Positions 1 to 64,000 of a stretch of 64,000 bases of DNA are shown here, in pieces; within the stretch, counting starts at the first letter, position 1; each line of letters opens with the position of its first letter. The notes under the pieces are model-generated. The model was given only the letters and a program-made list of their open reading frames with translations. It searched no databases and was not told where the DNA came from. The position numbers and the translations under genes were made by a program. The DNA is from Candidatus Woesearchaeota archaeon (GTDB taxonomy: Archaea; Nanobdellota; Nanobdellia; Woesearchaeales; SKIA01). The stretch spans positions 93,758 to 157,757 of the forward strand of contig JBJKRI010000003.1 in the NCBI GenBank assembly GCA_046704725.1. Direction: 5' to 3'.

Positions 1-244
1 GTTCGCGAGATCGGTGCAGATGTTCCGGAGTTCCTCTTTCGCGTCCTCGGAGACGCGCTCTGCCCCTGCACGCGTGATGATACGCTCCATCGCTGCCAGG
101 GGGATGCTGCGTGTTGCCATATCTCCCGTGAAGCCATCACGGTATTTAAGCCCTGTGCATGATGCCATCGCGTCCGGAATACCTTTTTTCCCACTGGACG
201 CGCACGAGGCGTCGCTTTAAGAACCACAAGACGGCTATGAACGC

Positions 245-433
245 ATGCTCACTGTCCAGTGCCCGTCGTGCGGCCACCAGCAGCGCACCCAGCCAAAGAA
301 CGTGATGCGCAGCGTCAAGCGCTGCGTCTACTGCGGGAAGTCCTTCAAGATACACTCAGGCGCGGACAGCCGTATCGTGCGTCCTGACGGTCGTTTCACC
401 AACCGCCAAGCTCGCGCGCCAGATCGATGCTGA
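245..433 (+). CDS. small zinc-ribbon protein (two CxxC pairs), hypothetical
   Basis: 62-aa ORF with CPSCG...CVYCG motifs; overlaps 3' end of opposite-strand gene by ~38 nt; no other support. Confidence 0.25.
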   Translation: MLTVQCPSCGHQQRTQPKNVMRSVKRCVYCGKSFKIHSGADSRIVRPDGRFTNRQARAPDRC

Positions 434-1085
434 CCGGCTTGTCCGCGCCGAGGAACTCCACGTATTTCGCATCAGGGTAGTGTTCGGCCTGCGCTCTGCG
501 CTGGAGGGTCAGGAATTCGATGAGCTTGCTGCCACGCAGTTGCGTCTGGCTCTTGTGGCAGTCCCACAGTTTTTGCATCGTGTCGAGTACAGAATCAACC
601 GGCACGGCGATCCGTGCTTCGCGCGAACCGACCATGTACCAGAGGATGCTGTGCGTCTTGTGCTTCTCGGCCGTCAGTTCAGACACGCCGAAGCGCGCGT
701 ACCGCGCGCCGTCCCGAACGAGCAATCCCATGATTCGGTGCTCGGGGTGCGCTCTTCCATCTAGCACGTCGCCCGACAGTCCCCACCAGTTGCTCAGGAT
801 AAGTTCGGGCTGTACGTCGCGGATGATCTGTGCCACCTGCAGCGTGTGCTTCCGGTCGTGCTCGAGCGAGGTGTCCGGCAGTCCCTGCCAGAGCAGTTTC
901 GCGCCGAGCAGTTCCGCCGCTGCTTCCTGTTCTTTCTTGCGCGTCTTCGTATCGCCGTAGCTGCCCGCGCTGCCGTCCGTCATGACTGCCATGACGAGCT
1001 CGTGACGTTTCGCGAGCAATGCCAATGTGCCGCCGAGGGCGAACTCCGCGTCGTCTGGATGTGCAGAGAATACAAGGATTCGCAT
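396..1085 (-). CDS. PIG-L/LmbE family N-acetylglucosaminyl deacetylase
   Basis: N-terminus MRILVFSAHPDDAEFALGGT...MTDGSAGS typical of LmbE/PIG-L fold; TATA-like gatttaagg ~25 nt upstream on minus strand. Confidence 0.75.
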   Translation of the reverse strand: MRILVFSAHPDDAEFALGGTLALLAKRHELVMAVMTDGSAGSYGDTKTRKKEQEAAAELLGAKLLWQGLPDTSLEHDRKHTLQVAQIIRDVQPELILSNWWGLSGDVLDGRAHPEHRIMGLLVRDGARYARFGVSELTAEKHKTHSILWYMVGSREARIAVPVDSVLDTMQKLWDCHKSQTQLRGSKLIEFLTLQRRAQAEHYPDAKYVEFLGADKPVSIDLARELGGW

Positions 1086-1252
1086 GGTGGTGCGAGGTTC
1101 TTCACTGATTTAAGGCCATCGTTCACCTTTCACCATATAGACAATAAATACAAACTTCCATAAGGAAAGAAATTGTGTCGGAGCCGACCTGCCGAAAGAG
1201 CGGAATTCCTGCGCGAGAAGCGGTGAGAAGCCAGTATCTGAATCCCGAAACC

Positions 1253-1260
1253 TTATAAAT
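1253..1260 (+). promoter_or_regulatory. TATA box for leaderless gyrA transcript
   Basis: ccTTATAAAT 20 nt upstream of gyrA ATG; same geometry recurs at many genes in window. Confidence 0.5.
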
Positions 1261-1280
1261 ACGCCCGCGTCACACAAACC

Positions 1281-3695
1281 ATGCCAGAAGAAGTCTCCGC
1301 GCGCGTCATCGAGGACGAGATGCGGGACGCCTACATGGCCTACGCGATGAGCGTGATTGTGGGCCGCGCACTGCCCCACGTGCGCGACGGGCTCAAGCCC
1401 GTCCATCGTCGGATCCTCTATGCCATGCTCGACATGGGCATGCGCCACAACCAACCCTACAAGAAGAGCGCGCGCATCGTCGGAGAGGTCCTCGGAAAGT
1501 ACCATCCCCACGGTGACTCCGCCGTCTACGACGCGGCCGTGCGCATGGTGCAGGACTTCAGCCTGCGATACCCATTGATTGACGGGCAAGGAAACTTCGG
1601 CAACATCGATGGCGACTCGCCAGCGGCGATGCGATACACCGAGACCCGTCTTGCCAAGATCAGCCAGGAACTCCTCAGCGACATCGACAAGGAGACCGTC
1701 GACTGGTCCGAGAACTTCGACGGAAGCCTCAAAGAACCGTGGGTGCTCCCCGGTCCCCTGCCCAACCTGCTCATCAACGGCTCTGCCGGCATCGCCGTCG
1801 GCATGGCCACCAACATGCCGCCGCACAACCTCACAGAGATCGCCGCCGCGCTCATCGCCTTCATCGACGATCCAGAACTGGATGTCTCCGAGCTCTTGGA
1901 GCTCGTCCCTGGCCCGGACTTCCCGACCGGCGGCATCATCTGCGGACGCTCCGGCATCCGCAGCGCCTACCAGACCGGACGCGGCAAGGTCGTCGTGCGC
2001 GGCGTCATCGAACGCGAAGAGAAGAAGGACCATGTCCGTCTCATCGTCACCGAGATCCCATACCAAGTCGTCAAGGCAGACCTCATCACCCAGATCGCTG
2101 ACCTCGTGCGCGACAAGCGCCTCGAGGGCATCAGCGACATCCGCGACGAGAGCGACCGCCGCGGCATGCGCGTCGTCCTCACCCTCAAGCGCGACGCGAA
2201 TCCCGACGTGGTGGAGAACCAGCTCTACAAGCACACACGATTGCAACAGACCTTCGGCGTCATCAACCTGGCCATCGTCGGGCAAGAGCCCAAGGTATTG
2301 AGCCTGCCCGAGCTCCTCGGCCATTACGTCGCGCACCGCACCGAGGTCGTCACGAGACGCACCGAGCACGACCTGCGTCAGGCGCAGGAGCGCGCCCACA
2401 TCCTCGAAGGCCTCCTGGTCGCCATCGAGCACCTCGACGCGGTCATCCCCCTCATCCGCAGGAGTGCGGACGCCGACGCCGCGAGGACCGCCCTCATCGA
2501 CCGCTACGACCTCACAGACGTCCAGGCGAACGCCATCCTCGACATGCGCTTGCAGCGGCTCACCGGCCTCGAGCGCGACAAGATCGAGACCGAGCACGCA
2601 GAGCTGCAAACGACCATCAAGGACCTCACAGACATCCTCGCCAAGCCCGAACGCATCAAGAACATCCTCAAGGAGGACCTCGAACGCCTCTCGGAGCAGT
2701 ACGGCGACGCGCGACGCACGCGGATCACCGACGCCGAGGAGGACATTGACATCGAGGACCTCATCGAGCCCGAGGACATGGTCGTCACCATCAGCCACTC
2801 CGGCTATGTCAAGCGCTTGTCCGTGAGCACGTATCAGGCCCAGCGCCGCGGCGGCGTGGGCATCATCGGCGCGACCACCAAGGACGACGATTTCGTCGAG
2901 CACCTCTTCGTGGCCAACACCCACAGCCACTTGCTCTTCTTCACGGACAAGGGGGAGGTCTACTGGAAGAAGGTCTATCATCTTCCTGAAGCGTCGCGCA
3001 CCGCGAAGGGAACCCCGTTGGTGAACATCCTCCAGCTCCGTCCCGATGAGCGCGTCAGCGCGGTCATCCCCGTCCACGACTTCTCCGAAGAGGGTTACCT
3101 CTTGTTCGCGACCAAGAACGGTACGGTCAAGAAGACGCCGCTCGCCGACTACAGCCGCCCGCGCCAAGGAGGTATCCACGCCATCGTCCTCGATGAGGGC
3201 GACGATCTGGTGCGCGTGGTTCGCACCTCCGGAGACGATGACATCCTCCTCGCGTCCTCTCGCGGGCAGGCCATCCGTTTCAACGAGAACGACGTGCGCT
3301 CCATGGGACGCGTCTCTCGCGGCGTCCGCGGCATGAAGCTGCGCTCCGACGACGAGGTCATCAGCATGTCGCTCGCAAGCGAAGGAGCGGACGTGCTCAC
3401 CCTCACAGAGCATGGGTACGGCAAGCGCACATCGATAGCTGAATACCCAAAGCAGGGTCGCGGTGGCTATGGCGTGCGCAACATCGTCACCGGCGGACGC
3501 AATGGCAAGGCCGTGTCCTGCCGTGTCGTCGACGGCTCCGACGACCTGTTGCTCATCAGCCAGAACGGCATCATCATCCGCACGCCCGCCAAGGATATCA
3601 GCCGCATCGGGCGCAGCACGCAGGGCGTGCGCGTCATGAAGCTGCGGTCTGGCGACAGCCTCGTGGCGGTCGCGAAGGTCGTCTCCGACGCATAA
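1281..3695 (+). CDS. gyrA: DNA gyrase subunit A
   Basis: 804 aa; [33 protein letters not shown] catalytic-Tyr region and C-terminal beta-pinwheel repeats; TATA ttataaat 20 nt upstream of ATG. Confidence 0.95.
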
Positions 3696-3726
3696 CTTTA
3701 TTATGCACGCGTGACCGGGATACCGT

Positions 3727-4506
3727 ATGGCAGAGGTGAGCGAAGCGCAAGCGCCGCAAGAGCAAGTCGCTGAACCCGATTCTCCGCAGGATACATCCGC
3801 CGCTGCACCAGAACCTCAAGCCCCTCCGGAACAGCCTCCTATCGAAGCGAAGGCCGACCAGGAGGAGGAGCAGGTGCAAGGCGCGGTCGCATCCGCGTCG
3901 GAACGTCCTGACGCCGAACAGGTCACGGAGGAGGACTGGCAGCAGGAAGCGAGGGAGCTCGAGAGCATCGCGCAAGAGCTCGACGCGCTCGCGCAGACCT
4001 GCGAGCAGGTCCTCGAGAAGACCGCGTCCCTCAAGGACCAGGATGCCGTGCAGGACCGGCTCTCAGAATACAGCGCGGACCTCATCCGATTGCCTCGCGC
4101 CATCCAGGCGCTCAATGACTTCCGCCGCTATCTCCCACGCATCAAGGAGCGATCCGACAAGACGCGCGCGGACCTCATCAAGCTGCGTGGCGGCGAGGAC
4201 GACGCGATCACCAGCGAGGAGGACCGACTGCTCACTTCGCTCTCCGGTATCAAGGACCACGTGATCGAGATTATCGCGTCTCTCGAATCGACATTGGAGA
4301 CGGTGCGCAGCGGCGCTGCCGCATTGCTTTCGCTCATCGGTTATCACCAGCCAGGTTTCTATGACTACGCCGTGCAGGCGTTGCGCGTCGTGCGCATCGA
4401 CATTGTTTCCGACGTGGTGCACAAGGAGGTCTTGCGCGTGCGTGCGCTCATCGAGGATATCGGTGCGCTCGCGAAACTGCAGGAGCACGCGCAGTCGTTG
4501 CAATGA
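3727..4506 (+). CDS. hypothetical acidic coiled-coil protein
   Basis: 259-aa ORF, Glu/Gln/Ala-rich N-terminus, TATA tttattat ~25 nt upstream. Confidence 0.5.
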   Translation: MAEVSEAQAPQEQVAEPDSPQDTSAAAPEPQAPPEQPPIEAKADQEEEQVQGAVASASERPDAEQVTEEDWQQEARELESIAQELDALAQTCEQVLEKTASLKDQDAVQDRLSEYSADLIRLPRAIQALNDFRRYLPRIKERSDKTRADLIKLRGGEDDAITSEEDRLLTSLSGIKDHVIEIIASLESTLETVRSGAAALLSLIGYHQPGFYDYAVQALRVVRIDIVSDVVHKEVLRVRALIEDIGALAKLQEHAQSLQ

Positions 4507-4982
4507 GCTTCGAGAACCTCCGGACGAAGGGATGGACCGACGCGGAGATCACGCACTTGCAGCAGCACTTCCATCCGCAAGCGGAGAATCGCACCGTGGT
4601 CGCGTTCGCGCTCATCCTGCTTCTCGCAGCCGCTGTCGGCGTGCCCTTCCTCTATGGATTGTTCGGCGGCGTGATGACCGAATCCATCTTCTGGACGGTG
4701 CTCCTCATCATCGGCGTCCCGCTCGGAGCCGTCTTCGGCGTGTTGCTCGTGGATATCGATCGGTTGACGCGCCAGCACCACATCCTCTTGCTCGTCGCCG
4801 TGCCCGTCGCCGCGGCGATCGGTGGCGCCGCGCTCATCGCGCAGGCCGAAGCGACGGTCCCCGGACTGGCGCCCCACAATGCTCTTATAGGGGGCCTTGT
4901 CTACGCGACCGCATTCATCGCGCCGTACGCGATACTGGTGAAGCGGGAATGGAACTCGAGGATTGGACGCTGGAGTACGTGA
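4503..4982 (+). CDS. hypothetical membrane protein (4 TM)
   Basis: hydrophobic helices; start overlaps upstream stop (ATGA). Confidence 0.45.
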   Translation: MSFENLRTKGWTDAEITHLQQHFHPQAENRTVVAFALILLLAAAVGVPFLYGLFGGVMTESIFWTVLLIIGVPLGAVFGVLLVDIDRLTRQHHILLLVAVPVAAAIGGAALIAQAEATVPGLAPHNALIGGLVYATAFIAPYAILVKREWNSRIGRWST

Positions 4983-5329
4983 AGGCGCGCAACGCCATGC
5001 GCCGCACCCTCAAGAGCCAGTCGAAGGATGGCGACGTCTTGACGTTCGTGCACAGCCACAAGACGCATCACTTCCTCATCGCTCCGGAACTGCACGTTCC
5101 GAAAGCGGAGGACTGGTACACCGTCGTCTGCCTCAACTCCAAGCGTAACGTTGACTTCCTGCTCGCGCACTGGGACGACCTCTGCCAGGACCGTCTCTCG
5201 ATCCTGTTCGTCAATCCCGCGCAGAACCAGTCATGGCAGGTCACGCCCAAGATGCATTCTCTCATCGCGGATCCCGACACTCTCGAGCAGGGCGTGCGCA
5301 CCATGGCCTCCGAAGTCCCGACCGCCTGA
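4949..5329 (+). CDS. hypothetical protein
   Basis: 126-aa ORF starting MELEDWTLEYVKARN inside a longer GC-artefact ORF. Confidence 0.35.
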   Translation: MELEDWTLEYVKARNAMRRTLKSQSKDGDVLTFVHSHKTHHFLIAPELHVPKAEDWYTVVCLNSKRNVDFLLAHWDDLCQDRLSILFVNPAQNQSWQVTPKMHSLIADPDTLEQGVRTMASEVPTA

Positions 5330-5569
5330 TGTTCCTGTATAAGAGGTGCTAGCATGTACAGGTCGTCGCGTAATCTCCTGCGCCGAGCCGTTTGGATCTC
5401 TGCACTTCATCAATCTTCTGTTGCGCCCAACGACCATGTTCCCAGACTCGCCTCATGTACACTTCTCCCTGCGACGGGAAAAGCCGCAGCTGCACGACAG
5501 GCTTGGGATCAAGAATCACATCGGAATCAGCGAGCAACGGATTGTGAGTGAGATGCTGATAGAGCTGGT

Positions 5570-5842
5570 TCATTCCTCGTCTTCCATGCCGGGCTGGCTC
5601 GGGATCGCGTTCTTGCTGATGATCACGATGTCGCCGATGGCCTTGACGAGCTGGTGGGGCACGATCACACCCTTGGCGTTGCCCAGTACTTTCTGGAGGA
5701 AGCTGCCGCGCGTCGCCTTGACGCGCCAGCCGAATATCTTGTTGTTCGTGAGGATGGATTCCTCCACGTCGCCGAAGTAGTCGCCTTCGTCCGTGAAGAC
5801 GCGCATGTCGTACGTCTCCGATATACGCTTCATCCGTAGCAT
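5570..5842 (-). CDS. PRC-barrel domain protein
   Basis: 90 aa; VFTDEGDYFGDVEESIL...GWRV pattern of archaeal PRC-barrel proteins; TATA catatttaaagg ~26 nt upstream. Confidence 0.6.
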   Translation of the reverse strand: MLRMKRISETYDMRVFTDEGDYFGDVEESILTNNKIFGWRVKATRGSFLQKVLGNAKGVIVPHQLVKAIGDIVIISKNAIPSQPGMEDEE

Positions 5843-5996
5843 TCTTCCACCTAAAGCCGATAAGTCGAGAATCCATATTTAAAGGTTGTGGCTCTGGAAG
5901 CGGCGAATCGCGCCTCTGACGGCCCGAGATTCCTCCAAGCCATAACCCTTATAAGGGAGCGGCCGCCGTATCCGACCCAGAGGTGAGTCTTTCCAC

Positions 5997-6257
5997 ATGG
6001 CAGTCGACATCCAGACCGTTACGCTCGCGATCATCCTCGGCACGTTGATGGCGATCGTCTACAGCTTGCGTATCCTCGTGCTTCTCGAACGGCGCATCGC
6101 GCGCATGGACCATCATCTCGAGCTCATGACCATGGCGGTCCTCAAGGATGAGAAGCAGCTCTTGACAGAGGAGACCACGATCGAGCGGCTCGTGAACAAG
6201 TCCAAGGGCCCCGCGAAGCGCGCGCGCAAGAGCAGCAAGAAGAAGTCCAAGAAGTGA
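5997..6257 (+). CDS. small membrane protein with Lys-rich tail
   Basis: 86 aa, one TM helix then KRARKSSKKKSKK tail; palindromic TATA cccttataaggg upstream. Confidence 0.4.
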   Translation: MAVDIQTVTLAIILGTLMAIVYSLRILVLLERRIARMDHHLELMTMAVLKDEKQLLTEETTIERLVNKSKGPAKRARKSSKKKSKK

Positions 6258-6261
6258 TTCA

Positions 6262-6891
6262 GTGATTCGTCACACGTCCTTCAAACACGGGTGGTTCTAC
6301 CACTATCGCGTCCATGAGGAGAAGCTCGCACGCCTTTCCAAGCCGTTTCCCGCATTGCAGCAGTACCTGCTCGGCGTGTTCGACGATTGTCCGGATGAGT
6401 ATTTCCAGAGCGGTCCGCGGGGCTCCAAGCTGCAGATGCCAATCAAGATTGAGCCGGTCCATGTCAAGAACCATGGGTTGTGCGCGATGACTGCATTCGC
6501 ATTGGAGAACGGACGCTTCAAGACAGCGCACAGCAACGTGCAGGTCGCTATGCTCGAGAACGACCACACGACCGTCGCCGTGGAGGTGCCTTTGTGGCTG
6601 CTCCCTGACGATCTCGACGGCTTTTCCGACGTCTTCGGTGAGGACCGTCCGTTGACCGGGCATATCGATGCATTGTCGGTCGACGACGACCGCATCTGGA
6701 TCTGGGACTACAAGCCCGGCGCGTCCAAGGAGCGCTACGCGCACGTGCAGACCTACATGTATGCTGTCATGCTCTCCACGCGCACCGGCATCCCCTTGGA
6801 GAATTTCCGCTGCGGATATTTCGATAAGGAGGACTGCTATGTCTTCTTGCCCGAGCGTCCGGAGCGGGTGCTGCCGATTATCGCCGGATGA
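6262..6891 (+). CDS. PD-(D/E)xK nuclease superfamily protein
   Basis: GHIDAL...IWIWDYKPG motif consistent with D...(D/E)xK core; Cas4/RecB-like fold; partner of Hjc locus. Confidence 0.4.
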   Translation: MIRHTSFKHGWFYHYRVHEEKLARLSKPFPALQQYLLGVFDDCPDEYFQSGPRGSKLQMPIKIEPVHVKNHGLCAMTAFALENGRFKTAHSNVQVAMLENDHTTVAVEVPLWLLPDDLDGFSDVFGEDRPLTGHIDALSVDDDRIWIWDYKPGASKERYAHVQTYMYAVMLSTRTGIPLENFRCGYFDKEDCYVFLPERPERVLPIIAG

Positions 6892-7279
6892 GTTGCTCGA
6901 AGTTGCGTCCGCGCTCCTGCGCATCCTTGTAGGGAAGCACATAATGCTTTCCCGACGACAATAACGTGTGCGCGGGAACGAAGTACCAGCCGCGCCGAAC
7001 GAACTTCACGCCGACCCAGGCTTCCGCGCCGAAGCGCTCTGCGAACGTTTGAAGATCGTTCACCTCTTGGTCCTTGAGGTATTGCCGGTCTCCCTTGCAG
7101 TACTTGGCCTCGACAGCGACGACGCGTCCGTCGTGGCCCGCGATGACATCAGGCACCTCGAGCGGCACCGATCCCGAGCCTGCTGCGCGCACGCCTCCCC
7201 AACCCGCGTCATAGAACAGGTGCAGGAGTTCGCGCTCGGCGGCCGAGCCGCGCGCTTTGGCCGTTCTTCGGGAGGGCAT
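6878..7279 (-). CDS. hjc: Holliday junction resolvase Hjc
   Basis: GSAAERELLHLFYDAGWGGVRAAGSG...PDVIAG...AVEAKY matches archaeal Hjc catalytic motifs. Confidence 0.75.
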   Translation of the reverse strand: MPSRRTAKARGSAAERELLHLFYDAGWGGVRAAGSGSVPLEVPDVIAGHDGRVVAVEAKYCKGDRQYLKDQEVNDLQTFAERFGAEAWVGVKFVRRGWYFVPAHTLLSSGKHYVLPYKDAQERGRNFEQLIRR

Positions 7280-7363
7280 GTGCCTTTCTCTCCCTCCTCA
7301 TTCATAAAGCTGGATGCTCTGTGTCCAGTGAAAGCGTGTGTACAGGCTCCCGAATCCTGGTGC

Positions 7364-8308
7364 CTAATCATCAATGTCGTCGAGTTCCTTCTCGACCTTT
7401 TCACGCGTGCGTTTGGCCTTCTTCATCGCGTCGTCGAGCGTGTCATCGTCTGAGATATCGTCGGGATTCGGTCCGTCGGGCCGTTCCTCAGGCTCGTCCT
7501 CGCCCGTTCGATCCTCTGGCGGTTCTTCATCCTCGGCCGGGGATTCCTCGGCCTTGGGACGCATATCCTCCATCTCCTTGGCGATGCGCTCGCGCGTCTT
7601 CTGGGATTTCTCGAGCACCTTCTCAAGGTCCTCGACGGCGACCTTCTTTCGCAGCTTGGCTCCCTTCTTAGACAGCTCCCTTCCGGTCGCCTCTGTCTCG
7701 CTGGTCTCCGGCTCGTCCACGTCGACAGCCCCTTCCTCCTCCTGCGGGTCGGCGAGCTTCTTCTCCAGGCGTTTCTGGGACAGCTCGATCTCCATCTCTT
7801 TTTGCCGGTGCGCTTCTTCCACCTCGCGGAAGACCTTGCGGATGTCCTCGCGGCCCTCGATGTCGAAGTACTCGAAGAACTTGTCCGTGATGCGCAACTG
7901 GTACGAGCGTCCCTGCGGCTCTTTTGCGACAAAACCACGTTCCACCAGCTCTTTGACATGCTCGTACGCCCCGCTGCCGCGGATAGCGATCAGGTCCGAT
8001 TGCAGCATGGGCGAGCGCCAGGCGATGACCGCGAGCGTCTCTAGGACGGGTCCGGACACTTCAGTGTCCGACACGATCTTCGAGACTAGATCCAGATACT
8101 CATCCTTGACGTGCAGCTTCCAGGCACCCTCGTCCTCGACCACGCGTAGCGCCGAATCCTCGGTGGCGTAGCGCTTCTGCAGCGCCTCGAGCGCCGCGCG
8201 CACCTTCTTGCCGTCCTTCTCGAGGAGCTGTGCGATGTGTGTGGTGTCCATGAAGCGCCCGGAGGCGAACAGGACGGCCTCTACTTCTTTTTCGAGCCGA
8301 GCGTCCAT
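7364..8308 (-). CDS. scpB: segregation and condensation protein B (ScpB) with long acidic C-terminal tail
   Basis: EAVLFASG...LETLAVIAWRSPMLQSDLIAIRG...ELVERGFV winged-helix ScpB signature; extra ~120-aa Glu/Lys-rich tail. Confidence 0.7.
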   Translation of the reverse strand: MDARLEKEVEAVLFASGRFMDTTHIAQLLEKDGKKVRAALEALQKRYATEDSALRVVEDEGAWKLHVKDEYLDLVSKIVSDTEVSGPVLETLAVIAWRSPMLQSDLIAIRGSGAYEHVKELVERGFVAKEPQGRSYQLRITDKFFEYFDIEGREDIRKVFREVEEAHRQKEMEIELSQKRLEKKLADPQEEEGAVDVDEPETSETEATGRELSKKGAKLRKKVAVEDLEKVLEKSQKTRERIAKEMEDMRPKAEESPAEDEEPPEDRTGEDEPEERPDGPNPDDISDDDTLDDAMKKAKRTREKVEKELDDIDD

Positions 8309-8952
8309 TTTTTCCCCTTCTTCGCGATGATCTTCTCCTCTGACATGGGCGCTAGCACGCGTTCCATATCCTCGGCGGAGGTGCCTGCGAGCCGTGCGAG
8401 CTCTTCGGCATCCTTCGGTCCGGAGGCGAGCAGGATCGTGACCATGTTACGCAGGAGGTTCATGATGCTCATCCCGAGATGGGAGATGCGCTGACGCTCC
8501 CCGCGGAGCGTCTGTTGCGTGTAGTGCAGCTGGCTGAGCAGGTCGTTGAACCAGTTCTGCAGGTCGAGATGCTTGATGACGAGCTCCGCGGGCTCGAGCA
8601 TCTCGATGGACGCCGGCGTGTAGTTGAACGCGAGCGACGTGAGCGTCTCGGGCGTCTCCACAGTCATTTCCACCTCAGCGAAGGCGCTGAAGAATCCAGG
8701 GTCCTCCTCGAGCTCGTTGGCCTTCTCCGAATGGATGTCCACGATGCCCAACGCCTTCTCGTCCACGATCTCCTTGAGAAATTTCTTGAGCGTCGTCTCG
8801 ACGTGCTCCTTGGGCGTTCCGACGATCTCGAACGTGACGAGCACGCGGAGGTGCCCTTCGCTGACGCGTTCCTTGGCGTCGTCCTCGCTGATGCGCATGA
8901 GCGTTGCACCGGGCTGCGCATTATAAAGATATTGCCCCGTGCGGGAGCACAA
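8281..8952 (-). CDS. hypothetical protein, possible kleisin-like ScpA partner
   Basis: immediately upstream of and overlapping scpB (operon position of scpA); C-terminal winged-helix-like EELARLAGTSAEDMERVL; no direct ScpA motif recognised. Confidence 0.3.
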   Translation of the reverse strand: MCSRTGQYLYNAQPGATLMRISEDDAKERVSEGHLRVLVTFEIVGTPKEHVETTLKKFLKEIVDEKALGIVDIHSEKANELEEDPGFFSAFAEVEMTVETPETLTSLAFNYTPASIEMLEPAELVIKHLDLQNWFNDLLSQLHYTQQTLRGERQRISHLGMSIMNLLRNMVTILLASGPKDAEELARLAGTSAEDMERVLAPMSEEKIIAKKGKKWTLGSKKK

Positions 8953-8999
8953 CCTTTAAATACGCCATATTCGGTTCAGGACAAAGAGGTGAGCGATAC

Positions 9000-9911
9000 G
9001 TGGGCTTTCTGAGCAAATTAGGGATAGGGCACAAGACAGAAGAGGATGACATTCCGCCTCCGCCACCCCTTCCCGGGACTCCGGACCGCGCGCCCGTCCA
9101 GACCAAGGACGTCGGTCCGCAGGCCAAACCTCCCAAGCTCGACGAGCCCAGCATGCCTCCTCCCGCGCCACCACCAAAGAGCATGCCTCCCCCGATGCCT
9201 GCGGCACCGAAAGAAGCTTCACCCAAGATTCCGCCTGCCAAGATACCAGCACAGTCAATGCCGCCCAAGCCCGACATGAAGGCTCCCAGCGCGCCGCCGC
9301 AGGCGAGCAAGCCGGCGCGCGCGGATGTGAGAAAGGCCTTCTCGGACATCCCGCCCATTACCGTGTCGGCCGAGAGGAAAGCGACCATCACGAACGACCA
9401 GGCGAAAGAGTTCGACGTGGACAAGTTCGTTCTCCCCGAGCATGAGGTCCAACGGGATATGCCTAAGCCGATACCACCCCGTCAATCGAGCACTGCGTCC
9501 GTGCAGCAGTCGTCAGCACCCCGCTCCGCTGCTCCTCTTCCGATGCATCCGCGCCCGCAACGACCGCTACCCCCGGACGCTTCGCACTCGGTGCTCGACC
9601 ATGAATCACCATTCCAGTCGCGCCCGCCCGCTCGTCCGTCCAGTCCAACCACACAGCATGTGGAGCCTCCAGCAGAGCCTCATCAGTCGGGCTTCGCCGG
9701 ACCCCTCTATGTGAATGTCGATACGTATCAGGGTATTCAGAAGGCGCTCAAGGACCTCGACAAGCAGATCACCGACGTGAGCGCGGACATGGAGGATATC
9801 AAGCGTCTCACGAACGATGAGGACAAGCAGTTCTCGGTCATCGTCTCCAAGCTCGAGAAGATCCAGGATGATATCCTGACGATCGACCAGGACCTGTTCG
9901 AGGAGAAATGA
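9000..9911 (+). CDS. proline-rich / coiled-coil protein
   Basis: GTG start after GAGGTGA RBS and TATA cctttaaata; N-terminal PPPPPLPG/PPPAPPPK tracts, C-terminal heptad coiled coil. Confidence 0.5.
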   Translation: MGFLSKLGIGHKTEEDDIPPPPPLPGTPDRAPVQTKDVGPQAKPPKLDEPSMPPPAPPPKSMPPPMPAAPKEASPKIPPAKIPAQSMPPKPDMKAPSAPPQASKPARADVRKAFSDIPPITVSAERKATITNDQAKEFDVDKFVLPEHEVQRDMPKPIPPRQSSTASVQQSSAPRSAAPLPMHPRPQRPLPPDASHSVLDHESPFQSRPPARPSSPTTQHVEPPAEPHQSGFAGPLYVNVDTYQGIQKALKDLDKQITDVSADMEDIKRLTNDEDKQFSVIVSKLEKIQDDILTIDQDLFEEK

Positions 9912-10120
9912 CAGCCATCTACGTAGAGATCAGGCAGTACCGTAGCGTGCTCGACAGTCAGGATACGCTCAAGAGCAAGCTCTTGGCCGCCAAGCGCGTG
10001 CTGCACGAGCTCCATGACATCCGCAACGAGGAGAACAAGGAGCTGCATCGTCTCGAGGCCCAGCTCAAGGAGATGCGCGGCCGTCTCGAGGGCGTCCGCA
10101 CGGAGTTGATGGACGAATGA
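9908..10120 (+). CDS. small coiled-coil protein
   Basis: 70 aa all-helical, ATGA overlap with upstream gene. Confidence 0.45.
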   Translation: MTAIYVEIRQYRSVLDSQDTLKSKLLAAKRVLHELHDIRNEENKELHRLEAQLKEMRGRLEGVRTELMDE

Positions 10121-10590
10121 CTGACGAACCGACCAGTTACTTCGTCGGATTGCACAAGCCGGGCAGCATGCGTAAGGACCTGCTCGAAGGAGCGAAGATC
10201 TCTGTCAACATCCTCAAATCGCAGTATCGGGTGCGCTCGTTGCGAGCGCGCAAGGTCGAGTTGCTCAGTACTCTCGCGAGCATGACGCGCGAACTATCGA
10301 CCTTGGTCGGATCCATACAGATGGACATGCCTGATCAGCAGCCTGACAAGATGCCCAAGGTTGTACGCGAATTGCAGCAACGGCGGGCCAAGGCAGCGGC
10401 GAAGGAGATGGCTGCCAAGCGGGCCGCGGCCAAGAAGGCGTCGAAGAAACCTTCGAAGAAATCCGCGAAGAAGACCCCGAAGAAGGCTGCGCCGAAGCCC
10501 ACTCCTAAACCAGCCCCTCGTCCTGTGGATGACATGGCGCATCTGGAGCAGAAGCTTGCTGACATCGAGAAGAAGCTTAATAAGCTGTGA
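10117..10590 (+). CDS. coiled-coil protein with histone-H1-like Lys/Ala/Pro-rich tail
   Basis: ATGA overlap; C-terminal AKKASKKPSKKSAKKTPKKAAPKPTPKPAP. Confidence 0.45.
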   Translation: MTDEPTSYFVGLHKPGSMRKDLLEGAKISVNILKSQYRVRSLRARKVELLSTLASMTRELSTLVGSIQMDMPDQQPDKMPKVVRELQQRRAKAAAKEMAAKRAAAKKASKKPSKKSAKKTPKKAAPKPTPKPAPRPVDDMAHLEQKLADIEKKLNKL

Positions 10591-10610
10591 GTTTTCCGTG
10601 CATTTTCCCT

Positions 10611-10713
10611 GTGGGGGTTCCCGAGTGGTCAAAGGGGCAGGACTCAAGCGTCGATTGTGACGGGGATATCCTGTAGCTGAGCGCTTTCGGGGGTTCGAAT
10701 CCCTCCCCCCACA
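10611..10713 (+). tRNA. tRNA-Leu (anticodon CAA) with 19-nt intron after position 37
   Basis: acceptor GTGGGGG/CCCCCAC, anticodon stem CAGGA/TCCTG, loop CTCAAG|intron 10649-10667|A, long variable arm, T-loop TTCGAAT, discriminator A. Confidence 0.8.
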
Positions 10714-10722
10714 TTTTTATGG
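10714..10722 (+). terminator. T-tract terminator after tRNA-Leu
   Basis: acaTTTTTAtgg immediately 3' of tRNA. Confidence 0.4.
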
Positions 10723-10724
10723 AT

Positions 10725-11765
10725 TCACGTGTTTCAGGTGTTCTCCGCCTTGAATTCGATAGATAAGTTTGCGATTTTCAGTGAAATTCTTGGATTGGTC
10801 TGATTTTCCGAATGTCGAGAATTCGTTATTCTCAGGATGCGTGCTTGAAGAATCGCATTTTTCGGATATATCTTGATTTTCGAATTATTGTGTTACAGGC
10901 TTTCAGATACGTGAATTCACTATTTCAGCCACTCAAGGGTTCTGAGCCCTTTGAGGACCTTTAAAATTATTAATTATTGCTTCTCAAAGCCTGAGGAACA
11001 TGAATTCACTCCTTTCAGCTTTCTCAATTCTGTGTGAATTCACTCATTTTTCGGACTGATCGTGCTGCTCCTCACGTGCCTGCAGCGGATCTTGCCTCTT
11101 CTGCTCGATATTCAGGTTACTGTTGGCGTTTCTGTTGTATTTTCTATATAGATATAAATATCATCTACTGAAATTGGATTCTAGAGCTACAGGCTTTGGG
11201 GGACGTGAATTGACGTGTTTACTGATTTTTTGAAATTTTCCGATTTTCTGTGATTTTCGAATTTAATTATAGCTTCTCAAAGGCTGAGGTGTACGAATTC
11301 TCGAGTTCCAATGTCTTTGAAACTGGCTGTTTTGGCTTCAGATCCCGTTCGTTTTGTGGAGTTGGATCCTTCATTTGTGCTATTTTTGGCCTCCGTCGCA
11401 CGCTCTATCTGTCGATTGTATCTTTTTTGATATTTTCTATAATGAAAATAATTGATTTTCCGCTTATTTTCGATCGATTTCTGTGTTTTTGATTCGTGCG
11501 ATATAGGCTTTGGGGGAAATGAATTCTCGAGTTTCGCTATTTTATGGTCTTAAGCTGGATATCTTGGTTTTCTGGCCACGATTCTCGCTTCCCAAAGCCC
11601 GAGGGGGATGAATTCTCGAGAATCAATGATTGAAAACTGGCTTTGTATTACCAAGTATGGAAATATCACACAAAAACCGGAAGATTTCCGGAATGCTTTA
11701 TAATAGATGGTTCCGGCGATGCTGCGATCCGACCCGAAAAATATAGAGTTAAATATTACTTAGTA
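10725..11765. repeat. AT-rich non-coding island with >=7 copies of degenerate ~25-nt motif AGGCTTTgrGGGAnnnTGAATTCnC
   Basis: ~40% GC versus ~60% flanks; no credible ORF; motif copies near 10893, 10985, 11035, 11192, 11272, 11505, 11597; also recurring gattttc and aaactggct elements. Confidence 0.6.
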
Positions 11766-11778
11766 CGACCAGATTGGT

Positions 11779-12042
11779 ATGAGAACTGTTTCTCTCAAGA
11801 TGGCGGACAGTATCCTAGATAGGATCGATGCCCACCTTGAGCGACACAACTTCACGACACGCACGGAATTCATACGGGAAGCCATCCGGGACAAGCTCCA
11901 AGAGCTCGAAAGTGATAGGTTCGAATCAGAAATCCGTAAATACTTCCGGCACCATTCTACCGAATTAGGCAAAGAAATCAACGATATCGAAAGCGACGTG
12001 TTCCGAGAGCTGGAGAACCGCTTCGGAAGACAGCGACGATAG
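11779..12042 (+). CDS. ribbon-helix-helix (CopG family) transcriptional regulator
   Basis: MADSILDRIDAHLERHNFTTRTEFIREAIRDKL RHH motif; TATA aaaatatag ~30 nt upstream. Confidence 0.65.
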   Translation: MRTVSLKMADSILDRIDAHLERHNFTTRTEFIREAIRDKLQELESDRFESEIRKYFRHHSTELGKEINDIESDVFRELENRFGRQRR

Positions 12043-12051
12043 GAGAATACC

Positions 12052-13380
12052 ATGACTCTTGAATTGACCGCCATAGGCGGATATAACGAAGTAGGAAGGC
12101 AGTCCACAGCCGTCAAAGTGGACAATGACGTCATCATCATCGATCTGGGATTGCACCTGGACCAGTACATCAAGTACACAGAGGACGAGGAGGAAGACAT
12201 CAACACGACCAGTTCGCGCGGCCTGCGAAAAGCGGGAGCGATCCCTGATTGGACGAGCATCCGCGACTGGAAAAAGGACGTGCGGGCGATCATCCTGACG
12301 CACGCGCACCTCGACCACGTCGGCGCCGTGCCGTATCTCGCGCGCATCTTCGGGTGCCCTATCTACGGTTCGCCGTTCACCATCGCGTTGCTTAAGCAGC
12401 TCATCGCGGACAAGGATATCGACGTCCCGAACACATTGATCCCTGTGGACAAGAAGGTGAAGATCACTGACAAGGTGACCGCCGAGTTCATCCACATGAC
12501 GCACAGCACTGCGGACAGCCGTTTCGTCGCGCTCCATACGCCGTACGGCGTCGTCTCGATCGACAACGACTACAAGCTCGACCCGCATCCCACGCTCGGC
12601 CACCCGCCCGACTACGCGCGCCTCGGAAAGCTCAAGGGCAATATCATCGCCCATGTCGGCGAGTGCCTGTATGTGCAGAACGCGACCAAGACCCCTTCGG
12701 AGGTCGTCGCCCGCCAGATGCTCGAGGACGTCTTGCTCACGCAGGACTTCAAGAACCGCACGGTCTTCGTTAGCACTTTCTCCAGCCACATCGCGCGTCT
12801 GCACACCCTCATGGAGATCGGCAAGGCCATGGGGCGCGAGGTGGTCTTCCTGGGACGCAGCATGAGCAAGTACCTCGCGGCGGCAGAAGAGGCGAAGATC
12901 CTCAAGACGCCCAAGCACGTCACGTTGCTCAAGTACGGCAGCCAGATACGGCGCTTCTTCAAGCAGCACCGCGACCTGTCATCGTACCTCGTCGTCTGCA
13001 CCGGGCACATGGGCGAGAAGAAAGCGGCCCTCACCAAGCTCGTCGAGGGCAAGTATCCCTTCCGGTTCAAGCCCGACGATGTCGTGGTCTTCAGCAGCCG
13101 CACCATACCCGTGCCGGGAATCATCGCTGACCGTGCCGACCTCCAGCGCAAGCTGCGCGGAGCGCAGGTGCGCATCTTCGACGAGGTCCACGTCTCGGGC
13201 CACGCCTCGCGCGAGGATATCCGTCGCCTCATCCAGCTCATCCGGCCCGAGCACCTCGTGCCGAACCATGGTGTCCCTGCCATGACGGAGAGCTACATCG
13301 CGCTCGCGCGCGAGCTCGGCTACGACCCCGACAAGATCCACAACCTGCGTGAGGGCGACCGCATCGTGCTCGCCAAGTAG
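12052..13380 (+). CDS. archaeal RNase J / beta-CASP metallo-beta-lactamase ribonuclease
   Basis: 442 aa; IIIDLG...ILTHAHLDHVGAVPYL MBL motif plus beta-CASP C-terminal region with HVSGHA. Confidence 0.75.
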   Translation: MTLELTAIGGYNEVGRQSTAVKVDNDVIIIDLGLHLDQYIKYTEDEEEDINTTSSRGLRKAGAIPDWTSIRDWKKDVRAIILTHAHLDHVGAVPYLARIFGCPIYGSPFTIALLKQLIADKDIDVPNTLIPVDKKVKITDKVTAEFIHMTHSTADSRFVALHTPYGVVSIDNDYKLDPHPTLGHPPDYARLGKLKGNIIAHVGECLYVQNATKTPSEVVARQMLEDVLLTQDFKNRTVFVSTFSSHIARLHTLMEIGKAMGREVVFLGRSMSKYLAAAEEAKILKTPKHVTLLKYGSQIRRFFKQHRDLSSYLVVCTGHMGEKKAALTKLVEGKYPFRFKPDDVVVFSSRTIPVPGIIADRADLQRKLRGAQVRIFDEVHVSGHASREDIRRLIQLIRPEHLVPNHGVPAMTESYIALARELGYDPDKIHNLREGDRIVLAK

Positions 13381-13439
13381 GCGTCGCCCTACTGGCGTAG
13401 TGAGGAGTCTTTTTTAAGCAGCGCCCGGCCTTCCGCTGC

Positions 13440-14399
13440 ATGACTGATTCCGAAGGGGTCTACTTCCTGCTCAAGCAGTACGATTCGCAATTGCAGGACG
13501 CCCTGCGCGCCCCCGTCCCGTCGGTCGAGTACCGCAATGTCCAGCGTGTGGTGGTGTGCGGCATGGGCGGCTCTGGTGTCGTCGGCGATTTCGTCAAGGC
13601 CCTTGTCGGCCGGGTCGTCGTCGAGGTCGTCAAGGGCTACTCCTTGCCGGATTGGGTGGGCCATCACGACCTGGTCGTCTGCGTCTCCTACAGCGGCAAC
13701 ACCGAGGAGACCTTGACGTGCTTCGCCGCGGCCCGCAAGCGCGGCGCATTGACTGTCGTGGTCACCAGCGGCGGCAAGCTCTTCTCACAGGCACGCGACG
13801 GTGCTGTGCCTGTCTGTCGCGTCCCTTCCGGCCTTCCGCCGCGTTTCGCTACCGTGCATATGCTCGTGCCGCTTCTCGGCGTCCTGCAGGAGCTCGCGAT
13901 CAGCGAGGCCGTCCAGGACATCCCCGGCAATGTCCTCGTGGACGAGAAGTTCTGCCGTTCTGTGGCCACGCGCCTGGTCGGCCACACCCCTCTTGTCTAT
14001 GCGAGCACGCAGAACATGGTGCTCTCCGAGAAGCTCAAGACCGATATCAACGAGAACGCCAAGGTCCCTGCCTTCTACAACGTCTTTCCCGAGGCCAACC
14101 ATAACGAGCTCAACAGCTACGAGCACATCACGCCGAACTACGCCGTGGTCTTCCTGCGCGACCCGCACGACAACGAGCGCGTCGTGCGGCGCATGGACGG
14201 CGCCAAGGGCATCCTGGAGGAACGACACGTCCGTGTCATCAATATCCCCTTGTCGGAGCGCTCCGTGGCCTACAAGCTCTTGCAGGGTAACCTCCAGGGC
14301 CTGCTCATCAGTTACTTCCTCGCCATGGCTTACGGTATCGATCCTGGCCCCGTCAACCTCATCGAACGCTTCAAGAAGACCATCGCCCAAGAGCGTTAG
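13440..14399 (+). CDS. bifunctional phosphoglucose/phosphomannose isomerase (SIS domain)
   Basis: VVVCGMGGSG...VSYSGNTEET SIS motifs, 319 aa. Confidence 0.6.
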   Translation: MTDSEGVYFLLKQYDSQLQDALRAPVPSVEYRNVQRVVVCGMGGSGVVGDFVKALVGRVVVEVVKGYSLPDWVGHHDLVVCVSYSGNTEETLTCFAAARKRGALTVVVTSGGKLFSQARDGAVPVCRVPSGLPPRFATVHMLVPLLGVLQELAISEAVQDIPGNVLVDEKFCRSVATRLVGHTPLVYASTQNMVLSEKLKTDINENAKVPAFYNVFPEANHNELNSYEHITPNYAVVFLRDPHDNERVVRRMDGAKGILEERHVRVINIPLSERSVAYKLLQGNLQGLLISYFLAMAYGIDPGPVNLIERFKKTIAQER

Positions 14400-14504
14400 G
14401 CACTATGATTCTGCGCTTCTGAGAGTCCCAGAGGGGCCGTTCCAAGGGTTCCAGCGACATAACGCTTATATAGACCCTGCGCCTGGCCCTATCCAGGAGA
14501 GACA

Positions 14505-15269
14505 ATGAAACTCACGCTCGCTGACGCACGATTGCTCAAGGACGCTGTGGCCATCATCTCAGAACTCGTGACCGAGGCCCGCTTCGGCCTGTCCAAGGAG
14601 GGTATGGAGCTCATCGCCCTGGATCCCGCGACCGTCGCGATGGTGAATTTCAAGCTGCTCGCGAGCGCCTTCTCCGAATTCAAGCTCGACGGCACCGAGG
14701 AGATCAGCCTCAACCTCATGAACCTCAAGCAGGTCCTGCGCCGCGCAGGACCCAGCGACAGTCTCGTCCTCGAGACCCAGGAGAACAAGCTCAAGATCGT
14801 CATCAAGGGCGCGTCAACGCGCACCTTCCACCTGCCCCTCATCGAAATGGACGAGGGACGCCGGCAGATCCCGAAGGTGGAGTACACCGCGACGGTCACC
14901 ACGACGAGCCAGCAATTGTCGGACGCCATCGACGACGCGGACATCGTGGCCGAGAGCGTCGCCTTCATCGCCAAGGACAAGCTCTTCACGGTGAATGCCG
15001 AGGGCGACCTGTCCAAGGTGAACATCGAGATTCCGCAGGACACGGACACGAAGATCGTGGTCGAGGAGAAGGTCGGGAAAGACAAGGTCGAGCAGCCCAT
15101 CAAGGCGCGCTACTCCATCGAGTACCTCAAGAAGATGGTGCAGGGCTCCAAGCTCGCCGACAAGGTCATGATCCAGTTCCGCACCGACCACCCGCTCCGC
15201 CTCGAGTACAAGGTCCTCAACAAGGTCCTGCTCGTCTTCATCCTCGCGCCCCGCGTCGAGAACGATTAG
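14505..15269 (+). CDS. pcn: DNA polymerase sliding clamp PCNA
   Basis: 254 aa; MKLTLADARLLKDAVAIISELVTEARF...LIALDPATVAMVNFKL; TATA cttatata 32 nt upstream. Confidence 0.85.
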   Translation: MKLTLADARLLKDAVAIISELVTEARFGLSKEGMELIALDPATVAMVNFKLLASAFSEFKLDGTEEISLNLMNLKQVLRRAGPSDSLVLETQENKLKIVIKGASTRTFHLPLIEMDEGRRQIPKVEYTATVTTTSQQLSDAIDDADIVAESVAFIAKDKLFTVNAEGDLSKVNIEIPQDTDTKIVVEEKVGKDKVEQPIKARYSIEYLKKMVQGSKLADKVMIQFRTDHPLRLEYKVLNKVLLVFILAPRVEND

Positions 15270-16003
15270 GACTGTTTCTGCAAGTCCTCGTGCTGCCCTT
15301 CTGTGGGCTGCCAGTGCAAGGGGCGGTTGAAGCTGTGCTCCTTGTCCCGTTTGAGGTCGCTGCCCGTCCACTCGTAGACGATGGGCTCGCCGAACGGCAA
15401 CTCGAGATGCGGGATGTCCTGGTCGCTGATGTTGTCGAGGTGCTTGATGATGGCGCGCAGGCTGTTGCCGTGCGCGGACACGATGACGTTCTTGCCTTCC
15501 TTGACCGCTCGCATGACCTGTCCGGTGAAGTAGGGCAGCACGCGTGCCGTGGTGTCCTTCAAAGACTCCCCATTGGGTGGCGGGACATCCCAGGAGCGGC
15601 GCCAGATATGCACTTGTTCGTCACCGAACTCCTCTCGCATCTTCTGCTTATCCTTTCCCTGCAGGTCGCCGTAGAAACGTTCGTTCAAAGCGTCGTCAGA
15701 GAAGATCGGGATCTCGTTGTCCTCGAACTGGTCAGGATGATTGGACCAGCCCTTGCGCTTGTCGCTCTCGTGCAAGAAGATGCCGGTCTTCATCTGCTTG
15801 GCGAGGATCGCGAGCAGAGTCTGGTGCGCGCGCACGAGCTTGCTCGTGAACGCGACGTCCAGGTCGAGCCCTTGCAATTCTTCGGCGGCGATCATCGCTT
15901 CGTAGATTCCCTTCTCCGTGAGGGGGACGTCCACCCAGCCGGTGAACTTGTTGGCGATGTTCCAGCGCGATTCTCCGTGACGGACGAGGATGAGAAAGCT
16001 CAT
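15266..16003 (-). CDS. gpmA: 2,3-bisphosphoglycerate-dependent phosphoglycerate mutase
   Basis: LILVRHGESRWNIANKFTGWVDVPLTEKG catalytic His motif. Confidence 0.85.
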   Translation of the reverse strand: MSFLILVRHGESRWNIANKFTGWVDVPLTEKGIYEAMIAAEELQGLDLDVAFTSKLVRAHQTLLAILAKQMKTGIFLHESDKRKGWSNHPDQFEDNEIPIFSDDALNERFYGDLQGKDKQKMREEFGDEQVHIWRRSWDVPPPNGESLKDTTARVLPYFTGQVMRAVKEGKNVIVSAHGNSLRAIIKHLDNISDQDIPHLELPFGEPIVYEWTGSDLKRDKEHSFNRPLHWQPTEGQHEDLQKQS

Positions 16004-16052
16004 AGGTTCTTTCCCGAGTGCTTCGCTCTTAAATGTTATGCGGGATGGAATC

Positions 16053-16599
16053 TTACCGGAGCCGCGGGATGCTGGTGTTCGCTACGCGCGCGAGCGCTTC
16101 GTGCGTGACGTCCGGACGATGCCGCACATTCGGCTCGTAGATGTCGTATGAGGGGTTGGTGAGTCCTGTCTGGCGCCACATCCTCTCTAGCTCGTCGCGG
16201 AAACCTTGCGAGAGGACGTAATCCAGTTGTGTTTCGGGGTGCTCCCACCAGAGCTTCAGGAATTCCTCTCCGGGCCGCGCTTCGTGCATCGCGTCGGGCT
16301 CGACGAGCAGCCGATAGACGGTGATGCGGACATCCTCGAAGAGTCGTTCGCGGACCAGCAGCGGGGCTGTCGAGAGAGGACGCACCGCTTCTTTCGGGAT
16401 GCTGGTCTCTTCGGAGAAATGCCGCCGGGCGAGTTCCGCGCTCCCTTGCATGGGAGCGATCTTTCCTGGGATGACCCATTCGTATGGATAGCGCGACGGC
16501 CGTCCGGCAACCTCGTTCCACGGCTTCCGCTGCCCGAGCAGCGTCTGCAAGCCCGTCGGTGTGTATGCTTGCCCGATGGCTGCCGTCAATTCCCGCATC
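16053..16599 (-). CDS. hypothetical protein
   Basis: 182-aa C-terminal portion (from MRELTAAIG) of a 489-aa GC-artefact ORF; does not overlap the dhs start at 16674. Confidence 0.35.
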
Positions 16600-16673
16600 T
16601 CGCTTCGGATGCTGCCCGTGCTTATCAGTCCTATGGAGGATTCCTTTTTATACGGCGGCCTGTTCCGGCCATC

Positions 16674-17672
16674 ATGACCGACGAATTCGTCTCTGAGGGC
16701 ACCGGACGGCTCAGCCACATGCCTGAGCCCACCACGACGCTCGACGACCATCCCGACGTCCACGGTTTCGACCTCGGCGAGGAATTGTCGGCTTCCGGTT
16801 TGCTCGACGCCATGGGCAGTATCGGTTTCCAGGCCACGCACTTGTCGCGAGCCCTCGAGGTCGTGAAAGCGATGCGCCGCGAGGGCGCCACCATCTTCTT
16901 CTCCTTCACAGGCAACATGGTCTCTTCCGGGGTGCGGGATCTCATCCGCTATCTCGTCGAGCACGAGTACGTCGACGCTCTTGTCACCAACGCCGGCGGC
17001 GTGGAGGAGGATATCATCAAGTGCTTCGCGCCTTTCAAGATCGGCTCGTTCACCGTTCCCGGCCATGTCCTGTTCGAGAAGGGCGTGCACCGCATCGGCA
17101 ACATCTTCGTGCCGACCGACCGCTACACCAAGCTCGACCAGTGGCTCACCCCGCGCATGGATTCCTATTTCGAACAACACAAGGTCGTTCGTCCATTGGA
17201 ATTGCTCAAGTGGGTCGGTCAGGAGCTCGATGACGACAGCAGCATCCTGACATGGGCGTCGCGCAACGACATCCCTGTCTTCTGTCCTGGCCTGCACGAC
17301 GGCAGCTTCGGGCAGTTGTTCTACTTCCGCACCCACAAGGACAAGGAGTTCGTCGTGGATATCGCGCGCGAGAACAAGGCGATGATTGAATTGGCGTTGG
17401 GAGCGGAGAAGACCGGCGCGATCATCCTCGGCGGTGGTATCAGCAAGCACTGGACATTGCTTGGAAACATCTTCAACGACGGATTGCAGTACGTGGTCTA
17501 TATCAACACGGGCATCGAGCATGACGGCAGCGACTCCGGAGCGGCGACCGAAGAGGCGGTGACCTGGTCCAAGATCCGTCCCGACGCCTTGGCGGTCAAG
17601 GTATGGTGCGACGCGACGATCGCCTTTCCGCTCTTGTGCGCGGGCTGGATGTCTTGGGAGCGCTCGCGATGA
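16674..17672 (+). CDS. dys: deoxyhypusine synthase
   Basis: 332 aa from MTDEFVSEGT; FFSFTGNMVSSGVRDLIRYLVEHEYVDALVTNAGGVEEDIIK conserved DHS core; TATA cctttttatacgg upstream. Confidence 0.85.
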   Translation: MTDEFVSEGTGRLSHMPEPTTTLDDHPDVHGFDLGEELSASGLLDAMGSIGFQATHLSRALEVVKAMRREGATIFFSFTGNMVSSGVRDLIRYLVEHEYVDALVTNAGGVEEDIIKCFAPFKIGSFTVPGHVLFEKGVHRIGNIFVPTDRYTKLDQWLTPRMDSYFEQHKVVRPLELLKWVGQELDDDSSILTWASRNDIPVFCPGLHDGSFGQLFYFRTHKDKEFVVDIARENKAMIELALGAEKTGAIILGGGISKHWTLLGNIFNDGLQYVVYINTGIEHDGSDSGAATEEAVTWSKIRPDALAVKVWCDATIAFPLLCAGWMSWERSR

Positions 17673-18154
17673 ACGTCGACGACGTCCCGCCGTCGGTCAG
17701 CGCGTTCTCGTCGCTTCCGCGTTTTCCGGACGGACGCATCGATTATTCCGGTTCGGACACCGCTCCGGTCCTCACGGCTTTCCTCTTTTTCGGCGACCAG
17801 CTCTTGCTGCTCAAGCGCAGCCAGAATGTCGGTGCCTACAAGGGTCTCTGGAATGGTGTCGGCGGCTATCTCGATGAGCAGGTCCCGCTACGCCAGAAGG
17901 TTCTCGAGGAGCTGCGTGAGGAGCTCTCGATTCCCGAGGAGCGAGTCGTCTCGATGAAGGCAGCAGAGCCGATGGACTTGCTCGACGCGGAGATCGGGCG
18001 TCGCTGGATCATCCATCCCGTCCGCGTGGACATTGACAGCAACGACTTCACCTTGGATGAGGAGCATACCGAGGCGCGTTGGATACGGCCCGAAGAGCTC
18101 GGAACCTTCGATTACGTGCTCGGTGCGGACACCGTGCTCCACAAACTCTTATGA
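17669..18154 (+). CDS. NUDIX hydrolase
   Basis: GGYLDEQVPLRQKVLEELREELSI Nudix box (GX5EX7REUXEEXGU-like). Confidence 0.7.
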   Translation: MNVDDVPPSVSAFSSLPRFPDGRIDYSGSDTAPVLTAFLFFGDQLLLLKRSQNVGAYKGLWNGVGGYLDEQVPLRQKVLEELREELSIPEERVVSMKAAEPMDLLDAEIGRRWIIHPVRVDIDSNDFTLDEEHTEARWIRPEELGTFDYVLGADTVLHKLL

Positions 18155-18157
18155 GTT

Positions 18158-18913
18158 TCAGGTCCGAAGTCCCCAGCCTTTCTTGAAGAGCCAGAAGTCC
18201 ACGGCGAGAAAAGCCGCGGCCATTCCTGACAAGATGATGATGCCGAGCCAGATGGGCGCTTCGGCAGTGCCGATCATGCTGTAGCGCACCCCGTTGACCA
18301 TGTAGAAGATGGGGTTGATGCGCGTGAATATCTGCAGTCCCTTTGGTATCGCTTGTATACTGTAGAACACGCCGCCCAGGAATACCAGCGGCGTGATGGC
18401 GAAGTTCATGAGGATGTTGAGCTGGTCATGCCGCTTCGCCCACAACCCGATGATGATGCCGAGGCCGGCGAAGCTGACCGTGGTGAGCAGGATGTGCACG
18501 ATGAGCAAGAACGGGTGCAGCGGGACGACGACCACGAACAGCAGGCTGATGACCCAGACTGCCACGCCGAGCGTGGCTCCCCGCACGATGCCGCCGATGA
18601 TGAAGCCGACGACCATCTCGCTGTATGACAGCGAGGAGAGCAGGACGTCGTTGATGTAGCCGAGCAAGCGTCCCATGTAGAGGCTTCCCGACGGGTTGCT
18701 GTAGCTGCCGATGACAAGCTGCATGAGGATGAGTCCCGGAAGCAGGAAGCGTAGGTACTCCGTGGGATTGCCTTGGCTGATGCGGCTTCCCAACGCGACA
18801 CCGAAGATGAGGAAATACAGGAGCGCCGATATCATCGGCGGGATGATGGTGTTGTTCGCGACCTCGAAAAAGCGTCCTGTCTCGTGCTTGACGAGCGTCC
18901 AGATGGCCCTCAT
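18158..18913 (-). CDS. ABC-2 type transporter permease
   Basis: six hydrophobic helices, start MRAIWTLVKHE overlapping ATPase stop (ATGA). Confidence 0.7.
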   Translation of the reverse strand: MRAIWTLVKHETGRFFEVANNTIIPPMISALLYFLIFGVALGSRISQGNPTEYLRFLLPGLILMQLVIGSYSNPSGSLYMGRLLGYINDVLLSSLSYSEMVVGFIIGGIVRGATLGVAVWVISLLFVVVVPLHPFLLIVHILLTTVSFAGLGIIIGLWAKRHDQLNILMNFAITPLVFLGGVFYSIQAIPKGLQIFTRINPIFYMVNGVRYSMIGTAEAPIWLGIIILSGMAAAFLAVDFWLFKKGWGLRT

Positions 18914-19806
18914 CGCTTCTTCCTCGTGAGCCGCAAGAAGACCTCTTCCAGCGATTGCCGCCTCGTGTCGATGCCCACGAGCTCTCCGGCATTCTGCAGC
19001 TCCTTGATGACTGCGGATTCGTCCTGTCCGGGCTCGATTTGCACCGTGAGCGTCTTGTCTTCGCGTGTCGCTCCTTTCACCGCTTTGGGCTTTTTCGCGT
19101 ATGTCGCGGTGATGGTCTTTCTCGCGAAGCGGTCGAGCAGTGCGGTCTTCTTCTCGACATGCAGGATGGTGCCGTCGTTGATGATCGCGACCGTGTCGCA
19201 CAGTTCCTGCGCCTCCTCGATGTAGTGCGTCGTCAGAAGGACGGTCAGGCCGTCGTCATTGAGGCCGCGGATCTGCTCCCACAATTCTTGCCGCGTCTCC
19301 ACGTCAAGGCCTGCTGTCGGCTCGTCGAGGATGAGTATCTCCGGTCCGTGTATGAGCGCTTTGGCGAGCTCGACACGGCGTTTCTGCCCGCCGCTGATCT
19401 CTCTTGGGGTTCGTTTCGCCAGCGAGGTGATGCCGAACCGCTTGAGGAGCTTCTTCGTTCGTTTCTCGGCTTCATCAGCAGGGATGCCGAAGTATCCCGC
19501 TTGGTAGACGAGCAGGTCGTGCACGGAGAAGAACGGGTCCATCTGCAGCTCCTGCTGAGACAGGCCGATGGCCCTTCGTGCTGCGCGATACTCTTGCTTG
19601 TTGTCGTGGCCGACCACGACGATCTTTCCTTTTGTCGGCTCTGTCAATCCGCAGATGCAGTGGATAAGCGTGGTCTTCCCCGCACCGTTTGGTCCGAGCA
19701 ATCCGAAGAAGCTGCCCTTGGGGATTTCGAGGTCGATCCCTTTGAGGGCGTGGACGTCCTTGTACGCTTTCTTGACGCCACGTATCTCTATCGCCGCAAC
19801 CATAGC
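18910..19806 (-). CDS. ABC transporter ATP-binding protein
   Basis: GLLGPNGAGKTT Walker A, LSGGQKRRVELA signature, ILILDEPTAGLD Walker B; TATA tttatatag ~25 nt upstream of MVAAIEIRG start. Confidence 0.8.
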   Translation of the reverse strand, partial: AMVAAIEIRGVKKAYKDVHALKGIDLEIPKGSFFGLLGPNGAGKTTLIHCICGLTEPTKGKIVVVGHDNKQEYRAARRAIGLSQQELQMDPFFSVHDLLVYQAGYFGIPADEAEKRTKKLLKRFGITSLAKRTPREISGGQKRRVELAKALIHGPEILILDEPTAGLDVETRQELWEQIRGLNDDGLTVLLTTHYIEEAQELCDTVAIINDGTILHVEKKTALLDRFARKTITATYAKKPKAVKGATREDKTLTVQIEPGQDESAVIKELQNAGELVGIDTRRQSLEEVFLRLTRKKR

Positions 19807-19917
19807 ATCCGCAACAGCAGGTCGTTTATATAGCTGCGTCTCTAGTATCACAGCACGGGCGTGCGTCCCGTTCACTCGCTGGAAAACTCTTTTAACGTTA
19901 CTCACGTTTCAACGATT

Positions 19918-20202
19918 ATGGCGAAATGCACGTTCCTCATGGATGAGCTGACCGTCGAGGTCGAGGATGGCTCTAAGCTTGTCGACGTCGCGCGCGACAG
20001 CGGCTCTTCCATCCCCTTCGGCTGCACGAACGGCTTGTGCGGCACCTGCCTTTCCACGATCCCTTCCGGCATGGAGAACCTGTCCGAGATGCAGAAGCAC
20101 GAGAAGGACACTTTGGAGATGTTCGGCGCCAACGACGGCGAGCACCGGTTGATCTGCCAGTGCCGCCTCCTGAAGGGCGATGTGTCCATCGATAATCCCT
20201 AA
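19918..20202 (+). CDS. 2Fe-2S ferredoxin
   Basis: CTNGLCGTC...CQC plant-type cysteine ligands. Confidence 0.7.
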   Translation: MAKCTFLMDELTVEVEDGSKLVDVARDSGSSIPFGCTNGLCGTCLSTIPSGMENLSEMQKHEKDTLEMFGANDGEHRLICQCRLLKGDVSIDNP

Positions 20203-20226
20203 ATAGGGGCCTTCTCTTCCTCTTCT

Positions 20227-20868
20227 ATGAAGCTGTTCGTCTGGGACCTGCATGGGGTGCTCGAGAAAGGGAACGACGATGCGGTCATCGTGATCTCGAA
20301 CGCTGTGCTTGAGCAGCACGGCTACACGAAGCGTTTCACCATGGCGGATTGCAAACGTCTCAACGGCAAGAAATGGTGGGAGTATTTCGCCGACCTGCTG
20401 CCCGAGGAATCGCACGAGCGCCATCTCGTTTTGCAGGAGGCGTGCTTCGCCTACGACAACGCGCATTTCGAGGAGCTGTTCACCAAGCACATCTTCCCGA
20501 ACGACCACGCGCTCCATGTGCTTCAGACGATCTCACGACAGCACGAGCAGATCCTCATCAGCAACACGAGACCCCGCGCCCTCGAGTTCTACTTGCAGCA
20601 TCTCGGTATCGGAGAGTATTTCGTCGCCGCGCTCGCCGTGGACGCGCACTCGAATCCTGGACGCACCAAGCCGCCCTTGCTCGCGCGGTACTTGGAGGAC
20701 AAGGACTACGACGCGATTGTCATCATCGGCGATTCAGCCAGCGACATGGATCTGCGGTCAGTTGCCGGTGGCAAGACGTATCTCTATTCCCGGCCGGAGA
20801 AGCAGCACCGTGAATGTGAGTCGGACGTGCGCATCACCGATCTGCGCGACGTGCTCAAGGAACTGTGA
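20227..20868 (+). CDS. HAD-superfamily hydrolase
   Basis: MKLFVWDLHGVL motif I DxHG variant, IIGDSASDMD motif IV. Confidence 0.6.
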   Translation: MKLFVWDLHGVLEKGNDDAVIVISNAVLEQHGYTKRFTMADCKRLNGKKWWEYFADLLPEESHERHLVLQEACFAYDNAHFEELFTKHIFPNDHALHVLQTISRQHEQILISNTRPRALEFYLQHLGIGEYFVAALAVDAHSNPGRTKPPLLARYLEDKDYDAIVIIGDSASDMDLRSVAGGKTYLYSRPEKQHRECESDVRITDLRDVLKEL

Positions 20869-20901
20869 ATGGTGCATTGATGGTGTTCCACAAGTCTTTC
20901 T

Positions 20902-21873
20902 CTATCGGAGCATCGCTTCGGGCACGGACACCTCTTTGTGCACGGAAAGGTGCATCTGCAGTTCGTAGTCGAGCAGTTCTTGCGCGAACGTGTCTCGCAG
21001 GTCCTGGAGCACGGTATTGAATTCCTGTCGCGTCCTCGTGTAGATGGTGAGCACGATGTTGTGCCGTCCGACCATGCGCGTGCAGTACGCGACCTCTGGC
21101 CGTGCGTTCGCCCACGCGGCCATCTTCTGTGTCGTCGCGTCGTTCATGCGTTCGAGCTGGAGCTCGACGTGGTATCCTTCGTATCCGAGGGCTTCGGGGT
21201 TGAGCAGGATGGTGTAGCTGTTGATGACGCTTCTCTCGAGCGCTTTGACGCGTTGACGGACGGTCTCAGGGGTCGTGCCGACACTCTCGGCGATATCGGT
21301 CGCTGGCGCGCGGCAGTCCTTCACGAGGATGCGCAGGATGCGCCTGTCCGTCTCATCGAGCGCTTGCGGCGTCCCGTGGAAGTGCACGATCCGCTCGGCG
21401 ACCGGCGCGTTCTTGTCGAGCAGCCCGAGCCGCGTGAACTTGTATTCTGTCGTGTACAACGAGAGGCGGTGCTCCTTGAGCGCGTCGCCCACGATATCCG
21501 TGATATCGCCGACCTGGTGGGCGAGGTCCTCGTTGCTGGTGTAGAAGACGTTGCAGGTGATGTCGAACGTGCCCGAGAGTTCCGCCACCCAGTTCGTGCG
21601 GTCGTGCGCGCAGAGCTGCGCGATGATCTCCGCGCGTCTCTGCTGCGTCGCGCCGCTGAGCTTGAGCATAACGCTCGCCACGCCTTGCGCGAACGCTCCT
21701 TGGTCGACGTGCGTGCGGTACGCGCCGATGACGCCCGCTTCCTCGCACTTTCCCATTGCGTAGCGCACCACGTCTCTGGAGACGGCGCAGCGCTTGGCGA
21801 GCGCGCTGATCGGGAGCCGCGCGTTCTCCAGCAGTGCGGCGAGGATCCGGCGGTCCTTCGCGTTTATTTCCAC
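20902..21873 (-). CDS. tandem Lrp/AsnC family transcriptional regulator (two HTH-AsnC units)
   Basis: two repeats of DRRILAALLENARLPISALAKRCAVS / DRRILRILVKDCRAPATDIAESVG HTH followed by RAM domains. Confidence 0.75.
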   Translation of the reverse strand: MEINAKDRRILAALLENARLPISALAKRCAVSRDVVRYAMGKCEEAGVIGAYRTHVDQGAFAQGVASVMLKLSGATQQRRAEIIAQLCAHDRTNWVAELSGTFDITCNVFYTSNEDLAHQVGDITDIVGDALKEHRLSLYTTEYKFTRLGLLDKNAPVAERIVHFHGTPQALDETDRRILRILVKDCRAPATDIAESVGTTPETVRQRVKALERSVINSYTILLNPEALGYEGYHVELQLERMNDATTQKMAAWANARPEVAYCTRMVGRHNIVLTIYTRTRQEFNTVLQDLRDTFAQELLDYELQMHLSVHKEVSVPEAMLR

Positions 21874-21909
21874 AATAGTTGGTACTGAATCGCTTGTATA
21901 TAGAGTATT

Positions 21910-23025
21910 GTGGAAAATATCAGGGATTGTTTTGTATATCGTAAAGTATGCTATTTGTTAGTGGTTACAATTCCTGTGTTGGATGCGGCCGCGCGGTACG
22001 CGAGCGGCCTGGATCTCTCGAAGACCGTGCTCATCGCATCGCAGCACGTGCTGGAGACGAACCGGACGCTCTTTGCGTACCTGCTGCGCGCGGGTCTGCA
22101 TCCGGAGAACACACACCTCATCGGGAAAGCCTACTCCGCGAACAATGCCGTCGCAAGACGCTTCGACGCGATGGGCATCGACACGCGCATCGTTCCGTTC
22201 GACAGCCACGAAGCCTATGCGCAGACGTTCGGGCGTGCGACGGGCCCGTTCCTCGACGATGTCCTCGAGCGGCATCCCGATGCGGAGCGCTACGTCATCC
22301 TCGAAGACGGAGGGCACCTGCTCTCGCGGATGAATGCTCGTCCGCAGCGCGCTCGGGCGGTCGGTGTCGAGCAGACCTCTTCGGGGCATCACCTGCTCGC
22401 AGGATTGGATCTCGGTTTCCCGGTCGTCAGCGTGGCGCGCTCGGACGCGAAGCTCCTGTACGAGAGCCCTTCGATCGCGAAATCCGCATTGGAAGCGACG
22501 AAGCGAGCCGTCGACACGGATGGTCGCGAGGTCTTGGTCATCGGTGGAGGGGCGATCGGTCAAGCGATCGCTGCCGAGCATCCGGGAAGCATCGTATACG
22601 ACATCTCCGACGCGGGGCTCTTGGAGGATATGCTCTCCTCGCACGACCTCATCTATGGCTGCACGGGAAAACCCTCTGTCCCGCGCGAGCTGCACGAGTA
22701 CATGCGAGCGGGCACTGTGCTCGCGAGCGTCTCCTCGCACGATTACGAGTTCGACGCCGTGGCGATGCGCCGGCAGCACGGACGCACCGACGACCCGCAC
22801 AAGCGGTACGTCACCAATGGGGTCGAGCTGCTCAACGCCGGCTTCCCGGTCAACTTCACCGGTGAGGAGAACAGCGTCCCGCTCGAGGATATCCAGCTCA
22901 CGCTCGGTCTGTTGTACGGCGGCGTCGCCCAAGCGACGCGCGAGCGCGTTCCGGGATTGCGGCCGTTGGACCCGCAGCTTCAGAGACGCTGTTTGCGCGT
23001 ATGGAGGGCTGATCATGGATACTGA
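21910..23025 (+). CDS. Rossmann-fold NAD-binding protein, adenosylhomocysteinase-like
   Basis: VLVIGGGAIGQAIAAE...DISDAGLLEDMLSSHDLIYGCTGKP resembles AdoHcyase NAD domain; true start probably GTG near 21960 after TATA ttgtatatcg. Confidence 0.35.
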   Translation: MENIRDCFVYRKVCYLLVVTIPVLDAAARYASGLDLSKTVLIASQHVLETNRTLFAYLLRAGLHPENTHLIGKAYSANNAVARRFDAMGIDTRIVPFDSHEAYAQTFGRATGPFLDDVLERHPDAERYVILEDGGHLLSRMNARPQRARAVGVEQTSSGHHLLAGLDLGFPVVSVARSDAKLLYESPSIAKSALEATKRAVDTDGREVLVIGGGAIGQAIAAEHPGSIVYDISDAGLLEDMLSSHDLIYGCTGKPSVPRELHEYMRAGTVLASVSSHDYEFDAVAMRRQHGRTDDPHKRYVTNGVELLNAGFPVNFTGEENSVPLEDIQLTLGLLYGGVAQATRERVPGLRPLDPQLQRRCLRVWRADHGY

Positions 23026-23104
23026 CTCGCTGCGGGAATTGTATGCGGAGTGGTCACGCTTCTACGATGTGGGGCGTAATTCCGCAGTCGTGCCGATACG
23101 GTCT

Positions 23105-23892
23105 TCACTGCGGTCTGCCGATTCCGCGCACCGCCTTCCTGAGTGCCGCTTGCGTCTCCCCATCCACTGCCAACACCCCTTCTTCTGCTTTCTCCCCTAT
23201 TTCTTTGCTCAACGGTATCCGGCAGATGAACGGCAGTCCCAATTCCTTGGCCACTTCTTCTGCCCCTCCTTGCCCGAACACGTCGCCGCTCATGTTCTCG
23301 ATCACCCCATAGACACGCACGCCGAGCTTCTTCGCCATGGCCGCCGCTCGCTTCAGGTCGCCGAGCGCCGAGCGCGACGGCGTGCTCACCAAGATGACGC
23401 CGGTGAGGTTCGCGACCTGCATCGCCGACAAGGGCACGTCCGACGTGCCCGGCGGAAAGTCGATGACCAGCGCGTCGAGCGCTCCCCAGTCCGTCTTCTC
23501 GATGAAGTCGGTGAGCAACCGGTGCTTGATGGGTCCGCGGATGATGAGTGGCTCTCCCTCGTCCTGCATGAAGCCCGTGCTCACGACCTTCACTCCCTCG
23601 TGCAGGATCGGCCGGAGTTTGCCGCTCTCGGTGACGTGCAGCTCGGCCTTCTCGTTCAGCGCTGTGGGGATGTTCGGGCAGTCCACGTCCGCATCCAAGA
23701 GCCCGACGCTCTTTCCCGCGTCCTGTAGCGCCAATGCGAGCTGCACGGACAAGAAGGTCTTTCCCACGCCGCCCTTTCCCGCGTGCACCCCGACGCGCAC
23801 CGGGATATCTTTCACGGATTCAAGCAATCGCTCCTTCTCCTGCGTGATCGGGTCCTTCTCGGCCTCGGGAGTGTATTGCGGCAGCGCCATGC
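23105..23892 (-). CDS. Mrp/NBP35 family iron-sulfur cluster carrier ATPase (ApbC)
   Basis: VGVHAGKGGVGKTFLSVQLALAL deviant Walker A, CPNIP..., start chosen at MALPQYTPEAEKD with TATA gcgatataagg upstream. Confidence 0.8.
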
Positions 23893-23965
23893 GTATCGGA
23901 ATTTCTAGCGCCTTATATCGCTTTTCGGGCGAAAGGCATATATTTCGCCCTTCGACCGTAGCGTC

Positions 23966-24682
23966 ATGACTCTTGATTCTGCTCTCGCGGAGTTCAAGCG
24001 TGCGGAGGACTGGCGCCAGCGCGTGGTCCAGCAGACCGTTAGTGAAGCGAGGATGCTTGAGGAGCGACGACGGAAGGCTGATGGGTATGCCGTAACATGC
24101 AAGCGGGAGGTCGAAAAAGAGCTTCTCAAACAGCCTGCGGGCGCTGGACGCGTCTTGTACTTCCATGCGACTGGGGAGCTCGCCGATGATGATACTGCAC
24201 AGGCATACGATATGATGATCCAGCGCGCGGCCATGCCGAACGACATGCTGTTGTTCGGTGTCCTTGGCCGTACTTTCGACGACTTATCTCTGGTGGCCGC
24301 GTATATCGCGAGGACCTCCGTCGATTTTCTCCGCACACCGTTCATCCTCCCGCCTGAGCGGACACGCGTCGTGTGTTACCGTCATTCGCGGCCGATGTTG
24401 AACGGGCTTTCTATACTGTTCGAGCGCAATCCACAGGTCTTCTCGAATATCGACACTACCGAAGTCTGTAAGTCGCGATTGCGTTTCTCCTATGTTCCCG
24501 GCAATCCACAATCGGAACGGCACTCGGATGTCGTCATCGGGAGAGGGGCTGTCGCGAGCTATCTCCTGGAGCATGGTCTTGGCAAGTATTTCAACCGCGC
24601 GTTCAAGGAACTGTTCCCGAAAGAGAGCGGAGGCTTCCGGGAGATGTTCAATGGTTTTCTCACTCTAGCCACCGGTCTCTAG
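23966..24682 (+). CDS. hypothetical protein
   Basis: 238-aa ORF, TATA gcatatattt 25 nt upstream. Confidence 0.4.
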   Translation: MTLDSALAEFKRAEDWRQRVVQQTVSEARMLEERRRKADGYAVTCKREVEKELLKQPAGAGRVLYFHATGELADDDTAQAYDMMIQRAAMPNDMLLFGVLGRTFDDLSLVAAYIARTSVDFLRTPFILPPERTRVVCYRHSRPMLNGLSILFERNPQVFSNIDTTEVCKSRLRFSYVPGNPQSERHSDVVIGRGAVASYLLEHGLGKYFNRAFKELFPKESGGFREMFNGFLTLATGL

Positions 24683-25335
24683 CGATTTGGCACATTGAAC
24701 GCTGACGGACAGATCTTCGACAATGCGCACTTCTCGCATTCGGGCTTCCGCGCGTGGCATACGGCGCGGCCATGCTGGATGAGCAGGTCGCCCCACTCCA
24801 GCCAGTACTCCTTCGGCAGGAGCCGCATCATTGTCCTCTCTCCGACGATCGCGTCCTTTTTCTCGATGAAGCCGAGGCGCATCGTCACGCGCTGGATGTG
24901 CGTGTCCATGACGATGCCGTGCCGCGCCCCCTTCCAGACCTGCAGCACGACGTTCGCCGTCTTCCGGCCGACGCCGGGCAGCGCGACGAGCTCTGACATC
25001 GTCTCGGGCACGCGACCGTCGTGCTCATCCACGACGGCTTTCGCGCATGCTTGCAGGTTCTTCGCCTTGCTCTTGTAGTATCCTGTGCTGTACACGAGCC
25101 GCTCGATCGCTTCTCGCGGAGCGCCCGCCACGGCTTTGGGCGTCGGATACGCCTTGAACAGCGCGGGAGTCACGCGATTGACGTTGTCGTCCGTGGTCTG
25201 CGCCGACAGCATGACCGCTACCAGCAATTCCCACGGTCTTTTCCAGCGCAGCTTGGTGCCGTGGATACTGTACTCGCGGGAGAGGATGCCGATGACGTCT
25301 TCCGCTCGCTTCCGCAAGGCTTTCTCGCTCGCCAC
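24679..25335 (-). CDS. nth: endonuclease III (HhH-GPD, 4Fe-4S)
   Basis: LPGVGRKTANVVL HhH motif, C-terminal CX6CX2CX5C cluster. Confidence 0.85.
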   Translation of the reverse strand: MASEKALRKRAEDVIGILSREYSIHGTKLRWKRPWELLVAVMLSAQTTDDNVNRVTPALFKAYPTPKAVAGAPREAIERLVYSTGYYKSKAKNLQACAKAVVDEHDGRVPETMSELVALPGVGRKTANVVLQVWKGARHGIVMDTHIQRVTMRLGFIEKKDAIVGERTMMRLLPKEYWLEWGDLLIQHGRAVCHARKPECEKCALSKICPSAFNVPNR

Positions 25336-25427
25336 CTACAGACCACCGCGCGTCCCTTTATCGGTGTTTCGCAATCCCTGGCAGTTTCGTGCAGAACGCT
25401 TTTATACGGCCACGATATGGCTTCTCT

Positions 25428-26033
25428 ATGACAGAGAAACTTCCGGATTTACCCTACGCCTACGACGCGCTCCAACCGTCCATCGACGAGAAGACGATGC
25501 ACCTGCATCACGACAAGCACCACGCAGGTTACGTCAAGAAGTACAACGCCGCAGTGGAAGGCACTCCGTTCGCGGACATGCCCGTCGATGCGGTGCTCGC
25601 CAAGCTCGACGAGGTGCCCGAGGATATCCGCACGGCCGTGCGCAACAACGGCGGCGGCGCTTCCAACCACGCCAAGTTCTGGCTGTGGATGACGCCCGAT
25701 AGCACGAGCCCCAAGGGCGATGTGCTCGACGCCATCCAGGAGGCTTTCGGCGGCTTCGAGGACTTCCAGGCAGCGTTCAAGAAGGCTGCATTGACACGTT
25801 TCGGCAGCGGATGGGCGTGGCTCGTCGTCAAGGACGGCAAGCTCTCCATCACGAGCACCCCGAACCAGGACACGCCGATCAGCCAGGGTCTGACGCCGAT
25901 CCTCGGTTTGGATGTCTGGGAGCACGCCTACTACATCCACTACGGCCCCGGACGCGGCGATTACATCGACGCGTGGTGGAACGTGGTGAACTGGGAGCAG
26001 GTGGCAAAGGACCTCGCCGCGGCGAAGAAGTAG
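25428..26033 (+). CDS. sod: Fe/Mn superoxide dismutase
   Basis: LPDLPYAYDALQPSIDEKTMHLHHDKHH...DVWEHAYY. Confidence 0.9.
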   Translation: MTEKLPDLPYAYDALQPSIDEKTMHLHHDKHHAGYVKKYNAAVEGTPFADMPVDAVLAKLDEVPEDIRTAVRNNGGGASNHAKFWLWMTPDSTSPKGDVLDAIQEAFGGFEDFQAAFKKAALTRFGSGWAWLVVKDGKLSITSTPNQDTPISQGLTPILGLDVWEHAYYIHYGPGRGDYIDAWWNVVNWEQVAKDLAAAKK

Positions 26034-26037
26034 TTGT

Positions 26038-26532
26038 TCAGGCCAGGTCCTCTCGCAGCAGGACGAAATGCCTGTAGCCCGACCCTTCCGAGTGGTAGGT
26101 GAAGCCGAGCCGCTTGATGAGCTCTTGGGAGCGGATGTTCTCCTCCTTCGCGCTCGCGACGATGTGCGTGAGGCGGAGTCTCCTGAAGGCCTCGCCGATG
26201 ACGAGCTCGAGCGCTTCTTGCGCGTAGCCGTTCCCCCAGTAGGCCCTCCCGAGCCATGTCCCGATGTCGGCGCGCCCGTTCCCGATGTTGAGCAATGACG
26301 CGACCCCGATCGGCCGTTCCGCGTGGATGACGTAGCTCGCGTCCGTCCCTGCCCTGAAGCGCTCGCGCACGTCGGCTATCCAGCCTGCCGTGTCCTCCGG
26401 TCCTTTGGGCTTGGGGATGTTGGTATGCTCGATGACCTCATCCTCTAGCAGCCCGTAGAGGTCCGCGGCGTCGCCGGGCCCCGGGAGAGCTAGCGTGATG
26501 CGCTTTCCATGGATGCGTTGGGGGAGTCTCAT
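26038..26532 (-). CDS. GNAT family N-acetyltransferase (RimL-like)
   Basis: WGNGYAQEALELVIGEAF acetyl-CoA binding motif. Confidence 0.65.
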   Translation of the reverse strand: MRLPQRIHGKRITLALPGPGDAADLYGLLEDEVIEHTNIPKPKGPEDTAGWIADVRERFRAGTDASYVIHAERPIGVASLLNIGNGRADIGTWLGRAYWGNGYAQEALELVIGEAFRRLRLTHIVASAKEENIRSQELIKRLGFTYHSEGSGYRHFVLLREDLA

Positions 26533-26553
26533 ACCGCCACACAGTCTGCAGGA

Positions 26554-27117
26554 TTAGGCAGAATCATTCTTATCCTCACGCGGAGCCACGAGATTTTTCA
26601 GGTACTTTTGAGGATTGAACCTGAATACTAATCCTTCCGCTCGTTCCGGCAACTCGCTGTAAAGCACTTCCACGAAGTCCGGTTCATGAGCGACATATTC
26701 ACGTTGTGCACCCGAACCCAAATGCCTCTTTATTAGATGCCGAATGTATTCATTCACGCTTTTCCTGAGCTCCATCGCATCAAGGATACAGAGAAGCAAT
26801 CCAGGATGGAGGGACAAGTCCCCCTGTGTGAACACATCTTGCGCAATCATCGTCTGTGGAGCGGGATCGTAACTTATCCTATCATCGAAGTCTTTCAACG
26901 GGCTGTTGAAGTATATCTTTAGAAGCCCTTGTGACCATGGTAGCTCGCCTTTGCGGAAAGCCGCGAGAAGGAAGTATTCGGCGAGGACAATGAACATGGC
27001 AGGAGAGTCTGCTTCCTTGCGTAACTGTGCAATGAGCTCTTCTTGTGGTGTTGGTGCCGATTGATACTGTTCATACAGCTCGTTCGCAACTCTGGTGATA
27101 TCGCCTTTGATTGTCAT
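26554..27117 (-). CDS. hypothetical protein
   Basis: 187-aa ORF, lower-GC codon usage. Confidence 0.4.
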   Translation of the reverse strand: MTIKGDITRVANELYEQYQSAPTPQEELIAQLRKEADSPAMFIVLAEYFLLAAFRKGELPWSQGLLKIYFNSPLKDFDDRISYDPAPQTMIAQDVFTQGDLSLHPGLLLCILDAMELRKSVNEYIRHLIKRHLGSGAQREYVAHEPDFVEVLYSELPERAEGLVFRFNPQKYLKNLVAPREDKNDSA

Positions 27118-27162
27118 GTTTCCTCCGATTCACATGAAAAGAGAAAGATAAATGCTTGCTCT

Positions 27163-27495
27163 CTAGAGGGGGAACAAGTCGATGTGATGGGCGTCTCCAA
27201 GGATGGTCCTGCGGCTCGAACCGACCACATCGTAGTTCAGATGAAAGTCGGGGTCTTGGCTCGCGTCGAAACGTTCTTGGAGGCGTCCATATCGCTCAAT
27301 CAACTGTCCTGGAGAGATCAACTCCGGAGCGGTGCGATTCATCCAGTCGTCTCCTGGAAGCGTCGGAGCAGCCCCTCCGGCCATGCCGCCGATGATGGGG
27401 TCGAATATGACTGGCTGTGGCGTGTACAGCGCGGTCGTTCCCATCCGGTACGCGTCTATGTGTGTCGGTGCTTGCAACAATTGTTCCAATGCCAT
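27163..27495 (-). CDS. hypothetical protein
   Basis: 110-aa ORF. Confidence 0.3.
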   Translation of the reverse strand: MALEQLLQAPTHIDAYRMGTTALYTPQPVIFDPIIGGMAGGAAPTLPGDDWMNRTAPELISPGQLIERYGRLQERFDASQDPDFHLNYDVVGSSRRTILGDAHHIDLFPL

Positions 27496-27684
27496 TTTGT
27501 GTTCTCCCTCCTGCAGAGCTCACGCTATGTTGGTCGTTCTCACGCCCGTTTCTCGCGGACGGTCTGCAGGAGTGTCAGTGTTGATGCGGTGACGTGTCGT
27601 GGGGTTCTGTCGATTCCGTCAGGTTTATTTCGAGTCTTGTCGCAGCGGCGAACGCTTTGGGTTGTGGTTTTTGGTTGTTCATAT

Positions 27685-29118
27685 CTACAGGTCAACAGAG
27701 GACATGGGCAGGCCATTGTCCGTGATTGTAGGCCCTGTCCCTGAGTTCCAGCGGGCTATGGGCGGCGGGTGTGCGTCGTTGGGATTCCAAGGCCCGGGTA
27801 ACGGTCTTGGCGATGGTCCGTTTAAGTCTGGAATCCAAAACAATAGCCTTGGTGGGACTGGCACTGGACCGTAGTATGGCTCTGGTATGATGAATTCGTT
27901 TGGGTGTGGTCTTGGTAGCCATGGATTGAACGGGTCTGGTGTTGGCTCTGGGTCTGGTCCGAATGGGTGTGGCCCGATGGGCGGCTCTGGGTCTGGTCCT
28001 GGGAATGGTGCTATGTATGGCCTGTAGTTAGGTACTGGCGTATACAGCGCGGCCTCATGGCCAAGGTACGCTTCGACGTCATCGCGTGTGAGGAGCTTCG
28101 TGCCTTCCCGTAGCGCTGCCGCTTGCGCGCGGAAGCTCTGTGTATAGCCGTCGGCCACGCGCTGCAGCGACGGCACGAGCTTGTCGCGGAACTCGCTGTT
28201 GCGCTGCGCGCTGCGTTCGTTCTGCGCGATGGCGTCCTCGGTGATGTCGGCGTCCAGCGCGCGTTCCCGAAGCCTTCCGAACGCGTTCTCCGGATCATAT
28301 ACAGCGCGTCCTTCGAAGAGCGTGGAGAGCGCGGCGATATCGAGGTTATCCACGTCAGCTTCCAGTTGCCGTGCGTTGTATTCCCCGACGTCGAGCCAAC
28401 CGGTGTTCCAGTTTCTCGGCGCTCCGTTATGCACGACGTAGAGGTCGAGGTCGTGGCCCGGAAGCTCGCTTCCGGAGACGACGACCATGGAGATGTCGCT
28501 GAATCGCGCGCCATAGACGTTCCGAAGCAACTGTACGACATCCTTGTCAGGCACCTCCACAGGGAATCCGAGCTGCCGCAGGAAGCCTTTCCTCGTGAGC
28601 GCTCCTTCCGTCTTCGCGGCGTACGCCCAGAGTTCTTGCGCTTCTTGCGGGATCGCATCGAGCTTCCGTCTCCAGGCGTCCCCGTTCCCGGTTGCGTCGC
28701 TCAGGAATCCTTCGGTCCAGAGGGCGAATCCCTCGTATGCCACGATGCGTGGCCCGGAAAGTCCGGTCTCCTCGCGACCTTTCCATTCTTGCAGGTACGC
28801 GTCGCCAGCTCCTTCCCGAGCGCGTTCGACCAGCGTCTTTCCGGAACTGCTGTGTTCGCAGAACAGTCCGTGCCCGAAGAGTTCGTGGAAGGCGTTCGGG
28901 ATTATCCTGGGGCTCGGACGGACGTATCCTTTGAGGACGGACGGCACGAAGAGGCCTTCGCCCGACAAGGTCAGATTGGGGAACGCTGCATGGTTCTGCT
29001 CCACGAACGCCTTCCACTGGGTCTCGTCGTATGGGGTGAGCGTGCTTTGTTCCACCTCGAACCCCAGCTCGGTCTTCGCGACCTGCTGGCCTTCCACCAA
29101 GGCGGTTTGAAGGTTCAA
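27685..29118 (-). CDS. hypothetical protein with nucleotidyltransferase-like GS...DxD motif and Pro-rich C-terminal tail
   Basis: VVSGSELPGHDLDLYVV resembles minimal pol-beta NTase motif; C-terminal PxP repeats (PGPDPEPPIGPHPFGPDPEPTPDP). Confidence 0.35.
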   Translation of the reverse strand: MNLQTALVEGQQVAKTELGFEVEQSTLTPYDETQWKAFVEQNHAAFPNLTLSGEGLFVPSVLKGYVRPSPRIIPNAFHELFGHGLFCEHSSSGKTLVERAREGAGDAYLQEWKGREETGLSGPRIVAYEGFALWTEGFLSDATGNGDAWRRKLDAIPQEAQELWAYAAKTEGALTRKGFLRQLGFPVEVPDKDVVQLLRNVYGARFSDISMVVVSGSELPGHDLDLYVVHNGAPRNWNTGWLDVGEYNARQLEADVDNLDIAALSTLFEGRAVYDPENAFGRLRERALDADITEDAIAQNERSAQRNSEFRDKLVPSLQRVADGYTQSFRAQAAALREGTKLLTRDDVEAYLGHEAALYTPVPNYRPYIAPFPGPDPEPPIGPHPFGPDPEPTPDPFNPWLPRPHPNEFIIPEPYYGPVPVPPRLLFWIPDLNGPSPRPLPGPWNPNDAHPPPIARWNSGTGPTITDNGLPMSSVDL

Positions 29119-29375
29119 TGTAATCCGTGGTATGTCATTGCCATCGTCGGTGCGATTATCGGGAGCTCGTTATAGGTCCTTCCTGGCGCTACGTGCCGTC
29201 CGGTGTTGTATGCGGTCGGGCACTCGACGCTTTGCGGTCTCCATTCTTTCTCCGGCGCTGGGACCGGGATCCATGCCGGCAGCTCGTCCGTCTGTCTCGG
29301 TGGCGGCAGTAGCGCAACGCCGACCTCTTCTATCGGATTCGTGAACGGTGTAGCGTACGGTTGTTGGGTGAACAT
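29115..29375 (-). CDS. small Pro-rich hypothetical protein
   Basis: 86 aa, ATGA overlap with downstream gene. Confidence 0.25.
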   Translation of the reverse strand: MFTQQPYATPFTNPIEEVGVALLPPPRQTDELPAWIPVPAPEKEWRPQSVECPTAYNTGRHVAPGRTYNELPIIAPTMAMTYHGLH

Positions 29376-29528
29376 CGTTTTTCGCTCTCCGGGGAAGCAG
29401 AGCTACAGCTACGCTGTTCCACTGGTGTGCCTACTCCCCCCACTCTCTTGGGTGTTGCAGTGACTTGGGGAAACTTAGATATAGACGTAATCACCATATT
29501 TTTATACGAGTACATACTATACATACTC

Positions 29529-30488
29529 ATGTCTCGCCGCAAGCTCGTCCGTTCGGGGAGCACGAGCTACACGCTCTCTATCCCCATAGATTGGGTGCGC
29601 AAGAACGGTCTGCAGGCCGGCGACGAGGTCGTCGTCACCGAATCGCCGCGCGGCGGCCTCCGCGTGGAGACCGGCGACTCCCCTCACACGACGGAGAAGA
29701 CCGTGTTGGATCTCGATGTGGACGAATTGAACGACGAGGAGATCGAGACGCGTCTCTTGCTCGCGTACATCCACGATGTGGATGCTATCAATATCAAGGG
29801 TTCGCAGCTCGGCCGGCGCATCCCGGCGTTGACGGCGATCTCCCAGAACCTGATAGGATTCGACATAATGGACCAGTCCGCCGACTACCTCAAGATCAAG
29901 GACTTCTTCCATCTCGATGATGAGACTCGGCCGCAAGCCATCATCCATAAGATGACGGTCATCAATCGGGCCGCGTTCGATGCCATCATCGCGGCTTTCA
30001 AGGAGGGCGCGGGAAAGGAGCTCCTCTACGATATCGAACAATACCGTGACCAGAACAAGAAGCTGTCGAGCGTGGCGCAAAAGAGCATGTTCACCCTGCT
30101 CGACGATCCGCAGCGGATGCGCGAGTTCCAGCTGGACGCCCTCCAGATCGTCAAGCTCACCATGCACACCCAGGCGTATAGGCGCATAGCGACGCGTCTC
30201 GCGCATCTGGCGCAGGCGCTCACATTTATCGATTACGGGACCGACGAGACGAAGGCCATTCAGCGACTGTTCAGGCGCACCCGGAACGACCACGACGAAT
30301 TGCTCGTCCTCATCGCCCACAGCGATCGGGAGGGGCTCATGCGTTTCCTCGTCGATTCGCGGCAGCACGAGCGTCGTTTCCGCGACGCGATCGTGCGCAC
30401 AGAGGACATGTTCCACGCGCGTGTTGTGGACTACATGCAAATCATCTACTCGAACCTTCAGGAAGCGGCCTTCACCGCCCTACTTTAG
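29529..30488 (+). CDS. AbrB/SpoVT-domain + PhoU-like regulator
   Basis: MSRRKLVRSGSTSYTLSIPIDWVRKNGLQAGDEVVV swapped-hairpin AbrB N-domain, helical PhoU-like remainder; TATA atatttttatacg 25 nt upstream. Confidence 0.55.
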   Translation: MSRRKLVRSGSTSYTLSIPIDWVRKNGLQAGDEVVVTESPRGGLRVETGDSPHTTEKTVLDLDVDELNDEEIETRLLLAYIHDVDAINIKGSQLGRRIPALTAISQNLIGFDIMDQSADYLKIKDFFHLDDETRPQAIIHKMTVINRAAFDAIIAAFKEGAGKELLYDIEQYRDQNKKLSSVAQKSMFTLLDDPQRMREFQLDALQIVKLTMHTQAYRRIATRLAHLAQALTFIDYGTDETKAIQRLFRRTRNDHDELLVLIAHSDREGLMRFLVDSRQHERRFRDAIVRTEDMFHARVVDYMQIIYSNLQEAAFTALL

Positions 30489-31502
30489 GCCCGTGTTCCC
30501 TGTGTTCACGATGAGTATCTTCTTGTGCTTGGGGATCTGGTCCCGCATCTGCAGCAGGAGCGCGAGCCCGGCGATTCCCGAGGGTTCGGCGGAAATCCCT
30601 TGTTGCGACGCGAGCTCCATCGCCTCGTCGATGAATTTCTCACGTACGACATAGACGTTGGAGTCGGGTCCGCAGAAGCCCGACAGCCGGTAGCACCGTA
30701 TCCATTGCTCCTCGAAGATGAGGAACGGGCGGTGCGGCGCGTATAGCTTGTCGGCCTTGCTCCGGGGGTCGTTGACGGTCGCGCCGATGAAGTTGCAGTG
30801 CTTGAGAGCGTCCGTCTTCCCGCTGAAGCGCGGGTCGTGGTGCACTGTGCTCACCTCGGCCTTGCTGATATTGAGGATGTTCTCGTACAGGTGTCCCGTC
30901 CCGAAGGGGATGAAGCAGTAGTCGGGCGACTGGTTGATGATCTCGTAGCTCATCCAGTCGTAGAAGCGCGTGTTCGGGTCGAGGCCCTCCGCGCTCGTGA
31001 CGTCGATGCCGTTCGGGTTGTCCGTGTATTCCAGGATCTCCTTCCAGGTCAACGCCTTGCGGGAGAGGTCGATGAAGTAGAGCTCGCAGCCGAGCTCTTC
31101 GAGCTTCTCGACGATGTCCTTCTTGAGGTTGAGGTCCACGAGGCACTTGAGCGGCGGTAGCCCGTATCTATCCAGCATGGTCTGTATGGCGATTCCGGCG
31201 GAACCGCTCGTGATGATGGAGAGTTGCGGCAGCTTCTCGTTGATGATGCCGTCCTTCTTGGCGATGAGGAAATCGCGGTAGGTCACGACCATCTCCCATG
31301 CGAGGCGGTCCTTGTGGGTTCCCGTCGGGTTCGTGCTCTCGTCCTTCAGCCAGATATCCGAGAAACCCGGTACTTTGATCCTCCGGGTCTGCGTCGAGGG
31401 GAATTGGGGATTGTCCGGCGGGAACTCCGGTTTGTGCGGGTCGTTCTCGCTCGCCACGTTGATGCTGTAGAGGATTTTCCTCTCCTTCTCGCTCAGCGGC
31501 AT
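30480..31502 (-). CDS. PLP-dependent fold-type II enzyme (threonine synthase/cysteine synthase-like)
   Basis: WLKDESTNPTGTHKDRLAWEMV lysine-PLP motif analogous to TGSFKDR. Confidence 0.55.
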   Translation of the reverse strand: MPLSEKERKILYSINVASENDPHKPEFPPDNPQFPSTQTRRIKVPGFSDIWLKDESTNPTGTHKDRLAWEMVVTYRDFLIAKKDGIINEKLPQLSIITSGSAGIAIQTMLDRYGLPPLKCLVDLNLKKDIVEKLEELGCELYFIDLSRKALTWKEILEYTDNPNGIDVTSAEGLDPNTRFYDWMSYEIINQSPDYCFIPFGTGHLYENILNISKAEVSTVHHDPRFSGKTDALKHCNFIGATVNDPRSKADKLYAPHRPFLIFEEQWIRCYRLSGFCGPDSNVYVVREKFIDEAMELASQQGISAEPSGIAGLALLLQMRDQIPKHKKILIVNTGNTGLK

Positions 31503-31613
31503 TCGTCGCGGGGCGGGAAAGGCGTTAATATGGATTCCGGTCGGCGTTCTGTCGCATTTCCAGCTTTGTCACATGCCGCAATACTTTTAAGCGACGTCGT
31601 CCTTCGGCCTCCC

Positions 31614-32195
31614 ATGCCAGAGGCCAAGACCGTCCCGCAGTTCGTCAATGCCGATATGAACATCGGCGAGGTGGTGATGCGGTATCCCGTCACCGCCGAG
31701 ATCATGCTCAGCTATGGCCTTCATTGCGTGGGCTGTCATGTCAACGCGTTCGAGTCCATCCGTCAGGGCGCTCTCGGCCACGGCGGCATGGATGACGAGG
31801 AGATTGTCGAGCTCGTGCAGGAGATGAACGAGGCTATCGCAGAGCGCGAGCAACTCTTCGATTCGGAGGCGCCGCTCATCGTGACGCGTCGCGCCATGGA
31901 GAAGATCGCTGAGTTCGCCAAGGACGAGAAGGAGAAGAACGATATGTTCTTGCGCGTCAAGGTATTGCCTGGCGGTTGTTCCGGCCTCACCTACGATCTC
32001 GACTGGGACCGTTCCGCCAAGGACGATGACGCTGTCATCAAGACGGACAACTATGACTTGCGTGTGGACCCGCAGAGCCTCGAGCTCATTCATGGCTCCG
32101 TCCTCGATTACGTTGACGGCCTGCGCGGCAGCGGTTTCAAGATCGACAACCCGAACGCGACCCAGCAGTGCGGTTGCGGCCAGTCTTTCTCGTAA
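31614..32195 (+). CDS. fusion of DUF1858 (hybrid-cluster-protein-associated redox disulfide) domain and IscA/HesB Fe-S assembly domain
   Basis: N-term YGLHCVGCHVNAFESIRQGALGHG, C-term VLPGGCSGLTYDLDWD...CGCGQSF. Confidence 0.6.
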   Translation: MPEAKTVPQFVNADMNIGEVVMRYPVTAEIMLSYGLHCVGCHVNAFESIRQGALGHGGMDDEEIVELVQEMNEAIAEREQLFDSEAPLIVTRRAMEKIAEFAKDEKEKNDMFLRVKVLPGGCSGLTYDLDWDRSAKDDDAVIKTDNYDLRVDPQSLELIHGSVLDYVDGLRGSGFKIDNPNATQQCGCGQSFS

Positions 32196-32226
32196 GCGTT
32201 AAATAGCTGTTCTCCGGCCTGATTCC

Positions 32227-32769
32227 ATGGGGGTTCCGGTGGATGTCCGTCCCGATGACGCTGCGTATTGGTTGCGCGCGTCCGATGGGTCCGATTTCTT
32301 GTTGTGGAGCCAGGCCAGACCTGCGCATTCGGTTCGCCGGGTGGCGTCTGTCTGGACGCCTCATGCTGATTTGATGCGTTTCTTCGGGGGGATAGATGCT
32401 TTTCTCCGGGGCGCTGAGGAGAAGCGGCTCTCTTGGGTATTCAATCTTCCTTATACAGCGTCGGCCGTGCATGATGATGGCACTTTTCGTGAGACGCCCC
32501 TCTGGACTGCGGACGGTCATCCGTATTCGTGTCGTTCCCTGTGCAAGAGTCTCCACATTCATTTGGATCGGCTCGTCCGGTTCAGCATCCAGGACAAGTG
32601 GGGGTCGTTGTCGCTCTCATCGATGGATGGTGCTTCGCCGTACCGTGTCTCGCCGGGGATGGTGAGCGTGCTATCAATCGAACGTCCCGATGCGTTGCCT
32701 GCGTTCGTGGAGGCGTCGACAGGATTGGAGCTTCTGAGCCTGGATTATCACTTCAGAGCGATCTATTGA
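32227..32769 (+). CDS. hypothetical protein
   Basis: 180-aa ORF. Confidence 0.3.
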   Translation: MGVPVDVRPDDAAYWLRASDGSDFLLWSQARPAHSVRRVASVWTPHADLMRFFGGIDAFLRGAEEKRLSWVFNLPYTASAVHDDGTFRETPLWTADGHPYSCRSLCKSLHIHLDRLVRFSIQDKWGSLSLSSMDGASPYRVSPGMVSVLSIERPDALPAFVEASTGLELLSLDYHFRAIY

Positions 32770-33481
32770 ATCGGGCGCTGCGAGCGTGGTGGAACAGGTA
32801 TTGCTGCAGCAGTCCCGCTTTCGGTCCGAGGGTCTCCTTGCTGATATCGTGCTCCGCGAAGACGCGTTTTATCCAGACGTCCTCCGGGCATGCTTCGTCG
32901 AAGCCGAGGCTGAAGAGCAGCACGCAGTCCGCGACTTTCGGGCCCACGCCGGGCAGTGTGCAGAGCTCTGCTTTCGCTTCCTCGTATGTCTTTGTCCGCA
33001 ATGAGTCGAGCCAATCGAGGTCGATATCCTTGAGCGTGGTGATGTAGGGCGCGCGATAGCCGAGCCCGAGCTTTCGCAGCTCGCTCTCCGTTCCTAGTTC
33101 GCTCGGCGTCGGGAAAGAATGGAATCCTTTCGTCAGTGGTTCTCCGAATGCGCGTGCGAGCGACACGCAGTTCTGCTGGATGCGTTTCTGGTGGTTGTTC
33201 TGGCTGATCACGAACGTGACCAGGCATTCCCATGGGTCCTGCCGGAGCACGCGCAGTCCTGGATGCGCGTCCAATGCTTCTTGCACGTATGGATGTGCGT
33301 GCTTCAGCACCGGTTGGTCGTGCCGGAAGAAGCGTTCGGCCCACTCTGCGTGCTCGCCTTTGACAGTGCCGTCGTTTCCCACGAACACGACGCGATCGCG
33401 GTGGCACAGCCACGCGCCGTCCTTCTCTAATCTGAACCGGAAGACCTGTCCCGAGGATAGCGTGTCGTGTAGCGAGAGCAT
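32753..33481 (-). CDS. ogg: 8-oxoguanine DNA glycosylase (Ogg, HhH-GPD)
   Basis: LSSGQVFRFRL N-terminal Ogg signature, LPGVGPKVADCVLLF HhH. Confidence 0.7.
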   Translation of the reverse strand: MLSLHDTLSSGQVFRFRLEKDGAWLCHRDRVVFVGNDGTVKGEHAEWAERFFRHDQPVLKHAHPYVQEALDAHPGLRVLRQDPWECLVTFVISQNNHQKRIQQNCVSLARAFGEPLTKGFHSFPTPSELGTESELRKLGLGYRAPYITTLKDIDLDWLDSLRTKTYEEAKAELCTLPGVGPKVADCVLLFSLGFDEACPEDVWIKRVFAEHDISKETLGPKAGLLQQYLFHHARSARFNRSL

Positions 33482-33503
33482 GCGCTGCGGAACGCGGTGT
33501 TCC

Positions 33504-33731
33504 TTATAGCGTTTGCTCGCGGGTCACGTCGACCAGGTGCATCCCTGCGTGCGCGTGCATGAGCACGGCTTCCGCCAGGCTGATCGTCTCGTGCCTTCCG
33601 ACCGGGTGCGCGTAGTACAGGTTCAGCACGTTGCCGTATGCCGCCACGCCGACGACTCCGGCGCACTGCTCGTACTGCGCGATATCCTCTTCTGCCAGTT
33701 CCATGTCGAAGACGAGTGTGTGCTGTTCCAT
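33504..33731 (-). CDS. small hypothetical protein
   Basis: 75-aa ORF. Confidence 0.3.
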   Translation of the reverse strand: MEQHTLVFDMELAEEDIAQYEQCAGVVGVAAYGNVLNLYYAHPVGRHETISLAEAVLMHAHAGMHLVDVTREQTL

Positions 33732-33899
33732 GCGGCGTTTCCTGCGGAAACCCCTATTTAATCATGTCCGCAAGACAACCTATTCATTGCGCTTACGGAA
33801 AAGAAACGACGCATAATTGTTTTCTTATGGAAAGGTAATATGGACAAGAATCGTTTTGCGCAAAGCTTCCGGGCACTGCCAAAGACCACGAGATGGTGG

Positions 33900-34730
33900 C
33901 TATCCTTCGTACTGCTTTTTCATAAGCAAGGCGTCCTCCTCGATCTTGGGGCTCTCGCTGATGACCCATCCCTTGATGCTGAAATCCTTCCAGGCGCGGA
34001 TGAGGTCCGGCAGGTTCATGTCGGAATCGCTGATGGGAAGATGGTTCCTCTCCCCCTTGGGGCCGTACTCGATTCCGGACATGTGGATGTGCATGCTGTG
34101 CAGCCCTTCCTTCCCGAGGTGCTTCTCGACCGTCTCCAGCGTCTTGCTGAACTCCTCGTAGGTGTTCTCTTCGCCGTTGCTTCTCGCGTGCAGGTGCGCG
34201 AAGTCCACGCACACCCCCACGCCGTCCAGTTCCTCTGCTAACTTGCATAGCTGCTCGACCGTGCCGAACTGGGTCGGCTTTCCCGTCGTCTCGGGACTGA
34301 TGCGGATCTTCACGCCGTCGTCGTGCAATGTCTTGGTGATTTTCTTCAACGCGTCTTTCACGACAGCATACACCTTCCCGGGATCCTGTCCGAGCAGGAA
34401 CGCGGGGTGGAACGTCACGCTCTTGCCCCCTGCCTGCGCGGTGCGGTACGCCGCCGACAATACGCGGTTGACGCTCGCCTCGCGCTTCTTCTCCTCCTTG
34501 CTGTTGAGATTGATGTAGTAGCTGCCGTGCGCGGTGAGGTGCACGTCCGCGTCCTTGGCAGCCTTCCGCACCTCGGCGGCCTTGTCCTCTTTGAGCCAGG
34601 TGCTGTGCACGAACTCCATCTCCATCACGCCGAGATCGTGCTCCTTGCACCAGTTGATCGCCGAGAGCACACCCTCCCCCTTCGTCGGTACGGGAAAGCC
34701 TCCCGGTCCGAAACGCAGCCTGTCCGTCAC
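33900..34730 (-). CDS. xylose-isomerase-like TIM-barrel protein (AP endonuclease family 2-like)
   Basis: 276 aa; HLTAHGSYYINLNS resembles Nfo HAPYLINLAS motif. Confidence 0.5.
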   Translation of the reverse strand: MTDRLRFGPGGFPVPTKGEGVLSAINWCKEHDLGVMEMEFVHSTWLKEDKAAEVRKAAKDADVHLTAHGSYYINLNSKEEKKREASVNRVLSAAYRTAQAGGKSVTFHPAFLLGQDPGKVYAVVKDALKKITKTLHDDGVKIRISPETTGKPTQFGTVEQLCKLAEELDGVGVCVDFAHLHARSNGEENTYEEFSKTLETVEKHLGKEGLHSMHIHMSGIEYGPKGERNHLPISDSDMNLPDLIRAWKDFSIKGWVISESPKIEEDALLMKKQYEG

Positions 34731-34810
34731 ATTCGGCCCATCATGCCTCCCTTTAAGGATGTTGCGGCAGGTATGCGAATATTCAAATAGGTGCTTAACA
34801 TGCTAGTGGC

Positions 34811-35224
34811 ATGCATCACCTCGACACGTACACACGAGCGGGGAATGCATTGACTGCTCGACCCCACGAGGATGGAAGGGATGGTCGCGCGGGAGCGGAT
34901 ATCGCCGATCTGGCGCGTATACTGGTGAATTCCGGGAAGCTGACCACTCTGGAAGGGGAGCGGCTCCAGGACGACGTCGCTTCTTACACGCATGCCGCTG
35001 GCAATGTCGTTCGGTTGTCAGAGAAACAGGCGCTTGTGGAAGAAAGCGGGTTGCGTCACAAGATCAACTCGGTTCTCCTCGCTGTATATACCCACCAGTT
35101 TTTCATGTACGGCGAACGTGTGCAAGAGTGGCGGAAGCGTATCGGTTACGAGGTCGAGCATCATGGATATGAGCGTATAGGGGATCTCGTCCGTCCTCTG
35201 CTTGCCGAACCTATCCCTCGTTGA
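34811..35224 (+). CDS. hypothetical protein
   Basis: 137-aa ORF. Confidence 0.3.
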   Translation: MHHLDTYTRAGNALTARPHEDGRDGRAGADIADLARILVNSGKLTTLEGERLQDDVASYTHAAGNVVRLSEKQALVEESGLRHKINSVLLAVYTHQFFMYGERVQEWRKRIGYEVEHHGYERIGDLVRPLLAEPIPR

Positions 35225-35468
35225 TCTCCTCGATATGGATGATGAAGACGGGGCACACCTCGGCCGCTTCCTGGTTCTCGGGCAGTTCCGACTCGTCGAT
35301 CACGTCCTTGACCGGGTCGGCCAGGCCGTCCTCGGTCTCGAGCGTCCAGTTGTCCGTGACCGCGGCGCACGCTCCGCACGCGATGCAGTTCGGTCGGTCG
35401 TGGAGGACGCGGAACTTCTTGCCCATGCCTCTTGTATCCAGCGGCTGTTTATATTGGTGCGCCCGCAA
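35211..35468 (-). CDS. small 4Fe-4S ferredoxin-like protein
   Basis: CIACGACAAV...C pattern, 85 aa. Confidence 0.5.
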   Translation of the reverse strand: MRAHQYKQPLDTRGMGKKFRVLHDRPNCIACGACAAVTDNWTLETEDGLADPVKDVIDESELPENQEAAEVCPVFIIHIEEINEG

Positions 35469-35497
35469 CCTATTTCAATCCGGCGAGCGCTGTTCCT

Positions 35498-36004
35498 GTC
35501 ATGTGGTGGTGGCTGCTCATCCTCGTCGCGCTTTACGTGCTCTTGTTCTTCGTCATCGTTCCATTAGTGGTGCCGTTCATGCGAAAGGAGCCGCTCCCCG
35601 CGCGCATCCCAAAACAGCTCGAGGACGCCATCGCGCAGATGGAGTCGCAGTCGAAGACGCCCTATGAGTACATCAAGCAGTGCTCGCATTACTTGCTCTC
35701 ACAGAACCACGGCGGCCGTTTCGCGACGGTCATCCGCGTCCAATCCCTGTTCGAGCGAGATGTACGGACCCTGCTCTCGCGGCGTGGCTTCATGCACTGC
35801 ACCCAGCTCAACCACTTGATGCGTATCCTGCTCGTGCGTTCCAAGTTCTTCACGGACGATGATATCCGATTGCAACACACTTTCGTGAACTTCAACATCC
35901 ATCAGTATCTCCAGGTGCGCGTGGCCGGGCAATGGTACGACGTGGATCTCGCCGGGGATTGGATGGGCGTCCCCCTCGGCAGGCACGCGTGGGGCTTCCG
36001 CTAG
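35498..36004 (+). CDS. hypothetical membrane-anchored protein
   Basis: N-terminal TM MWWWLLILVALYVLLFFVIVPLVVPF. Confidence 0.35.
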   Translation, partial: VMWWWLLILVALYVLLFFVIVPLVVPFMRKEPLPARIPKQLEDAIAQMESQSKTPYEYIKQCSHYLLSQNHGGRFATVIRVQSLFERDVRTLLSRRGFMHCTQLNHLMRILLVRSKFFTDDDIRLQHTFVNFNIHQYLQVRVAGQWYDVDLAGDWMGVPLGRHAWGFR

Positions 36005-36036
36005 CATTTAAATACCGGTTCGCCCGGGAAACAGGC

Positions 36037-36720
36037 ATGAAAGAGGTGAGCCGCGTCGGCGATGGCATTAGGGAATTCGTCTTCGGGGCGAACGACGGCA
36101 CCGTCAGCACGTTCGGCATCCTCGCAGGGCTTGTCGGGGCGAACCTCGCCGGTCCGGTCATCGCGCTTGTCGGCGTCATCCAGATGTTCGCCGCCGGATT
36201 GTCGATGGGCCTCGGCGCGTACATCAGCACGAAGAGCCAGAACGAATACTACGCAGAGGCCGAGTCCGAGGAGAAGCGCTACATCGACGAGCATCCTCGC
36301 CGAGAGAAGAAGCGCGTGCGGGACATCCTCGCCGAGCGCGGGCTCGAGGGAGAAACGTTGAAGGACGCGACCAAGACCCTCACGCACGACCGCACGGGCT
36401 GGCTCCACTTCCTCGTCGAGGAGCGTTTCGGCATCTCGGCGACGAGCTATCCGCACCCGGTCTTCGCCGCCTCTGTCATGTTCCTCGCGTTCCTCGTCGC
36501 CGGATTGTTCCCCGTCTTCCCGTTCTTCGTGGCGCCGCCGGGCGTCGCGCTCGTCTGGTCCGCCACCTTGAGCCTGATCATCCTGTTCGCCGTCGGCGCG
36601 GCCAAGACCCGTTTCACCAAGCGCAACTGGTTCGTCTCCGGTTTCGAGAACCTCATGATCGGCGCGATCACGGGCGTGACCGGATTTGTCGTCGGCTCCC
36701 TCGTCCAGGGCTTCCTCTAG
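36037..36720 (+). CDS. VIT1/CCC1 family iron/manganese transporter
   Basis: GANDGTVSTFGILAGLVGANL and acidic loop EYYAEAESEEKRYIDEHP. Confidence 0.7.
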   Translation: MKEVSRVGDGIREFVFGANDGTVSTFGILAGLVGANLAGPVIALVGVIQMFAAGLSMGLGAYISTKSQNEYYAEAESEEKRYIDEHPRREKKRVRDILAERGLEGETLKDATKTLTHDRTGWLHFLVEERFGISATSYPHPVFAASVMFLAFLVAGLFPVFPFFVAPPGVALVWSATLSLIILFAVGAAKTRFTKRNWFVSGFENLMIGAITGVTGFVVGSLVQGFL

Positions 36721-37076
36721 GCGCGCGCTTGCTCGGCGAGCCGGGACATCCGGCTCTCGATCTCGAACGCCAATGCGTCGAGCGTGCTCTTGAGCGCTTC
36801 CACCGCTCCGAAGCTCGTGTCGTCTGCGTAGTAGCGTCCGTTGTCTGTCGTCAGCAGCGCCCGCCAATGATACTCTCCCATGCCGCGCATCTGCGCCTTG
36901 TGCTTGTCGACGTCAAGGTGCAGGTACATCTGCGCGAAATACCGTCCGAGCCGTCTCGAGAAGCTCTCTACTTCGGATACCACCAGATTGCGCTCCCGCC
37001 TGTCAAGACGACCTTGATGCGCGATGTCCATCGAAAAACCCTGCTCTGCAGAACCAGCCATGCTGTCCACCTCCAC
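36717..37076 (-). CDS. hypothetical protein, weak S30AE/HPF-like (ribosome hibernation factor) pattern
   Basis: LLTTDNGRYYADDTSFGAVEALKSTLDALAFEIESRM resembles [32 protein letters not shown] of RaiA/HPF. Confidence 0.2.
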   Translation of the reverse strand: MEVDSMAGSAEQGFSMDIAHQGRLDRRERNLVVSEVESFSRRLGRYFAQMYLHLDVDKHKAQMRGMGEYHWRALLTTDNGRYYADDTSFGAVEALKSTLDALAFEIESRMSRLAEQARA

Positions 37077-37119
37077 AAGAGCCCTATGGCACGCTCGTAT
37101 AAGTACTTAGTGGAGGATT

Positions 37120-37800
37120 CTACTGCAGCGCTTGCTTGAACTGCGCGTAGGTGCGGTAGTTGACTTCCTTGCCGTCCAGATAGAAGGTCGGGGTGCCCGT
37201 CACGTTGTATTTGTTGCCGAGCGCGACGTCTTTCGCGACTGTCACCTGCATCTGCCTGTTGTTCAGGCAGGCATCGAACTTCTGCGTGTCCAGGCCGAGC
37301 CCTTTCGCGTAGGCGAACAGGTCCTGCTTGGCGAGGTTCGCTTGGTGCGCGTACAGGATGTCATGGTAGGCCCAGAAGCGTCCTTGCGCGCGGGCGCACT
37401 CAGCCGCTTCGGCCGCTGTCTGCGAGAAGGCGTGTATCTGCGTGAGCGGGAACTCGATGAACGTCACGTTCACGTCGAAGTCGTGCTGCACGGCCTTGAT
37501 GACCGGCGCGACCTCGCCGCAGTACGGGCACTGGAAGTCGCCGAACTCCATGAGCTGGTGAGTGGCGTTCGGCTTGGCAACCTGCGCGTCCGTGTAGTTG
37601 TACATGGAGTAGTCGATGGCGGAGGATTGGTTGCCGGTGACGACCAGGATGATGACGAGCACCGCGAGTGCTCCGAGGATGTACCAGAACAGGTTGCTCG
37701 ACTTCTTGGTCTGCTTCTTCGCCATGCTTTCCAGCAGCGAGGCACCATATATATGCGTTGTCCTTCGCCTGTGTAGCATCCCGGCAGAGTTAAAAGCCAT
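37120..37800 (-). CDS. DsbA-like thiol:disulfide oxidoreductase (membrane-anchored)
   Basis: N-terminal TM then FQCPYCGE thioredoxin CxxC. Confidence 0.7.
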   Translation of the reverse strand: MAFNSAGMLHRRRTTHIYGASLLESMAKKQTKKSSNLFWYILGALAVLVIILVVTGNQSSAIDYSMYNYTDAQVAKPNATHQLMEFGDFQCPYCGEVAPVIKAVQHDFDVNVTFIEFPLTQIHAFSQTAAEAAECARAQGRFWAYHDILYAHQANLAKQDLFAYAKGLGLDTQKFDACLNNRQMQVTVAKDVALGNKYNVTGTPTFYLDGKEVNYRTYAQFKQALQ

Positions 37801-37817
37801 GTGTCCTCTTTCTTCTC

Positions 37818-38708
37818 GTGGAACTCACCGCAGAGCAGAGACAGTCGATCGAGGCACAGAAGCAGAACTGTCTGTTCTGCCAGATCGCCGCGGGTTCCAT
37901 ACCTGCGAAGAAGGTGTATGAGGACGATACGCTGCTGGGCGTCCTCGACATCAATCCAGCGAGCAAGGGGCACGTCCTCGTGCTTCCGAAAGAGCATTAT
38001 CCCATCCTCCCGCTCATGCCGCCCGAGGTCTTCACCCATCTGTTCCGCACGGTGGCCGATATCAGCCATTACTTGCGCAAGGCGATGGTGGTCCCTATCT
38101 CCTCGGTATTTGTCGCGAACGGGCCGGCTGCGGGCCAGCAGTCTAACCATTTCCTCGTCCATCTCATCCCGTCCGACAAGCGGCTCGCGAAGTTCGCGTT
38201 GCCCGAGAACGCTCCGGGCGCCGAGCAAGACCAACTGGCGCAGATGCTGCGCGCGAACCTGCCGCGCATGCTCGGTCCTGCCGCGGGGCGTTTCCCCGTC
38301 GCGAAGCAGCCCGAGACGCCTTCTCCGGGAGAGCTCGCAGAACTCATCGCGCAGAACCCCGAGTTCCGCCAGATGCTCATCGAAAAACCCGAGGCTGTCC
38401 TCGCTGGCCTCGATGAGAATCCATCCCTCAAGCCGCTCTTCGACGGCGTCGACGTCCATGAGTTGAGCGCGCGGCTCAAGGCGCAGGACGCTGGCGAGGG
38501 GCCGAAGGCTCCCGCGATCCCCCGCGCTGTCGATATCTCCGACGATGACTTGCGCTCGTTTATCGACGGCAACGAGAAGCTCCGCCAGTACCTGCTCGAG
38601 GATATCGATACGCTCAAGCGGGCCATCGAGGCGCAGCCCAACCTGCAACGCTTCTTCGAGGACACCACGCCCGAGGCCGTGCGCGAGCGGTACGGAGGCG
38701 CTTCATGA
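37818..38708 (+). CDS. HIT-family protein with degenerate triad and long C-terminal extension
   Basis: CLFCQIAAGSIPAKKVYEDD...GHVLVLPKEH...SNHFLVHLIP (middle His of HxHxH replaced by Leu). Confidence 0.55.
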   Translation: MELTAEQRQSIEAQKQNCLFCQIAAGSIPAKKVYEDDTLLGVLDINPASKGHVLVLPKEHYPILPLMPPEVFTHLFRTVADISHYLRKAMVVPISSVFVANGPAAGQQSNHFLVHLIPSDKRLAKFALPENAPGAEQDQLAQMLRANLPRMLGPAAGRFPVAKQPETPSPGELAELIAQNPEFRQMLIEKPEAVLAGLDENPSLKPLFDGVDVHELSARLKAQDAGEGPKAPAIPRAVDISDDDLRSFIDGNEKLRQYLLEDIDTLKRAIEAQPNLQRFFEDTTPEAVRERYGGAS

Positions 38709-39178
38709 ACGTCTATGAGGACGGCGCGCTCGTCGTCAGCCTTCCCGAGAAGCCCGCCGTGCCCGGCCACGTCGTCGTCACGCCCGTGCAAGAGGCGTCC
38801 CACCTGCGTGACCTTCCTCCCGAGGTGGTCGAGCACTTGTTCACCGTCGCCTCCTTGACGGCCACGGCATTGTTCGAGGGTCTCGGCGCGCAGGGCACGA
38901 ACATCCTGTGCGTGGAGGGCGACGGCCAGGTGCATATCGATGTCCTGGCGCGGTCGCAGGACGACGGGCTCGACCTATTCTGGGAGCCCAAGCGCGCGGA
39001 CCCTGCTGATCTGGATGCCGTCGCGTCCCAGGTGAAAGAGCAGTTGTGGTACGTCGGCAAGGAAGAGCGTACCGAGGACAAGGAGGCCGTCGCCGAGGAG
39101 GTGCAAAAGACCAAGGAGGAGGTCGATGCCTCGCCCGAGGACAACTATAAGGTACGTCAGCTCTTCCGCACGCCGTAA
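38705..39178 (+). CDS. HIT-like protein (paralog, altered triad)
   Basis: GHVVVTPVQEASHLRDLPPEVVEHLF parallels upstream gene; QVHIDVL in triad position. Confidence 0.45.
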   Translation: MNVYEDGALVVSLPEKPAVPGHVVVTPVQEASHLRDLPPEVVEHLFTVASLTATALFEGLGAQGTNILCVEGDGQVHIDVLARSQDDGLDLFWEPKRADPADLDAVASQVKEQLWYVGKEERTEDKEAVAEEVQKTKEEVDASPEDNYKVRQLFRTP

Positions 39179-39210
39179 GGCTTAAGATTCTTGTTGCGGT
39201 CCAATGCTGC

Positions 39211-39771
39211 ATGCCTGTCGATTATCTCTCGCTCATCAGCAAGCACACCTCCGGCGAGGATCCCCGCACGGTCCCTGCGTTCATCATCCATTCCGCGCTC
39301 GTCACCAAGAAAGCCCTCGACGTCGCTTCCTCGTTCTTGGAGCGTCATTCCGACGCGAAGATAGACCTACGGTTGCTCGAGGAGATGGGCATGCTCCACG
39401 ACATCGGTATTTTCCGGGTCGAGGAGCCGATGCTCTTCACGCATGGCCCGCAGCCGTACCTGTCCCACCTCACCCGCGGCCGCGAGATCCTCGAGGAGGA
39501 AGGCCTTCCGGTCCATGCCCGCGCGGCCATCGCGCATTCCGGCATCCCTAAGTCGCATGTCGTGGAGAAGGAGTTGCCGCTCGAGCACGTCGATCACTTG
39601 CCCAAGACCTCGGAGGAGGAGCTGCTGTACCTGGCGGACCAGTTCTTCACCAAGCGTTTCAGCCAATTGTTCCAGGAGCGGTCGCTCGAGCAGACGCGTT
39701 CCTACGTCGAGAAGCACGGGAAGGACCGCCTTGCTTTCTTCGATTCTCTCTGGAAGAAGTGGTCGTCCTAG
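39211..39771 (+). CDS. HD-domain phosphohydrolase
   Basis: LHDIG...H...D metal-binding HD pattern. Confidence 0.55.
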   Translation: MPVDYLSLISKHTSGEDPRTVPAFIIHSALVTKKALDVASSFLERHSDAKIDLRLLEEMGMLHDIGIFRVEEPMLFTHGPQPYLSHLTRGREILEEEGLPVHARAAIAHSGIPKSHVVEKELPLEHVDHLPKTSEEELLYLADQFFTKRFSQLFQERSLEQTRSYVEKHGKDRLAFFDSLWKKWSS

Positions 39772-40451
39772 AGGTGCTTGAGGATATCTCTGAGGTCGGT
39801 CACGCTGTGGGTCGCGGCTTTCTGCAGCTCTGCGTGTCCCTTGAAGGCGAACGATAGTCCGACGTGCTTGGCGATGGCCACGTCGTTCTTGCCGTCGCCG
39901 CAGAACGCGCACTCCGCTACCTCCACATTGTATTCGTTGCGGAGCAATTCCACGAAATCCACTTTCGCGTGCAGGTCCGAGGGCAGGATGTTCCAGTACC
40001 CGATGGTTCCGTCGTCGTTCCAGAGGTGTTTCACGCTCGCGAGCGCGTGCGGGATGCGTAGCTCCTTCTGCGCTTTCCCCGCCTGTTCGAAGAAGCCTCC
40101 GCTGATGATGGCGGGCACGATTCCGCGCGCGTGCAGCCCTTCGAGCAGTTCGTGCGCTCCGTTTCCGTACGGCATCTCCTCGATGAGTTGCCGGAAGCGC
40201 GTCTTTGTCAGGCCGTATTTCTGGTGGACGTGCAGGCTCGCTTCGCACCAGTCGCCGTAGTTGCGGAAGCCCCCTTCCTCCCACTTGCGTACGAGCGCTC
40301 GGTCTTCTTCGATAGCTCCTGGCCCGAGCGCGTGCGGGATGCGCAGCCACAAGGAGTCCCCGTGCTCGGGGTCCGCTCTCGCGCTGTCCTCTCGGAACAG
40401 CGTGTTGTCCATGTCGAGGAAGAAGAGCTTGATGGTCATAGGGCGAAGCAT
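39768..40451 (-). CDS. HAD-superfamily phosphatase (phosphoserine phosphatase-like)
   Basis: LFFLDMDNTLF motif I, CGDGKNDV motif IV. Confidence 0.65.
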   Translation of the reverse strand: MLRPMTIKLFFLDMDNTLFREDSARADPEHGDSLWLRIPHALGPGAIEEDRALVRKWEEGGFRNYGDWCEASLHVHQKYGLTKTRFRQLIEEMPYGNGAHELLEGLHARGIVPAIISGGFFEQAGKAQKELRIPHALASVKHLWNDDGTIGYWNILPSDLHAKVDFVELLRNEYNVEVAECAFCGDGKNDVAIAKHVGLSFAFKGHAELQKAATHSVTDLRDILKHL

Positions 40452-40520
40452 CAGGAGGTGGTATTTACGCTTTCGGGCCGCAACCCTTTAAAAGCGGCTG
40501 GCGCTTCCGTTGCTTGTTAC

Positions 40521-40592
40521 GGCGGTTGTAGTGTAACGGTAACATGGGAGACTGTGGATCTCCAGTAGAGGGTTCGACTCCCTCCTTCCGCC
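40521..40592 (+). tRNA. tRNA-His (anticodon GTG) with G-1 and C73; acceptor stem contains two U-U mismatches
   Basis: G-1, GCGGTTG...CTTCCGC, D-arm GTGT/ACAT, anticodon stem GGAGA/TCTCC loop CTGTGGA, T-arm GAGGG TTCGACT CCCTC, discriminator C. Confidence 0.6.
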
Positions 40593-40593
40593 C

Positions 40594-41136
40594 GTGGAGA
40601 TCCATTTCCTGACGGGCAACCAGCACAAGCTCGAGGAGGCGCGCGGTATCCTGCAAGGGCATGACGTCCGTTCCATGAGGATCGACCTGCCGGAGCTCCA
40701 GAGCCTCGACCCGCAGGAGATCGTCGAGGCCAAGCTCTCCGCGGCGGACGCGCACCTCCATGGAAAGCCCTATTTCGTCGAGGACGTCTCGTTCTGGGTC
40801 GGCGACACGGGTTTTCCGGGTCCCTTATTCAAGTTCATGTATTCCGCGCTCGGCAGGGAGGGCGTCGTGCGTTTCGCGCGCGCCTTCGGCCAGGAGACCG
40901 CTCGGGCGGTCTGCACCATCGGCTTGCGGCTGCCCGGAAGGGATCCCGCGTACTTCACCGGTGAGGTCGTCGGTCGCATCGTCGATCCGCGCGGCGATTC
41001 TGGTTTCGGCTTCGACCCGATATTCGTTCCGGACGGCAGCGAGCTGACCTGGGCGGAGATGGGCTCAAAGCTCAAGAGCGAGGATAGTCATCGTTCGCGG
41101 GCGCTTGAGCAGATGGTCGCGTATCTCGGCTCTTGA
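40594..41136 (+). CDS. non-canonical purine NTP pyrophosphatase (Ham1/RdgB)
   Basis: MEIHFLTGNQHKLEEARGIL; GTG start 1 nt after tRNA-His 3' end. Confidence 0.8.
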   Translation: MEIHFLTGNQHKLEEARGILQGHDVRSMRIDLPELQSLDPQEIVEAKLSAADAHLHGKPYFVEDVSFWVGDTGFPGPLFKFMYSALGREGVVRFARAFGQETARAVCTIGLRLPGRDPAYFTGEVVGRIVDPRGDSGFGFDPIFVPDGSELTWAEMGSKLKSEDSHRSRALEQMVAYLGS

Positions 41137-41494
41137 TGATATTCTCGATCGCTTCTGAGATAGTATCGCTAAGCAGTCTGCTATCATATCTGCGTTCGCC
41201 TGCGCGATATTCCGCAACTTCTCCATGGATTACGGCATACCCCATCATAATGACTCCGATGCCGGCCCCGAACTCAGCACCTGCCGCAATAGGAAAACCG
41301 CCTGCAAGCGTGTGCGCGTGCTGAATAACTTCGGGGGTGATATGCGTCGCTGCGCTGTATAGTGCGTCCCGGATGTCATGCGCTTGCTGCAGAAATCCGT
41401 AGATTCGCGTCGTTCCATCCACTGCCAAGTATGCGCCGACACCAGCATTTATTGCTGAAGATAATACTGCTGCCTTTGAGAATAGTCTTGACAT
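41072..41494 (-). CDS. hypothetical protein
   Basis: 140-aa ORF with Gly/Ala-rich core; TATA cattaataaatg upstream; 65-nt convergent overlap with ham1. Confidence 0.3.
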   Translation of the reverse strand: MSRLFSKAAVLSSAINAGVGAYLAVDGTTRIYGFLQQAHDIRDALYSAATHITPEVIQHAHTLAGGFPIAAGAEFGAGIGVIMMGYAVIHGEVAEYRAGERRYDSRLLSDTISEAIENIIKSRDTRPSAQAPANDDYPRS

Positions 41495-41707
41495 ATTTGT
41501 GTAGACACCCCTCCATTAATAAATGTGTCTATTTTACTCACTCATAAGTAGTATTTTAAGCAATTATTTGAATCATTTGCGGCGTTGCGCCCTGTGCAAG
41601 AAATTCCATACCTTTTTAAAGCGTCTCGGATTCGCCCCGGTATCACGCCCGAGTGCAAGCGTCTGAGGGCGGCCGAAAAGGCATTTCTTGCGCTCGATAC
41701 GATACAC

Positions 41708-42148
41708 ATGGCAGAGAACGCAGACTTCAGGCACATCGTCCGCATCGCCAACACAGACTTGGCGGGCGAGAAGAAGATAGTGGACGCCCTGCGCAAGATC
41801 AAGGGCGTCAGCTTCATGTTCGCCAGCGCCGTGTGCACGGCGGCGGGCGTCGACAAGAACGGCCGCATGGGCGACATCAAGGACGCCGACATCAAGAAGC
41901 TCCAGGCGGTCCTCGAGCAGCCCGTCAGTGCGGGCATCCCCGCGTGGATGCTCAACAGGCGCAAGGACTACGAGACCGGCGCGAACAAGCACCTGGTCGT
42001 CAACGACCTCTCCTTCACGCACGACAACGACCTCAAGCGGCTCAAGAAGATCCGTTCCTACCGCGGTGTGCGCCACCAGCACGGCCTGCCCGTGCGCGGA
42101 CAGCGCACCCGCTCCAATTTCCGAAAGAACAAGGGGAAGAAGAGATAG
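41708..42148 (+). CDS. rps13: 30S ribosomal protein S13
   Basis: MAENADFRHIVRIANTDLAGEKKIVDALRKIKGV. Confidence 0.9.
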   Translation: MAENADFRHIVRIANTDLAGEKKIVDALRKIKGVSFMFASAVCTAAGVDKNGRMGDIKDADIKKLQAVLEQPVSAGIPAWMLNRRKDYETGANKHLVVNDLSFTHDNDLKRLKKIRSYRGVRHQHGLPVRGQRTRSNFRKNKGKKR

Positions 42149-42760
42149 ATGGGAGACATCAAGCGCATCCGGAAGAAGTACGAGACCCCGCGCCATCCGT
42201 GGAACCGCGAGCGCATCGACGCCGAGCGCGTCCAGAAGCGTGACTATGGACTGCGAAACAAGAAGGAGATCTGGAAGTTCGAATCCCTCCTGAAGGGGTT
42301 CAAGGACCAGATTAAGGCATTCCCCTCCATGGAGCCCGCGCAAGCGCAGTTCCAGGAGCAGAAGCTGCGCGAGCGCCTCAAGCGATTGGGCATCGTCACC
42401 GACGACACCCCGCTCGGAGAGGTCCTCGGTTACGGCGTCGAGGTCATGCTCGACAGGCGGTTGCAGACCATCGTCTTCAAGCGCGGTCTCGCCCGCACGC
42501 CCAAGCAGGCGCGCCAGCTCATCAGCCACGAGCACATCACCGTGGGCGAGCGCACCGTGAACGCCCCGAGCTATATCGTGACCAAGGACGAGGAGTCCAC
42601 CATCGCGTTCCATCCGTCCAGCCCGCTCTTCCGTGACGACCATCCCGAGCGGATGCAGCCCGAGGAGCAGCGTGCGCACCGCAAGAAGCACGTGCAAGCG
42701 GACGAGGATCCGCAGCCGGAGGTCGTCGAACTGACCGAGGAGGACAAGGACATTGAGTAG
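42149..42760 (+). CDS. rps4: 30S ribosomal protein S4
   Basis: [23 protein letters not shown]... Confidence 0.9.
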
Positions 42761-43151
42761 GGACAATGAGCGCTGGGGCATCTGCCACATCTACGCCAGC
42801 TACAACAATACCATCATCCATATCACGGACATCACCGGGGCGGAGACGATCGCTCTTGCCAGCGGCGGGCAGGTCGTCAAGCAGCACCGCCTGGAGAGCA
42901 GCCCGACAGCGGCGATGACGGCGGCCAAGAAGGCCGGCGAGATCGCGAAAGAGGCGGGCATCAACGCCTTGCATGTCAAGGTCCGCGCGCCGGGAGGCCA
43001 CAACGGCCCCTCGAACCCCGGTCCCGGCTCCCAGCCGGCCGTCCGGTCGTTGTCGCGCATGGGTTTCCGCATCGGCCTGATCGAGGACGTCACGCCGGTG
43101 CCGCATGACGGTTGCCGCAAGAAGGGCGGTCGTCGGGGGAGGCGAGTATGA
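42753..43151 (+). CDS. rps11: 30S ribosomal protein S11
   Basis: [27 protein letters not shown]. Confidence 0.9.
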
Positions 43152-43933
43152 ACATGGAGAAGCTCTTCGAGGACGGTAATGTGCTCGCTTTGCACATCAC
43201 GGGCGTCCTGCCCGCGTACATCAACACGCTGCGTCGTTACATGGCCAGCCGCGTGCCGACCATGGCGATCGACAGCGTGGAGTTCAAGAGCAACAACAGC
43301 ATCCTGTACGACGAGATGGTCGCGCACCGTCTCGGATTGCTCCCCCTCACCACCGACCTGGAGACCTATCGCCTTCCCAAGGAGGAATGGATCGAGCCCA
43401 CGGGCGATCCCCGCGTCGAGGTCCAGCTCTCGTTGAAGGTGCCGAAGGTCAAGTCAGAGACCGTGGTCCGCGCCAAGGATCTCTCGACCAAGGACAAGAA
43501 GATCGTGCCGGTCTACCCTGACATGCCGATCGTCAAGCTCATGGAAGGACAGGACATCGAGCTCGTCGCGACCGCTCGCCTCGGTATCGGGGAGGGGCAC
43601 GCGAAGTGGAGCCCCGGTCACGTCTGGTACCGCCATTTCCCGCATATCGCCATCAAGAAGCAGCCCAAGGACCCCAAGGCACTGGTTGAGCGCTTCCCCG
43701 GCGTGTTCGAGGTCAAGGGCGGCAAGCTCGCGCTCACCAAGGACGCCGCGTACCGGATGCCCGACATGGATATCGCCGACGACGGGATCGAGGTCTCGTT
43801 CGCCGACGACGACTACATCCTCACGGTCGAGAGTTGGGGACAGCTCACGCCCAAGGAGATAGTGAATCAAGCGTTCAGTGCGTACGACGACCAGCTCGAC
43901 GAGTTCGCCAAGCTGGTGAAGGAGATCAAATGA
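43148..43933 (+). CDS. rpoD: DNA-directed RNA polymerase subunit D (Rpo3)
   Basis: [26 protein letters not shown] dimerisation motif; ATGA overlap with S11. Confidence 0.8.
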
Positions 43934-44015
43934 GGGTGTGCCGGAGTGGTCAAACGGGCACGCTTGAGGGGCGTGTGGCTTAGTGCCTGCGAGGGTTCGA
44001 ACCCCTTCACCCTCA
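43932..44015 (+). tRNA. tRNA-Leu (anticodon GAG)
   Basis: acceptor GAGGGTG/CACCCTC, anticodon stem CACGC/GCGTG loop TTGAGGG, long variable arm, T-loop TTCGAAC, discriminator A. Confidence 0.8.
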
Positions 44016-44031
44016 GACAACGGAGACAACG

Positions 44032-44361
44032 ATGAACCAAAAACGGATGCGCCTCATCCAAGAGGCACAAAAGCAGGGCAGCGCGTTCTGGACGCGTGTG
44101 GCCGACGACCTCGCCAAGCCTGGCAGGAATCGGCGCCACGTGAACCTCTCGCGATTGTCGCGCGCGACCAAGGACGGCGAGACCGTCATCGTCCCGGGCA
44201 AGGTGCTCGGTGATGGTGAAGTGGCCCATACCTTCACGGTCGCTGCGTTCGACTTCAGCGAGAGCGCCCGCGTCAAGCTGTCCGCGGCTAAGTGCACCGC
44301 CATGACCATCGAGGAGTTCCTCAAGAAGCATCCCAAGGGCGCGGGGAGGATCATCGGATGA
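44032..44361 (+). CDS. rpl18e: 50S ribosomal protein L18e
   Basis: archaeal/eukaryal-specific L18e; RVADDLAKPGRNRRHVNLSRLSRATKDGETVIVPGKVLG. Confidence 0.85.
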   Translation: MNQKRMRLIQEAQKQGSAFWTRVADDLAKPGRNRRHVNLSRLSRATKDGETVIVPGKVLGDGEVAHTFTVAAFDFSESARVKLSAAKCTAMTIEEFLKKHPKGAGRIIG

Positions 44362-44759
44362 TCATCGACGCGACCGGCCTGAAGGTCGGACGGCTCTCGA
44401 CGGTCGTCGCGAAGGCGGCGCTCTCCGGAGAGAAGGTGGATATCATCAATGTCGAGCGCGCGGTCTTCACTGGCAGCAAGGACGACCTCGTCAAGAAATA
44501 CATGCAGCGCCATTCCCGTGGCGGTCCGCACTGGGGACCGTTCTACCCGCGCATGCCCGACCGCCTGGTCCGGCGCATCATCAGGGGCATGCTCCCCTAC
44601 AAGACGCCGCGCGGACGCGACGCGTTCAAGCGCGTCATGTGCTACATCGGCAATCCCAAGGACGAGAAGGGCGTGTCTATCGAGGACGCGCACATTGGCG
44701 AGACCATGCAGTACGTCACCGTCAAGGAATTGTGCAATCTCATCGGAGGCAGACAATGA
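44358..44759 (+). CDS. rpl13: 50S ribosomal protein L13
   Basis: MIIDATGLKVGRLSTVVAKAAL. Confidence 0.85.
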   Translation: MIIDATGLKVGRLSTVVAKAALSGEKVDIINVERAVFTGSKDDLVKKYMQRHSRGGPHWGPFYPRMPDRLVRRIIRGMLPYKTPRGRDAFKRVMCYIGNPKDEKGVSIEDAHIGETMQYVTVKELCNLIGGRQ

Positions 44760-45151
44760 AGCAGATCATCACGACCGGCAAGCGTAAGAGCGCTGTCGCA
44801 ACGGCCAAGCTCACCGCGGGCACGGGCAAGGTGCTCGTCAATCACATTCCCGTGGAATCCGCGGGCGCGCGTCTCTACGTATTGCGTATGCGCGAGCCGC
44901 TCATCCTCGCTGGCGATGTCGTCAACAAGGTGGACATCAGCGTCACTACGCACGGCGGCGGAATGGCCGCGCAGGCCGACGCCGTCCGTCTCGCGATCGC
45001 GAAAGCCTTGGCCCAGCACAAGAAAGCGCTCGAACAGGTCTTCTTGGACTACGACCGTACCTTGCTGGTCGCCGACGTGCGTCGCAAGGAGCCGCGAAAG
45101 CCCAACACGCGCGGGCATGCGAGATCAAAACGGCAGAAATCCTATCGGTAG
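44756..45151 (+). CDS. rps9: 30S ribosomal protein S9
   Basis: MKQIITTGKRKSAVATAKL...C-terminal RRKEPRKPNTRGHARSKRQKSYR. Confidence 0.9.
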   Translation: MKQIITTGKRKSAVATAKLTAGTGKVLVNHIPVESAGARLYVLRMREPLILAGDVVNKVDISVTTHGGGMAAQADAVRLAIAKALAQHKKALEQVFLDYDRTLLVADVRRKEPRKPNTRGHARSKRQKSYR

Positions 45152-45163
45152 GGATTCTGGCGC

Positions 45164-45685
45164 TTGCCATCTCTTTCGCAATTCCTCTCTCGCCGGATAG
45201 ATTTTTCCGGAACGTCATGCGAACGGCACATGAATGGTGAAGACCATCCGTATCGCATGAGAAGTCAACGACGCCATAAGGTGGCAGGCATCGGCAAGCT
45301 CGTCGGCATCGGCATGGTCTTCATGGCCGGCGCGTACGCGCAGAAGTGTGGGAGCGTCACAACGAAGGTCAGCACGGCGTATCATGGTGCGGTCTCGAGC
45401 ATCAGTCAGGAGTTCCATGGTGGCACCCCCGTCGCGGCCGAGGATTTCGTCAACGCGCTCAAGCACGACAAGCATCCGGTGCGGTACAGTAACCAGATAC
45501 TCGGCGCTGTCGTCGCCGGCGCAACAGCGCTCGACAATCAGGACCGTGCGCAAGCAGCGTCCGCGCTCATCGGCATGACGCCCGACAGCATCGCCTACGA
45601 AGTGATCTCGCAGCGCATGCACGCGCTGTCCGGGAACTATCGCTTGCGCATGCTCGCTGACGCGGCGAAAGACGCGATCAGGTGA
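45164..45685 (+). CDS. hypothetical protein
   Basis: ORF after T5 tract; start uncertain (possibly 45230 MNGED). Confidence 0.3.
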   Translation: MPSLSQFLSRRIDFSGTSCERHMNGEDHPYRMRSQRRHKVAGIGKLVGIGMVFMAGAYAQKCGSVTTKVSTAYHGAVSSISQEFHGGTPVAAEDFVNALKHDKHPVRYSNQILGAVVAGATALDNQDRAQAASALIGMTPDSIAYEVISQRMHALSGNYRLRMLADAAKDAIR

Positions 45686-46121
45686 TCGCGGCGAGCACGT
45701 CCTTCTCGGTCTTTCCGGGCTTGTGCTTCCACTGCTTGACGATCTTCCCGTCAGCAATCAGGAAGGTCGTGCGCTCGATGCCCATGTACGACTTGCCCAT
45801 GAACGAGCGCTTCTTCCACACGCCATACTTCTCGGCAACCTTGTGCTCGGGGTCGGCGAGCATCGTGAACGGGAAGCTGTACTTGTCGCGGAAGTCGCAG
45901 ACCGCGGACAACGGGTCCGGGCTGACTCCCCAGACCATCGCTCCGGCCTCGATGAATTTCGGATAAAGCTCCTTGAACTCCTTCGCTTCGATCGTGCATC
46001 CGGGCGTGTTCGCTTTGGGATAGAAATAGAGCACCACGGTGCCTTTCTTCGGGAGCGTGACTTTCTCGTCCTCTGTGTCTATCAGCGTGAATGTCGGTGC
46101 GTTCTCCATACTCGAGCGCAA
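45678..46121 (-). CDS. bcp: thiol peroxidase Bcp (peroxiredoxin)
   Basis: YFYPKANTPGCTIEAKEF peroxidatic Cys motif. Confidence 0.8.
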   Translation of the reverse strand: MRSSMENAPTFTLIDTEDEKVTLPKKGTVVLYFYPKANTPGCTIEAKEFKELYPKFIEAGAMVWGVSPDPLSAVCDFRDKYSFPFTMLADPEHKVAEKYGVWKKRSFMGKSYMGIERTTFLIADGKIVKQWKHKPGKTEKDVLAAIT

Positions 46122-46232
46122 TGCAGCGGCTTACTTATCGTTTTCGGGCGTGCACCACTACAATACACTGTATCACCGTCCTTGAATGATTGATAACGTA
46201 AGCGTTAAAAGGGGTCGGTCTCGTCTCTGACT

Positions 46233-47624
46233 GTGAAAGGGAAGTTCTCTGCGGGCGTGAAACGCTTCCTGCACGACAACGTCTACATCAACAAGGTCCC
46301 GTCGTACGGGAACACCATCTTCTATTCCTTCGGGATGATCCTCATCACCTTGTTCTTGTTCCTCGGCGTGACCGGGATATTGCTCGCGTTCGCCGGATCG
46401 TCGTGGTGGCTGTCCAGCGGCATCGGCACCTACGTGCGCAGCGTGCACATGTGGGCCGCACAGGCCTTCCTGCTCTTCTTGCTGCTCCACCTGCTCGTCA
46501 CTTTCTCCACATCTGCATTCAAGCACAAGAAGGTCGTCTGGCTCGTCGGCGTCGCGATGTTCTTCTTGTTCATCATCCAGACCGAGTTCGGCTACACGAT
46601 ACGAAATGACTTCTCGTCGCAGTGGCGCGCCCTCCAGGGAGCGGACTTCTGGAACGGCAACATCCTGGGACATCTCGTCAATCCGTTGAACTACTCGCAG
46701 GCCTTCTTCATCCACATCCTGCTCATCCCGCTCGTTCTCGTCATCGCGGTCATCATCCACTACGGCATCGTCCGGGCGAAAGGCCTCTCCAAGCCCTACA
46801 AGAAGGGCATCAAGTACAAGATGGTCGAGGCGAACCACAAGGTTCTCTACATCCGCGCGCTCATCATCATCGCCGTCGTGCTGCTGCTCGGTTTCATCCT
46901 GCCGTCGCCGACGATGCCGCAAGCGACCCTCAAGCAGGTCTCGACCCAGAGCCCGTCCGCCTTCGCGCATACGGTGATCGAGGAATACACGCATGCATCG
47001 GACACCGCGATGTACGATGACACCATCGACCCATATACGTTCGACACCAGGACTGTCTTCGTGACCGACCCGTACAAGGCCTATATCAAGTCGAGCGGGA
47101 AAAAAGACCGTTTGTCGCAGTTCGAGGCGGCTCCCCTCAAGGCGCAGGGAACGTACCTCAACACCGCGGCAAGCTATTTCAAGGCGAACGGTTCGCTCGA
47201 CGAGTCCAATTCTAATCCCATGATATCCGTGGCGAGCTCGCTCACGATCATGGCGCAGAGCGGCTTGTACGGCGCAGAGCTCAGGACAGACCTGCCGCAG
47301 GACAATCCGACGATCGCCTACCGCATGCTGTCCGACACGGGATACATGGACGCGAAGGCGAACACCCTCGGCCTGAGCCTGGAGAACTACGGGATGCTCA
47401 AGGACGAGAAGGGCGGTGGGATATTCCCGCCGAACTCGTGGTGGATGGCGCCCATCAACCTGCTCGACAACACCGTGCTCAAGAACGATCCTAACCAGGA
47501 CCGTGACAACGCCGAGGTCGTCGGTATCCTCCTGCTCTTGCTCGCGACGCTCCCGTGGTTGCCGTTCGTGCGCGAGATCCCCGATAAGCTGCGCTTGTAC
47601 CTGCTCTTCTGGCGGAAGGGGTGA
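46233..47624 (+). CDS. cytochrome b-like di-haem membrane protein fused to large extracytoplasmic C-terminal domain
   Basis: helix B SVHMWAAQAFLLFLLLHLL (His x13 His) and helix D FIHILLIPLVLVIAVIIHYG His pair; ~230-aa hydrophilic domain then terminal TM. Confidence 0.4.
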   Translation: MKGKFSAGVKRFLHDNVYINKVPSYGNTIFYSFGMILITLFLFLGVTGILLAFAGSSWWLSSGIGTYVRSVHMWAAQAFLLFLLLHLLVTFSTSAFKHKKVVWLVGVAMFFLFIIQTEFGYTIRNDFSSQWRALQGADFWNGNILGHLVNPLNYSQAFFIHILLIPLVLVIAVIIHYGIVRAKGLSKPYKKGIKYKMVEANHKVLYIRALIIIAVVLLLGFILPSPTMPQATLKQVSTQSPSAFAHTVIEEYTHASDTAMYDDTIDPYTFDTRTVFVTDPYKAYIKSSGKKDRLSQFEAAPLKAQGTYLNTAASYFKANGSLDESNSNPMISVASSLTIMAQSGLYGAELRTDLPQDNPTIAYRMLSDTGYMDAKANTLGLSLENYGMLKDEKGGGIFPPNSWWMAPINLLDNTVLKNDPNQDRDNAEVVGILLLLLATLPWLPFVREIPDKLRLYLLFWRKG

Positions 47625-47627
47625 GCG

Positions 47628-48716
47628 TTACTTCTTGCGCTTCTCGGCGATCCGTTCGTGCGCGACTTTCATGCACGCTTCGCGCGCCGTGCACTTCTCT
47701 TTCTCGATGATGTCCCACACGTCCTTCACGTTCCGCTTGATGATGCGTTCGATCTCTCCGAAGACCTCTTCGTGCGTTCCTCCGACGTGCTCGATGTAGC
47801 TGCTGATCACACCGCCAGCGTTCGCGAGGATGTCCGGGATGTTCTGCACGCCCCGTCCTTCCAAAGTCTTCTCTACCTCGTCGGGTATGGGCAGGTTCGC
47901 TCCTTGGCTGATGAGTTTCGCGCGCACTTTCTTCTGGTTGTCGGCGGTGATGACGTTCTTCTGCGCCGCTGGCACGAGGATGTCGCATTCCGCGTAGAGC
48001 ACCCACATCGAGTCGCGCTTCTCGTGCTCGGGATAGTCTTTCAACGGTTTTCGCTGTTCTTTCCACAGTCGCAGCTTGTGCGCGTCCATGCCCTCGGGAT
48101 CAACCAGTGTGCAGCTGCTGTCCGACGCGGCCACCAATCGCGCCCCGTCTTTCTGCATGAATTCGGCGGCCCACGAGCCCACGTTGCCATAGCCCTGGAT
48201 CGCCACGTCCTTTCCGGCGAGCGTGTCCTTTGAGCGGCCGAGCAGTTCTCGCACGCTGATGTACACGCCGTGTCCCGTCGAGCCGAGCTCGTGCGGTATG
48301 CCCCCCAGGTCTGCGGGCTTTCCGGTCACCGCTTGCGGCCCGATCTCCTCGGCGATCCACCGCATCTCGCGCTCGGCCATGTTCATGTCGGGCGCTGCCA
48401 CGTATTTCGTCGGTGCGACGATGTTGATGGCGTGCGCGAAGGCGCGCACGATCCCTTCTTTCTCCTGCGCGGTGAGCTTCTTGGCGTCGGCGATGATGCC
48501 GCTCTTCCCCCCGCCGAAGGGCAGGTCCGCCAAGGCGTTCTTGAGCGTCATGGCGCGCGCCAGGCCGCAGACCTCTTCTTCGTCCACGGTCGGCGTCATG
48601 CGGATGCCTCCTTTGGCCGGTCCGCGCACGGTGCTGTCCAGGACGGTGATGCCGCGCATCCCTGTCTTGGGGTCGTATACTTTCAGGATGGTCTCTGGTC
48701 CGAGGTCGTCGTACAT
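47628..48716 (-). CDS. Glu/Leu/Phe/Val dehydrogenase family amino-acid dehydrogenase
   Basis: KGGIRMTP...LPFGGGKSGI...GYGNVGS motifs; 362 aa (leucine-DH-like size); TATA ccttatatatt 25 nt upstream. Confidence 0.8.
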   Translation of the reverse strand: MYDDLGPETILKVYDPKTGMRGITVLDSTVRGPAKGGIRMTPTVDEEEVCGLARAMTLKNALADLPFGGGKSGIIADAKKLTAQEKEGIVRAFAHAINIVAPTKYVAAPDMNMAEREMRWIAEEIGPQAVTGKPADLGGIPHELGSTGHGVYISVRELLGRSKDTLAGKDVAIQGYGNVGSWAAEFMQKDGARLVAASDSSCTLVDPEGMDAHKLRLWKEQRKPLKDYPEHEKRDSMWVLYAECDILVPAAQKNVITADNQKKVRAKLISQGANLPIPDEVEKTLEGRGVQNIPDILANAGGVISSYIEHVGGTHEEVFGEIERIIKRNVKDVWDIIEKEKCTAREACMKVAHERIAEKRKK

Positions 48717-48800
48717 GTCCTGCTCCCAACCGCGCTCCCCTTATATATTTCGTGCATGAATCGCAAGGCTTCTGTATTGCGCGTAGAAAGTTATTTGAAT

Positions 48801-48820
48801 GAGTAAGATATTTCTTACTC
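48801..48820 (+). promoter_or_regulatory. 20-bp palindrome GAGTAAGATATTTCTTACTC (putative antitoxin operator)
   Basis: perfect 8-bp inverted arms immediately upstream of AbrB-type antitoxin start. Confidence 0.4.
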
Positions 48821-48821
48821 T

Positions 48822-49091
48822 GTGGCTTCTGTGGATATCACCCGCCTGTCGAGCAAAGGACAGATCGTCATCCCCAAGGATCTGAGAGAGGGGTTCGAGA
48901 CGGGCGAACGGCTGCTCGTCATCCGGAAAGGGGAGGACCTGCTCATCAAGCGCGCGTCGACAGTCCCGGAACGTTTCCTCGACGACCTGGAATTCGCGGT
49001 CCGTACGGAAAAAGCGTTACGGGAATACGAGCGGCATCCACGTAAATCGCTTTCGCCCGAGAAGTTCCTGAGGGAACTCGATACGTGGTAG
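48822..49091 (+). CDS. AbrB/SpoVT-family antitoxin
   Basis: MASVDITRLSSKGQIVIPKDLREGF swapped-hairpin. Confidence 0.65.
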   Translation: MASVDITRLSSKGQIVIPKDLREGFETGERLLVIRKGEDLLIKRASTVPERFLDDLEFAVRTEKALREYERHPRKSLSPEKFLRELDTW

Positions 49092-49342
49092 AAGTAGGAT
49101 ACACTGATCGCTTCAGGATTGTCCTGATGAAATGCGACAGGCGTTCCAAAACACAGATACGAAAACGTATGCGAAAAGTGCTCGAGAATCCTCTCGTCGG
49201 CAAGCCGATGCGCTACGGGCGCAAGGGGACGCGCGAGGTGTACGTCGGCTCATACCGTCTCTCCTATCTCGTGCTTGATGGTGGATTGCGCATTATCTTC
49301 GCCGATATCTACCACAAAGACGAGCAACGGAAAGATTCTTGA
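49085..49342 (+). CDS. RelE/ParE-family type II toxin
   Basis: 85 aa basic protein, overlaps antitoxin by 7 nt; RIVLMKCDRRSKTQIRKRMRKVLENP...YRLSYLV. Confidence 0.55.
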   Translation: MVEVGYTDRFRIVLMKCDRRSKTQIRKRMRKVLENPLVGKPMRYGRKGTREVYVGSYRLSYLVLDGGLRIIFADIYHKDEQRKDS

Positions 49343-49364
49343 AGGTTGGCGCGCCTGCCCTCGC

Positions 49365-49622
49365 ATGCACTCTGTCGTCGTCTACGTCCGGTCCGCTGAT
49401 CCCTATAGCGTCCGGCTCATCGAGTTCTTGCGGCGGAAGGGCGTCAGGCCCTTGGTCAAGCACGTCTCGGATGAAGATCCGGACACCTACTTGGAGATGG
49501 TCGAGAGGACGGGGGAGTCCGAGCCCCCGCAGCTCCTCATCGATGGCGAGCACGTCGGTGATTACGAGCGGGTCACGAGCCTCGACCTGCAGGGAAAGTT
49601 CGACGAGCTCCTCGAGGACTAA
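49365..49622 (+). CDS. glutaredoxin-like protein (monothiol or degenerate active site)
   Basis: VVVYVRSADPYSVRLIEFL...PQLLIDGEHVGDYERV glutaredoxin fold, no CxxC at the active-site position. Confidence 0.5.
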   Translation: MHSVVVYVRSADPYSVRLIEFLRRKGVRPLVKHVSDEDPDTYLEMVERTGESEPPQLLIDGEHVGDYERVTSLDLQGKFDELLED

Positions 49623-49660
49623 GCACAACCTTTTTCAAGGCGCGACGGGTCGCTCTTCTT

Positions 49661-50587
49661 ATGCCTGATCTCGATATCATCATCATCGGCGGCGGTCCCG
49701 GCGGCCTCGCGGCAGCGCTGTACGCCAAGCGCTATGACATGCGCGTCAAGGTCATCATGGGGGAGCCCGGCGGATTGCTCACCACGACCCATATCGTGGA
49801 GAACTATCCCGGCATCCTGCCCATGTCTGGCCCGGACATGATGGACGTCTTCTTGGAGCAGATGAAGCGCTTCGAGGTGGATATGGCGACCGAGTGGGTC
49901 AAGACCATCAAGAAGACCGGCGACGGATTCGAGGTCTGCACGGACGAGAAGTGCCACACGTCCAAGTCAGTCATCCTGGCCACGGGCAGCAAGCACCGCG
50001 CGCTCGACGTCCCCGGTGAGAAGGAGTACCAGACCAAGGGCGTATCGTACTGCGCGACCTGCGACGGCTTCTTCTTCAGGGACCAGGTCATCACCGTCGT
50101 CGGTGGCGGCGACTCCGCGGCGAAAGAGGCTCTCCTGCTCGCGGACTACGGTTCTCACGTGTACGTCATCGCGCGCTCCACGCTCAAGGGAGAGCCCATC
50201 AACAACCGTCGCGTGCGCGAGCATCCGAAGATCACGGTCATCGAGGGGACTGTCGTCACCGAGGTCCATGGCGACGGCGAGAAGGTCACGAGCGTCACGC
50301 TCTCTAAGGAGTTCGAGGGATCCAAGATGCTCGAGACCGCGGGGCTGTTCATCGCTATCGGGCACCTTCCGCAGACCGAGCTCGCCAAGCAGCTCGACGT
50401 CAAGCTCAATGCGCGTGGGGAGATCGAGATTGACCGGACCTCCCGCACGTCCCTCTCGCTCTTCTACGCTGCGGGGGACTGCACCGACACTGTCTGGAAG
50501 CAGGCCATCATCAGTGCGGCGGAGGGCTCGCAGGCTGCCAACAGCGCTTACGAGGATATCACGAAACGTTCGGTCAAGCCGAAATAG
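49661..50587 (+). CDS. trxB: thioredoxin-disulfide reductase
   Basis: IIIGGGPGGLAAALYA FAD motif, CATCDGFFF redox-active CxxC, VVGGGDSAAKEAL NADPH motif. Confidence 0.85.
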   Translation: MPDLDIIIIGGGPGGLAAALYAKRYDMRVKVIMGEPGGLLTTTHIVENYPGILPMSGPDMMDVFLEQMKRFEVDMATEWVKTIKKTGDGFEVCTDEKCHTSKSVILATGSKHRALDVPGEKEYQTKGVSYCATCDGFFFRDQVITVVGGGDSAAKEALLLADYGSHVYVIARSTLKGEPINNRRVREHPKITVIEGTVVTEVHGDGEKVTSVTLSKEFEGSKMLETAGLFIAIGHLPQTELAKQLDVKLNARGEIEIDRTSRTSLSLFYAAGDCTDTVWKQAIISAAEGSQAANSAYEDITKRSVKPK

Positions 50588-50649
50588 GTCTGCCGTCACT
50601 GCGCAGAAGAGCAAAAGCTTTAAGACTCCTGCTTTCGGAATGCCCTGTA

Positions 50650-51201
50650 ATGGCGAGAATGCCTTCACGTTCGAACGTCTGGATTATCCTCGGTGTTGTG
50701 CTCGTTGTGCTCGCTGTGGTGTTGCTGGTGAATAATCTCGAATCTTCTACCTCCAGCACGGTGACGACCAGTCCGGATGGCACGCTCGCGGGCGGACAGC
50801 AGCAGACGACCCCATCACAATCACCGTCCGCCGCGACCGGCGCGGTCACGTACCAGATTGATGCGTCCGGCGTCAGCGACCTCGCGGGCGTGCAGCTCAC
50901 GCTCACTTATGATCCTTCTGTCGTGCAGTACGTGAACGCGACCCCCGGTCCCTTCCTCGGCACGGGCAAGGATATCTTCTACCCGACATCCACTATCCAG
51001 ACCGCTCCCGGGCTCGTGCGTGACCTCGTCCTCGTGCGGCTCGCCAAGCAGGGCGTCTCCGGTGGCGGGACGGTCTTCTACGTGCATTTCAAGCGCGTGT
51101 CCACGGGCGATCCGAACATCCATATCTCGGATGCCCTGGTCGCCAACTCTCAGGCGCAGAAGCTGCCTTCCGCGGATATCCGCGGGCAGCTCGTCGGCTG
51201 A
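50650..51201 (+). CDS. secreted cohesin-like domain protein
   Basis: signal/TM anchor, Ser/Thr linker, LTLTYDPSVVQYV..FYVHFKRVSTG beta-sandwich pattern. Confidence 0.4.
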   Translation: MARMPSRSNVWIILGVVLVVLAVVLLVNNLESSTSSTVTTSPDGTLAGGQQQTTPSQSPSAATGAVTYQIDASGVSDLAGVQLTLTYDPSVVQYVNATPGPFLGTGKDIFYPTSTIQTAPGLVRDLVLVRLAKQGVSGGGTVFYVHFKRVSTGDPNIHISDALVANSQAQKLPSADIRGQLVG

Positions 51202-51237
51202 GGATACCTTTAAAAAAGGCGCCCGATTCGCACCCCT

Positions 51238-51432
51238 ATGATCGTTCCGATACGCTGCATGAGCTGCGGAAAGCCCATCGCCCACCTCTGGGATGAGTTC
51301 AAGGAGCGTTCCAAGGCCCAGGACGCGGGTAAGGTGCTCGACGACCTCGGTCTGACGCGCTATTGCTGCAGGGCCCAGATGCTCGGTCACGTCGACCTCA
51401 TCGATACGGCCGCCCGCTTCAAGCGATTCTGA
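51238..51432 (+). CDS. rpoN: DNA-directed RNA polymerase subunit N (Rpo10)
   Basis: PIRCMSCGKPIAHLWDEF...RYCCR zinc-binding Rpb10 fold; TATA ctttaaaaaagg upstream. Confidence 0.8.
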   Translation: MIVPIRCMSCGKPIAHLWDEFKERSKAQDAGKVLDDLGLTRYCCRAQMLGHVDLIDTAARFKRF

Positions 51433-51466
51433 AAGCCTTATTAGGGAGGACTCTCCCGTACGGTGC

Positions 51467-51994
51467 ATGGAAGACGACGACGTGCGCAGGTTCCTCAAGA
51501 ACACCTTTCCAGAGCTGTTGCGGATCACCCGCGAATACATCAATGAGCTCGATGCGATGAAGGAGCTCTTGCCGGAGGGCCATGAGTCGCAGCTCGAGGA
51601 TGCGCCCAATGCGGTGGTCTTGTTCGCCCAGCATTGGGAGAACGCCCGGGAGCTCAGGGATTCCTTGCGATCAATGGGTGATCTCGATGGATTCTTCGAT
51701 GCCCTCGTGAAGAAATATCGCTACCTGACGCAGGGGACTCCCATGTTCGCGGCGTTCAAACTCCTTCGCGACAAGCAAGACGACAACGCAAAAAGGCTCT
51801 CCCTAATCGTTGATGGGTGGATCGAGACTGTCCGCGGTGGTGGGGTCATGGAGGTCCCGATTCCAGGAAACTGTAGGGAGGAACTCTCTCAGCTCCAAAA
51901 GATTGCGAATGCCTTTAACACGTCGCTGCACGCTTTCATGGATGACGTCATCTTTCGGCTGGCGAATCCTTCCAAGACCTTCGGCCCCGCATGA
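51467..51994 (+). CDS. hypothetical protein
   Basis: 175-aa ORF. Confidence 0.35.
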   Translation: MEDDDVRRFLKNTFPELLRITREYINELDAMKELLPEGHESQLEDAPNAVVLFAQHWENARELRDSLRSMGDLDGFFDALVKKYRYLTQGTPMFAAFKLLRDKQDDNAKRLSLIVDGWIETVRGGGVMEVPIPGNCREELSQLQKIANAFNTSLHAFMDDVIFRLANPSKTFGPA

Positions 51995-52050
51995 AATGAG
52001 CTTTGTTGTCGAACGCGATGTTTTTTAAGAGCGTTTCCTGTCCTCGCCGC

Positions 52051-55000
52051 ATGGATTTCGTCGCGATCGCCGCAAAATGGCAGGAACGCTGGGAAAAAGA
52101 CGCTATATTCGCCGCAAAAGAGGTTAAAGACGGCCTATACGTCCTGGAGATGTTCCCCTATCCCAGCGGGACCATGCACATGGGGCACGTGCGCAACTAC
52201 AGCATCGGCGACGCCCTGGCGCGCTTCCGCTGGATGCAAGGCCATAGCGTCCTGCATCCCATGGGCTTCGACAGCTTCGGCCTGCCCGCCGAGAACGCCG
52301 CCATCAAGCAGAAGGCGGACCCCCGCGCGTGGACCGAGAAGAACATCGCGCACATCACCGAGCAGTTCAAGCGCCTCGGATTGTCGTACGATTGGTCGCG
52401 CACGCTCGCGACCCACACGCCCGAGTACTATCGCTGGAACCAATGGCTCTTCCTCGCGTTCCTCGAGAGAGGCCTCGCCTACCGCAAGGAGGCTCCGGTC
52501 AATTGGTGTCCGAGCTGCCAGACCGTGCTCGCGAACGAGCAGGTCATCGACGGCAAGTGCTGGCGCTGTGGAAGCGAGGTGGAGACGCGCAATCTCAAGC
52601 AATGGTTCTTCCGCATCACGTCCTACGCCGAGGAGCTCCTCGCTGACCTCGGCACGCTCGGGGAGTGGCCCGAGCGCGTGCGCACCATGCAGCGCAATTG
52701 GATCGGCAAGTCCACCGGCGCGCGCGTGAGCTTTCCCGCCAAGGACGGCGCGGTCGAGGTGTTCACCACGCGTCCGGACACGTTGTATGGCGTGACCTAT
52801 CTTGTGCTCTCGCCCGAGCATCCGCTCGTCGCTCGCTTCACCGTCAAGCAGAAGGAGAATGAGGTGCAGGCCTACATCGCCGCCGCCAAGAAGAAGACTT
52901 CCATCGAGCGCACGGCGGAAGGAAAAGAGAAGACCGGTGTCTTCACGGGCGGCTCTGTCACGCACCCCCTCACCGGGAAGGAGATCCCTGTCTGGGTCGC
53001 TGATTACGTCCTGATGGATTACGGCACCGGAGCGGTGATGGGCGTTCCCGCGCACGACCAGCGCGACTACGACTTCGCCTCCAAGTACGGCATCCCCATC
53101 GTTCCCGTCGTGAAGCCCGAGGACGGCAAGATGCCGACGGACCGTGCCTTCGTCGCCGAGGGCACGCTCATCAACAGCGAGGATCTCGACGGCCTGTCCA
53201 CCGACAAGGCCATCGCCGCTGTCGCAAAGCGCTTGGCAAGCGACGGTCTCGGCCGGGCCGAGACCCAGTATCGCCTGCGCGACTGGCTGGTCAGCAGGCA
53301 GCGATACTGGGGAACGCCGATACCCATCGTCTACTGCGAGGAATGCGCGAAGCACGATGTCTTCATGTTCCACGGCTGGGAGGACGGCAAGGACGCCGGC
53401 TTCTTCCCTGCGATGCGCGAGCACCTCTCATCCCTCGGCCACCGGCCGCATGCGGAGAGCTTCCCGGGAACTGACGCACCTGATTTCGACGTCTGGTTCG
53501 AGAAAGCGGACGGCATGCTCGATGGGCATGATAGGCCGACCGTCATCGGGCATTCCATGGGCGGCCTGCTCTCCCTCAAGCTCGCCGAGAAGCATCCATT
53601 GCGGCGGCTCGTGCTCGTCGCTCCCGTCGGCCACCGGCCATCGGAGGCGTACTTCACGCAATACAAGGATAAGCTCTCCGAGGAGGACCTCGCTGTCTAT
53701 CGCGCCTATCAGGACCGCCCTTTGGACGTCGCTGCCATCAAGGGCAATGTGTCGGACATCACGTTCGTCTTCGGCGGCAAGGACCCTTGGATAACGACGG
53801 AGATCCGCGAGAAGTACCGTGCCGAGTTCGGCGATGTCGCGCATTTCATCGATCTGCCTTTTATGGGGCACATGTCCGAGAGCGAGGGCGTCAAGCGCGT
53901 GCCCGAGCTCGAGGCCTTGTTCGTGCAAGAGGCCGCCGCGGTCCCCGTCCCCGAGAAGGACCTGCCCATCCTGCTCCCGACGGACGTCTCGTTCTCCGGC
54001 GAGGGAAATCCCATCGCGACGAGCAAGAGCTTCGTCGAGACGACCTGCCCGAGGTGCGGCAAGCCCGCGCGACGCGAGACGGACACGATGGATACCTTCG
54101 TGGACAGCAGCTGGTACTACCTGCGCTATTGCGATCCGCACAACGGCGAGCGCATCTTCGATAATGATAAGGCGGACGCCTGGATGCCTGTCGACCAGTA
54201 CATCGGCGGCATCGAGCACGCCATCCTCCACCTGCTCTATAGCCGTTTCATCACCAAAGCGACGCGCGACATGGGACTGCATTCCGTGGACGAGCCGTTC
54301 GTGCGTCTCATGACGCAAGGCATGGTCCTCAAGGACGGCGAGAAGATGTCCAAGAGCGTCGGCAATGTCGTCGACCCCTTGCCGCTCATCGACAGGTACG
54401 GTCCGGATACCGTGCGTGCCTTCATCCTCTCTGCATCCTTGCCGGAGAAGGAGATGGAGTGGTCCGACGAGGGTGTCGCGGGTGCGCACCGCTGGCTGCG
54501 CCGCGTCGAGGCGCTCTTCGAGAAACAGCAAGAGCGTAGGGAGCGGACCAGTGCTGATGCGTACTTGCGTAGCGCGGTGCATCGCACCATCAAGGACGTG
54601 ACCGCGCAGTTCGAGGGCATGCGCTTCTCCCACGCGATCAATTCGCTCATGGAGCTCACCGGCGCCATGGCGCGCTACGCCAAGAACGGCGTCCATCCGG
54701 ACGTGTGGTCCGAGGCGACAGAGGCGCTGCTCAAGATGGTCGCTCCGATCGCGCCGCACCTGGCCGAGGAGATCTGGCACCGCAACCATGATGATTACAT
54801 CAGCCTCGCGTCATGGCCTGTCGCGGACGAGTCCGCCATCGACCGTGCGGCGGAGGCCGGAAGGGACCTTGCCGATCGCACGCGCGATGACCTGCGCGAA
54901 GTCCTCTCTATCGTCGACCTCTCGCCGAAAGAAGCGGTATTGTTCGTTCCCGCCGATTGGAAGTACGCTTTCGTCTCCGCGCTCAAGGACGCATTGGAGG

Positions 55001-55281
55001 GGTCTTCTGATGCCGGAGCGATCCTCAAGGAGCTGATGAAGACCGATCTCAAGCGCCACGGGAAGGAGATCTCTAGGCTCGTCCCGCGCTTCGTCAAGGA
55101 CCGCTCCAAGCTTCCCGCGCACCTGCTCTCTAGGGAGGAGGAGGCGGGCGCCTTGTCGGAGGCGGCTTCCGCATTGGGCACGGAGTTCGGCCTGAAAGTG
55201 ACGGTGTTGGCGGAAGAGAAGGCGAAGGACGCGAAGGCTTCGCAGGCCTTGCCTGGCAAGCCTGCCATACTTCTACGATGA
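52051..55281 (+). CDS. leuS: leucyl-tRNA synthetase (bacterial type) with inserted alpha/beta-hydrolase domain
   Basis: [41 protein letters not shown]1 editing region; ~195-aa YdeN/RBBP9-like serine hydrolase module (FMFHGW...GHSMGG...) between CEEC and CPRCG zinc-knuckle halves; TATA ttttttaaga 21 nt upstream of [10 protein letters not shown] start. Confidence 0.9.
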
Positions 55282-55928
55282 TATCCGTCCGGCCGTACAA
55301 GGATTCCGACCGTTCCGCCGTGCGACGCATCCACTTCGATACCTGGCTTGTCGGAAGGTCGTTGCGTATGGTCGGCGCGAGCCGGGAGCGCGTCGACGCG
55401 TTCATCAACCCGTACATCACGCGTTGGAAAGAGCATGCTTTTGTCGCCGTGGACGGAAAGCGTGTGGTCGGCTACGTCGTCGGAGCGTTTCCCGGGGAGG
55501 AGCAGGGCAACAACGACCATGTCAGGATCGTCTTGCGCAATGTGCTGTCCTGGCCCGTCCTCTCGAAGGGCGACAGGCGTTTCTGGGGCTGGCAGCTACG
55601 CATCATGCTGTACCTGATGACGCACCCCGGAACGGACGTCCTTGCTGTCAAACCACCGAGGGACGCCGCTCACCTGCACGTCAATCTCGCGAAGGACGCG
55701 CGCGGCAAAGGTATCGGTAAGAAACTGCTCGAGACGTTCTTTTCGCATCTGCGAAAGAACAGTATCAAGAAGGTCTTCGCACAGAGCTGGGGCACGCGCA
55801 TCAATGACACGAGTGGTTTCTGGCGCAAGATGGGCTTTCGCTTGGCAGCGCATGCGAAGACGCGCTTCTGGAAGGAGTATTTCCCCGAAGAGAGTGTTGA
55901 ACTGACGATGTGGGTGAAGAAGCCATAG
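55278..55928 (+). CDS. GNAT family N-acetyltransferase
   Basis: [14 protein letters not shown] motif A. Confidence 0.6.
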
Positions 55929-55935
55929 AGAATTT

Positions 55936-56391
55936 CTACGCGGACTTTGCACGTTGCCGGTATGCTGCTGCGGTGACCGGCTGGATATGTGCTTCTTCGA
56001 GTTGCTCGACCACCTCTGCGAGCTGGCTCTCTATCCATCGTTTCCCGCTCCCGAGCATGCCTGTCTCTGTCCCCATCAGTTCGGTCTCTGATCGATAGAC
56101 GCTCCGCGTGAATGCTCCTTCCTTGAAATGCTGCCATTTGTCTCCTCGTGGCAGTGACCCGTCGTGCACGAGTGCGATGGACACCTGCAACAGCCCGTAA
56201 CTCTTTCCTTTCGTTGTTCCGGCCGGGTTGTATGTGCGCAGATGGGCCCAGAGGACGAACGGATCCTCTCGGGCGAGCTTCGTCAATCCGCTCTTCCCCC
56301 AGCTCTGACGGCCTGACAATCCCGGAATCGGTCTGTCGGCGGATTTCACCAGATAATGATGTTGTGGTGCCACTTCGGGCGGGATGTGCAT
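55936..56391 (-). CDS. hypothetical protein
   Basis: 151-aa ORF; TATA gggaatatatacc ~25 nt upstream. Confidence 0.35.
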   Translation of the reverse strand: MHIPPEVAPQHHYLVKSADRPIPGLSGRQSWGKSGLTKLAREDPFVLWAHLRTYNPAGTTKGKSYGLLQVSIALVHDGSLPRGDKWQHFKEGAFTRSVYRSETELMGTETGMLGSGKRWIESQLAEVVEQLEEAHIQPVTAAAYRQRAKSA

Positions 56392-56429
56392 GGCGCTGTA
56401 GAGCAGAGGGGGTATATATTCCCTACGTT

Positions 56430-56710
56430 AGAGGGACGAGAATGCGTGCCCGGGGGTGGACCGCGCCGGCATGCGCAGCTGACCCTGCGGGTCCCTCCCC
56501 CACGCGACCCGCGATACAGGCGTGCGGGCGCTGAGGTCTGCTCCATTCCTGGCCTGAACCGGTTCACGCCAACGCACCTCACCGAGGACGTGGGATCGAC
56601 GGTCGCCGCAGGACTGCGCGTGACGGGTATAGCCGCCCCCCGGGCTTCGGCCCCGGATGAGGACGGTTCTCCGGTGACAGGGCACGCCCGGCGCCCCAGC
56701 CTAGCAGGGG
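56430..56710 (-). ncRNA. ffs: signal recognition particle RNA (7S/SRP RNA)
   Basis: ORF-free ~72% GC block; minus-strand TATA catttataagtg (56725-56736) ~25 nt upstream; 5' region GCCCUGUCACCGGAGAACCG matches archaeal Alu-domain CUGUAACCGGAAACC; helix-8-like CAGGCCAGGAAUGGAGCAGACC matches conserved CAGGUCCGGAAGGAAGCAGC; long 5'/3' terminal complementarity. Confidence 0.55.
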
Positions 56711-56741
56711 GAAGAACGGCCTGTCACTTATAAATGCGGCG

Positions 56742-57722
56742 CTATGGCAGCACGCCCGTCACGATCACGTTGCGCGTGTACAGGTCTCCTGTATCCCCCT
56801 GGATGACGCAGACGTTCTCTGTCGTGTTGCGGATGATGAGGTTCTGCGAGCCTGAGAGCGGTATCTGGTTGGCCTCCTCGTGCGGTGTGCCTTCCAGGTA
56901 GAGGTCTCCCGTGTCCGTGATCCACGCGGTATCGCCATTCGCGGTGTGCACGGTGAAAGCGTTGCCCGGCGCGGGTCCCGTGGCGTTGACGTGGATGTCT
57001 CCCGCGAGCAATACGCGCCCGTGCTTGTCGAAGAGCGCGACCAGTCGCCCGTTGTGGTCGGTGATATTCAGGTGTCCGGTCTGCGAGATGCAGTAGCCGA
57101 CGTGGCACATGTCTCCCGCTGCGCAGTCGCTGTCGACGTGGCAGTCGCTCGGGATGTTCACGTGCTGGTACGCGCCGGCGGTGTTGTTGATGGTCGTGTT
57201 GATGGTCCCGTTCGTGGGGGTCTGGGGCGTGTTGATGAGCTGCGGCGAGACGTAGTGGATGCTGGAGAGGGTGAAGTTGCCTCCGGTCACGCTGACCTGC
57301 AGGTAGAACGGCCCTTCCATCGTCTGGTTGCAGGTCTGGTCGCACTCCTGATCGAGGATGTGCGTGTACGTCAGGTTCGTCCCGGTGCCCAGCCGCACGA
57401 CCGTCCCGCCCTTGTTGAGCAGGAAGCTCGCGTTGCTCGGCGTCGCGGGAGCGGTGTAGCTCGCAACGTGCCACGAGCCGTTCGGCCCGACGAGCTGGAC
57501 ATTCACGCTGCCGCTTCCCGTGTAGCGTCCGTCGAGCGTGAGGCTGGTCAACTGGTTCGGCAGTGTCAACGGCACGACTCCAGAACCCGTCAGGTTGATG
57601 TTGAGGTTCTGCGTCTGCTCACCGACCGCGACCGAGAAGCCGCTGATGCCGGTGTTCGCGAACAATGCGAATGTCGCGACGATGCCGAGGAGGAATCCGG
57701 AGAGGATGAGCTTCTGGTTCAT
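56742..57722 (-). CDS. secreted Thr/Asn-rich beta-rich surface protein
   Basis: N-terminal TM/signal, many NxT/S sequons, Cys-rich segment; ATGA-coupled to upstream tail-fibre-like gene. Confidence 0.45.
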   Translation of the reverse strand: MNQKLILSGFLLGIVATFALFANTGISGFSVAVGEQTQNLNINLTGSGVVPLTLPNQLTSLTLDGRYTGSGSVNVQLVGPNGSWHVASYTAPATPSNASFLLNKGGTVVRLGTGTNLTYTHILDQECDQTCNQTMEGPFYLQVSVTGGNFTLSSIHYVSPQLINTPQTPTNGTINTTINNTAGAYQHVNIPSDCHVDSDCAAGDMCHVGYCISQTGHLNITDHNGRLVALFDKHGRVLLAGDIHVNATGPAPGNAFTVHTANGDTAWITDTGDLYLEGTPHEEANQIPLSGSQNLIIRNTTENVCVIQGDTGDLYTRNVIVTGVLP

Positions 57723-59683
57723 TGCAATGTCACCACCAGTCCTTGCGCGGAGTTCGTCACCGTGCCTCCGCTGAGCTGCACGGGCGCGTTGTAGTATTCC
57801 GGCTGGATGAGTACCTCGATGGTCGAGTCGCTCGTCGCTGGTTGCAATGCACGTCCGATCACTTCACCGCTCGCTGTCGCTTTGGCGCCCACGCCCGGCG
57901 TGGAGGAGATGCCGATGCGGTCGCCGATGCTGATGTTACCATTCACTGTGGAGACGCGCATATAAGCCTTTCCGGTCGTCGCGACCGGGTAGCCGCCGCT
58001 CTGCGCGGGTCCTGTCACGATGCCGATGATCGGGTCGTCGGTGTTGTTGGCCTTGACGACGTCGCCGGCGTTCGTGGTGTCGAGCGCGACCAGGTCGCCT
58101 CCCGAGAGCAGTTCTGTGGAGTTGTACAGGTCCGTCGCGGACGCGACGCCGATCGGCTTGCCTTTCTGGAGGCTGTCGATCTCGGCCTGCTGTTGCTGCA
58201 ATGCCTTCACGATGGTCGGCACCATCGCCGTGTAGCTCACTGCCAGGTGGCCGTCGGGGGATGTCGCGACCGCTTCTGGTATCGTCGTTTGCACGTTCTG
58301 CGCGAGGAAGCCGTGCTGCACGCCTGCCTTGGGGCGGTCCTTCCAGCTGAAGTCCACCACGTTGAGCCCCTGGATGCGGGTGAGCCCGTTGATTCCTGAG
58401 TTCTGTATGCCGGTCTTGAGGCGCTGGTCGCTTACTGTATAGAGCTGGAATGTGCCGTTGTTGGCGATGTAGCCGACCTGCGTCCCGTTCGCTGTCAGCG
58501 CGTTGAGATAGTACGTCGTTCCGCTGCCGTTGTATGCTCCTGCGCTGATCTGTATGCCGTAGCGGTTGCTGTTGTTGCCGTCGTTCTTGAAGTACGCGGC
58601 GTATCCGCTCGGCGCGTTCACGTTCACGCTGATGTTGCCGCGCGTGAACAAGGCACCGTTATGCTCGATGTAGAAGCTCGTGTCCCTGTTGCTGCTGTTG
58701 GTTCCGTTGCCGATGATGAATGCCTGGTCGCCCGCGACGTAGCTGTTCCCGGTTCCCTGCAGCGTGTTGTATCGTCCGATGACCGCCTGCGCGTAGCCCT
58801 GTGCTGTCAAGCCGAGGCCTCCTGGCACCGAGCTGTAGTATCCGCTTGCCGTGTTGGCGTTCCCGCCGAGTATCGTGCCGTAGTATCCGCTTGCCGTGTT
58901 CCCGGAACCGCCGCCGACGAAAGCGTCCTGTCCGGCGGTGTTGCCTGACCCGCCTGCGACGACTGCGTAATCATTGTTCGCCAGGTTCTGGTTCCCACCG
59001 CCGATGAACGTCTCGTAGCCGGTCGCATTGTTCTTGTTGCCTCCCGCGACGGTGCTTGTCACGCCGCTCGCGATGTTCTGGCTGCCTCCGCCGATCGATG
59101 CTCCGGCATTGCTCGCGGTGTTCTGGTATCCCCCGCTGACTGTGCTCTGCGCGGCGCTCGCGGTGTTGCGCATGCCGCCGCCCACGACGCTCTGGTTGCC
59201 GCTCGCTACTTGTGTGGCGCCGTTCCGGTCGGTCTGCAGGTCCACCGCGTTGGCTCCGCGAGCGTTGCCGCCGCTGCTGACGATGCTGCCGTTTATCGTG
59301 AGCACGCCGTTCACGAACAGTGCTGTGGTGGGGCTCGAGGTGTTGATGCCGACAAAGCTGTTCGTGTTGTCCACGAAGAACGCTCCCGCGCTCAGGTTGT
59401 TCGCGCTGCTAACGAGACTGACCAGCGCGCTCGTGTTCGTCCAGCCGCCTCCCGAGCCGCCGCCGCTCGGCCAGGTCGTCTGGCAGGACCCTGCCAGGCA
59501 GATCCGTGTGGTCGCATTGAGGGTGCCGTCGATGGTCACATTGCTCGGGAAGATGAAGTTGCCCGCGGCGAACGTCCCGCCGCCGATCTCGCTCGCGCTG
59601 TGCCCGGGGTTCGGCGTGTACGCCATGGCGAGCGGCAAGAGCAGCAATACCAGGAGGATGAGTGGTTTACGCATGCTTCTCAC
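57719..59683 (-). CDS. tail-fibre-like surface protein with internal peptidase S74 intramolecular chaperone domain
   Basis: signal peptide; GNTASG/GGNQN pentapeptide-like repeats; SDQRLKTGIQ...GLNVVDFSWKD...HGFLAQNVQTTIPEAV...YTAMVPTIVKALQQQQAEIDSLQ matches S74 (SDxRxK autocleavage and helical tail); ~145 aa extra after chaperone. Confidence 0.65.
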   Translation of the reverse strand: MRSMRKPLILLVLLLLPLAMAYTPNPGHSASEIGGGTFAAGNFIFPSNVTIDGTLNATTRICLAGSCQTTWPSGGGSGGGWTNTSALVSLVSSANNLSAGAFFVDNTNSFVGINTSSPTTALFVNGVLTINGSIVSSGGNARGANAVDLQTDRNGATQVASGNQSVVGGGMRNTASAAQSTVSGGYQNTASNAGASIGGGSQNIASGVTSTVAGGNKNNATGYETFIGGGNQNLANNDYAVVAGGSGNTAGQDAFVGGGSGNTASGYYGTILGGNANTASGYYSSVPGGLGLTAQGYAQAVIGRYNTLQGTGNSYVAGDQAFIIGNGTNSSNRDTSFYIEHNGALFTRGNISVNVNAPSGYAAYFKNDGNNSNRYGIQISAGAYNGSGTTYYLNALTANGTQVGYIANNGTFQLYTVSDQRLKTGIQNSGINGLTRIQGLNVVDFSWKDRPKAGVQHGFLAQNVQTTIPEAVATSPDGHLAVSYTAMVPTIVKALQQQQAEIDSLQKGKPIGVASATDLYNSTELLSGGDLVALDTTNAGDVVKANNTDDPIIGIVTGPAQSGGYPVATTGKAYMRVSTVNGNISIGDRIGISSTPGVGAKATASGEVIGRALQPATSDSTIEVLIQPEYYNAPVQLSGGTVTNSAQGLVVTLQ

Positions 59684-59962
59684 CTCCCTTGTCCGGCGTG
59701 ATGACGCGCAAGAAGACGTTCCCTTCGAGGTCCTCGACGAAGCGGAATTCCGTGCCGGGTTCCCATCCCTTGTCCCGCACGAGGTCTACTGGGATCGTCA
59801 GTTTGTACTGCCCATTATTCTCGACGAGCTTGACCACGGGACAGCAGTACTTAATAAATACTGCTTTTATACTTTTCTATGGATGAATAAATACTGAAAT
59901 AGTACTGGAACTGATCGTTCAATAGATTTATGTATCGTCATATCCGCTGGATGGACGGGAGG

Positions 59963-60739
59963 ATGGCACACATCGCATTTCTTGGGACGGGCGGGGACGC
60001 CTATACCGTCGCGCGGCAGGTCCGTGGCGCCGGAGGCATCATCATCGAGCTCGAAGGCCAGCAATTCCACCTCGACCCCGGCCCCGGAAGCCTTCCTATG
60101 GCAAAACAGATGGGCATCGACCTGCGCAAGAACGTCGCGTTGCTCATCACGCACGCGCACCTCAACCACGCGGGCGACGCGAACGCCGTCCTGTCCGCTA
60201 TGAGCTACGGCGGCATGGACCCGCACGGCGTGCTCATCGCGTCAGAGAGCGTCATGAGCGGCGCTCCGGGAATCTCCAAAGCGATCTCCTCGTTCCACAT
60301 GCGCTGCGCGGAACGCGCATTGTCCCTCGTGGGAGTCCCCCGGGTGGGGATCAACACAGTGAATGTCAACATCCTGCCCGCAGTGCACAACGACCCGACC
60401 GCCGTCGGCTTCCAGCTCGTCGCGGGCAAGGACCGCATCTCCTACACGGGCGACACGGGATTGACGCGCGAGGTCATCGAGGCCCATCGCGGCGCGACCG
60501 TGCTCATCGCGTGCATGCCCCTTCCCGCGGAAGAGCACTCCGCCACGCTCCTCAACGTCGAGGACGTCATCGAGCTCGCCAACGAGATCGGGCCGCGCAC
60601 GCTGATCGTCACGCACTTCGGCCACCAGCTCCTCAAACAGGACGTGCGCGCGATCGGCCGCGACATCAGCAAGCGCGTCAAGGCCCATGTCATCATGGCC
60701 GAGGACGGCCTGACGCTCGACTCCAAGACCTATCGCTGA
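59963..60739 (+). CDS. MBL-fold metallo-hydrolase
   Basis: LITHAHLNHAGD HxHxDH motif; start at MAHIAFLGTGG. Confidence 0.65.
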   Translation: MAHIAFLGTGGDAYTVARQVRGAGGIIIELEGQQFHLDPGPGSLPMAKQMGIDLRKNVALLITHAHLNHAGDANAVLSAMSYGGMDPHGVLIASESVMSGAPGISKAISSFHMRCAERALSLVGVPRVGINTVNVNILPAVHNDPTAVGFQLVAGKDRISYTGDTGLTREVIEAHRGATVLIACMPLPAEEHSATLLNVEDVIELANEIGPRTLIVTHFGHQLLKQDVRAIGRDISKRVKAHVIMAEDGLTLDSKTYR

Positions 60740-60778
60740 ATGCGAGGGAATAAATAGGGTCGTCCTCGATATACACGG

Positions 60779-61819
60779 ATGCGATTGTGGTGGCTGGCGA
60801 TCCTCGCCGTGATAGTTGTAGCCGTCGTGCTACTCGTCCGTCCCGGAACGCCGTCTTCAGCGCGGCAGAATCTCCCGGTACGCACGCCAGGAGCGCGCAC
60901 TCCGAACAATACGCTCCAGGGCAGCAGCGCTCCCACGAATCCTCCTTCACAGACGAACACGACACCGAGCGCCCCGAAGACCACCACCGCAACAACGCTT
61001 ACGGACACCATCAACGTGCACGCGATACCGTTGGGCGACGGCAAGGTCTCGAGCGCGCCCAAGCAAGGATACGTCTATTCCTGCGCCCAGACCTTCCGCA
61101 CGGGCGGCGCCCAGCACGACGGCAACTGGATACACGGCGACACGTGGGACCTCACGCAGAAGCTCTCGGTGCAGGGCGCGCTGCATTGGCCCAACGCGCA
61201 GTTCACCGTCACCACACAAGGCGACCGTCGAATCATCACGGGAAACGGATTGCCCGTGGATTCGATAACTGGCAATTTCCCCATCAGTCCCAGCGACCCG
61301 GCGTACCAGATCGACCGCAACCCGAACACCGTCACTCCCTACAATCTCTCCCTCTCGCTGCCACTGGACCCGCAAGCGGCGGCGCAGCCGTCGTGCGTCC
61401 CCATGGGCATGGTCGGCGTCTCCCTCAACGGCGTCGCGATCTTCAACGCCCTCGACGCCGCGGGACGCGACGCGGTCGCCCACGAGGTGCAGGACGCCTG
61501 TTCGGGTCATCCGCAGGAAGCGGGCATCTATCACTACCATGGTCCCAGCCCGTGCATGCCCGGCGTCAACAAGAGCCTCACGCTCGTCGGCTACGCCCTG
61601 GACGGCTACGGCATCTACAGCATGTACGACGCCAACGGCACGGAGATCACCGATTCGCAGCTGGACGCGTGCCACGGCGTGACTTCTGTCGTCCCCTGGG
61701 ACGGCAAGATGGTCAGGATGTACCACTACGTGCTCACGCGCGAATATCCCTATACGATCGGTTGCTTCCACGGGACGCCCGTGCATGTCGGGGGGCCGCA
61801 GAAGCCCCCGCGTCCCTAG
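60779..61819 (+). CDS. secreted YHYH-domain protein
   Basis: TM anchor, Thr/Pro linker, conserved GIYHYHG and VRMYHYV motifs. Confidence 0.55.
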   Translation: MRLWWLAILAVIVVAVVLLVRPGTPSSARQNLPVRTPGARTPNNTLQGSSAPTNPPSQTNTTPSAPKTTTATTLTDTINVHAIPLGDGKVSSAPKQGYVYSCAQTFRTGGAQHDGNWIHGDTWDLTQKLSVQGALHWPNAQFTVTTQGDRRIITGNGLPVDSITGNFPISPSDPAYQIDRNPNTVTPYNLSLSLPLDPQAAAQPSCVPMGMVGVSLNGVAIFNALDAAGRDAVAHEVQDACSGHPQEAGIYHYHGPSPCMPGVNKSLTLVGYALDGYGIYSMYDANGTEITDSQLDACHGVTSVVPWDGKMVRMYHYVLTREYPYTIGCFHGTPVHVGGPQKPPRP

Positions 61820-62712
61820 AGCCCGAGCGCGAGCAGGCCGAAGAGCGCCGCGTATCCAACGAAACAGCCCGCTCCCAGGAACGGCATCGCCGGGTAGAAC
61901 CGGTCCTCTTTCGCGAACACGAACAGCCCGATAAGCGACAGCGTCGCAAACACGACGATGACGCCCGACAATCCCAACGCGGCGAGCTTGGAGTAGCCGT
62001 TGCGGATGAGGTCCTGGAGCACCGCGCTCATGAATATCAGGGGAAAAGCGATGTCCCCGCCGCCGAGCACCGCTGTCCGTCCTGATTCGGACTTCCTGGG
62101 CTTGCTCGATACAGGCGGAGGCGCGCCAGTCAGGCGGACCTTCTTCTGCTTCTTGTCGTACGGCACGAGCAGGCCAGCGAAGAGCTGGCTCTGCGTCTGG
62201 AACTCTGCCATGCGCACCATATGCTTGCTGCGCCAGACCGCGTACATGTCGTAGACTGCGATAAGGACAAGGACGCCGGCCGCTATGGGCACTGTCAGCG
62301 GCAGCCCTTGGGCGATGATGACCGCGATTCCCGCATACACGAGGATCTCCGTGACATTGTGCACGATGAGGTTCGGCTTGAAGATCTTCCACGCCGTGAG
62401 CCCCAGTGATAAGATGATCGCGACAATCCACGGCATGATCACATTGAGCGAATAGGTCATGGACAGCCAGACCGCGAGGAAGAACCAGAGCTTCCACACC
62501 TTGTAGAGCCGGAACCGGATGAGCGCGAGAAGGACTATCGTCCCGATGAGCACCCCGATGACCAGCACGCTCGCTCCTTGCGCGGCTTGCCCTGTGGAAA
62601 CCGTCGGTGGACCTGCCGGAGGCGTTGCGAGCGCGATGAGGCCGAGACCCACGAGCTGCGCGACCACGAAGAACGCGACGAGCAGCATCGTGACCACGGC
62701 GGTGTGCTTCAT
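61816..62712 (-). CDS. presenilin/signal-peptide-peptidase family (A22) GxGD intramembrane aspartyl protease homolog
   Basis: polytopic; AVYDMYAVW (YD motif) and LGGGDIAFPLI (GxGD motif) in consecutive TM helices, PAMPF near C-terminus (PAL-like). Confidence 0.5.
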   Translation of the reverse strand: MKHTAVVTMLLVAFFVVAQLVGLGLIALATPPAGPPTVSTGQAAQGASVLVIGVLIGTIVLLALIRFRLYKVWKLWFFLAVWLSMTYSLNVIMPWIVAIILSLGLTAWKIFKPNLIVHNVTEILVYAGIAVIIAQGLPLTVPIAAGVLVLIAVYDMYAVWRSKHMVRMAEFQTQSQLFAGLLVPYDKKQKKVRLTGAPPPVSSKPRKSESGRTAVLGGGDIAFPLIFMSAVLQDLIRNGYSKLAALGLSGVIVVFATLSLIGLFVFAKEDRFYPAMPFLGAGCFVGYAALFGLLALGL

Positions 62713-62748
62713 GCGAAGGCTTCTCCCTAGCGGCTTAAAAGAGTATCG

Positions 62749-63996
62749 CTACCAGCCGGGATCCTGGTCCCAGGCCTTGATCTGGCCCCAATAATAGGAC
62801 ATGGCGTGGTCGGGTCCCTGGTTGAGGTTCCTTCCGAGGGCGAGGCCGATGATCTTCGTGTTCGGGCCGGTGTTGAAATTCTCGCGGTCGAAGATGAGCG
62901 TGTTGTCTATCCAGAACTTGACGACCCCTGTCCCGTTGCCGAGCTTCCAGAAGACGCGGTAGCGATGCCATTGTCCGTCGTAATACGCGTGGCTCGAGGG
63001 GGCAGGCTCCACGAGGAGTCCTGGGTCGGAGGGCTTTCCCGGACCGTTGTAGTAGAGCGCGATGCCTTCATTCTCCGGAGCGCCCACGGCGAAGTTGTCT
63101 CCGGCCTGCCCGATCTTGGCTTCGAACCTGCTGCTCACGTCCGGCGCGCCGAATAGCCACTTAAGATCCGGATTGCTCTGGCAGCCCCACGATGACGGGG
63201 CGACCGTCGTGAAGTCCGTCGGGAATCTCGCGTACCATTCCACCCAGACTTGCGTGACTGTGTGTGGGAAGACGAGGTTGTCTCCGAGCATGTAGTCCGT
63301 GCATCGACTGCTGCTGTTCGTCCTGTTCTCGAATGTGTATCGCACTGATTGTGTGAGCGTCCCGTATCCTGTCGTCTTGTCGAGATGGATATCCTGTGGG
63401 TTCCAGTATTCGCTGTTGTAGATGCCGCGCGGGTCGGACAGCAGGTCTGCGGTGCTCGTGTATTCGCTGAAATTCTCGACGAAGAATGGCTGCACGCTCG
63501 TCCCTCCACCTGTTCCTCCTCCGGAGCTTGTTGCGACGGAGAAGCTGATCGGGTAATCGGTGGTGTCGTTGTTTCCTGCTGTGTCTTGGCATTTCACGTA
63601 GTAGTTGTATGATTGTCCGTCTGAGAGCCCCGACACGGTTGTCGAGTGCATTGTTCCTCCGGTGTTCGAGAACGTGTTCGCCATATTCGCGTATGCGGTG
63701 TTGGCTGTTGTGCTGTACTTGCATGTCGCGTTCTCGTTCGTCGTTACTGACATGGTGGTGCTCGTCGTTCCCGAAGCGAGCGGGCTCGATGGCGAACTAC
63801 CGCTGATGACTGGAGGTGTGGTGTCCGGTTTGGGTATCCAGGCGGTCCAGTTATCGAAGTCAATGTTCCCGTTCTGCGCCGGTGACCCGAGCCAGCCGTT
63901 CCCGAACACGTCCCAGTGGTCTACGGGCAGGTAGAATTGCGACATGTCGGCGGGGTCGACGTGGTCCACGCTGTCTTCGAGGAGCGCTCCGTCCAC
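62749..63996 (-). CDS. secreted protein with Ser/Thr-rich linker, Ig/FN3-like and concanavalin-like C-terminal domain (N-terminus may lie beyond window)
   Basis: TPPVISGSSPSSPLASGTTSTT linker; C-terminal WHRYRVFWKLGNGTGVVKFWIDNTLIF resembles ConA-like lectin/glucanase jelly roll. Confidence 0.4.
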   Translation of the reverse strand: MDGALLEDSVDHVDPADMSQFYLPVDHWDVFGNGWLGSPAQNGNIDFDNWTAWIPKPDTTPPVISGSSPSSPLASGTTSTTMSVTTNENATCKYSTTANTAYANMANTFSNTGGTMHSTTVSGLSDGQSYNYYVKCQDTAGNNDTTDYPISFSVATSSGGGTGGGTSVQPFFVENFSEYTSTADLLSDPRGIYNSEYWNPQDIHLDKTTGYGTLTQSVRYTFENRTNSSSRCTDYMLGDNLVFPHTVTQVWVEWYARFPTDFTTVAPSSWGCQSNPDLKWLFGAPDVSSRFEAKIGQAGDNFAVGAPENEGIALYYNGPGKPSDPGLLVEPAPSSHAYYDGQWHRYRVFWKLGNGTGVVKFWIDNTLIFDRENFNTGPNTKIIGLALGRNLNQGPDHAMSYYWGQIKAWDQDPGW

Positions 63997-64000
63997 CCAG

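Follow-up and report, generated by a model that had tools for sequence, protein, structure and literature searches.

Every cell has an SRP RNA, and archaeal textbooks treat helix 6 of this RNA as universal. SRP19 binds to helix 6, which also partners helix 8 in the "adenosine clamp". The large SRP RNAs of bacteria have no helix 6 by definition, and their S domain works with a single SRP54-family protein; Bacillus also uses HBsu on the Alu domain. For archaea, a 2010 review states that helix 6 is probably present throughout the archaea and that helix 1 is found in "most archaea" (PMC2905702). The feature table of that review has no DPANN lineage. Here we describe an SRP RNA gene from what is probably a DPANN-type archaeon of the Woesearchaeota/Nanoarchaeota kind. 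The locus is very probably best explained as a functional DPANN-type SRP RNA gene, whose product has helices 2-5 and 8, lacks helix 6 and likely forms a particle with SRP54. As a housekeeping gene it is an ordinary call, and its architecture is modestly interesting for the lineage, though not for this one locus.

The DNA analysed here, a 64-kb stretch referred to as the window, carries an SRP RNA (7S) gene with its own archaeal TATA box at 56443-56706 on the minus strand. The initial annotation had read the region as a probable SRP RNA and had proposed an Infernal search with RF01857 as the check. This search, performed with cmscan on the whole window, was positive: Archaea_SRP (RF01857) matched at 56443-56706 (-) with 98.5 bits (E 4.6e-21), covering model positions 1-317. 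The gathering score of the family is 96.5 bits, and the copy in the window therefore belongs to Archaea_SRP by covariance-model score with a small margin of only 2 bits. Archaea_SRP was the only family reported at E <= 1 within 56200-57000. At permissive thresholds, four lower-scoring overlapping matches appeared in the same interval, all of them to other families of the SRP clan, and no other ncRNA family gave a better match there. No second SRP match was found by the Rfam scan elsewhere in the 64-kb window. The marginal score reflects a reduced RNA, with most of helix 1 unmatched and 40 model positions skipped; of the 24 archaeal short forms scored, only two score lower. The minus strand had been assigned correctly, and the two motifs quoted in that annotation were recovered at positions that are invariant in the family: the Alu-domain motif GCCCTGTCACCGGAGAACCG (= GCCCUGUCACCGGAGAACCG) at 56683-56664 (-), and the helix 8 motif CAGGCCAGGAATGGAGCAGACC (= CAGGCCAGGAAUGGAGCAGACC) at 56556-56535 (-). 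The lack of helix 6 and of helix 1 had gone unnoticed.

The gene lies in an intergenic gap of 350 bp (56392-56741), bounded by the stop codon (56742-56744) of an upstream gene of 326 aa and by the ATG at 56391 of a downstream gene of 151 aa (55936-56391 (-)). The earlier estimate of ~72% GC agrees with the RNA itself (72.7% in the Rfam match, 56443-56706); the interval 56430-56736 to which it had been applied has 69.7%, and the GC content of the window is 60.2%. Several open frames of 78-125 aa overlap the gap, so that the interval might be taken for a protein-coding gene, either an 85-aa ORF at 56428-56685 (-) or a 125-aa ORF at 56356-56733 (+). However, the GC content of the 85-aa ORF by codon position is 0.71/0.64/0.77, compared to ~0.6/0.4/0.8 in real genes here, and conservation tracks base pairs rather than codons. 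The gene caller also left the interval empty on an identical public contig (Logan contig L121), on which the 151-aa gene was called. We consider the chance of a protein-coding gene to be negligible. The dismissal of these frames as GC artefacts was fair, in that the best ORF lacks the codon-position GC pattern of the genes here.

The TATA box of the SRP RNA gene, TTTATAA, is located at 56728-56734 (-) and starts 8 nt past the stop codon of the upstream gene. There are four copies of TTTATAA in 64 kb when both strands are counted, and TTTA(T/A)AA occurs at the same place in three related genomes (L048, L061 and L069). The longer TATA string quoted previously, catttataagtg, is indeed present at 56736-56725 (-), and the position of the TATA box is conserved in the closest relatives. 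The box had been said to be followed after about 25 nt by the Alu signature; this distance suits the start of the RNA, ~23 nt downstream, but not the quoted Alu motif, which starts ~45 nt downstream. The Rfam match, the consensus pairs and the invariant bases support a gene of ~264 nt. Its ends were placed by promoter geometry and by the limit of conservation in its subgroup of relatives, and are approximate: transcription probably starts near G56705, and the conserved sequence stops at GCA (56445-56443), followed by the pyrimidine-rich tail UUCUCGU. A clear oligo-T terminator was not found 3' of the RNA, where there is only the pyrimidine-rich tail.

On the 3' side, the SRP RNA gene is delimited by AATATATA at 56413-56420 (-), which from reading of the sequence is the likely TATA box of the next gene. 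It stands 29 nt ahead of the ATG of the 151-aa gene; since this distance is so short, a promoter at this position would suggest that the gene has a leaderless mRNA. Genes near the SRP RNA in the window encode a bacterial-type LeuRS, an MBL-fold protein and a signal-peptide peptidase, and in ~10 Woesearchaeota/Nanoarchaeota loci homologues of these lie no more than a few kb from the SRP RNA. The shared gene neighbourhood supports orthology and, with the labels carried by related MAGs, suggests the kind of organism from which the DNA came.

In the window, 117 nt separate the Alu motif from the helix 8 motif, compared to ~160 in the Rfam model. A scan of one genome per species for a spacing of 100-130 nt between these motifs returned at least 120 loci. 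Among the matches listed, 88 loci had bacterial or unspecified labels and were Bacillus-type large SRP RNAs, and 32 were archaeal, comprising one from Stygiolobus and 31 short forms that were nearly all from DPANN. The short forms came from Micrarchaeota, Iainarchaeota, Aenigmatarchaeota, Nanohaloarchaeota, Woesearchaeota/Nanoarchaeota, Altiarchaeota and Undinarchaeota, and the spacing was uniform (113-121 nt) in all 31. When 19 of the short forms were scored, 18 matched Archaea_SRP at 131-188 bits over about 273-278 nt. These RNA sequences can already be found in public genomes, and Rfam recognises most of them.

To obtain a fold independently of Rfam, the RNA of the window and the archaeal short forms were aligned (32 sequences) and analysed with RNAalifold. 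The consensus contained helices 2, 3, 4 and 8 and a single uninterrupted helix 5; a helix 6 was not predicted. Compensatory changes were found in 67 of the 76 consensus pairs, and 90.6% of the alignment cells were paired. The covariation score was 0.740, compared to 0.239 in shuffled alignments, none of which reached 0.740 in 500 attempts, and it fell to 0.13-0.18 when the pairing partners were slid by 1-3 columns. Folding energy gave no signal on either strand (z = -0.26 for the minus strand and -0.38 for the plus strand), and is uninformative at a GC content of ~73%.

The Alu (small) domain occupies 56649-56701 (-) and contains helices 2, 3 and 4 and the UGUNR motif. By pair counts, helix 2 is formed by GGCU (56701-56698) with GGCC (56652-56649), helix 3 by 56697-56692 with 56684-56679, and helix 4 by CCGG (56674-56671) with CCGG (56656-56653), all on the minus strand. 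These three helices were 98-100% paired in the 32 sequences, with compensatory changes. The UGUNR motif is UGUCA at 56679-56675 (-). Covariation also supports the loop-loop contact of the domain (56661-56689 (-)), in which GGGCG of the helix 3 loop (56689-56685) pairs with CGUCC of the helix 4 loop (56665-56661). This pseudoknotted contact was 98% formed and all five of its pairs co-vary across the family, with variants that include AGCGG/CCGCU, CAUCC/GGAUG and GGGCG/CGUCC. The window forms 5/5 of these pairs, one alignment column out of register. The Alu features expected of Archaea_SRP, namely helices 2-4, UGUNR and the loop-loop tertiary pairing, are all present.

Helix 5 is built from a 5' strand at 56566-56644 (-), which includes CGUCC (56590-56586), and a 3' strand at 56449-56531 (-), which includes GGGUCGCG (56510-56503) and the conserved GGAGGG (56498-56493). 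Its 56 pairs were 75-94% formed in the 32 sequences, nearly all with compensatory changes. The 5' strand also carries an invariant GA (56597-56596), which lies opposite GGAG (56498-56495) in a conserved internal loop; this loop is a candidate for the 5e motif of archaeal helix 5, for which an 11-nt definition has been published. Helix 8, the SRP54-binding element, was located at 56532-56565 (-) by its invariant motif and by covariation. It has an asymmetric loop (GAACC/UCA), a symmetric loop (UCAGG/AGCAG) and a GGAA tetraloop (56549-56546) closed by an A-U pair, the segment UCAGG-CCA-GGAA-UGG-AGCAG spanning 56557-56538 (-). CAGGCC.GGAA.GGAGCA was invariant in 32/32 aligned sequences, and the closing pair co-varied (CG in 15, AU in 8, GC in 4, UG in 4 and UA in 1). 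The RNA therefore has both the extended helix 5 with helix 8 at its tip and the helix 8 with a GNRA-type tetraloop and conserved loops that define the SRP RNA clan (CL00003).

Two long-range 5'/3' complementarities had also been proposed, GCGUGCCC/GGGCACGC and GGGGCGCCGG/CCGGCGCGG. Both pairs of strings exist in the window, where they are perfectly complementary, but they are not conserved pairings. In the 32-sequence alignment, GCGUGCCC/GGGCACGC was paired in just 58% of cells and GGGGCGCCGG/CCGGCGCGG in 37%. As conserved helices, both fail in the four closest relatives of the window and clash with the strongly co-varying helices 3 and 5. They are fortuitous matches in a GC-rich sequence.

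A low Rfam score, third from the bottom among the 24 short forms scored and 2 bits above the threshold, together with the loss of two canonical helices, could also mean that this copy is decaying or redundant and that another locus in the genome supplies the working SRP RNA. The state of the copy argues against such a pseudogene. In the window, 68 of the 76 consensus pairs are formed, which is mid-range compared to 55-75 in the family, and the eight unformed pairs are all in helix 5. Of the bases that never vary among the other 31 sequences it retains 36/36, and of the 27 near-invariant ones it retains 22; two of the five deviations together make up a compensatory change in helix 8, from G-C to U-A. 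Compared to its closest relatives, to which it is ~62% identical, it shows 17-21 double compensatory changes. Moreover, the gene retains a conserved TATA box at the right distance and shares synteny with its orthologues, relatives with the same reductions are found in four other assemblies, and there is no other SRP match within 64 kb. A pseudogene is very unlikely. Since the pairs and the invariant bases are kept and double compensatory changes have accumulated, the alignment indicates a gene under structural selection rather than a decayed copy.

The first reduction in this RNA concerns helix 6. In the cmscan alignments, model positions 141-180 were skipped ([40] -> [0]) in the window and in four relatives from Micrarchaeota and Iainarchaeum (L026, L106, L077 and L087). 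The skipped positions are helix 6 with its GNAR tetraloop, the SRP19-binding hairpin. In Stygiolobus (L051, 194.5 bits), the same positions form an 18-bp hairpin with a GGAG loop. The helix 6 with a GNAR tetraloop that is expected of Archaea_SRP is absent from the window and, as judged from the consensus fold and the uniform spacing, also from 31 other archaeal short-form SRP RNAs (about 270-277 nt), nearly all from DPANN. At the site where helix 6 would branch (56573-56590 (-)), the bases instead find their partners in the helix 5 3' strand. The alignment columns at this site (136-149) show two-sided covariation with columns 199-213 of that strand, and for this reason we conclude that helix 5 probably runs straight into helix 8.

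Alternatively, 56590-56573 might fold back into a short hairpin at the junction, either permanently or in a second conformer, in which case a vestige of helix 6 would remain and helix 5 would not be continuous. Candidates for such a mini-hairpin in the window are CGUCC...GGUGCG and CCUC-GGU-GAGG. A GUCC-N4-GGAC mini-hairpin can be drawn in most of the 32 sequences, with 76% of cells paired; L048, L061 and L122 have it as a 5-bp stem without mismatches, and in L048 and L061, by our reading of the alignment, the rival pairing within helix 5 is weak. The variation in this stem is, however, almost all one-sided (wobble), with two-sided changes in only 4 cells over its five pairs. In contrast, its 3' columns 142-144 co-vary two-sidedly with helix 5 columns 204-206, in 4, 12 and 22 cells respectively. 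Archaeal SRP RNAs in general pair its 5' strand, CGUCC, with GGGUCGCG (GGGUYGCG), and the window forms just 3/5 of the aligned mini-hairpin pairs. A 4-5 bp stem with a non-GNAR loop could, in any case, not supply an SRP19 site. We regard a vestigial helix 6 as unlikely and favour a continuous helix 5.

The second reduction concerns helix 1 and is confined to a subgroup of five RNAs, namely those of the window, of three genomes (L048, L061 and L069) and of one metagenome (L122). The latter was the one further member returned by a metagenome scan with a subgroup-specific pattern, and covariation at the level of the subgroup rests on these five sequences. In most DPANN relatives the ends of the RNA are paired in a helix 1 of 7-9 bp. 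Each of the five subgroup members forms just 2-3 of 7 pairs, which leaves a (U)GC/GC(A) closure; the window has a 3-bp UGC/GCA closure in place of helix 1. The distance from the first T of the TATA box to the A of CUAGGC is 31-32 nt in the window, L048, L061 and L069, compared to mostly 35-39 nt in the helix-1-bearing relatives, in which the box lies 5-7 nt farther away. No TATA box was found upstream of L122. With the box in the position seen in the subgroup, transcription would start near G56705 and the 5' strand of helix 1 could not be transcribed. The lack of helix 1 alone does not exclude membership of Archaea_SRP, because the published description assigns helix 1 to "most", and not all, archaea (PMC2905702).

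The Rfam scores of the subgroup were 126.6, 116.8, 98.5 (window), 92.5 (L048) and 80.2 (L061) bits. Two of the five members, L048 and L061, are below the gathering score of 96.5, and L048 passes the gathering threshold of Bacteria_small_SRP only. Because the scores of the subgroup, 80-127 bits, straddle the cut-off of 96.5, annotations will be missed, and SRP RNA will be reported as missing in some DPANN genomes although it is present.

The helix inventory of the RNA (2, 3, 4, 5 and 8) is the same as that of Bacteria_large_SRP, and the spacing pattern retrieved, in addition to the archaeal loci, the 88 bacterial-labelled loci among the matches listed. This raises the question of whether a bacterial-type large SRP RNA was gained by horizontal transfer. 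In nhmmer searches, a profile of the 88 bacterial large SRP RNAs matched the window with 9.4 bits over the 30-nt helix 8 core only. In contrast, a profile of the archaeal short forms, built without the window and its subgroup, matched the RNA over its full length with 79.8 bits. Archaea_SRP was also the best family within the clan, and both the TATA promoter and the conserved synteny of the gene are archaeal. Horizontal transfer is extremely unlikely. Collectively, these sequence comparisons indicate that the RNA is of archaeal descent and does not belong to Bacteria_large_SRP.

What the lack of helix 6 means for the particle depends on SRP19. Without helix 6 there is no binding site for SRP19. 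PF01922 is the SRP19 family, and the M. jannaschii SRP19 sequence matches it. This family is listed as missing from all of the 152 Woesearchaeota genomes analysed in one study (PMC8421398) and is reported as universally absent in Parvarchaeales and Jingweiarchaeales (PMC10134863). Both studies treat PF01922 as a completeness marker to discard, and SRP is unmentioned in them. A tblastn search of the 64-kb window for SRP19 and SRP54 returned nothing significant, an outcome of little weight for so short a stretch. Together, the absence of helix 6 and the published absence of PF01922 suggest a two-part SRP, most likely composed of SRP54 and the RNA, with SRP19 playing no part.

In such a particle, the RNA of ~264 nt, transcribed from its own TATA box with a start near G56705, would fold into an Alu domain and a long arm that ends in helix 8. 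Going by the established biology of the SRP, SRP54 would be expected to bind the helix 8 loops directly, and the Alu domain to reach the elongation-factor site of the ribosome. Docking of the receptor FtsY and GTPase activation may be supported by the GGAA tetraloop together with conserved internal loops in helix 5.

For DPANN as a group, we lean slightly towards an SRP of two components, SRP54 and an Alu-bearing 7S RNA without helix 6, with SRP19 and helix 6 missing together. If true, this would contradict the standing description of the archaeal SRP as RNA, SRP19 and SRP54. Full-text literature searches returned no archaeal SRP RNA described as lacking helix 6 and no report naming SRP19 as absent in DPANN, although a prior description is possible. 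If the DPANN lineages split off deep within Archaea, the form without helix 6, whose layout equals that of the bacterial large SRP RNA, could be the ancestral archaeal one, and helix 6 and SRP19 a later invention. If they do not, DPANN would offer a clear example of the joint loss of an RNA element and the protein that partners it. Where helix 6 and SRP19 occur among Archaea is a character that bears on whether the simplicity of DPANN is ancestral or reduced. What has been recorded as a missing completeness marker becomes a coherent statement: these archaea appear to have a simpler SRP.

Compared to the canonical archaeal SRP RNA of Methanocaldococcus jannaschii, Archaeoglobus fulgidus and Sulfolobales, the RNA of the window has the same Alu domain with UGUNR and the loop-loop contact, the same long helix 5 with the CGUCC/GGGUYGCG segment and the GA/GGAG internal loop, the same helix 8 with the GGAA tetraloop and the SRP54 motif, and an archaeal TATA promoter. 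It differs in having no GNAR tetraloop, no adenosine clamp between helices 6 and 8, no SRP19 site and no helix 1, and in its length (~264 nt compared to ~300-317 nt). As far as can be judged from its sequence, it is the known archaeal SRP RNA with two published features, helix 6 and helix 1, missing. The reduced form is typical of tiny DPANN archaea, and the loss of helix 1 is additional here. The helix-1-bearing DPANN short forms (such as L026, L106, L077 and L010; about 270-278 nt) lack helix 6 in the same way, have the same fold and spacing, and in several cases share the gene neighbourhood of the window. They are distinguished by a helix 1 of 7-9 bp and by scores of 131-188 bits, as against a closure of 2-3 bp and scores of 80-127 bits in the subgroup of the window.

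Among bacterial systems, the 4.5S RNA (Bacteria_small_SRP) shares the helix 8 core and an S domain served by SRP54/Ffh only, but has no Alu domain and a length of ~100-115 nt, unlike the RNA described here. The large SRP RNAs of the Bacillus subtilis scRNA type (Bacteria_large_SRP) have the inventory of helices 2, 3, 4, 5 and 8 without helix 6 that is seen in the window, whereas their likeness in sequence is confined to the helix 8 core and their promoter is of a different type. Bacteria with large SRP RNAs have the same two-component layout as is proposed here, for an RNA that is archaeal in descent.

Helix 6, the SRP19-binding hairpin of canonical archaeal SRP RNA, is absent from the DPANN-type short form encoded here at 56443-56706 (-). 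Exactly where helix 6 would branch, the potential to form a 4-bp GUCC-N4-GGAC hairpin (window positions 56590-56577, minus strand; columns 131-144 of A3, our alignment of archaeal short-form SRP RNAs) was retained across nearly all of the 32 aligned sequences. The pairing potential was upheld in this alignment through wobble-preserving transitions. Such a hairpin may be a remnant or may represent an alternative conformer; it may also arise by coincidence from two pairing partners rich in G and C.

The SRP RNA gene is flanked on its 3' side by a gene for a 151-aa protein (55936-56391), and AATATATA was observed at 56413-56420 (-), 29 nt 5' of the ATG of that gene. Because this element lies only 29 nt from the start codon, the sequence suggests that the 151-aa gene is expressed as a leaderless mRNA from a promoter adjoining the SRP RNA gene at its 3' end. 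Directly upstream of the SRP RNA, a minus-strand gene (56742-57722) encodes a 326-aa protein with a secretion-type N-terminus, for which a search for a family match returned none. The overlapping gene at 57719-59683 (-) encodes a 654-aa protein that also has a secretion-type N-terminus; residues 418-472 of this protein make up a Peptidase_S74 domain, the intramolecular chaperone of endosialidases.

To compare the wider neighbourhood, we set window positions 50000-63000 against SRP RNA loci from other assemblies (L067, L024, L061, L069, L101, L116, L068, L072, L089 and L004). The surroundings of the SRP RNA proved to be conserved: it was found within a few kb of leucyl-tRNA synthetase (LeuRS), an MBL-fold hydrolase (59930-60739 in the window) and a presenilin-type signal-peptide peptidase (PF06550; 61816-62712) in many Woesearchaeota/Nanoarchaeota genomes. 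With an SRP RNA and a signal-peptide peptidase as neighbours, the two may be functionally linked. The LeuRS of the window (52003-55281, +; 1092 aa) is of bacterial type, and its residues ~454-640 (about 53362-53916, +) form an inserted serine-hydrolase/alpha-beta-hydrolase domain (PF06821, 1.1e-08; PF00561, 2.1e-08). The L067 LeuRS, which is 55% identical, lacks this insert, since residues 5-453 and 639-1092 of the window's protein are matched by it in adjacent stretches of DNA.

Elsewhere in the window, Rfam detected a tRNA at 10611-10713 (+) that has a long variable arm and whose anticodon loop is interrupted by 22 extra nt, an archaeal-type intron; ARAGORN did not recover this tRNA. Conversely, the tRNA-Leu(gag) found by ARAGORN at 43931-44016 (+) was missing from the Rfam matches at the gathering threshold. 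Directly 3' of the intron-containing tRNA, GC3-based calling placed no gene in ~1.3 kb (10714-12051), where the ORFs are small and their translations AT-rich in appearance. One of these ORFs (11779-12042, 87 aa) resembles a ribbon-helix-helix regulator, and of the four TTTATAA heptamers in the window one lies here, at 11697-11703. The stretch could be a small integrated element.

Four loci (L004, L028, L048 and L093) come from MAGs labelled 'uncultured Methanosarcinales archaeon', yet their SRP RNAs are of the DPANN type and lack helix 6. In L004, a homologue of the signal-peptide peptidase also lies near the SRP RNA. A 2010 review (PMC2905702) lists helix 6 for true Methanosarcinales. These contigs or their labels are probably mis-binned or mis-assigned.

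Follow-up and report, generated by a model that had tools for sequence, protein, structure and literature searches.

S74 and phi29-type chaperone domains are textbook phage-fibre folding devices. The S74 chaperones of K1F endosialidase, T5 pb1 and the GA-1 neck appendage (MEROPS S74, PF13884) carry a Ser-x4-Lys pair at the start of the domain and are expected to template the trimer and then cleave themselves before the Ser. In MYRF, the S74-type domain precedes a transmembrane segment by which the C-terminal part is retained. The autochaperone of phi29 gp12 (MEROPS G2, PF11962; 3gqh, 3suc) sits directly behind the fibre body, bears a D-x-x-E motif at its cleavage site, and has been reported to be ATP-dependent. 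In pb1, the L-shaped tail fibre of T5, the chaperone helix comprises 24 residues, and the coiled coil is the proposed starting point of folding (PMC4690869). Fibres of eCIS particles, including archaeal ones, can carry S74 domains as well (PMC12923769). The beta-tulip cement and decoration class, which comprises PF09956, the HFTV1 capsid stabilisation protein (8qsy) and the lambda gpD class, consists of trimeric, free-standing proteins of about 100-160 aa that are encoded beside capsid genes and bind capsid lattices; outside viruses, the only beta-tulip named in a 2020 review of decoration proteins was MoeA (PMC7602432).

Here we describe a gene in which both kinds of chaperone are fused in one secreted cellular archaeal protein. 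The fibre gene occupies positions 57719-59674(-) of the window, by which we mean the whole 64-kb stretch of DNA analysed, with its stop codon at 57719-57721. A preliminary description had reported a 654-aa product. That open reading frame (57719-59683(-), GTG start at 59683) is present, but the start is more likely the ATG at 59674, which would yield 651 aa and is preceded, at a spacing of 5 nt, by the Shine-Dalgarno sequence GGAGGTGA. Residues are numbered here according to the 654-aa version, unless marked P0001, a 651-aa protein identical to the fibre and encoded on a 195,889-bp NCBI contig (651-aa numbering). An independent assembly reproduces window positions 54198-63739 in contigs L011 and L001 with 0 mismatches, the junction between S74 and the tail included, and L011 is identical to the window across the fibre gene. 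GC3 is 0.83 for the fibre gene and 0.89 for its partner, compared with 0.83-0.87 for housekeeping genes, and the codon usage of the fibre gene is host-like.

The S74 domain spans aa 418-506 (58166-58432(-)). Its match to PF13884, which the preliminary description had predicted, is far beyond chance (49.4 bits, curated cut-off 22; E=5.6e-13; aa 418-472, profile positions 1-57 of 58), and the region is also matched by six PHROG families. The characteristic motifs are SDQRLK at aa 418, FSWKD at 445, HGFLAQNVQ at 457 and YTAMVPTIVKALQQQQAEIDSLQ at 484-506. Ser418 and Lys423 of SDQRLK are intact, forming the same Ser-x4-Lys pair as in the phage chaperones, and 20 aligned homologues keep the S-D-x-R-x-K column, including S and K. 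In the AF2 model, which is a monomer and is unreliable at full length outside the beta-roll and S74, the domain has a pLDDT of 70-94 and closes with a 25-residue helix (P0001 481-505, pLDDT about 90; terminal helix aa 484-508), close in length to the 24-residue helix of the T5 pb1 chaperone. Behind this helix lie 148 further residues (aa 507-654), in line with the roughly 145 noted previously; the internal position is a departure from the rule that S74 forms the C-terminal end of its precursor. From the start of S74 to the C-terminus, 20 canonical cellular homologues have 103-144 aa, compared with about 240 here. Likewise, 19 of the 20 listed phage matches (of 164 records) cover S74, and all 19 end at aa 505-510.

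What follows S74 is another chaperone-type module, distinct from the first: a beta-tulip that is a relative of phi29 gp12. This module (aa 515-632; 57788-58141(-)) is modelled with a pLDDT of 91, scores 110 bits against the family HMM, matches the PF09956 (Phage_cement_2) profile, and adopts the same beta-tulip fold as the released C-terminal fragment of gp12. Its family, so far uncurated, comprises about 2,500 clusters at 50% identity; the members cap viral tail fibres and beta-roll proteins of the FCB group and occur in pairs in giant Patescibacteria proteins. Bacterial beta-roll proteins without S74 (P0016, P0035, P0039 and P0120) end in the same module. It is also terminal in the fibre-like protein of contig L013 and internal in that of L012; both contigs are IMG/VR viral sequences, and both proteins match PHROG tail-fibre families. 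The module thus sits in the place of a C-terminal chaperone. The remaining C-terminal tail (aa 633-654; 57722-57787(-)) is of low AF2 confidence and ends in GLVVTLQ, resembling the LVTLQ C-termini of the four module-capped beta-roll proteins named above.

The family motif D-x-A-E, in which D is conserved in 94% and E in 97% of members, aligns with the autocleavage site of gp12. In the family profile (A1), DLAExY falls on the first residues of 3gqh (DFAEYF), whereas in the 3suc chain Gln replaces that Glu (SDFAQYF). Judged from the MAFFT and HMM alignment, the motif of the archaeal module is degenerate, with S515-A-T-D518 in place of D-x-A-E, so that we do not class the protein among the G2 peptidases; given that E is changed to D, some activity could be retained. 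All other invariant or near-invariant positions of the family in alignment A1 are kept (G47, G64, G75, G80-D81, G90, K94-A95, G99, G103 and A105). The profile link to 3gqh is weak (E=0.003, first ~57 positions only), and PF11962 does not match the archaeal module even at E<=10, although the family members P0221, P0197 and P0230 match it weakly (18-22 bits against a cut-off of 25). The case for homology with the G2 chaperone is thus drawn mainly from the fold, the motif position and the domain position. The archaeal module also differs from that of gp12 in lying behind another chaperone, and an ATP dependence of the gp12 type is implausible for an exported protein. In contrast to the free-standing cement proteins, it is fused into a secreted 654-aa fibre, and no capsid, portal or terminase genes occur in the window.

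The body of the protein is a left-handed beta-roll (aa 156-323; 58715-59218(-)) of about nine 14-16-aa units of the form GGxxNxAxGxxxxV, modelled as periodic short strands with a pLDDT of 78-97 and covered by all 119 homologues. These repeats had been regarded as typical of phage tail fibres. Among solved structures, however, their relatives are the head of the Moraxella adhesin UspA1 (3pr7, E=7.2e-15; 3ntn, 6e-8) and an ice-binding beta-roll (3ult, E=2e-3), and the repeats are homologous to the head beta-roll of UspA1 and YadA. Between the beta-roll and S74 lies a pre-chaperone region (aa 324-417; 58433-58714(-)) of low AF2 confidence, covered by the 30-70 homologues that continue into S74; matches to phage fibres, neck appendages and hyaluronidases begin at about aa 330, within this region.

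At the N-terminus, the secretion signal reported in the preliminary description is recognisable by direct reading, with a basic n-region before a hydrophobic core and then an A-x-A site (MRSMRKPLILLVLLLLPLAMA|YTP). This Sec-type signal peptide, MRKPLILLVLLLLPLAMA, spans aa 4-21 (59621-59674(-)) with predicted cleavage after A-M-A, and P0001 residues 5-15 are helical in the AF2 model. The N-terminal region that follows (aa 22-155; 59219-59620(-)) has a pLDDT below 50 and no Pfam or NCBIfam match; the N-terminal 155 aa of the fibre are covered by no PHROG or Pfam match either. Over the first 120 residues, coverage is limited to 1-37 of the 119 homologues; near residue 130 it reaches about 66 of 119. 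This region is a candidate for the cell-proximal attachment part. N-x-S/T sequons are enriched in the fibre (18 observed versus about 11 expected from composition) and in its partner (12 versus about 5), and the mature fibre is probably N-glycosylated.

The partner gene, of 326 aa (56742-57722(-)), is coupled to the fibre gene through a 4-nt stop/start overlap, ATGA, within CAATGAACC. An N-terminal hydrophobic segment, either a signal peptide or a signal anchor, agrees with the previous view that the fibre gene is ATGA-coupled to a second exported protein. Besides its 12 sequons, the partner has a Cys-rich knot; it is matched by no Pfam, NCBIfam or PHROG family beyond sub-threshold Cys-repeat hits and forms a singleton cluster without homologues.

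Compared with other proteins of similar composition, the archaeal fibre combines known parts differently. Unlike phage S74 proteins, it has a secretion signal, an archaeal chromosomal location and an adhesin-type beta-roll body, with neither a triple beta-helix spike nor an enzyme domain. Bacterial beta-roll proteins with a C-terminal S74 (P0037, P0056 and P0113; Bacteroidales, Anaerolineae and other phyla) share 30-57% identity in the beta-roll, at closest about 41% over 28% of the query, and are likewise encoded as stand-alone genes in non-viral chromosomal settings, but they end 103-144 aa past the start of S74 and lack the beta-tulip. With the trimeric autotransporter adhesins YadA and UspA1, the fibre shares homologous head repeats and a likely role as an adhesive trimeric surface fibre. 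It differs from them in lacking both a coiled-coil stalk and a C-terminal outer-membrane beta-barrel anchor, the archaeon having no outer membrane (the Pfam scan of the fibre contained no YadA_anchor, the 12-stranded beta-barrel); trimerisation would be delegated to phage-type chaperone modules. The only other chain seen with both S74 and the beta-tulip is P0213 from Bacteroidota (MEI6749474.1, 'tail fiber domain-containing protein, partial'). As here, S74 is internal in that protein. However, its two S74 domains and two modules lie hundreds of residues apart without direct fusion, and each of the four cleavage-type motifs is preserved (SDSRLK, SDERLK and DLAE twice). No second case of direct S74-to-module fusion was found, the architecture being a singleton in all collections searched, and there is therefore no comparative evidence of selection on the fusion.

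The surroundings of the gene are chromosomal and archaeal. One flank carries the SRP RNA, a GNAT gene and LeuRS, whose relatives point to DPANN; the other carries MBL-fold, YHYH and presenilin-type SPP genes, and GyrA is among the cellular genes of the window. The 37 largest open reading frames over the 64 kb yielded matches to cellular families only; genes for capsid, portal, terminase, sheath, tube or baseplate are absent from this set, in agreement with the earlier remark that no virion genes lie nearby.

We consider it somewhat probable that the product of the gene is a homotrimeric surface fibre, exported by Sec, of a DPANN-type archaeon, and that its tandem cassette of S74 and a non-catalytic G2-like cap is released after folding. 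The YadA/UspA1-like left-handed beta-roll would form the fibre body, with a short distal region behind it, and folding and trimerisation would be driven from the C-terminus by the two-module cassette. The complete S74 domain, through its Ser418/Lys423 pair, would sever the chain in front of Ser418 after trimer formation. Directly behind the S74 helix, the beta-tulip belongs to the same family as the gp12 autochaperone, in which relatives are normally lone fibre caps with a D-x-A-E self-cleavage motif; with S-x-T-D, it would most likely be a mere three-fold nucleation or clamp domain that brings the S74 helices into register. Cleavage would release the 237-aa cassette (aa 418-654), so that aa 22-417, about 396 residues, remain as the mature fibre, with the pre-chaperone region (aa 324-417) now its distal tip. 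The fibre itself has no membrane anchor; its N-terminal region may hold it at the cell surface, possibly helped by the co-translated membrane or exported partner. A role in adhesion or cell-cell contact is plausible for a DPANN archaeon.

Several other readings have to be weighed against this one. It is unlikely, in our judgement, that the beta-tulip is instead a functional trimeric module docking on a symmetric lattice such as an S-layer, in the manner of cement proteins, with S74 acting like MYRF as a trimerisation-dependent cutter that sheds the beta-roll fibre from an anchor, or the reverse. Its closest relatives are C-terminal fibre caps with an intact cleavage-type motif, which points to a folding role; support for S-layer or lattice binding is absent; and, in contrast to MYRF, no hydrophobic segment follows aa 506, leaving no membrane span or known anchor after S74. 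An improbable alternative is that the module is a leftover, redundant, decaying and without a role, after a G2-like-capped fibre gained S74 or after a fusion. The degenerate catalytic-type motif and the singleton architecture would fit such a history, as would the VVTLQ end, whose echo of LVTLQ suggests ancestry among module-capped beta-roll proteins. Apart from the motif, however, all invariant or near-invariant structural positions of the family are kept, and, together with the 110 bits against the family HMM, the pLDDT of 91 and an intact reading frame with host-like GC3, this is the pattern of purifying selection for structure rather than of decay.

A viral origin of function was also considered, in which the protein would be the tail fibre of a provirus, defective provirus, tailocin or eCIS located in another part of the genome. 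S74 is a characteristic domain of phage fibres, neck appendages and depolymerases (164 phage records; PHROGs) and is found in eCIS fibres, in archaea too (PMC12923769), the module is present in IMG/VR fibre proteins, and the stretch inspected to the right of the gene covers 4.3 kb of a 196-kb contig. Nevertheless, we hold this to be very unlikely: no structural-gene family occurs among the 37 open reading frames over 64 kb, the SRP RNA, LeuRS, an MBL-fold enzyme and a signal-peptide peptidase lie immediately around the gene, codon usage is host-like, phage records cover at most 28% of the protein among the matches listed, and the closest relatives are stand-alone genes of bacterial chromosomes. 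A Sec signal peptide is, moreover, hard to reconcile with the cytoplasmic assembly of virions or similar particles. An eCIS fibre would be expected to begin with a domain for attachment to the baseplate (the eBAP domains of PMC12923769), whereas the N-terminal 155 aa here have no PHROG or Pfam match. The preliminary proposal of a domesticated adhesin rather than a prophage therefore stands as regards the lack of a provirus in the window, but 'domesticated' would imply a special event, whereas S74-capped beta-roll proteins, named 'tail fiber domain-containing protein' at NCBI, are common stand-alone genes of bacterial chromosomes. Overall, the features described in that account are all present at the coordinates it gave, and of its interpretation the internal S74, the secretion signal, the coupling and the lack of a provirus are retained, while the phage-type repeats and the domestication are not. 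The layout also superficially recalls a toxin locus, with a repeat fibre, a self-cleaving domain, a C-terminal domain and a coupled gene, and polymorphic toxin loci can use tail-fibre repeats (PMC3482391). That S74 is the releasing protease, the C-terminal 148 residues an effector and the ATGA-coupled gene an immunity protein is nonetheless extremely improbable. The C-terminal domain is a structural beta-tulip common to capsid cement proteins and fibre caps, its tandem internal pairs and its occurrence in about 2,500 proteins do not follow the pattern of variable toxin tips, and the downstream protein is exported and glycosylation-rich, unlike cytoplasmic immunity proteins.

What is new at this locus is the arrangement of known parts, namely S74 and then, in tandem, a disarmed relative of the phi29 appendage chaperone. 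Such an arrangement is unsurprising in principle, because fibre proteins commonly shuffle domains. The comparison further brings to light a large family of phi29-like beta-tulip caps outside viruses that lacks annotation. A wider proposal, possible but on balance doubtful, is that the beta-tulip constitutes a second class of self-processing fibre cap, comparable to S74 in its spread, and that the DPANN fibre is the first example of two different intramolecular chaperones acting in series, in which the downstream one has turned from a protease-chaperone into a trimer nucleator. If this is true, CPR bacteria and DPANN archaea, the two great episymbiont lineages, share phage-derived modules for surface fibres, and the fibre is a concrete candidate for host attachment. 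For DPANN biology, the protein offers a specific candidate for a surface or attachment fibre, and its predicted cleavage site is precise; in protein engineering, a self-removing nucleation cassette for beta-roll trimers could be useful.

The 'surface-protein operon' of the preliminary description is retained as a unit of at most three genes (a small open reading frame, the fibre and the partner), whereas the neighbouring exported proteins belong to separate units. The small open reading frame, which that description did not include, encodes 56 aa (59667-59837(-)) and is possibly the first gene of the unit; its stop overlaps the fibre ATG by 8 nt (ATGCGTAA). It was called as a gene of 56 codons on the Logan contig L001. 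An AbrB-like identity was considered for it and is not supported, no Pfam match being obtained even at E<=10. Its GC content by codon position (0.65/0.30/0.77) is coding-like. Between 14 and 34 nt upstream (59851-59871(-)), two A/T-rich, TATA-like elements were recognised by eye, TATAAAAG at 59864-59871 and TTTATTAA at 59851-59858, which may represent a candidate archaeal promoter.

The fibre protein and its partner are encoded on the minus strand by two open reading frames (ORFs), at 57719-59683 (654 aa from a GTG start) and 56742-57722 (326 aa), which overlap in an ATGA; both were read in the sequence, confirming the coupled arrangement given in the preliminary description. The ATG at 59674, which has GGAGGTGA 5 nt ahead of it, is more likely the start of the fibre gene than the GTG. 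An identical protein of 651 aa (P0001), which forms a singleton cluster, is encoded on an NCBI contig of 195,889 bp. Because two independently assembled Logan contigs match window positions 54198-63739 without mismatch, including the junction between the Peptidase_S74 intramolecular chaperone (S74) and the module behind it, the fibre architecture is not an artefact of a chimeric contig. GC3 is 0.83 in the fibre gene, 0.89 in the partner gene and 0.83-0.87 in housekeeping genes, which gives no sign of recent transfer. The fibre protein has 18 N-glycosylation sequons where its composition predicts about 11, and the partner has 12 where about 5 would be expected; the mature fibre is probably glycosylated. 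The partner begins with a hydrophobic N-terminal segment. Database searches detected no relatives or families for it, and it may serve as an anchor or accessory of the fibre.

Directly upstream of the fibre gene lies a small ORF of 56 aa (59667-59837, minus strand), the stop of which overlaps the fibre ATG by 8 nt. GC content by codon position (0.65/0.30/0.77) is coding-like in this ORF, for which a gene call also exists on an independent contig. No Pfam family matched it even at E<=10. Its assignment as an AbrB/SpoVT-type regulator was withdrawn, as Pfam returned nothing and a PDB search gave only spurious matches to lectin repeats and Mcl-1.

Residues 418-472 of the fibre protein (654-aa numbering) match PF13884 (Peptidase_S74) with a score of 49.4 bits, the curated cut-off being 22 (E=5.6e-13). 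This match agrees with the S74 domain recognized in the preliminary description, and the four motifs quoted for it are present, starting at residues 418, 445, 457 and 484. The S-D-x-R-x-K start is conserved in an alignment with 20 homologues, with S418 and K423 as the window residues. Six PHROG families span the region, of which three are annotated as tail or receptor-binding proteins and one as a structural protein of the virion, the other two being without assigned function. In the AlphaFold2 (AF2) model, S74 has pLDDT values of 70-94 and a terminal helix of 25 residues; the equivalent helix of T5 pb1 has 24, and its coiled coil has been proposed as the start of folding (PMC4690869). Canonical homologues reach their C-terminus 103-144 aa past the S74 start; in the fibre protein this distance is about 240 aa, with 148 residues lying beyond the domain, which upholds the internal position described earlier. 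Profile and catalytic pair place the protein in the S74 family; domain position does not. Its S74 domain is complete and internal. Phage genome records matching S74 or the repeats number 164 and cover at most 28% of the fibre protein; among the 20 matches listed, all 19 that cover S74 stop at query residues 505-510.

The 148-aa region, for which the preliminary description offered no explanation, alone matches PF09956 (Phage_cement_2) at 24.1 bits, against a Pfam cut-off of 24, and phrog_673 at E=1e-10. Its folded part, a beta-tulip module (aa 515-632), yielded nothing at E<=1e-3 in a tblastn search of 50,697 phage genomes; viral relatives do appear through the PHROG and Pfam profiles and an IMG/VR scan. 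Compared with the G2 chaperone of gp12, the phi29 pre-neck appendage protein, the module has the same fold and family context. On testing, it lacks the Asp/Glu pair that defines peptidase G2 and is not classed as such. The fibre protein likewise belongs to neither the cement proteins nor the trimeric autotransporters, sharing one domain with each.

A HMMER scan of 1.84 billion representatives recovered 2,495 proteins with the module at E<=1e-3, 196 of them at E<=1e-10. Most have lengths of 1,000-4,500 aa and contain the module twice, and those with names come from Patescibacteria and Bacteroidota. Neither Pfam nor NCBIfam holds a dedicated model for this family, whose start motif [YF]-D-[FL]-A-E-[RM]-[YF] is nearly invariant (D 94%, A 98%, E 97%). 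The family profile reaches gp12 at E=0.003 and places DLAExY onto the first residues (DFAEYF) of the released C-terminal fragment (PDB 3gqh); in the 3suc chain the motif appears as SDFAQYF, with Gln replacing Glu, this cleavage-site comparison being based on PDB chain sequences. Four beta-roll relatives without S74 (P0016, P0035, P0039 and P0120) end in the module with D-[FYM]-A-E intact. Two viral contigs from IMG/VR encode further examples: in L013 the module (YDVAERY) terminates a protein of 1,233 aa, and in L012, where the fibre repeats read GIGTTAP, it lies within a protein of 884 aa (ADVAEIY). Both proteins match PHROG tail-fibre families. The IMG/VR pattern scan used a 6-sequence module alignment, a 32-sequence alignment being too diverse. 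From the beta-roll and IMG/VR proteins, the module therefore holds the C-terminal position of a fibre chaperone with a gp12-like cleavage motif.

The window fibre ends in ...GLVVTLQ (57722-57742, minus strand), 22 residues past the last strand of its module (...IEVLIQ); the four module-capped bacterial proteins end in ...LVTLQ or ...LVSLQ exactly at the last strand. The extra terminal stretch could have arisen by duplication of the last strand, or the similar endings could be a C-terminal signal common to these proteins. In the giant Patescibacteria-type proteins P0124-P0272 (1,000-4,500 aa), two modules lie about 260 aa apart, with the gp12-like D-x-A-E intact in both; were both copies to self-cleave, the proteins would be surface polyproteins that process themselves at several sites. 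A variant without the DxAE start occurs in L015 (4339-6234, plus strand) and P0057, with a conserved F-T-[AG]-[SH]-H stretch ahead of the module that reads GAFTAHHE in the former and AFTGSHYG in the latter, where a coiled coil follows the module. It may represent yet another cap type.

Only one other protein was seen to combine S74 with the module, P0213 from Bacteroidota (MEI6749474.1). Unlike the window fibre, it carries two S74 domains, starting SDSRLK at 162 and SDERLK at 337 and both internal, and, far apart from them, two modules with DLAE at 713 and 940, all motifs being intact; its chain looks polyprotein-like. A direct S74-module fusion was found neither in the architecture census, which covered the 150 module representatives and 119 beta-roll hits listed, nor in GTDB representative genomes, where the sole match was a distant planctomycete S74, nor in JGI metagenomes, where three matches covered S74 only. 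A word-indexed search with aa 400-654 (57722-58486, minus strand) gave no match at E<=1e-5 and missed even the identical P0001, probably reflecting a limitation of the index.

The body of the fibre consists of about nine glycine-rich GGxxNxAxGxxxxV units of 14-16 residues each. The full-length AF2 model shows a regular beta-roll at aa ~156-323 (pLDDT 78-97) and is unusable over the N-terminal 155 aa and aa 324-413 and, in that alignment, over the module. These repeats had been taken as typical of phage tail fibres; their solved relatives are instead the head of UspA1, a trimeric autotransporter adhesin (3pr7, E=7e-15; 3ntn, 6e-8), and an ice-binding beta-roll. A full-length search gave 4,264 scoring relatives, the best being 27-57% identical, mostly over the repeats alone. 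Those with names are bacterial (Kapaibacteria, Bacteroidota, Anaerolineae), and some are titled 'tail fiber domain-containing protein'. Three were located, all in ordinary bacterial chromosomal surroundings, beside T9SS cargo genes, a TonB-dependent receptor and RF-1. Because relatives sit in bacterial chromosomes, S74-capped beta-roll proteins are taken to be a common cellular class and not a rare domestication.

The reading we favour, with somewhat better than even confidence, is a Sec-exported fibre with a tandem C-terminal cassette of S74 and a non-catalytic module. Every step beyond the identification of the domains is one that we infer. After export of the precursor by Sec, the cassette would nucleate the trimer, with the beta-tulip, its own cleavage residues lost, acting as a three-fold clamp located behind the short coiled coil of S74. 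The S74 domain would template the distal fibre and cleave before Ser418, so that the 237-aa cassette departs and about 396 aa are kept on the cell as the fibre. The main rival, to which we give a distinctly smaller share of belief, makes the beta-tulip a functional lattice-docking or binding trimer and S74 a MYRF-like release switch. That the module is a decaying leftover is unlikely: although in its motif S-A-T-D-L-Y the family Asp has become Ser and the Glu has become Asp, the module still scores 110 bits with a family HMM built without the window sequence and retains every structural glycine of the family.

A viral, prophage or eCIS fibre is more improbable still, despite the phage families matched by S74, and the prophage reading is rejected. 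The reported absence of virion genes nearby was borne out, as none of the 37 window ORFs tested matched a virion, sheath, tube or baseplate family. Least credible of all, and likewise rejected, is a polymorphic toxin-immunity pair formed by the two coupled genes. Under the favoured tandem-cassette reading, what is new is how known parts are combined: in an archaeon, an active S74 stands in tandem with a gp12-like cap that has been disarmed. The large uncurated family of gp12-like beta-tulip caps, found in fibres of viruses, in beta-roll proteins of bacteria and in giant proteins of Patescibacteria, is perhaps the more general result. A role of the fibre in DPANN attachment is offered as a hypothesis.

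The partner stop codon is followed after 36 nt by an archaeal SRP RNA (Rfam RF01857, 98.5 bits), within the region 56443-56744 (minus strand), and the TTTATAAG box of its gene (56727-56734, minus strand) starts 8 nt past that stop, between both genes. Since no terminator-like element was found in this interval, transcription of the fibre unit could continue into the SRP RNA gene; the scan was of the sigma-70 and intrinsic-terminator type, which is uninformative for an archaeon. The window also encodes replication and expression proteins (GyrA, ScpB, RNase J, an Rpb3-type RNA polymerase subunit, LeuRS), metabolic and redox proteins (PGI, glutamate dehydrogenase, thioredoxin reductase, cytochrome b, an Mrp/ParA-type ATPase), and transport and envelope proteins (an ABC transporter, a presenilin-type signal-peptide peptidase, GNAT, MBL-fold and YHYH proteins). 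Among the nearest relatives of LeuRS, all that carry names belong to Woesearchaeota, Nanoarchaeota, Nanobdellota or Aenigmarchaeota, so the host is most likely a DPANN archaeon.

LeuRS itself (52003-55281, plus strand) spans 1,092 aa from a TTG start, compared with 1,076 aa in the source annotation. Within the synthetase, on the C-terminal side of the editing domain, aa 455-640 form an inserted domain of the alpha/beta serine-hydrolase type (PF06821), whose nucleophile elbow reads GHSMGG. The insertion recurs in P0288 (52% identical, from a Logan contig) and P0342 (Woesearchaeota) and is absent in about 115 other close relatives. Two neighbours look exported: a 183-aa cohesin-domain protein (50650-51201, plus strand; PF00963, E=5e-9), and a protein that reaches the window end (62749-63996, minus strand), has at least 415 aa and shows weak matches of Ig-like or fibronectin type. 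A tRNA-Leu at 43931-44016 (plus strand) was called by ARAGORN and is not in the Rfam list at the gathering threshold. Conversely, a 103-nt tRNA at 10611-10713 (plus strand), probably intron-containing, was found by Rfam and not by ARAGORN. GC content is 0.47 in window positions 10001-12000, against about 0.60 elsewhere.
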